Virus record (IMG/VR): IMGVR_UViG_3300009164_003041
Reading direction: 5' to 3' (one strand)
DNA: 20,000 nt
From: an uncultured virus (IMG/VR IMGVR_UViG_3300009164_003041)
Lineage: Duplodnaviria; Heunggongvirae; Uroviricota; Caudoviricetes
The first letter of the stretch is position 1. The number at the start of each line of letters is the position of its first letter. The notes under the pieces are model-generated. The model saw only the letters and a program-made list of their open reading frames with translations. It was not told where the DNA came from and made no database searches. This document shows, piece after piece, positions 1-20,000 of this stretch. Both the position numbers and the translations under genes were made by a program.

Positions 1-31
1 AGAAGACGGTAACTTTAAGGATTGGGGTTAA
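1..31 (+). CDS. 3' end of an upstream gene (…EDGNFKDWG*)
   Basis: Open frame from position 2 to TAA at 29-31, 4 nt before the next ATG. Only 9 codons are visible. Confidence 0.4.
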   Translation, partial: EDGNFKDWG

Positions 32-35
32 GATT

Positions 36-266
36 ATGGAAGTTCTTAAGAAGATTGCTGAAGGTGTTTTCAGCTTTGGAATGCTTGTGTTCTTGATATT
101 CGCAGGATTCGCATTTCTACTGTACGCTACGTTTACCGCAGAATATGAGCGCAGTGAGCAGACTCGCCGGAAGACCGAAGCCTGCTACGAGCGGGCTATG
201 GTCCTCGTCAACACTGACGCCGGTCAGCGGTGTGTGGATCCTCGCTCACTTGTGAAGGTGAAATAA
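36..266 (+). CDS. Small membrane protein (one TM segment, C-terminal Cys pair)
   Basis: Hydrophobic stretch FSFGMLVFLIFAGFAFLLYATF, then C…C. Packed 1 nt from the next ORF. Confidence 0.75.
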   Translation: MEVLKKIAEGVFSFGMLVFLIFAGFAFLLYATFTAEYERSEQTRRKTEACYERAMVLVNTDAGQRCVDPRSLVKVK

Positions 267-267
267 T

Positions 268-501
268 ATGTTTTATTTGATTGTTTCGTTTGCCATTTTG
301 GCATATCGAGTGTATAAGGCAGCTCAAACCGACTTCACATTCGGACCAGAACATAGATTTCGGAAAGAGAATGAGATCAATGCCGATAAAGTAGTCATGT
401 ATGCAGTCACTACGGTAATCATCTCTGTATTTTGGATTTTTGTATTGCCTTGCTATGGCTTCTGGCTGCTCGGTAAACGTTTTAAGAAAGAGGCGAAGTA
501 A
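268..501 (+). CDS. Small membrane protein (two hydrophobic segments)
   Basis: N-terminal and C-terminal hydrophobic helices and a basic tail. AAGGTG precedes the ATG. Abuts both neighbours. Confidence 0.75.
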   Translation: MFYLIVSFAILAYRVYKAAQTDFTFGPEHRFRKENEINADKVVMYAVTTVIISVFWIFVLPCYGFWLLGKRFKKEAK

Positions 502-714
502 ATGAGTTTTTGGTTGATTGTTTTCCTATTCACAAGTGACGGTGAGTTCCACGAAAAAAGTAGCTATGAGACTGCTTCCAAAGAACAATGTGTTTCTATG
601 GCAGGGGATGAAGCCCGCAAGTTGGTCAACTCCCAGATGCAGATGCAATTCTACTGTGTGAGCAACGATCATTATACGGGTAGGTCAATCGATGATGGTA
701 TTCCGCTTGACTAA
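502..714 (+). CDS. Small hypothetical protein, hydrophobic N-terminus with two Cys
   Basis: GAGG SD. MSFWLIVFLF…SKEQC…FYCV pattern, resembling ORF 2000-2200. Confidence 0.75.
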   Translation: MSFWLIVFLFTSDGEFHEKSSYETASKEQCVSMAGDEARKLVNSQMQMQFYCVSNDHYTGRSIDDGIPLD

Positions 715-766
715 ATTTAACCGTTCAAGCTGGTAAAAAAAAATCGTACCTTAGGTCATTTTTTGG

Positions 767-795
767 TTGACTTCGGATACCCTTTTTGCTATATT
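767..795 (+). promoter_or_regulatory. Sigma70-type early promoter
   Basis: TTGACT (767-772), 17 bp, TATATT (790-795) with a TGn extended -10. A- and T-tracts upstream (UP-like). Confidence 0.8.
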
Positions 796-832
796 GAATC
801 ATAGACAGAAACGAACGAACGGAGATACGAAC

Positions 833-1108
833 ATGATCTACACTCTCAAGATTTATCGTTATGATCGTCGCTGCAAGAGTGGTGAACGCTTCGTCAAGTC
901 CTACGAGTATGACCGTAAGGACGATGCTTCGATGGATCGTGAAGTCAATGCGCTTCGCGGCTGTGGCTACTTTGACGATATGTTCCGCATCGAATATGCT
1001 CCCAAGTTCATCACTGTCAAGAACATGATTAGCGGCAAGGATGTGCAGATTGCTGCTGACACGCCTTGGAACTGCCGCCCCGACTCTGAATCCTACTGGA
1101 GCGCATAA
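833..1108 (+). CDS. Hypothetical phage protein (MIYTLKIYRYDRRCK…PWNCRPDSESYWSA)
   Basis: Start moved to ATG 833 after the GGAGA SD at 821. The track's TTG 767 start coincides with the -35 box. Confidence 0.8.
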   Translation: MIYTLKIYRYDRRCKSGERFVKSYEYDRKDDASMDREVNALRGCGYFDDMFRIEYAPKFITVKNMISGKDVQIAADTPWNCRPDSESYWSA

Positions 1109-1109
1109 A

Positions 1110-1292
1110 ATGGTAACCGATATTGATCACGCCCTGCGTATCGTCCAGAAGATGGCGAAGGAACGCTGCAAGACTACCGGCGATGTCCTTAACGAATTTC
1201 TCAAGTATGTAGAGAATAACGAGGTCAATCATTTTTGGCCTGACGAAAACACAGCATGTCTGATGCTGCTTAAGCGGCGAGTTAATCAGTAA
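1110..1292 (+). CDS. Hypothetical protein (MVTDIDHALRIVQK…)
   Basis: ATG 1110 is 1 nt after the previous stop, with GGAG upstream. Fills the gap in the operon. Confidence 0.6.
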   Translation: MVTDIDHALRIVQKMAKERCKTTGDVLNEFLKYVENNEVNHFWPDENTACLMLLKRRVNQ

Positions 1293-1339
1293 TGCTGCAT
1301 TATATCCCTTCAAAAATTACTATCTATAAGGAAAATAAA

Positions 1340-1567
1340 ATGGAAACTGTTGCTAAGATTATCGGCCTCGCCATCGTAGGTATTGCCGCTATTATTGTTC
1401 TTGGGCTTATTCTTAGCCTGCCGGTCATGTGGCTTTGGAATGCCTGTCTCGTTGCTGCTGTTCCTGGCATCAAGGAAATTGGATGGCTCCAAGCTTGGGG
1501 CATTCTGATTCTGTGCGGATTGCTCTTTAAGAACTCGTCTAGTTCATCTAATTCATCTTCTAACTAA
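1340..1567 (+). CDS. Small membrane protein with Ser-rich tail
   Basis: AAGGA SD then ATG 1340. TM segments, 'MWLWN…EIGWLQAWGILIL' motif, SSSSSNSSSN tail. Confidence 0.8.
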   Translation: METVAKIIGLAIVGIAAIIVLGLILSLPVMWLWNACLVAAVPGIKEIGWLQAWGILILCGLLFKNSSSSSNSSSN

Positions 1568-1573
1568 AAGTAT

Positions 1574-1606
1574 TGCCCTGATAGTTCTCTGTCAGGGCAT
1601 TATTTT
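1574..1606 (+). terminator. Rho-independent terminator
   Basis: Stem TGCCCTGATAG / CTGTCAGGGCA (one G-U pair), 4-nt loop, followed by TTATTTT. Confidence 0.75.
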
Positions 1607-1630
1607 GGGTGGTTTGGTCATAGTTTTTTA

Positions 1631-1659
1631 TTGACATCAGTTCGTTCTTAGTGCATAAT
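1631..1659 (+). promoter_or_regulatory. Sigma70-type early promoter
   Basis: TTGACA (1631-1636), 17 bp, CATAAT (1654-1659), with a T-tract upstream. Confidence 0.8.
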
Positions 1660-1688
1660 ACATATATTGTGATAAGCAGGAGATTGAT

Positions 1689-2000
1689 ATGAACCGTGTT
1701 GTTGAGAATGGAAATGTAGCTGTGTTGTATTCTCCGGGATACGGCGCGGGTTGGTATTCGTGGAACGATTGTGAAGCTCTGTTATTTGATCCTGTCATTG
1801 TTGAAATGGTCCGTAACGACCGCAATGATGAGATTGAGTCGTATGTTGCCCGTGCATATCCTGAATTGAACGTCTACTGCGGCGGTGCCGAAACATTGAC
1901 TGTCGCATGGATTCCTATCGGTGAACGTTTTCAAATTGATGAATATGACGGTGCTGAATCTGTCATCCTCGAATCCGAAGAAGTCTGGATTACTGCATAA
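1689..2000 (+). CDS. Conserved-looking hypothetical phage protein
   Basis: AGGAG SD. Motifs VAVLYSPGYGAGW and IDEYDGAES, recalled from other phage hypotheticals. Confidence 0.85.
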   Translation: MNRVVENGNVAVLYSPGYGAGWYSWNDCEALLFDPVIVEMVRNDRNDEIESYVARAYPELNVYCGGAETLTVAWIPIGERFQIDEYDGAESVILESEEVWITA

Positions 2001-2200
2001 TGTATATTCTAATCGTTCTCGCTACTATGACTAATCTCGGTACTTATCCTACTCAGGCCCGCTGTGAGGCTGCTGTGCGTAGTGTCTATGAGCAACGTCT
2101 TGACCCGTATCGTTTGTTGTCTAAGGCTGCATTGAAGTCCCTGCTAGACAACCAAATGCGGTACGTTGCCCCAACCGAGTACCTCTGCCGAAAAATTTAG
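2000..2200 (+). CDS. Small hypothetical protein, hydrophobic N-terminus with two Cys
   Basis: TAATG coupling with the previous stop. MYILIVL…YPTQARC…YLC. Confidence 0.7.
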   Translation: MYILIVLATMTNLGTYPTQARCEAAVRSVYEQRLDPYRLLSKAALKSLLDNQMRYVAPTEYLCRKI

Positions 2201-2207
2201 ATTTTCG

Positions 2208-2215
2208 GATAAATA
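2208..2215 (+). promoter_or_regulatory. Putative late promoter GATAAATA
   Basis: Intergenic copy of the recurring motif, resembling the T4 late promoter TATAAATA. Confidence 0.55.
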
Positions 2216-2248
2216 TGTTCGTACTAGACTACAAAAAGGATAAACGGT

Positions 2249-2491
2249 ATGGACATATTAGGACAACTCAAGGGTATGCTTGCTGAGGCTGACGGTAAAC
2301 TTAGCAACAAGCGTGTTATCACCTTATCAAGCACGGTAATGCTCATAGTAGCGTTTGTAGCCAATGTGTTTATGAATAAGCATATTGACGATAACATCTT
2401 AAACGCTATCATGTTCGTTATCATTGGTGGTATGGGTATCACAGGTATGGAAAAGTTTGCCCCTAAAATAACTGATCAACTTAAAAAATAA
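2249..2491 (+). CDS. Two-TM membrane protein, holin-like candidate
   Basis: AAGGA SD. 80 aa, GKLSNKR followed by two TM helices and a charged C-terminus. Preceded by the late motif. Confidence 0.7.
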   Translation: MDILGQLKGMLAEADGKLSNKRVITLSSTVMLIVAFVANVFMNKHIDDNILNAIMFVIIGGMGITGMEKFAPKITDQLKK

Positions 2492-2494
2492 CGC

Positions 2495-2523
2495 TTGACA
2501 TTCCCTCGTTTTGGACGTATACT
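2495..2523 (+). promoter_or_regulatory. Sigma70-type early promoter
   Basis: TTGACA (2495-2500), 17 bp, TATACT (2518-2523). Confidence 0.85.
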
Positions 2524-2553
2524 GAATCTATAAGTTCAAGACGAGGTTTGTTT

Positions 2554-2949
2554 ATGGATATGCTCATAGTCGGCAACGAAGTCACTATCAAAGTTGAAAA
2601 TGTATTGTGGCCCGTGCGGGACCGATACGCTGGTGGCGTTGCCGGTCCTGAGTTCAATGTCTATACCGGAACTATCATGCGTGAGAAGTGGTTTGGTGCT
2701 GATGAGATTGGCATTACTACCGGCGATCCTCGCTTCCCGTTTCGTCGCATTCAGCGCCAGCGTATTGTAGCAGTCAACGAGAAGACTGTAGACTATACTC
2801 CTGTCAAGTCTGATCGTATTGAAATCACTGTGCAGGGTTCTAAGGGCAACACGTATGTTGTCACTAAAGAAAACGGCAAGGCTTCTTGCACTTGTGCTGG
2901 TTTTCAGTTCCGTAAGACTTGCAAGCACTCTCAAGAAGTACTAGTATGA
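2554..2949 (+). CDS. SWIM zinc-finger protein
   Basis: C-terminal GSKGNTYVV…CTC-x7-CKH fits the SWIM CxC…CxH signature. GAGG SD 7 nt before ATG 2554. Confidence 0.8.
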   Translation: MDMLIVGNEVTIKVENVLWPVRDRYAGGVAGPEFNVYTGTIMREKWFGADEIGITTGDPRFPFRRIQRQRIVAVNEKTVDYTPVKSDRIEITVQGSKGNTYVVTKENGKASCTCAGFQFRKTCKHSQEVLV

Positions 2950-3155
2950 ACGCTGCAAAAGAAAACACATTCAGAGCATTGAGGGAAGAAGAATTACTTG
3001 TGACTAATTTTTGGTGTAGGTTTGGTTGGCATACGTGGACCAAATATCGTGAACCCGAAATCGTGCGTGAGGGTATCTACAAATTGAAAATTCAAGAACG
3101 TAGATGCGGGTATTGTAATGTCACCAATCGTAAAGTCTTGAATAAGGATTATTAA
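2946..3155 (+). CDS. Small Cys/His (probable Zn-binding) protein, DUF1660-like
   Basis: ATGA overlap with the previous gene. WCRFGWHTW…RRCGYCN. Confidence 0.7.
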   Translation: MNAAKENTFRALREEELLVTNFWCRFGWHTWTKYREPEIVREGIYKLKIQERRCGYCNVTNRKVLNKDY

Positions 3156-3158
3156 TCA

Positions 3159-3587
3159 ATGTCAATGCATCTTGTAGGTCCTTATCTGACCACTACCAAT
3201 TACAGCAAGCGCAAGACTAAGATGACTGCTGCCAAACAAGCTAAGTTACAAGAGCAGTGGCATAAGCATAACAAGTGGCTAAAGAGCATTCGCTTGCCCA
3301 AAATTACCTTTGAGGAATATGAAGACTATATCACTGGTAAAAAGAGGGCTCCTATCAAGGCTGCTATTAAAAGTCCCTTTGACACAAAGGCTTACGTGAG
3401 AGAGACTCCAAATTATCCTAGCCTTAACACTGATCTTAAAGACCTTAAGGAATCATGTGCTAAGAGAGAAGAAATGAAGTATACTGGTACTTTGGTCAAG
3501 GGCATCGCAACTATGCACAAGAGCAATGCTGTTCCTGTCATCGATCAGAAGCAGATGGAAGAAATCTCTAGGATGCGTCGAGGTTAA
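3159..3587 (+). CDS. Basic conserved hypothetical protein of T4-like phages
   Basis: C-terminal YTGTLVKGIATMHKSNAVPV…ISRMRR motif, recalled from T4-like phage hypotheticals. Confidence 0.8.
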   Translation: MSMHLVGPYLTTTNYSKRKTKMTAAKQAKLQEQWHKHNKWLKSIRLPKITFEEYEDYITGKKRAPIKAAIKSPFDTKAYVRETPNYPSLNTDLKDLKESCAKREEMKYTGTLVKGIATMHKSNAVPVIDQKQMEEISRMRRG

Positions 3588-3601
3588 ACTAAGAGGTAAT
3601 T

Positions 3602-4084
3602 ATGCGTAAAGAACTTGATGAATTGCTGTGTGTGAAGTACCCTAAGATTTTCAGGGACCGAAACGCACCCATGAATCAAACCTGCATGTGTTGGGGATTC
3701 GATTGTGGTGATGGATGGTTCAACATCATTGACATGCTTTGTGCTAACATTCAAGGTCACATTGACCGTGTTGAACGGCAGCGAGATTCCACTATCAAAT
3801 GGAATGAAAATGTGAATGATCCTAACTTTGAATGGATGTCATTTGTTAAACGAGAAGAACGACCTGTTCCGGAACTCGTTGATCAAGTTGTTGCTGTACA
3901 GGTAAAAGAAAAGTTTGGTACGTTGCGTTTCTACTATAACGGCGGCGACGATTTCATTAATGGGTTAGAGCGTATGGCAGAGTCGATGTCGGCTGTTACT
4001 TGTGAGGAATGCGGCAACCCGGGAACTATCACCAAAGGCGGCTGGATTCGTACTCTATGTGAAACTCATAAAAAGGAAAAATGA
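3602..4084 (+). CDS. Conserved hypothetical phage protein with C-terminal Zn-ribbon
   Basis: GAGG SD. GDGW…QVKEKFGTLRFY…CEECG…WIRTLCETH. Confidence 0.85.
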   Translation: MRKELDELLCVKYPKIFRDRNAPMNQTCMCWGFDCGDGWFNIIDMLCANIQGHIDRVERQRDSTIKWNENVNDPNFEWMSFVKREERPVPELVDQVVAVQVKEKFGTLRFYYNGGDDFINGLERMAESMSAVTCEECGNPGTITKGGWIRTLCETHKKEK

Positions 4085-4923
4085 TGAAAATTGCATTAGC
4101 AAGTGATCTACATTTGGAATTTCAGACTATCACGCTTCCCAACACTGAGGGAGCGAAGGTCCTGATTCTATCCGGTGACATCTGTGTAGCACACTCGCTA
4201 CATGATCATCCGATTGACAAGACTATTCCTGTCGATGCAATGAAGCCCGGTAGGAATGAGGGTGCTGCTATTCGGTTTCGTGAGTTCTTTCGTCATGTAA
4301 GTATGGAGTACGATCACGTAGTTTATGTGGCGGGTAACCATGAGTTCTATCATGGTCTCTTCCCTGATGTATATGACTGGTTGCGTACTGAAATGGTAAA
4401 CTACCCTAATATTCACTTTCTGAATCGTGAGAGTGTAGAGATTGAGGGCGTGACCTTTCTTGGTGGTACGCTTTGGACAGACATGCATCGTGCTGACCCA
4501 CTTACACTGCGAGTTATTGAGTCTGCGTTGAATGATTTTAGGATCATCCGAAACAGTCAGCATAACTATCGTCGTTTCCTTCCTATGGACACGGTCCTTG
4601 ATCACCGAGCAACCCTTGAGTATATCAAGCAAGTCGTTGATGCTGATCCTGCTAAGAAGTACGTTGTAGTTGGGCATCATGCCCCTACTGCACTGAGTGT
4701 TCACGAGAAGTATAAGGATGATCACTATGTGAACGGAGGCTACTACAGTGACTTGTCAGAATTCATTCTAGATCGTCCTCAGATCGCCCTCTGGACACAT
4801 GGACACATGCATGATCCTTCTGACTACATGATGGGAGAGACACGCATCGTGTGCAATCCTAGGGGCTATAAGGGGCATGACCCTCAGGCTGACCTCTTTC
4901 AATTAAAGTTTTTGGAGATTTGA
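4081..4923 (+). CDS. Calcineurin-like metallophosphoesterase
   Basis: Complete motif set: SDLH, GDI, GNHE, HH, HGHMH, NPRGY. Confidence 0.92.
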   Translation: MMKIALASDLHLEFQTITLPNTEGAKVLILSGDICVAHSLHDHPIDKTIPVDAMKPGRNEGAAIRFREFFRHVSMEYDHVVYVAGNHEFYHGLFPDVYDWLRTEMVNYPNIHFLNRESVEIEGVTFLGGTLWTDMHRADPLTLRVIESALNDFRIIRNSQHNYRRFLPMDTVLDHRATLEYIKQVVDADPAKKYVVVGHHAPTALSVHEKYKDDHYVNGGYYSDLSEFILDRPQIALWTHGHMHDPSDYMMGETRIVCNPRGYKGHDPQADLFQLKFLEI

Positions 4924-4925
4924 CT

Positions 4926-5141
4926 ATGGTTGATATTATTTGGGAATCGAAGTTGGATGAAGTGTTCGATTGTAAGGTCGAACGCATTGACGAGAGCCGC
5001 GGTAAGCTGACTGTCGTTGATCAATTTGATCGTATCCTTCTTGACACGGAAGTTGGACTGTCATATGGTGCAATGTTTGGACCTGACGTAGCAGACGTTG
5101 CCCTTTGGGAAGACATGGTAATTAAGGTTATCGACGGATAA
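4926..5141 (+). CDS. Acidic hypothetical protein
   Basis: GGAG SD, ATG 4926 just after the previous stop. LSYGAMFGPDVADV motif. Confidence 0.75.
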   Translation: MVDIIWESKLDEVFDCKVERIDESRGKLTVVDQFDRILLDTEVGLSYGAMFGPDVADVALWEDMVIKVIDG

Positions 5142-5143
5142 TT

Positions 5144-5183
5144 ACCCGTTTCACTTGTGTTAACGGGTGTACTGTTGTATTAT
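5144..5183 (+). promoter_or_regulatory. Promoter with overlapping inverted repeat (possible operator)
   Basis: TTGTGT (5155-5160), 17 bp, TATTAT (5178-5183). ACCCGTT (5144-5150) and AACGGGT (5162-5168) flank the -35. Confidence 0.5.
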
Positions 5184-5231
5184 TATAACATGCTATGAGA
5201 AATTGTAGCTACTAAACTAAGAGGAAAAACT

Positions 5232-5501
5232 ATGACTACTGTAACTATGACTAAGGCCGAGCGCCTCATTGAAGCGTTCAAGCGCGGTGACGAACTCACT
5301 GCAAAGCAGATTGCTGCTCGTTTTGGCATTGCCAACCCGACTGCGACTGTAAGTGATCTTCGCTTGCGTTATGGTCACGCTGTTTATGCTAATCAGCGTA
5401 CCGATACCAAGGGCCGTGTCACTACGAAGTATAGCTTGGGTCGTCCTAGCCGCAAGGTTGTTGCTGCTGGATACCGCGCTCTCGCTAACGGCACCGTCTA
5501 A
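5232..5501 (+). CDS. Small basic winged-HTH DNA-binding protein
   Basis: GAGGA SD. LTAKQIAARFGIANPTATVSDLR HTH-like segment followed by a beta-wing. Flanked by its own promoter and terminator. Confidence 0.8.
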   Translation: MTTVTMTKAERLIEAFKRGDELTAKQIAARFGIANPTATVSDLRLRYGHAVYANQRTDTKGRVTTKYSLGRPSRKVVAAGYRALANGTV

Positions 5502-5516
5502 TCTAGACACAAGGTT

Positions 5517-5548
5517 TGAGGGGTCCTTTCAAAATCCCTCATTTTTTT
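5517..5548 (+). terminator. Rho-independent terminator
   Basis: Stem TGAGGGGT / ATCCCTCA followed by T7. Confidence 0.7.
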
Positions 5549-5565
5549 GGTAAGAAAGTATCATA

Positions 5566-5907
5566 ATGACGTTGACTCTTGTTCTAGTTTCTGCACTGGC
5601 TTTCTTTTTCGGTTACCAATTAGGTGTCGCTAAAATTAAAACAATTATTGCTAGTCGAGCCTTTGAAGAAATTCGAGCCAAAGCTATGATTCCCGTTTGC
5701 GTAGCAGAATGTGTTGAGCAGACTTATTATCTATACGAGAAAGATACTGACAAGTTTATGTGTCAGGCTTCTTCACTTGAAGCACTTCCACAAAGTCTCT
5801 TTGATACTAGAAAGATCAACCTAGCACTAGTGTTGTTCCCGACAGCATCCAACAGTGACAATTATTGGATCATCAACGGAAAGATCAAGAAGCTAGAATC
5901 AAAATGA
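5566..5907 (+). CDS. Hypothetical protein with N-terminal membrane anchor
   Basis: N-terminal hydrophobic helix. ATGA overlap with the next gene. Confidence 0.75.
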   Translation: MTLTLVLVSALAFFFGYQLGVAKIKTIIASRAFEEIRAKAMIPVCVAECVEQTYYLYEKDTDKFMCQASSLEALPQSLFDTRKINLALVLFPTASNSDNYWIINGKIKKLESK

Positions 5908-6437
5908 GAGTAAAACTCGGGCGCTATCTTAGTTCGAAAGAACGAAAGATAGACATTCAAATTGATAACTTTGATACGTGGTCACTAGACCACACCTTGT
6001 CTTTGATTATCTTGCCTGCACTCATTCAACTAAAGCACACAAAGCACGGCATCCCGTCAGAATTTGTAAATGACAGTGCAGAAGATTATCATGATCAACT
6101 TACGTTTGACTTCATGAAGGAAGACAAAGATGAGGTCTTCCAAAAAGGATGCGATTCATGGGACGAAACTCTTGACAAGATGATTTGGTCTTTTCAACAG
6201 ATTGCGTTAGATAACTATGAAAATCAGTATCATCACGGGGATATAAAGATTGGTTGGAAAGAATCCAAAATACAAATTCCTAATCCTGTAACCGGGAAGA
6301 CAGAACCCACATACGAAATGGTCGATGAGAATCCTGATGAACACTGGTATGATCAGGTAGGACATGCGTTGCATGAAGAACGAATCCAAGAAGGTGTGGA
6401 TTTGTTTGCAAAATATTTTAGGAACCTTTGGGACTAA
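5904..6437 (+). CDS. Conserved-looking hypothetical phage protein
   Basis: Start moved to ATG 5904 (ATGA overlap). DTWSLDHTL…[12 protein letters not shown]…[17 protein letters not shown]. Confidence 0.85.
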
Positions 6438-6438
6438 T

Positions 6439-6765
6439 ATGACTCACGTAGTAACTGATAGCTGCATCAAATGTAAGTACACGGACTGCGTAACAGTATG
6501 TCCGGTTGACTGTTTTTACGAAGGACCAAACTTCCTAGTCATTAACCCTGACGAATGCATAGACTGCGGAGTCTGTATTCCCGAATGTCCGGTTAATGCA
6601 ATTGTGACGCATGATGATAAGAGCGTCGATAATATACAAGAGTGGATAGACATCAATCAACGATTGTCTAGACAATGGCCAAACATCACGCAATCAAAGA
6701 GTCCGTTGCCCGATGCTGAAAAATGGAAGAACGTTCCTAACAAGATTGACCTATTAGAGGATTGA
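6439..6765 (+). CDS. fdxA: 7Fe ([3Fe-4S]+[4Fe-4S]) ferredoxin, FdxA / Azotobacter FdI type
   Basis: [29 protein letters not shown]…[15 protein letters not shown] plus the WPNIT…PLPDAEKW C-terminal extension. Start moved to ATG 6439. Confidence 0.93.
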
Positions 6766-6768
6766 GAT

Positions 6769-6999
6769 ATGAAGATTTTTGATACATTTGAAGAAGTAGA
6801 GGGCATGGATCCTTGCATGAAGCGTCCTATGATCGTTCATGCTAAGAAGATGGATGAAGAGTTCCAGGTTAACACCCTTGAGGGGAACTATAAGCAGGGT
6901 AAGCCAGGTGATTATCTGATGCGAGGCATCGATGGAGAGCTATATATCTGTGACGGATCCATCTTTGAACGATCTTATGATATGGTTGTAGAATTATAA
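6769..6999 (+). CDS. PGDYG-like small phage protein
   Basis: TLEG…GKPGDYLMRGIDGELY…IFERSY. Confidence 0.75.
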   Translation: MKIFDTFEEVEGMDPCMKRPMIVHAKKMDEEFQVNTLEGNYKQGKPGDYLMRGIDGELYICDGSIFERSYDMVVEL

Positions 7000-7430
7000 T
7001 GAAGCCAAAGTTTATTGATTACTTCATGAAGTTTGCAGAGTTGACTAGCGCACTCAGCTATGCCAAACGTTTAAAGGTAGGTGCTGTTATTGTGAGAGGT
7101 GACAGTCAGATCATAGCAACCGGTTACAACGGCATGCCTAGTAGCTGGGACAACAATTGCGAACTTACTCTAGAAGACGGTTCGTTAAAGACTCGTCCAG
7201 AGGTACTCCACGCAGAATCGAATGCCCTAATGAAGGTGGCAAGATCAACTGAGTCAAGTGAGGGTGCAACTCTGTTTTGTACTCACGCACCTTGCATTGA
7301 TTGCGCCAAACTAATATATCAAGCCGGTGTTACTACTGTATACTACAAAGAGACTTACAGAGATGACAGTGGCTTGCGCTTTCTAAGTCAAGGAGGCATC
7401 AATGTCATTCAACACAGCGACCGCACATAA
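6999..7430 (+). CDS. dCMP deaminase (ComEB-like)
   Basis: VGAVIV, GYNG, HAE and PCxxC Zn-deaminase motifs. Confidence 0.93.
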   Translation: MKPKFIDYFMKFAELTSALSYAKRLKVGAVIVRGDSQIIATGYNGMPSSWDNNCELTLEDGSLKTRPEVLHAESNALMKVARSTESSEGATLFCTHAPCIDCAKLIYQAGVTTVYYKETYRDDSGLRFLSQGGINVIQHSDRT

Positions 7431-7590
7431 AACAGAAGTAAAATTTCCGTTTGGGGAACTTGATTCCATGATTGAGTGGTGTGAAAAGAACTGCCGCTCT
7501 GAATGGAAGTTTGGTGATAGCGACAACGGTTACACATTTTATTTTGATTCCGAAAAAGACTATTTTGCATTTATGATTTGGAAAGCATAA
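7402..7590 (+). CDS. Hypothetical protein
   Basis: GGAGG upstream. WCEKNC…W…YTFYFDSEKD pattern. TAATG coupling with the next gene. Confidence 0.7.
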   Translation: MSFNTATAHKTEVKFPFGELDSMIEWCEKNCRSEWKFGDSDNGYTFYFDSEKDYFAFMIWKA

Positions 7591-7850
7591 TGAAGTACTA
7601 CATATTTGCTAGGGAATCTGACAAGTTTGATGACATTCTTAAAGATATAGCGGTAAAGCCGGTTATCAGACATAAGATTAGATTCAAGAACCATTTGATC
7701 CTTGGCTTCTCTGACGATGATGAAAAGATCATATCATACATGACTATTAAGTATGGTGATGACCTGACCTCATTCAACCACATTGCGGCTGATCGAACTC
7801 CTATCATGAACAAAGATTATATTCCTAAAAAGAAATCGGTATCAGGTTAG
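7590..7850 (+). CDS. Hypothetical protein (MKYYIFARE…)
   Basis: ATG 7590 overlaps the previous TAA. The 3' end overlaps the convergent GT4 gene by 26 nt. Confidence 0.7.
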   Translation: MKYYIFARESDKFDDILKDIAVKPVIRHKIRFKNHLILGFSDDDEKIISYMTIKYGDDLTSFNHIAADRTPIMNKDYIPKKKSVSG

Positions 7851-8808
7851 ACTTGAATATTTCCCAGCAATGTTCCCATGTCCATTGCTTGCTATTCCTG
7901 ACTACTGCATTCCTGTCTAAGGTTAAACAGTAGTCAACTGCGGTAGATAGGTCGTCGGACATAAAACCCGTTACTCCCTGTTCAATTATATCTTTAGGTC
8001 CGGTAACCGGATATGCTGCTACAGGAGTTCCACACGCCATTGCTTCAATTATAACAATTCCAAAAGTATCACTGCGACTAGGAAATACAAAAACTTTAGA
8101 ATTTTTGTACCAGGTAGCTAGGTCTTCACCTACTTGTTTACCCGTAAAATGCACTGAGGGATATTTCTTTTTCAACTCGTCAAGATAGGGACCGTCTCCA
8201 ACTAGTACCTTAAAAGGATAATCTAGTTGACAGAATGCATCCAAATTCTTTTCTTTTGACACCCTAGACACACATAGAATATAGTCACCGATTTTGCGGT
8301 TGGGTTTGAACACGCTTCTATCTACGCCTCTTGTCCAGGAAATGATATCACCCCTGAATCCATGATCTTTGAGTTCATTAACCATCGTTTGTGTAGTAGT
8401 GAGTACACGACCGCTGTGTTTGTGAAACCATCTTAGATATGCATAGGTAATGAATTCCGGAACGTGATATATTTTCTTTAGGAATTCAGGGAATTTAGTA
8501 TGATAGCTAGTGTTGTATTTCCAGCCTTTGAAGTCTAACCAAACTCTTGCCGCTAATCCAATAGGACCTTCTGTAGCAATGTGTATGTGGTCAGGGGTTG
8601 CGGCTTTGATTTTAGACCCAATGTGGATCGGAAAAGACAACTTAACGTCAGGATACCCCGGTGCAGATGCATGAGTAAAATCGCTGGGATCAATATAAAC
8701 AACGTTATAACCATCCAAAGCAGCAAGCCGCTCAATATTTCTAAAAGTCGTAACAACCCCATTGATCTGTGTTCTTAGATTATCGGTTACTATTAGTATG
8801 GTTTTCAT
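7825..8808 (-). CDS. agt: GT4 glycosyltransferase, Agt-like (DAG glucosyl/glucuronosyl-transferase)
   Basis: ILIVTD…QINGVV, HIATEGPIGLAAR, SYHTKFPE, YLRWFH, WTRGVD, RVSKEKN, DTFGIVIIEAMACGTPVAAYPVTGP. Start moved to MKTILIV (8808). The GT4 call is firm. The Agt subfamily call rests on motif recall and synteny. Confidence 0.8.
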   Translation of the reverse strand: MKTILIVTDNLRTQINGVVTTFRNIERLAALDGYNVVYIDPSDFTHASAPGYPDVKLSFPIHIGSKIKAATPDHIHIATEGPIGLAARVWLDFKGWKYNTSYHTKFPEFLKKIYHVPEFITYAYLRWFHKHSGRVLTTTQTMVNELKDHGFRGDIISWTRGVDRSVFKPNRKIGDYILCVSRVSKEKNLDAFCQLDYPFKVLVGDGPYLDELKKKYPSVHFTGKQVGEDLATWYKNSKVFVFPSRSDTFGIVIIEAMACGTPVAAYPVTGPKDIIEQGVTGFMSDDLSTAVDYCLTLDRNAVVRNSKQWTWEHCWEIFKSNLIPISF

Positions 8809-9559
8809 CGGTATTGATCTTTTGCCAAACGACGATTTCCCATCGCCCATCATGATGTTCTACCAGTGCGGTACATGATTCTACCCAATCACCGTCATTC
8901 ATGTACACAATATCATTGACTGTCTTAATCTCTGCATTATGAATATGCCCGCAGATTACACCGTCATATCCTTTTCGTTTAGCGTATGCTGTAATATTTT
9001 TTTCAAATTCAAACATGAAGTCGATAGCTTTTTTAACTTTATGCTTAAGGAACTTAGACAATGACCAATAGCCAAATCCCATTCTATGTCTGATCCAGTT
9101 GAATCTGCTGTTGAGGTCCAGCACGAAATCATATGCTCGGTCACCTAAAAAACTGAGCCAAGGAGTAAGACGAGTAATTCCATCAAACAAATCGCCATGT
9201 ACTACCATGTATTTCTTGCCGTCTACGCCCAAGTGAGTTATAGTATTGCAGATTTCAACTCTACCAAAATTGGCAGCGTATGGTATCATCGGTCTTAAGA
9301 ATTCATCGTGGTTTCCTGCAACATACACGACTCTAGTATTGTGTTTGCTGTGACTAAGAATACGACGAACCACATTAGTATGTGACTGCTTCCACTTCAT
9401 CCGATTCTGTTGAATCTTCCATGCATCGATGATGTCACCTACAAGATACAGAGTCTCACAGGTATTATGTTTTAGGAAATTGTTAAGCAGGTCTGCTTTG
9501 CAGTCTTTAGCGCCCAAATGGACATCTGATATGAAGATAGTTCTGTATGTGGGTTTCAT
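8780..9559 (-). CDS. plcP: PlcP-like Mn-dependent phospholipase C (LpxH/UDP-2,3-diacylglucosamine hydrolase family metallophosphoesterase)
   Basis: YRTIFISDVHLG, LVGDIID, GNHDEFLR, HGDLFD, LGDRAYD, GYWSLS, GVICGHIH, YMNDGDWVESCTALVE match the PlcP pattern. GNHD rather than the LpxH GNRD. Overlaps the GT4 gene by 29 nt. Confidence 0.82.
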   Translation of the reverse strand: MKPTYRTIFISDVHLGAKDCKADLLNNFLKHNTCETLYLVGDIIDAWKIQQNRMKWKQSHTNVVRRILSHSKHNTRVVYVAGNHDEFLRPMIPYAANFGRVEICNTITHLGVDGKKYMVVHGDLFDGITRLTPWLSFLGDRAYDFVLDLNSRFNWIRHRMGFGYWSLSKFLKHKVKKAIDFMFEFEKNITAYAKRKGYDGVICGHIHNAEIKTVNDIVYMNDGDWVESCTALVEHHDGRWEIVVWQKINTDENHTNSNR

Positions 9560-9564
9560 GCAAT

Positions 9565-9572
9565 TATTTATC
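9565..9572 (-). promoter_or_regulatory. Putative late promoter GATAAATA (minus strand), leaderless
   Basis: TATTTATC on the + strand, 5 nt from the plcP ATG, with no SD. Confidence 0.6.
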
Positions 9573-9602
9573 AGATTTGTATTGACTTTCTTCGAAATGT
9601 AT

Positions 9603-9610
9603 GCTAAATA
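9603..9610 (+). promoter_or_regulatory. Putative late promoter GCTAAATA, near-leaderless
   Basis: 6 nt before ATG 9617, with no SD. Back-to-back with the minus-strand motif. Confidence 0.55.
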
Positions 9611-9616
9611 TGTAGT

Positions 9617-10186
9617 ATGAAGATAAAAGAACTACTAGAATCTGCCGAACCCACAGGCAGCAGTCCCATTGTCTATGTTGACATGGATGGTGTGTTGGCC
9701 GATCTCTACAATTATGCTGCGACTTTGCATGACGTAGATCACTATAACAACATGACTCCTGCACAGTGGGAGTCGTTCTTCAAAGATTCAAATGCATATC
9801 ACTTGTTTCGTGATATCAAACCATTTCCAACTGCAAATAAACTACTAAACATGGTCAAGAATTTTGCAGGCGGGTATACTATTTTGAGCAGCCCGTTGAG
9901 CTTCGATAAAGAAGGTAGCATCAAGGGTAAGCGGGAATGGTTGGCGAAGCATATCAAAGTTGCTCCCGATCAAGTTACCTTTGAACATGACAAATACAAG
10001 TATGCAGTACAACCTGACGGCACCCCCAACATTCTAATTGATGATTATGGCGTTAACATTAACGCTTGGAGGGCAGCAGGCGGTTTAGCTATCAAATATC
10101 AAGCTGATGAAGACGATTTGGAAAAAGTTGCGTACGGACTCCGAATTGCTAACAACCGCATCAATCAAGCTAAAAAAGATAAATAA
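9617..10186 (+). CDS. HAD-superfamily 5'(3')-nucleotidase-like phosphatase
   Basis: VYVDMDGVLAD (motif I), ILSSP (II), K (III), NILIDD (IV). N-terminal extension MKIKELLES. Confidence 0.88.
   Translation: MKIKELLESAEPTGSSPIVYVDMDGVLADLYNYAATLHDVDHYNNMTPAQWESFFKDSNAYHLFRDIKPFPTANKLLNMVKNFAGGYTILSSPLSFDKEGSIKGKREWLAKHIKVAPDQVTFEHDKYKYAVQPDGTPNILIDDYGVNINAWRAAGGLAIKYQADEDDLEKVAYGLRIANNRINQAKKDK
10178..10185 (+). promoter_or_regulatory. Putative late promoter GATAAATA
   Basis: Overlaps the HAD gene stop. 23 nt before ATG 10209, with a GGAG SD in between. Confidence 0.55.
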
Positions 10187-10208
10187 TGCTATATATTCGG
10201 AGATTATA

Positions 10209-11561
10209 ATGAGCGATACTAGAGACTTTTACAAGCTATTCAGAGAGCTTGAGAGCCAACATCAAGTAAACGACACTGTAGGTTTACACGACAGCTTTGA
10301 CTTAGAACTTAACGAACACTTTGTTATTGAAAGTGGTGTCGTCGGTCTAACCGAAGATGGCGTTATTATTCAGCTAGATGAAGAAGCACTAGAGTTTCTA
10401 GACTTCAGTGGTATGCTCACCGAATCCGAAGAAATTGAAGAAATGATGGTTATGGGTGCAGACTCTGATGCATCTGCTCCCGGATCTAAAACATTGGGCG
10501 AAGGTTCTAGTCAAGGTGTAGCAGACTCAATCCGTCATAGAATCCTTAATCGTCATCATGATGTTATTGCTAAGTACGGTCCTGTAAGAATCATGGCAGC
10601 TATCGAAGATCAAGCAAGCGGTCTTGACGATCTAGAAGAAATCGGTTCAAGTGACATCAGCATTTGGACTCGTCAAGTTATCGATGATCTAGAAAAGGGG
10701 TATTATGATGATATGGATATACTCCCAGTCAAGCGAGATGTAACCGAAACGTCAGCAGATTCTGACATCTTTGTTAAGGTTGTAAAGAGCGACGATCCTT
10801 TCCAAGTAGTTTATGATGGTATCTCAGGTCACTTCGGTGAAGACGCCCGCATGAAGCTACAGGACATATATGACGATGTTGTTATTGACCATGGGTTCCA
10901 CCCTGACGATGATTTTGAAAAGATCATTGATATTGTGATCGACCATATCGAAGCTGATTACGGTGAAGGTGGCTCACAAAAGCCATACTATACAGCATCA
11001 GATGACGAGCTAAACGAAATCAAAAGACTCGCTTTAGGTCAGAAAGAAGACGATCTTGAAGAAGGTTGGGGCAAGAATCTCCTAATCGGTGCTGCATTAC
11101 TTGCAGCTATTCTAGGCGGCAACAAGATGCAGTATGATTATGCTCTTAAGCATGATCCACAACTCTCAAAGCTAGTTGGTTTCCTCGAGGTTGCTCAGGA
11201 AAGAGGCGATGAAGCTAAGGTTAAAGAACTTAAAGACAGAATCAAAAAGACATACGATCACTTAGCAGTTACAGATTCACCAATTATGGGAGATGATGGT
11301 AGACCAGTTGATCCTGTATATGAAGCTGAATATCAAGGACGCAAAGTTCCTCTCGGTAAACCAATGCAGGGAGATGTCAAGAAGTCAAAGGTATACGTCA
11401 AGAAGCCAAACGGTAAAGTCGTAAAAGTAAACTTCGGTGACAAGAACATGCGTATCAAGAAGTCAAGCCCTTCACATCGTAAGAGTTTCCGCGCAAGACA
11501 TCATTGCGAGAATCCGGGTCCTAAGTGGAAGGCTAGATATTGGTCATGTCGAGCTTGGTAA
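10209..11561 (+). CDS. Acidic multi-module protein with basic C-terminal domain, probable virion/internal head protein
   Basis: 450 aa from ATG 10209. Asp/Glu-rich modules, an internal hydrophobic segment, and a C-terminal AEYQGRKV…VNFGD…RKSFRARHHC…ARYWSCRAW domain. Confidence 0.8.
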   Translation: MSDTRDFYKLFRELESQHQVNDTVGLHDSFDLELNEHFVIESGVVGLTEDGVIIQLDEEALEFLDFSGMLTESEEIEEMMVMGADSDASAPGSKTLGEGSSQGVADSIRHRILNRHHDVIAKYGPVRIMAAIEDQASGLDDLEEIGSSDISIWTRQVIDDLEKGYYDDMDILPVKRDVTETSADSDIFVKVVKSDDPFQVVYDGISGHFGEDARMKLQDIYDDVVIDHGFHPDDDFEKIIDIVIDHIEADYGEGGSQKPYYTASDDELNEIKRLALGQKEDDLEEGWGKNLLIGAALLAAILGGNKMQYDYALKHDPQLSKLVGFLEVAQERGDEAKVKELKDRIKKTYDHLAVTDSPIMGDDGRPVDPVYEAEYQGRKVPLGKPMQGDVKKSKVYVKKPNGKVVKVNFGDKNMRIKKSSPSHRKSFRARHHCENPGPKWKARYWSCRAW

Positions 11562-11586
11562 AAACTATCTGTGCTTGGATGTAGAG

Positions 11587-11594
11587 ACTAAATA
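11587..11594 (+). promoter_or_regulatory. Putative late promoter ACTAAATA, leaderless
   Basis: 5 nt before ATG 11600, with no SD. Confidence 0.55.
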
Positions 11595-11599
11595 TTATT

Positions 11600-11776
11600 A
11601 TGACTGAACAAGCACCAACCCAACCAAAAGCAGCAAAGGGCGGCGTATTTTCTAATGCCGACATTCCCTTGATTAAGTCTGCATTGCTGTCATACGCACA
11701 GACCCTTGAGAACGATCACCCAGACATGAGCAAAATCTCTTTGCTAGTCCATCGTCTAGGAAGAATCTCGGCGTAG
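11600..11776 (+). CDS. 58-aa hypothetical protein (not in ORF track)
   Basis: Hand translation: MTEQAPTQPKAAKGGVFSNADIPLIKSALLSYAQTLENDHPDMSKISLLVHRLGRISA*. Confidence 0.7.
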   Translation: MTEQAPTQPKAAKGGVFSNADIPLIKSALLSYAQTLENDHPDMSKISLLVHRLGRISA

Positions 11777-11779
11777 TGT

Positions 11780-11950
11780 ATGTCTAATCCAAGATACGAA
11801 GTAATTACTCAGGAAGACCCGGACACCGGTGACCTGATTATTCCTATCCCTATCCCCGTTCTTAAGCATTTAGGCTGGAAAGAGGGTGATGACGTTGAGA
11901 TTGACGTTGGGGAAGATGGACAAATCTATTTAAAGAAAGCAAACACATGA
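11780..11950 (+). CDS. AbrB/MazE/SpoVT-family DNA-binding protein, 56 aa (not in ORF track)
   Basis: Hand translation: MSNPRYEVITQEDPDTGDLIIPIPIPVLKHLGWKEGDDVEIDVGEDGQIYLKKANT*. Shows the IP…LGWxxGDxV signature. ATGA overlap with the next gene. Confidence 0.8.
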   Translation: MSNPRYEVITQEDPDTGDLIIPIPIPVLKHLGWKEGDDVEIDVGEDGQIYLKKANT

Positions 11951-12450
11951 TTGATGACGGAGATAGCTTAGACACTGTTACTACACTGTCTGGATTAGAT
12001 TACTGGAGTAACAATGTGACCACGAGTACTACACTGGGAAGTACCGGGTCAACTGGTACCTTGCGTACTACCTTAGGAACCGTTGGTTCAACAGGTGCTA
12101 GTAATGTTACTTGGACTACCCCCGGAACAATCACTACAGGTGGTTATATCAATACAACTGTCACTGCACCTTCTCTTACCTCAGGCAATTGGTTAGGCAA
12201 CGTTACTGTGGGCAGTCATCAGGCTGGCCTCCGAGTAGCAGGTGATGCACATTTTGATGGTGAGATTATAGTGCAAGGTGTTAAACTTGCAGATAGACTT
12301 GACAAGATCGAAGAACGCCTAGGTATTCTGCGTCCTAATGAAAAGCTAGAAGAAAAATGGGATGAGCTAAAGGCTCTCGGTGATCGTTATCGTGAGTTAG
12401 AAAAAGACATTCTTGAGAAGGAGAAGATTTGGGACTTGCTTAAGAAATGA
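11947..12450 (+). CDS. Hypothetical protein with Thr/Gly-rich N-terminus and coiled-coil C-terminus
   Basis: Low-complexity T/G/S region, then LDKIEERLGILRPNEKLEEKWDELKALGDRYRELEK. Confidence 0.8.
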   Translation: MIDDGDSLDTVTTLSGLDYWSNNVTTSTTLGSTGSTGTLRTTLGTVGSTGASNVTWTTPGTITTGGYINTTVTAPSLTSGNWLGNVTVGSHQAGLRVAGDAHFDGEIIVQGVKLADRLDKIEERLGILRPNEKLEEKWDELKALGDRYRELEKDILEKEKIWDLLKK

Positions 12451-12470
12451 GCAGGTTCGTGAGTTAATTT

Positions 12471-12686
12471 ATGGCTAAAGAAAGTACAATCAAAATAGAA
12501 GGAGATGTGATTGACGTATTACCAAACGCAACATTCAAAGTCAAGCTTGACAATGGAATGGTTGTGTTGAGTTACGTATCAGGAAAAATGCGGCAGCATG
12601 AGATTCGCATTTTGATGGGCGATAAAGTTGAAATTGAAGTAAGCCCATATGACTTATCAAGAGGCAGAATAGTTCGACGTAAGTAG
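12471..12686 (+). CDS. infA: Translation initiation factor IF-1
   Basis: MAKE…IEGxV…[13 protein letters not shown]…SGKMR…[23 protein letters not shown], full-length 71 aa. Confidence 0.96.
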
Positions 12687-12696
12687 TCACTTTTGT

Positions 12697-12704
12697 GATA
12701 AATA
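12697..12704 (+). promoter_or_regulatory. Putative late promoter GATAAATA, leaderless
   Basis: 5 nt before ATG 12710, with no SD. Confidence 0.6.
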
Positions 12705-12709
12705 GTCTC

Positions 12710-13264
12710 ATGAGAGAATTTATCACGCTTCTTGAGGAAAAATCAAAACCCCAAGACATAGAAATCATCCCCCTTAACTTCACTGAGAGTGAGGTTTCTC
12801 CCGTTATGGGTGAAGACACCTTAGAATTACACTATAACAAATTAGCTAAGGGGTATGCACAACGCTACAATGACAAAGAAGGTGATCCTGAGTTTAACTA
12901 CGCAGGAGCGTTCTTACATAATACTTGGTTTCCTCAGTTCAGAGAAGTGAGAAACAACAACAAACCTAACGGCCCTATGCTCGGCTTCATCAACAAACAT
13001 TTTGGAAGCTACGATAAATTCAAAGATGATTTTGAAGAAGAAGCAATGAAGATTCAAGGATCAGGCTGGGCGTATCTAGCATACGATGGAAAGATCAAAA
13101 CAATCAAGAATCACGAAGTCCGAGATGACATTCTGTTGCTCGTAGACTGGTGGGAACACGCCTGGATTCTAGATTACGGTTCAGATAAGAAGAAGTATCT
13201 AAAAGAACTTTGGAAGATCATCAACTGGAACGTAGTGAATACTCGCTGGGGTAAAAGTCTATGA
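12710..13264 (+). CDS. sod: Fe/Mn superoxide dismutase family protein
   Basis: TLELHY, AFLHNTWF, FGSYDKFK, GSGWAYL, DWWEHAW. The four metal ligands (H, H, D, H) are present. Start moved to ATG 12710. Confidence 0.88.
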   Translation: MREFITLLEEKSKPQDIEIIPLNFTESEVSPVMGEDTLELHYNKLAKGYAQRYNDKEGDPEFNYAGAFLHNTWFPQFREVRNNNKPNGPMLGFINKHFGSYDKFKDDFEEEAMKIQGSGWAYLAYDGKIKTIKNHEVRDDILLLVDWWEHAWILDYGSDKKKYLKELWKIINWNVVNTRWGKSL

Positions 13265-13443
13265 ACTTAGATGAACTCAAGCGCCTAGCTGGTGTTACTG
13301 ATCACCGAGGTATTCCTACACACAGCGAACCACTTGATCGTAGCAAGATTACTGCAAGGCCCGGCACAGATGAATGGTTTAAAGCCATGTTCCCCGTGAA
13401 CGATATGCAGATGCCAGTTGGATTCAGAGGCCGCAAGAAATGA
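13261..13443 (+). CDS. Small hypothetical protein (MNLDELKRLAG…PGTDEWFKAMF)
   Basis: ATGA overlaps at both ends. Confidence 0.75.
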   Translation: MNLDELKRLAGVTDHRGIPTHSEPLDRSKITARPGTDEWFKAMFPVNDMQMPVGFRGRKK

Positions 13444-13949
13444 AACCATTATGGGAAGCAACACGAGATTTGCACCACGCATGTGAAGCGCATCCAGTCG
13501 GAGCAGCAATGTCTTCTGGAAAGCCACCTATGATTTGGTATGCAGCGTGGATTAAAGCATTATTACAAATACATTCATTTATTGACCCGCATGCTCCTAA
13601 ATCTATACAACGCACTGAAAGATTGATACAGGATGTTAATAGCGCCGGAGACGTTGCTGAGTCAGTTGCTGCAAACGACTACATAAGAACACTAGATAAC
13701 GCTAACGCTCTCTCAGGGGCTTTATACGTGCTTACAGGGGCACATCTAATGGGCGGAGAGATAATGAGACGCCGCCTTGTGGGGTATCCTACCTTACATT
13801 TGGAGTGGGACGAGCGTAAAGATGCACTAGCTGAATTACAAATTCTAAGAACAAGGGGTGAGTTAGGACAAGAAGCAAGAGATTGTTTTGCTGCATTGCT
13901 TTCGGTAATGGATGAAATACAAATTAAGTATCCATTGGATGCCGAATAA
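13440..13949 (+). CDS. Heme oxygenase-like protein
   Basis: Proximal helix LWEATRDLH, distal helix GALYVLTGAHLMGG, C-terminal EARDCF. Confidence 0.72.
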   Translation: MKPLWEATRDLHHACEAHPVGAAMSSGKPPMIWYAAWIKALLQIHSFIDPHAPKSIQRTERLIQDVNSAGDVAESVAANDYIRTLDNANALSGALYVLTGAHLMGGEIMRRRLVGYPTLHLEWDERKDALAELQILRTRGELGQEARDCFAALLSVMDEIQIKYPLDAE

Positions 13950-14974
13950 TGAGAGCCAGAGAGTTCTTACCCGAATCGGTCACTTCGTTCGGTGATCAGA
14001 TTCAATCTCAGTTAGGATTGAAGGTCTTTAACCTCCATGATCATGGAAATACTATTGAATTAGCTTCGTTGATTGTCGGTAAAGACAAGCAAGGACAAGG
14101 CTTAGGTAGCAAAGCTATGAAGATGCTGATAGATTACGCTGATGAACATGGTAAACGCATCACATTGACACCTGGATTGCAAAATAAGATACACGGAACT
14201 ACTTCTAGGGGTAGACTCGTTAAATTTTATAAGCAGTTTGGCTTCAAAGAAAGCAAAGGTAGAAACATTGATTATGCACTCGGTGCTGGAAAGATGTATC
14301 GTGATCCTAAGCTAGATGAGATGGCTCTCCCTGCACATTGGGATCCTGCTGCATTTGGGCATGACAAGTCGTTCAAGAGTCGCTTAGATTACACTCTACA
14401 GCGTGTCCGTAGACTCGGAGGCGGTTCTAGTAGAGTTGCATTCATCATTCCCGATCAGGGGCGTGAAACCGTGCTTAAAGTCGCTAAGAACCGTAAAGGA
14501 ATGGCACAGAACGAAGCCGAAGTAGATATTCTCACAGATGGTTATTTAGGTAGACTAGACATTGTTATTCCAATCGTTGACTATGATAAACTTAATCCAC
14601 AGCCCACCTGGCTTCAAACTGAGTTAGCAAATAAGGTAAGTCAGACTAAGTTAAGAAAGCTGTTACACTGCGACAAAACCAACTTAGGTATCTCACATTT
14701 CACATATGCAGTTCATAACCTTTTAGGTAGCAGGAAAAATTACATGCCTGATACAAAGAAGATCAAAGAAGACTTACTTAGCGCCGGACAAACAGAACAA
14801 GATGTTGAAATCTTCTTTGAATACGTAGATGAGGTTGCTGATTTAGTTAACTCATCAGGACTTGTAATCGATGATTTGGGAAACGCATCTAATTGGGGAG
14901 AATACAAAGGTAAACCAGTTATTATTGATTTGGGATTTACTGAAGCAATTAAACCAATGTACGCAAGAGGATAA
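13949..14974 (+). CDS. GNAT acetyltransferase fused to a protein-kinase-like domain
   Basis: N-terminal GNAT: QGQGLGSKAM…LVKFYKQFGF. From 14321, kinase fold: LGGGSSRVAF, VLKVA, QNEAE, DL-x4-NWG, VIIDLG. Confidence 0.8.
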   Translation: MRAREFLPESVTSFGDQIQSQLGLKVFNLHDHGNTIELASLIVGKDKQGQGLGSKAMKMLIDYADEHGKRITLTPGLQNKIHGTTSRGRLVKFYKQFGFKESKGRNIDYALGAGKMYRDPKLDEMALPAHWDPAAFGHDKSFKSRLDYTLQRVRRLGGGSSRVAFIIPDQGRETVLKVAKNRKGMAQNEAEVDILTDGYLGRLDIVIPIVDYDKLNPQPTWLQTELANKVSQTKLRKLLHCDKTNLGISHFTYAVHNLLGSRKNYMPDTKKIKEDLLSAGQTEQDVEIFFEYVDEVADLVNSSGLVIDDLGNASNWGEYKGKPVIIDLGFTEAIKPMYARG

Positions 14975-14978
14975 TGTC

Positions 14979-15725
14979 ATGAGAGCTAGAGAGTTTATCA
15001 TAGAAGGTTCTAACACCAGTTTAGAGAACGCCATAAACAAGATGATAGGCGGGTATTTGCACGGTAGAACTAGAGAAAAGAATACTTGCTATGCTCATGT
15101 AGGGCAGGAACTCGCACGACTCAAACCTGATGATGCTACTATCAGGCTTTGGGGTAGAAAGCCTAACCTAATCGTTCACGGTGACGCTGTGCTTTCTGAC
15201 GGCACGATAATATCAACTATATCCCCTGACAAGTATGAAAAAGTTGGGTATGAGATAGTAGACACAATGCCACTAGATGCGTTATTAAGCAAGTTGCCCG
15301 ACTCACTTGATGAGAACGAAGAACCTATCAGAATCAAACTAGCTGACAATTCAGCGGCTAAAGCATGGATTCAAAAAGTATATGATATGTTCCCGCAACA
15401 ATTTCAAAATAACCATGTTATTCCACTAGGTGGAACCGGTGATGATCAACAGTTTGCATTGTTTGAACTTACACCTAGCTTTAGCAAACGCGGCGCAGTA
15501 GAAATCAAATGGATTCAAGCCTATCCATTACGAGCAGGTGCAGGCACTAAGGCTATGAAGATACTACAAGACTTAGCACGAGAAGATGGTATCACTCTAA
15601 CACTCTATCCATGGGATAAGGGTACTGTGAAGCAAGGTAATCTAATCAAGTTCTACAAAAAACAAGGTTACAAGCCCCTCAACAAAAGTAAAAATATGAT
15701 CTGGGACCCTTCAAGCGATAAGTGA
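14979..15725 (+). CDS. Two-domain protein: possible Cys/His papain- or transglutaminase-like domain plus C-terminal GNAT
   Basis: GAGGA SD, ATG 14979 (MRAREFIIEG). NTCY…IVHG in the N-domain. RAGAGTKAM…LIKFYKKQGY in the C-domain. Confidence 0.75.
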   Translation: MRAREFIIEGSNTSLENAINKMIGGYLHGRTREKNTCYAHVGQELARLKPDDATIRLWGRKPNLIVHGDAVLSDGTIISTISPDKYEKVGYEIVDTMPLDALLSKLPDSLDENEEPIRIKLADNSAAKAWIQKVYDMFPQQFQNNHVIPLGGTGDDQQFALFELTPSFSKRGAVEIKWIQAYPLRAGAGTKAMKILQDLAREDGITLTLYPWDKGTVKQGNLIKFYKKQGYKPLNKSKNMIWDPSSDK

Positions 15726-15739
15726 TTTCAGCCCAAATT

Positions 15740-15747
15740 GATAAATA
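15740..15747 (+). promoter_or_regulatory. Putative late promoter GATAAATA
   Basis: Intergenic, 20 nt upstream of a structural gene, with an AGGGA SD following. Confidence 0.65.
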
Positions 15748-15767
15748 CTATCAACAGGGACTGAGAA

Positions 15768-17744
15768 ATGAGCATAAACGGTCAACAACCAATTAATATC
15801 GGATTGCCGAACGAATCTATAGGCAGCGACGACCTATATACGGCGTTCACTAAAACACAGGTAAACTTTTCTACATTATTCACTTGCGCTAGTCCTTATA
15901 CTAATTTCGTAGGACTAACCGGTATCGGTGTGACTTCTAACGCTACCACGGGAACAGTGTCTATCACTAACACCGGCGTTACTAATATCATTGCCGGTAC
16001 AAACATCACAATCAATCGTGCTAACGGAAATGTTACTATTTCATCAACAGGAGGCGGCGGTGGCGGTGGCGGAACTGTAACGAGCGTAGGGCTTGAGCCA
16101 GTATCAACCAGCAGAATCGTCGTGACGAATTCTCCCATTGTTTCTTCAGGAAACATCGGTATTGATTTAGCAACAACAGGTGTTGTTGCTGGAACATACA
16201 CTGCTCCCACAGTAACACTTGATGCGTATGGTAGAGTCACTGCTGCTGCTAATACAACTAGCAGCGGTACAGTAACGAGTGTAGGAATCATCCCTGGTTC
16301 AGGTATCGCAGTTGCGAGTAGCCCAGTTACTACTGTCGGCAACATAACGGTAACGAATACAGGTGTTGTAAGATTGACTGCTGGACTTGGAATCACGCTT
16401 TCAGCACCCAACGGAATCGTTCAGATTTCTTCTGTTTATACAGGATCGGTGACCTCAGTAGGAATCAACAGCGATACGTTGAACGTATCAGGTAGCCCTG
16501 TCACATCATCAGGAAATATTACAGTTGAGTTGCCTTCAGCAATCACACTTAGCGGAAATATTACTGCTGCAAATGCAAATCTCGGTAACTTAGTAACAGC
16601 GAATTTCTTCTCAGGAGACGGTGGATTACTATCCAATCTTCAAGCTCCTACACTCTCTAATATCTCCAACGGAAGTAGCAATGTAAGAATATTTACTAAC
16701 GGAAATGTTACTACTAGTGTTGCAGGTAATGCGAACATACTGGTCGTCACTGGAACTGGCGCCAACATTACCGGTACTGCTAACGTCTCAGGAAATGCAA
16801 ATGTCGGGAATATCGGCGCTTATGCTGGTGTATTTACCGCAAATATTACTACTACCGGAAACATCTATGCTAACTTAGGCATCATTGGTGCTACGTCATT
16901 AGTGGGTACACTCACTACTGCAACTCAAACTAATATCACTAGTGTTGGTACTTTGGGTGCGTTAACTGTAACAGGTAAAGTAACTGCTGGACAATTACAA
17001 GGTGACGGCGGCAATATTAGTAACATTCAAGGTGCTAATATAAGTGGTGCTGTTTCATTTGCAACTACAGCAAACTCAGTAGCCGGTGCAAACGTGTCAG
17101 GTGCAGTTACTACTGCTGCTAATGTTACAGCTACATCACTTCCCGACGCCACTGATACATATCGTCTTACATATGTAGCCGGATCTTCTAGTAGCACGGG
17201 GCTCAATGTAGATGGTGCCTTGACGTATGTACCTAGCAGCAATACATTAACAGCAGGAAATATAGTCGCTAGCACTTCCTTACAAACAGCAAACATTACA
17301 ACCGGTGCTAGCGGCACTGCAGGCACAATTACCGGCAATTGGACGCTAACTAGCGGTTCAAGAATGCAAGCTACTTACGCTGACTTGGCAGAATATTATC
17401 AAGCTGACGCAACATATGAACCAGGAACTGTTCTCATGTTTGGTGGTGACAATGAAGTTACACTCGCAGCAGAAGCAACAAGTAGAGTTGCCGGCGTAGT
17501 ATCTACAAACCCTGCATATGCAATGAATTCTAGTTGCCCTGATATTGCAGTGGCAGTTGCATTACAAGGTCGAGTACCTTGTAAAGTTCAAGGGACTGTT
17601 AGAAAAGGCGACATGATGATCAGTGCAGGCAGTGGCTACGCAGTAGCTTGCAGTGAGCCTCGTTTAGGTCAAATTATTGGTAAAGCATTAGAAAACTTTG
17701 ATCTCAGCGACGGCGTGATTGAAATCGTAGTCGGCAGATTATAA
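15768..17744 (+). CDS. Tail fibre/baseplate-associated protein with C-terminal intramolecular-chaperone (Peptidase_G2-like) domain
   Basis: N-terminal QQPINIG…DDLYTAFTK…NF resembles the T4 gp9/gp10 N-terminal motif. G/T/N/S/V-rich repeats. C-terminal YADLAEYY…GVVSTNPAYAMN…VALQGRVPCKV…IGKALE from about 17376. Confidence 0.85.
   Translation: MSINGQQPINIGLPNESIGSDDLYTAFTKTQVNFSTLFTCASPYTNFVGLTGIGVTSNATTGTVSITNTGVTNIIAGTNITINRANGNVTISSTGGGGGGGGTVTSVGLEPVSTSRIVVTNSPIVSSGNIGIDLATTGVVAGTYTAPTVTLDAYGRVTAAANTTSSGTVTSVGIIPGSGIAVASSPVTTVGNITVTNTGVVRLTAGLGITLSAPNGIVQISSVYTGSVTSVGINSDTLNVSGSPVTSSGNITVELPSAITLSGNITAANANLGNLVTANFFSGDGGLLSNLQAPTLSNISNGSSNVRIFTNGNVTTSVAGNANILVVTGTGANITGTANVSGNANVGNIGAYAGVFTANITTTGNIYANLGIIGATSLVGTLTTATQTNITSVGTLGALTVTGKVTAGQLQGDGGNISNIQGANISGAVSFATTANSVAGANVSGAVTTAANVTATSLPDATDTYRLTYVAGSSSSTGLNVDGALTYVPSSNTLTAGNIVASTSLQTANITTGASGTAGTITGNWTLTSGSRMQATYADLAEYYQADATYEPGTVLMFGGDNEVTLAAEATSRVAGVVSTNPAYAMNSSCPDIAVAVALQGRVPCKVQGTVRKGDMMISAGSGYAVACSEPRLGQIIGKALENFDLSDGVIEIVVGRL
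16050..16530 (+). repeat. Gly8 hinge followed by three GTVTSVG…SP(I/V)xxxGNI protein repeats
   Basis: Gly8 at 16050-16073. Repeat starts at 16071, 16266 and 16443, diverged at DNA level. Confidence 0.8.
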
Positions 17745-17763
17745 ACATTATAGGATTTCAAGA

Positions 17764-20000
17764 ATGATTGATAGTATTAAGATTACGAGTTTAACTAATA
17801 TAGGTGCAAATCTATCCTACACCTCTATATTCCCCGTAGTAAACGTAACGGGAACTCCGATCACTAACAAAGCCAATCTGCAAATTATAGGTAACTACAT
17901 TCTTAGCCAAGCCGGCGGCGCAAACATGGTTCAAGCTGCTCAAGCTACTCTTGCTCAATCGGTAGTCAATGCTGCACAACCAAACATCACATCAGTTGGC
18001 ACCTTAAGCGCCAGTACATTGAAAATCTCAGGTGGCACGAGTGGGTATATTCTTAGAACTGATGGTTTAGGAAATCTAACTTGGATTGCCCCAACTTCTA
18101 CTGTATCGGGTTCAAACGCTCAAGTCCAGTTTAACAATGCAGGTAGCTTTGGTAGCTCAGCCAACTTTACATATGACAACGGTAATAATATTCTTAATGT
18201 TATTAGAGCCAATGCTAGTTATCTAACAGCATATGAATCAGTGTCTACTGCAAATCTTTCAGCTAATGGTCTTGCTACAATAACACGAATCAATGTGACT
18301 AATACAGCAAACTTAGGTTCTGTAAGTAATATTACAATTACCGGAGGAAGCAATGGTCAAGTTCTCACGACAAATGGTAATGGCGTACTAAGTTGGAAAA
18401 ATGATGCTAACAGTTCATATGGAAATAGTAATGTAGTTACGTTATTATCAGCATTTGGTAGTAACACTATCAGTACGACCGGTAATGTTTCAGTAGGTAA
18501 TATTATTGCCAATAATTTAGGTAACATTGCAACAGTCAGTTTAACCGGTAGCAATACCAATGTACTCTACGGCAACGGTGTATTTGCAGCCGCAAGTGGC
18601 GGCAACGCTAACACAGGTAATGTTACATTTAACGATATCAATGTCATTGGTACAGGTAACTTAAACTTGCAACCAGATCCTGCTGATGCTGCCGCATATG
18701 TAAATATTTACTTGACCGGGGCCGCGGATATACATATGGCGGCCGGCGCCGCTGGTGCCAATCTTATTTTGGGTACAGATGAAGAAGCCAATGTCGCTGT
18801 TTTACAGGGCGGCAACGTGGCCATACAGGCTGGTAATGTCAGTGGCACAAAGACTTGGAACTTTGACACTGCTGGTAACTTGACCTTGCCATTGAATAGT
18901 GTTGTTTATGAAACCAACATTCCGGACCAGGGACTTAGTGGTAGTGCTATTGCTTTAAAACCAGCAGGTGGAACTACTACAAATCAACAGTTATTAATAT
19001 ATCCGACCGCGAATGACGGTGACCATATACACTTGACAAGTGGAAACTTGTATGCAACCGAACTGTTTTTAGGTAGTGATAACTTCTATGTTAAATTAGC
19101 AAACACAGGTAATGTTATTATCAACAGCAATGATGGTAATAGTAATAGTGCTATGTGGACATTTGACCCTGTAGGTAATTTAACAGTACCCGGTGATATC
19201 ATCGGACCGGCAAATGCTAACTTAGTAGTCTATGCGAATGCAGGAGTTCATAGCTTCACTTTTGCCGACGATGGCACATTCTATGCACCGGATAATGTTG
19301 TGTTAGGCGGTACTACTATTGATATCGGCCCGGGCGCAAATGCCTTAAATCTAGCAAACTCAACGCTTGTCATCAGCAGCACTTCTAATGCATATATTCA
19401 GGCTGTTATTAACAACGTATCTGACAACGGTTCTGCCGACTGGGTAGCTCAAGGACATCTTGGCAATGATGACGGTGGTTGGGTTGACATGGGATTTACT
19501 AGCTCGTTCTACAGTGACCCTGATTATACTATCACTGGTCCAGGCGATGGTTATATAATCACTCAAGCATATCTACCGGGTCAGGCACCGGCTGTAGGAA
19601 ACGGAAGTCTAGTATTTGCTACTGGTGAAAATGGTACACAGAAAGATATCATCTTCGGTACCGGTGGCTTCTTAACAGCTAACATCTTTGGTAGAATCAG
19701 TGATGCAAACAATGCATTAGAGTTGTCTCGTGCAGGCAGCAGCATTGACCTTATTGGTGGCGGCAATATCAGCAATGCTAATGTTATATCAGCAACTTCT
19801 TTTTCTGGTAACGGCAGTGGATTGACTAACTTACCGGTCCCTACAGTCACACAAGATATCACCTCTAACGGTGCTATGAGTATCATGCTCTATGATGGTA
19901 ACATAAAGTATAATAACTATGCTACAGTTGAACCAAGTACTGGTAATATTGCAGGTAATAATATCAGTGCGTCTGGTAATATTTCGGCTAACAACTTTAC
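17764..20000 (+). CDS. Large tail fibre-like structural protein (truncated by window end, not in ORF track)
   Basis: AGGA SD, ATG 17764 (MIDSIKITSLTNIG…), no stop seen to 20000. AQPNITSVGTL, two GGxxGxxLxTxGxGxLxW repeats, QVQFNNAG and WxFDxxGNLTxP repeats. Confidence 0.85.
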   Translation, partial: MIDSIKITSLTNIGANLSYTSIFPVVNVTGTPITNKANLQIIGNYILSQAGGANMVQAAQATLAQSVVNAAQPNITSVGTLSASTLKISGGTSGYILRTDGLGNLTWIAPTSTVSGSNAQVQFNNAGSFGSSANFTYDNGNNILNVIRANASYLTAYESVSTANLSANGLATITRINVTNTANLGSVSNITITGGSNGQVLTTNGNGVLSWKNDANSSYGNSNVVTLLSAFGSNTISTTGNVSVGNIIANNLGNIATVSLTGSNTNVLYGNGVFAAASGGNANTGNVTFNDINVIGTGNLNLQPDPADAAAYVNIYLTGAADIHMAAGAAGANLILGTDEEANVAVLQGGNVAIQAGNVSGTKTWNFDTAGNLTLPLNSVVYETNIPDQGLSGSAIALKPAGGTTTNQQLLIYPTANDGDHIHLTSGNLYATELFLGSDNFYVKLANTGNVIINSNDGNSNSAMWTFDPVGNLTVPGDIIGPANANLVVYANAGVHSFTFADDGTFYAPDNVVLGGTTIDIGPGANALNLANSTLVISSTSNAYIQAVINNVSDNGSADWVAQGHLGNDDGGWVDMGFTSSFYSDPDYTITGPGDGYIITQAYLPGQAPAVGNGSLVFATGENGTQKDIIFGTGGFLTANIFGRISDANNALELSRAGSSIDLIGGGNISNANVISATSFSGNGSGLTNLPVPTVTQDITSNGAMSIMLYDGNIKYNNYATVEPSTGNIAGNNISASGNISANNF

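Follow-up and report, generated by a model that had tools for sequence, protein, structure and literature searches.

Two overlapping genes on the minus strand of an uncultured caudovirus raise the question of whether a phage may carry a pathway for the renovation of membrane lipids and, if so, whether its expression still follows host phosphate. Within the window, by which we mean the whole stretch of 20,000 nucleotides analysed, the plcP-type gene (8780..9559, minus strand) encodes a calcineurin-like dimetal phosphoesterase of 259 aa, and the Agt1-type GT4 gene (7825..8808, minus strand) a product of 327 aa, counted from the ATG at 8808. The GT4 frame is open from 8853 and ATG 8808 is its likely start, so that the two genes overlap by 29 nt. 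An earlier note had singled them out as the only minus-strand genes in the window, and this was borne out, since the other minus-strand ORFs of at least 60 aa overlap plus-strand genes. The pair lies between two fixed flanks: on the left an 86-aa hypothetical gene (7590..7850, plus strand), whose 3' end overlaps that of the GT4 gene by 26 nt and which gave no family match in domain and profile searches, and on the right, 57 bp from plcP, a divergent 5'(3')-deoxyribonucleotidase gene, NT5C (9617..10186, plus strand), recognized by Pfam PF06941, phrog_2643 and synteny. NT5C and a dCMP deaminase gene are the neighbours of the pair. No terminator was found, nor did the cassette region (L178) match an Rfam family.

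Databases name relatives of the phosphoesterase LpxH, and LpxH is also its closest solved structure; on these grounds the pair could be read as a true LpxH accompanied by a GT4 enzyme modifying LPS, DNA or the virion, a reading which we regard as very unlikely. The product is 52.7% identical to the P. aeruginosa PA3219 orthologue and 46.3% to the S. meliloti PlcP orthologue, versus 23% over 125 aa for E. coli LpxH and 19-23% across LpxH comparisons, and LpxH models score far below their cut-offs on it (52.8 bits with a cut-off of 134, and 39.2 with one of 190.35). Its motifs follow the order DxH..GD..GNHD..H..GHxH, with metal ligands and GNHD in place (D12, H14, D42, N83, H84, H121, H205, H207); in the alignment GNHD faces the GNRD of LpxH, a His/Arg difference which we take to be diagnostic. 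Of the columns conserved among bacterial homologues 67 out of 69 are kept, including the aromatic helical insertion, and the FastTree phylogeny places the window gene inside the PlcP radiation, with LpxH on a separate long branch. The predicted structure (pLDDT 85) features an LpxH-like core plus a helical insertion, and its structural matches share 15-20% identity at a TM of about 0.5; a phmmer search of the product (P0001) against the PDB gave no match, and profile and fold searches reach LpxH only. The PlcP references were picked by gene neighbourhood and by their mutual identity of 46.6%, in agreement with the 46% given in the available text of PMC8528852. The PA3219 orthologue bears the same wrong label as these relatives, and the mislabelling anticipated by the earlier note does occur. 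Judged by its sequence, the metallophosphoesterase is PlcP-type by descent, and its phospholipase C activity is predicted.

GT4 Pfam domains were detected in the product of 7825..8808, while the named GT4 family models score far under every cut-off, which also speaks against the LPS- or DNA-modifying alternative. The product is closer to the PA3218/Agt1 orthologue (40.6%) than to the PA0842/Agt2 orthologue (29.4%). In a comparison that left out SAR11 and Agrobacterium Agt sequences, it belongs to the 134-row clade that includes Agt1, where it is nested within bacterial GT4s linked to plcP; Agt2 and two PAP2-linked GTs fall outside. The claim of an Agt-type enzyme downstream of plcP is therefore sustained: the GT4 is Agt1-type by descent, and a role as diacylglycerol (DAG) glycosyltransferase is predicted, whose product is not readable from sequence. 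Among the columns conserved in bacterial GTs, 69 of 83 are kept and 14 of 83 changed, mostly in ways common to other phage GTs, so that the acceptor or donor may have shifted.

A change of substrate has also been considered for the phosphoesterase, which could act on nucleotides, cyclic-nucleotide immune signals or sugar-nucleotides and serve nucleotide metabolism or counter-defence. Such a role would fit the genes around it, which are those of NT5C and dCMP deaminase in the window and those of ribonucleotide reductase in five members of its subclade, and the available text of PMC7824862 predicts that calcineurin-like phosphodiesterases of jumbo phages destroy signal nucleotides. The almost complete retention of the bacterial PlcP columns, however, and co-inheritance of the GT (the window, L016, L003 and L182 group together in both the plcP and the GT tree) make this reading improbable.

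The position of the pair on the opposite strand, and its absence from most close relatives, might suggest an assembly chimera with host DNA, or neutral cargo in decay. Such an origin is hardly credible, and the phage origin claimed by the earlier note stands. A second assembly (L119), which may come from the same water body, is 99.99% identical over 7,961 nt across both junctions; L324 has the pair in the identical place, flanked on either side as here, and L016 has it with the left flank. GC and GC3 of the pair match those of neighbouring genes. Substitution rates indicate purifying selection: dN is 0.08-0.12 in plcP and 0.16-0.25 in the GT, and dS is 0.94 or saturated. The nearest plcP homologues are phage sequences (66-86%), while no bacterial one exceeds 56%, with the exception of three MAG contigs. 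These contigs (L081, L082 and L318; 67-76%), labelled bacterial, were rejected as donors: they nest among phage sequences, and are probably phage contigs in MAG bins. Deep tree support for the donor lineage of the pair was weak. As to the host, the best matches of the ferredoxin in the plasmid collection are betaproteobacterial (67%), and IF1 was uninformative.

The earlier note had placed a late-type promoter before the pair. Its T4-type core, GATAAATA (9565..9572, minus strand), does lie 5 nt upstream of the plcP ATG, the first of the operon. Motif counts were dropped as evidence, ATAAATA being at chance level in the window (5 vs 4.9 expected), and a positional test was used instead. In the 42.6-kb contig (G000), 10 of 14 ATAAATA sites are located at the start of an ORF on the same strand, where 8.9% would be expected (p 2e-8); the corresponding figures in two relatives are 71/126 (G206) and 27/41 (G208), expectation being 6-9% across the three. 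The control word ATATTTA was found at ORF starts in 1/12 and 13/92 cases; two other control words, TATTTAT (4/14) and AATAAAT (4/7), are raised because they overlap the motif or because of back-to-back promoters. Virion or endolysin-domain (lysis) genes make up 13 of the 43 scanned ATAAATA-led genes of G206, a complete relative, and non-structural enzymes or chaperones another 10, so that the motif denotes a class rather than a moment of expression. A gp55-like sigma is encoded by both near-complete close relatives (2/2), and phrog_234 (gp55-type sigma) was hit in 2 of 5 related records in one search and in 4 of 5 in another; gp55 was not found in the G000 contig, which is 12% complete. The late promoter of S-PM2 is given as NATAAATA in the available text of PMC2984593. 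By placement at gene starts, virion genes downstream in G206 and the sigma of the relatives, the pair thus seems to run from a late viral promoter, its class being assigned by association. No Shine-Dalgarno sequence precedes the plcP ATG, and the mRNA is therefore probably leaderless. Assembled RNA contigs from one lake metatranscriptome (share 0.08), with 2 of 8 on plcP and none of 8 on the GT, have a depth of 2-6, are unstranded and may include DNA carry-over, so that they do not establish expression.

A convincing Pho box, as the earlier note had remarked, is missing: the best in-phase score before the window plcP, 7/14, is at the level of control sites, the PWM score is within the control range, and no box occurs within 3 kb upstream. 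This is not the usual phage state: where TAAATA precedes the plcP start by 2-12 nt, 68 of 83 phage clusters also have an in-phase Pho box, versus 9 of 288 control TAAATA sites. The box is found in none of the 11 members formed by the window copy and its subclade, and is also lacking in 24 of 99 other clusters, so that this state recurs; extending the search beyond 110 nt upstream added 5 operon-head boxes. Where relatives keep their Pho box, the window has the divergent, sigma70-like promoter of NT5C (9582..9610, plus strand; TTGACT, 17 nt, TGC-TAAATA), conserved in syntenic relatives; the consensus scanner did not list it, the -10 having a letter other than T at position 6. A -10 box without the last T resembles alphaproteobacterial promoters. 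The candidate AAGTCAA, tried as a degenerate Pho half-site, was rejected, being the reverse complement of the -35 box of this promoter (TTGACT, 9582-9587).

PhoB-site prediction is imperfect; in S-PM2d, according to the available text of PMC10976474, box predictions proved unreliable, and one promoter was bound by PhoB although no box had been predicted in it. The operon might accordingly still be phosphate-controlled, through a non-consensus PhoB site or a phage factor. We consider this improbable, given control-level scores, a 57-bp gap filled by a conserved promoter, and the same architecture in relatives carrying lysozyme cargo. Other ties to phosphate are absent from the lineage: none of 5 records has pstS, and no in-phase Pho box was found at TAAATA sites in G000 (0/19), G206 (0/214) or G208 (0/64). 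Elsewhere the family does have such ties, which count in favour of a phosphorus role: pstS lies within 4 kb of plcP in 13 of 107 non-subclade clusters, and in the cultured Pelagibacter phage Mosig plcP adjoins a phosphate ABC transporter gene. As the lineage has no other phosphate apparatus, phosphorus may not be the force selecting for the genes here.

The site between the two flanks is an exchangeable slot. Among 17 close relatives it is empty in 7 and holds DUF4337 in 4, a peptidase M15 plus a GH19 lysozyme in 3, plcP-agt in 2 and plcP alone in 1 (L046); plcP is wholly absent from two near-complete relatives. Uncultured aquatic phages commonly carry the pair, and a GT lies within 1.5 kb downstream of plcP in 47 of the 74 clusters with enough flank (30 clusters with short flanks were left out; an alternative count gave 89 linked, but is skewed by loci that the GT query itself retrieved). 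The remaining 27 of 74 have no agt nearby and, together with L046, contradict the notion of the pair as an obligatory unit. Equally, the earlier proposal that the phage captured the complete pair and rewired it is not supported as worded. The window plcP is nested in the clade of phage copies with Pho box and TAAATA, inside the Pho-less subclade, five members of which sit between nrdA and nrdB. From the usual phage state, this nesting and the resident slot, rewiring appears later than capture: the Pho box was probably lost within phages, and rewiring most likely consisted of a later loss or relocation there.

The slot also bears on the purpose of the pair. It might be a late envelope-remodelling module, in which DAG and glycolipids alter membrane charge, packing and protein display so as to tune lysis, to block superinfecting phages or defences that act at the membrane, or to reduce grazing on the infected cell; loss of the box would then mark a change of role. 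This is the main alternative, and a tentative one. Its slot mates, M15 plus GH19 (3/17) and the membrane protein DUF4337 (4/17), have their promoter at the same position as plcP, plcP can stand there without a GT, and the lineage is devoid of pstS and Pho boxes. In P. aeruginosa, membrane proteins and the adsorption of phages change when lipids are remodelled (PMC9804370, available text); in Phaeobacter, so does the ingestion of the cells by a ciliate (PMC9457565, available text). However, GH19 genes occur elsewhere both in G206 and in the plcP-agt-bearing G208, so that plcP-agt does not replace the lysin; the slot reveals only a shared promoter, other Pho-less members lie in an nrdA-nrdB operon, and the subclade is set apart by just five substitutions, most of them conservative.

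On balance we favour, with moderate confidence, a working viral PlcP-Agt pair for lipid renovation, expressed late and probably regardless of host phosphate. The biochemical steps, timing and purpose that we infer for it are as follows. Starting from TAAATA, a gp55-type sigma would transcribe plcP-agt into one bicistronic mRNA, leaderless and with coupled translation. The PlcP, a cytoplasmic enzyme presumably of the Mn type, would remove phospho-head groups from inner-membrane phospholipids, leaving DAG, to which the GT4 would add glucose from a UDP-sugar, thus preserving the bilayer; glucose is suggested by closeness to Agt1, and glucuronate would also be possible. From the head groups host phosphatases could release phosphate, to be used in replicating and packaging a genome of about 350 kb. 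Under an assumed cell geometry, the phosphorus in membrane lipid would roughly equal that of 4 genomes of 360 kb in a small cell and of 19 in one the size of E. coli. Historically, an old phage plcP-agt clade would have possessed both Pho box and TAAATA; the window subclade would have lost the box, its genes moving into constitutive phage transcription units, the late slot here and nrdA-nrdB in other phages. More speculatively, this branch of aquatic jumbo phages may have uncoupled the lipid pathway from phosphate sensing, making it a late module, exchangeable at one locus for lysis and membrane genes, that turns the bilayer into glycolipid in every infection for control of lysis, superinfection or membrane-based immunity, in addition to freeing phosphorus.

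If the enzymes work, phages can tap the host membrane for phosphorus while altering the class of its lipids, a route hidden by the labelling of plcP as LpxH; the available text of PMC10653327 lists 'lpxH', which may include plcP, among common LPS-biosynthesis genes of marine viromes. This would also affect views on the origin of plankton glycolipids and the reading of plcP transcripts, proposed as a marker of bacterial phosphorus limitation (PMC9239053, available text). Literature searches found no paper on phage-encoded plcP-agt, although AMG tables in supplements could list the genes; the available texts of PMC7892664 (the Mosig announcement), PMC9004378, PMC12619734, PMC11360552 and PMC7824862 make no mention of them. 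A natural experiment is at hand in the relatives, where the genes occur both with a Pho box and without one, the GT is present or missing, and the slot is empty or otherwise filled; Mosig offers a cultured plcP carrier.

Among known systems, LpxH shares the calcineurin-like fold and the helical insertion, but differs by its low identity (19-23%) and by Arg for His in GNxD. The gp55 late promoters of T4 and S-PM2 (TATAAATA and NATAAATA, respectively; PMC2984593, available text) are alike in the GATAAATA core, the gp55-like sigma of relatives and the virion genes downstream; they differ in that gp55 is absent from the 12%-complete contig of the window and late timing is here a deduction. Cyanophage genes under PhoB (pstS of P-SSM2; S-PM2d genes, PMC10976474, available text) are likewise phage auxiliary genes for phosphorus supply, but import phosphate or boost replication under PhoBR, whereas the window pair, with no box, would draw on membrane-lipid phosphorus. 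The bacterial PlcP-Agt operon, described for P. aeruginosa PA3219-PA3218/Agt1 (PMC8528852), SAR11 HTCC7211 and Phaeobacter MED193 (PMC4796936) and Methylosinus OB3b (PMC9239053), has, in the available texts, the same gene order, overlap, ligands and GNHD, the P. aeruginosa orthologues being 53% and 41% identical to the window pair, within the 41-51% given between characterised members; the window pair differs in being viral, with no Pho box, a T4-type late promoter, phage-dominated clades and 14 changed GT columns. Other uncultured aquatic phages have plcP(-agt) cassettes under Pho-box control, with PlcP identities of 66-86%, TAAATA 4-6 nt before the ATG and a GT of the same clade. In most of them a Pho box lies 11 or 22 nt ahead of TAAATA, and pstS, a desaturase, GT2 or UDP-glucose dehydrogenase is often present; the window copy has neither the box nor any of these genes, and resides instead in a slot shared with lysis genes.

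The two overlapping minus-strand genes pointed out in the earlier note, a phosphoesterase and a GT4 glycosyltransferase, were confirmed at 8780-9559 (P0001, 259 aa, Pfam calcineurin-like phosphoesterase) and 7825-8808 (P0002, 327 aa, Pfam GT4, frame open from 8853); they overlap by 29 nt amid a run of plus-strand genes. Their left neighbours are a dCMP deaminase and small hypothetical genes, and 57 bp to the right lies a divergent NT5C nucleotidase gene. The IMG/VR record containing the window measures 42,576 bases at an estimated completeness of 12%, hence a phage of about 350 kb. A host-derived assembly chimera, raised earlier as a possible objection, is argued against by a second IMG/VR contig, L119, which spans both junctions and differs from the window at a single position in 7,961 nt, and by the GC and GC3 of the pair, the same as in neighbouring genes. 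Another homologous locus, L016, is 77% identical to the window over the pair and left flank. Window bases 8621 and 18979 differ from the stored genome sequence, and L119 differs at 8621; the GT frame is still open.

Elsewhere, 4081-4923 and 6439-7430 encode a second, unrelated metallophosphoesterase (phrog_1649), the 7Fe ferredoxin FdxA, a PGDYG protein and the dCMP deaminase. The stretch 12471-13949 encodes translation initiation factor IF-1 and a Fe/Mn superoxide dismutase, the latter having a phage-type N-terminus and matching many relatives at 80-92% identity; the stretch also contains a 169-aa ORF with no Pfam match that resembles haem oxygenase. On the whole contig (G000), ORFs 1.5-7 kb upstream of the window resemble in sequence ClpX, Hsp20, ClpS and two ClpP-like proteins; Hsp20 and ClpS were confirmed in one relative only, the complete genome G206 (360,683 bp).

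Reference PlcP and Agt sequences were taken from chromosome fragments of P. aeruginosa and S. meliloti that are filed as plasmids. In P. aeruginosa locus L260 a phosphoesterase-GT pair lies between azoR3/csaA and cyaB, in L308 a GT adjoins plcH-plcR, and L261 holds the S. meliloti gene; judging by neighbourhood, these are presumably PA3219, PA3218, PA0842 and SMc00171. The two PlcPs were accepted as the characterised ones because of this neighbourhood and of their mutual identity of 46.6%, matching the 46% given in excerpts of PMC8528852. P0001 is 52.7% identical to the P. aeruginosa and 46.3% to the S. meliloti PlcP; of the 69 columns that 59 bacterial homologues conserve, it retains 67. P0002, 40.6% identical to Agt1 and 29.4% to Agt2, retains 69 of 83, the changed ones being mostly common to other phage GTs. 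A tree of 129 rows, sampling 59 of 137 phage clusters, puts P0001 within the PlcP radiation; P0002 belongs, on its own tree, to an almost all-phage clade of 91 rows nested in plcP-linked bacterial GT4s with Agt1. As the earlier note had proposed, the two are very probably PlcP-type and Agt-type enzymes. For plcP, dN against L324, L016 and L046 is 0.08-0.12, and for the GT it is 0.16-0.25, with dS at 0.94 or saturated.

Relatives are widespread: at least 594 were found in IMG/VR and at least 541 in metagenomes, 80 from each being used. Synteny of plcP and agt, which the earlier note suggested surveying, is partial. Clustering at 95% identity gave 104 clusters from both scans, 30 of them too short; in the 74 whose flank reaches 2.5 kb, a GT lies within 1.5 kb downstream of plcP in 47 and none was there in 27, among the matches listed. 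Neighbours of plcP in 137 phage loci, counted up to 4 kb away and again among the matches listed, include BPL_N (32), GT2 (25), fatty-acid desaturase (16), pstS (13), RimK (13) and UDP-glucose dehydrogenase (10). The last is also encoded, under an ATAAATA promoter, in G206 (L370:18014-19237), which has no plcP. Five GenBank phage records matched, including Synechococcus phage S-SRM01 and Pelagibacter phage Mosig, a cultured carrier of a plcP-type gene and a ready test system. The Mosig gene (94129-94866, labelled UDP-2,3-diacylglucosamine hydrolase) is 46% identical, divergent from a phosphate ABC transporter gene and without a GT, with TAAATA 5 nt before its ATG. Some 500 nt upstream of plcP, L057 encodes a permuted betaproteobacterial-type tmRNA (2004-2316; RF01850, RF04321). 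Several other phage plcP genes are preceded by a motif that contains CTCGTAACC and, after it, a terminator-like hairpin; this motif had no Rfam match in L501 or L502.

TAAATA lies 2-12 nt before the start in 83 of 134 phage clusters with upstream DNA. Among the matches listed, a Pho-like direct repeat that scores 12 of 14 or better and ends 10-12 or 20-23 nt upstream of TAAATA accompanies the motif in 68 of these 83, compared with 9 of the 288 TAAATA sites used as controls; the consensus, from excerpts of PMC8528852, was relaxed after relatives had been seen, so that 68 is somewhat flattered, the control being scored under the same rule. The window scores 7 of 14, in line with the earlier failure to see a convincing box. 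In a quick IQ-TREE phylogeny covering 121 phage clusters it belongs to a 14-cluster plcP subclade (SH-aLRT 92, FastTree 0.965) nested among Pho-boxed sequences. A box within 3 kb upstream occurs in 0 of 11 subclade clusters against 75 of 99 others (3 and 8 too short), the clusters being non-independent. The plcP tree requires no fewer than 23 changes of box state, so that loss is recurrent; loss inside phages is the simplest reading, with backbone support too weak to prove the ancestral state. No in-phase box was found at 19 TAAATA sites in G000, 214 in G206 and 64 in the plcP-agt-bearing relative G208, nor was pstS found in these three. More distant group members carry plcP elsewhere in the genome, with perfect Pho boxes (L500, L501) or behind pstS (L502, L503). 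In five subclade members from other phages (L004, L005, L008, L009, L011) the order thyX-nrdA-nrdB is interrupted between nrdA and nrdB by plcP, which overlaps the stop codon of nrdA; a divergent GT, 47% identical to P0002, accompanies it in some of them.

By count ATAAATA is at chance level; by position it clusters at gene starts, where G000 has 10 of its 14 sites, G206 71 of 126 and G208 27 of 41 (expected 6-9%). Scanning 43 of the 71 G206 genes so led, small genes and apparent homing endonucleases being left out, gave 11 virion genes and 2 with an endolysin domain; 10 have other functions, 3 fall in unknown families and 17 had no match. Of 5 related records, 2, the near-complete close relatives, encode a gp55-like sigma, as do 4 of 5 more distant ones. 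The pair's promoter is probably of the late class, as the earlier note had it. T4 late-promoter geometry would put the transcription start at the plcP ATG; since no Shine-Dalgarno sequence was found before plcP, its mRNA is likely leaderless.

The site itself, between an 86-aa gene and NT5C, is exchangeable. Flanking-gene searches yielded 125 loci; 68 of them have both flanks, and these reduce to 27 distinct ones. Ten, whose NT5C is no more than 38% identical, were set aside; in the remaining 17 (identity 63% or higher), 7 slots are empty, 4 hold a DUF4337 protein, 3 a peptidase M15 with a GH19 lysozyme, 2 plcP-agt (window, L324) and 1 plcP alone (L046). Cargo families were determined for L321, L322, L325, L327 and L332 and assigned by likeness for the others. 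The DUF4337 membrane protein, the commonest tenant (L321, L325, L328, L332, L449; G206), is near plcP in 5 other phage loci too. In L322 the slot (3195-4921) seems to contain an entire lysis cassette, made up of peptidase M15, GH19 lysozyme and, besides these, a small lipoprotein-like ORF and a two-helix membrane ORF. TAAATA is present on the cargo strand in each of the 10 filled slots, where the Pho-box score never exceeds 11. From this motif to the -35 of the divergent NT5C promoter the distance is 10-13 nt in the window, L322, L327, L325, L328 and L332, so that the window's promoter belongs to the site and not to its cargo. The idea that the phage captured the complete pair and rewired it therefore lacks support in that form, the promoter being the site's own and the Pho-less subclade nested among Pho-boxed phage genes. 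GH19 genes lie at other positions in G206 and G208, and plcP is absent from G206 and the near-complete close relative G207; the pair is thus accessory.

According to excerpts of PMC4796936, PMC8528852 and PMC9239053, bacterial PlcP cuts off the phospho-head group and Agt glycosylates DAG to MGDG or GADG. In the phage both enzymes would be expressed late, independently of phosphate; freed head groups would feed the phosphate pool, and glycolipid would keep the membrane closed up to lysis. Under an assumed cell geometry, membrane lipid contains as much phosphorus as about 4-19 genomes of 360 kb, a gain that would be modest and weigh most for small hosts. We lean towards phosphorus supply as the pair's main purpose. 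That the same chemistry is aimed at the envelope is the main rival, suggested by the lysis and membrane genes that are the other slot tenants and by the lack of other phosphate gear in the lineage; it seems rather unlikely.

The PlcP-Agt pathway is known in bacteria, and the main texts of the open-licence literature yielded no paper on a phage-encoded pair. This is a real phage version of the known lipid-swap system, its function predicted, and is set apart by its Pho-less subclade and exchangeable late slot. Likeness to the bacterial enzymes lies in identity to the P. aeruginosa proteins and in conserved columns mostly kept. LpxH was rejected as the identity of P0001, which is distant from it on the tree, scores far below the model cut-offs (52.8 against 134, 39.2 against 190), is 23% identical to E. 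coli LpxH over 125 aa, and has GNHD where both LpxHs compared have GNRD; GNHD recurs in 130 of 130 viral and 80 of 80 metagenome loci among the matches listed. In fold, LpxH is nevertheless the closest solved structure, at 15-20% identity; the AlphaFold model (pLDDT 85) combines a phosphoesterase core with a helical insertion (about 120-195) of lower certainty. The promoter core, finally, resembles the S-PM2 late promoter, NATAAATA, as given in excerpts of PMC2984593.
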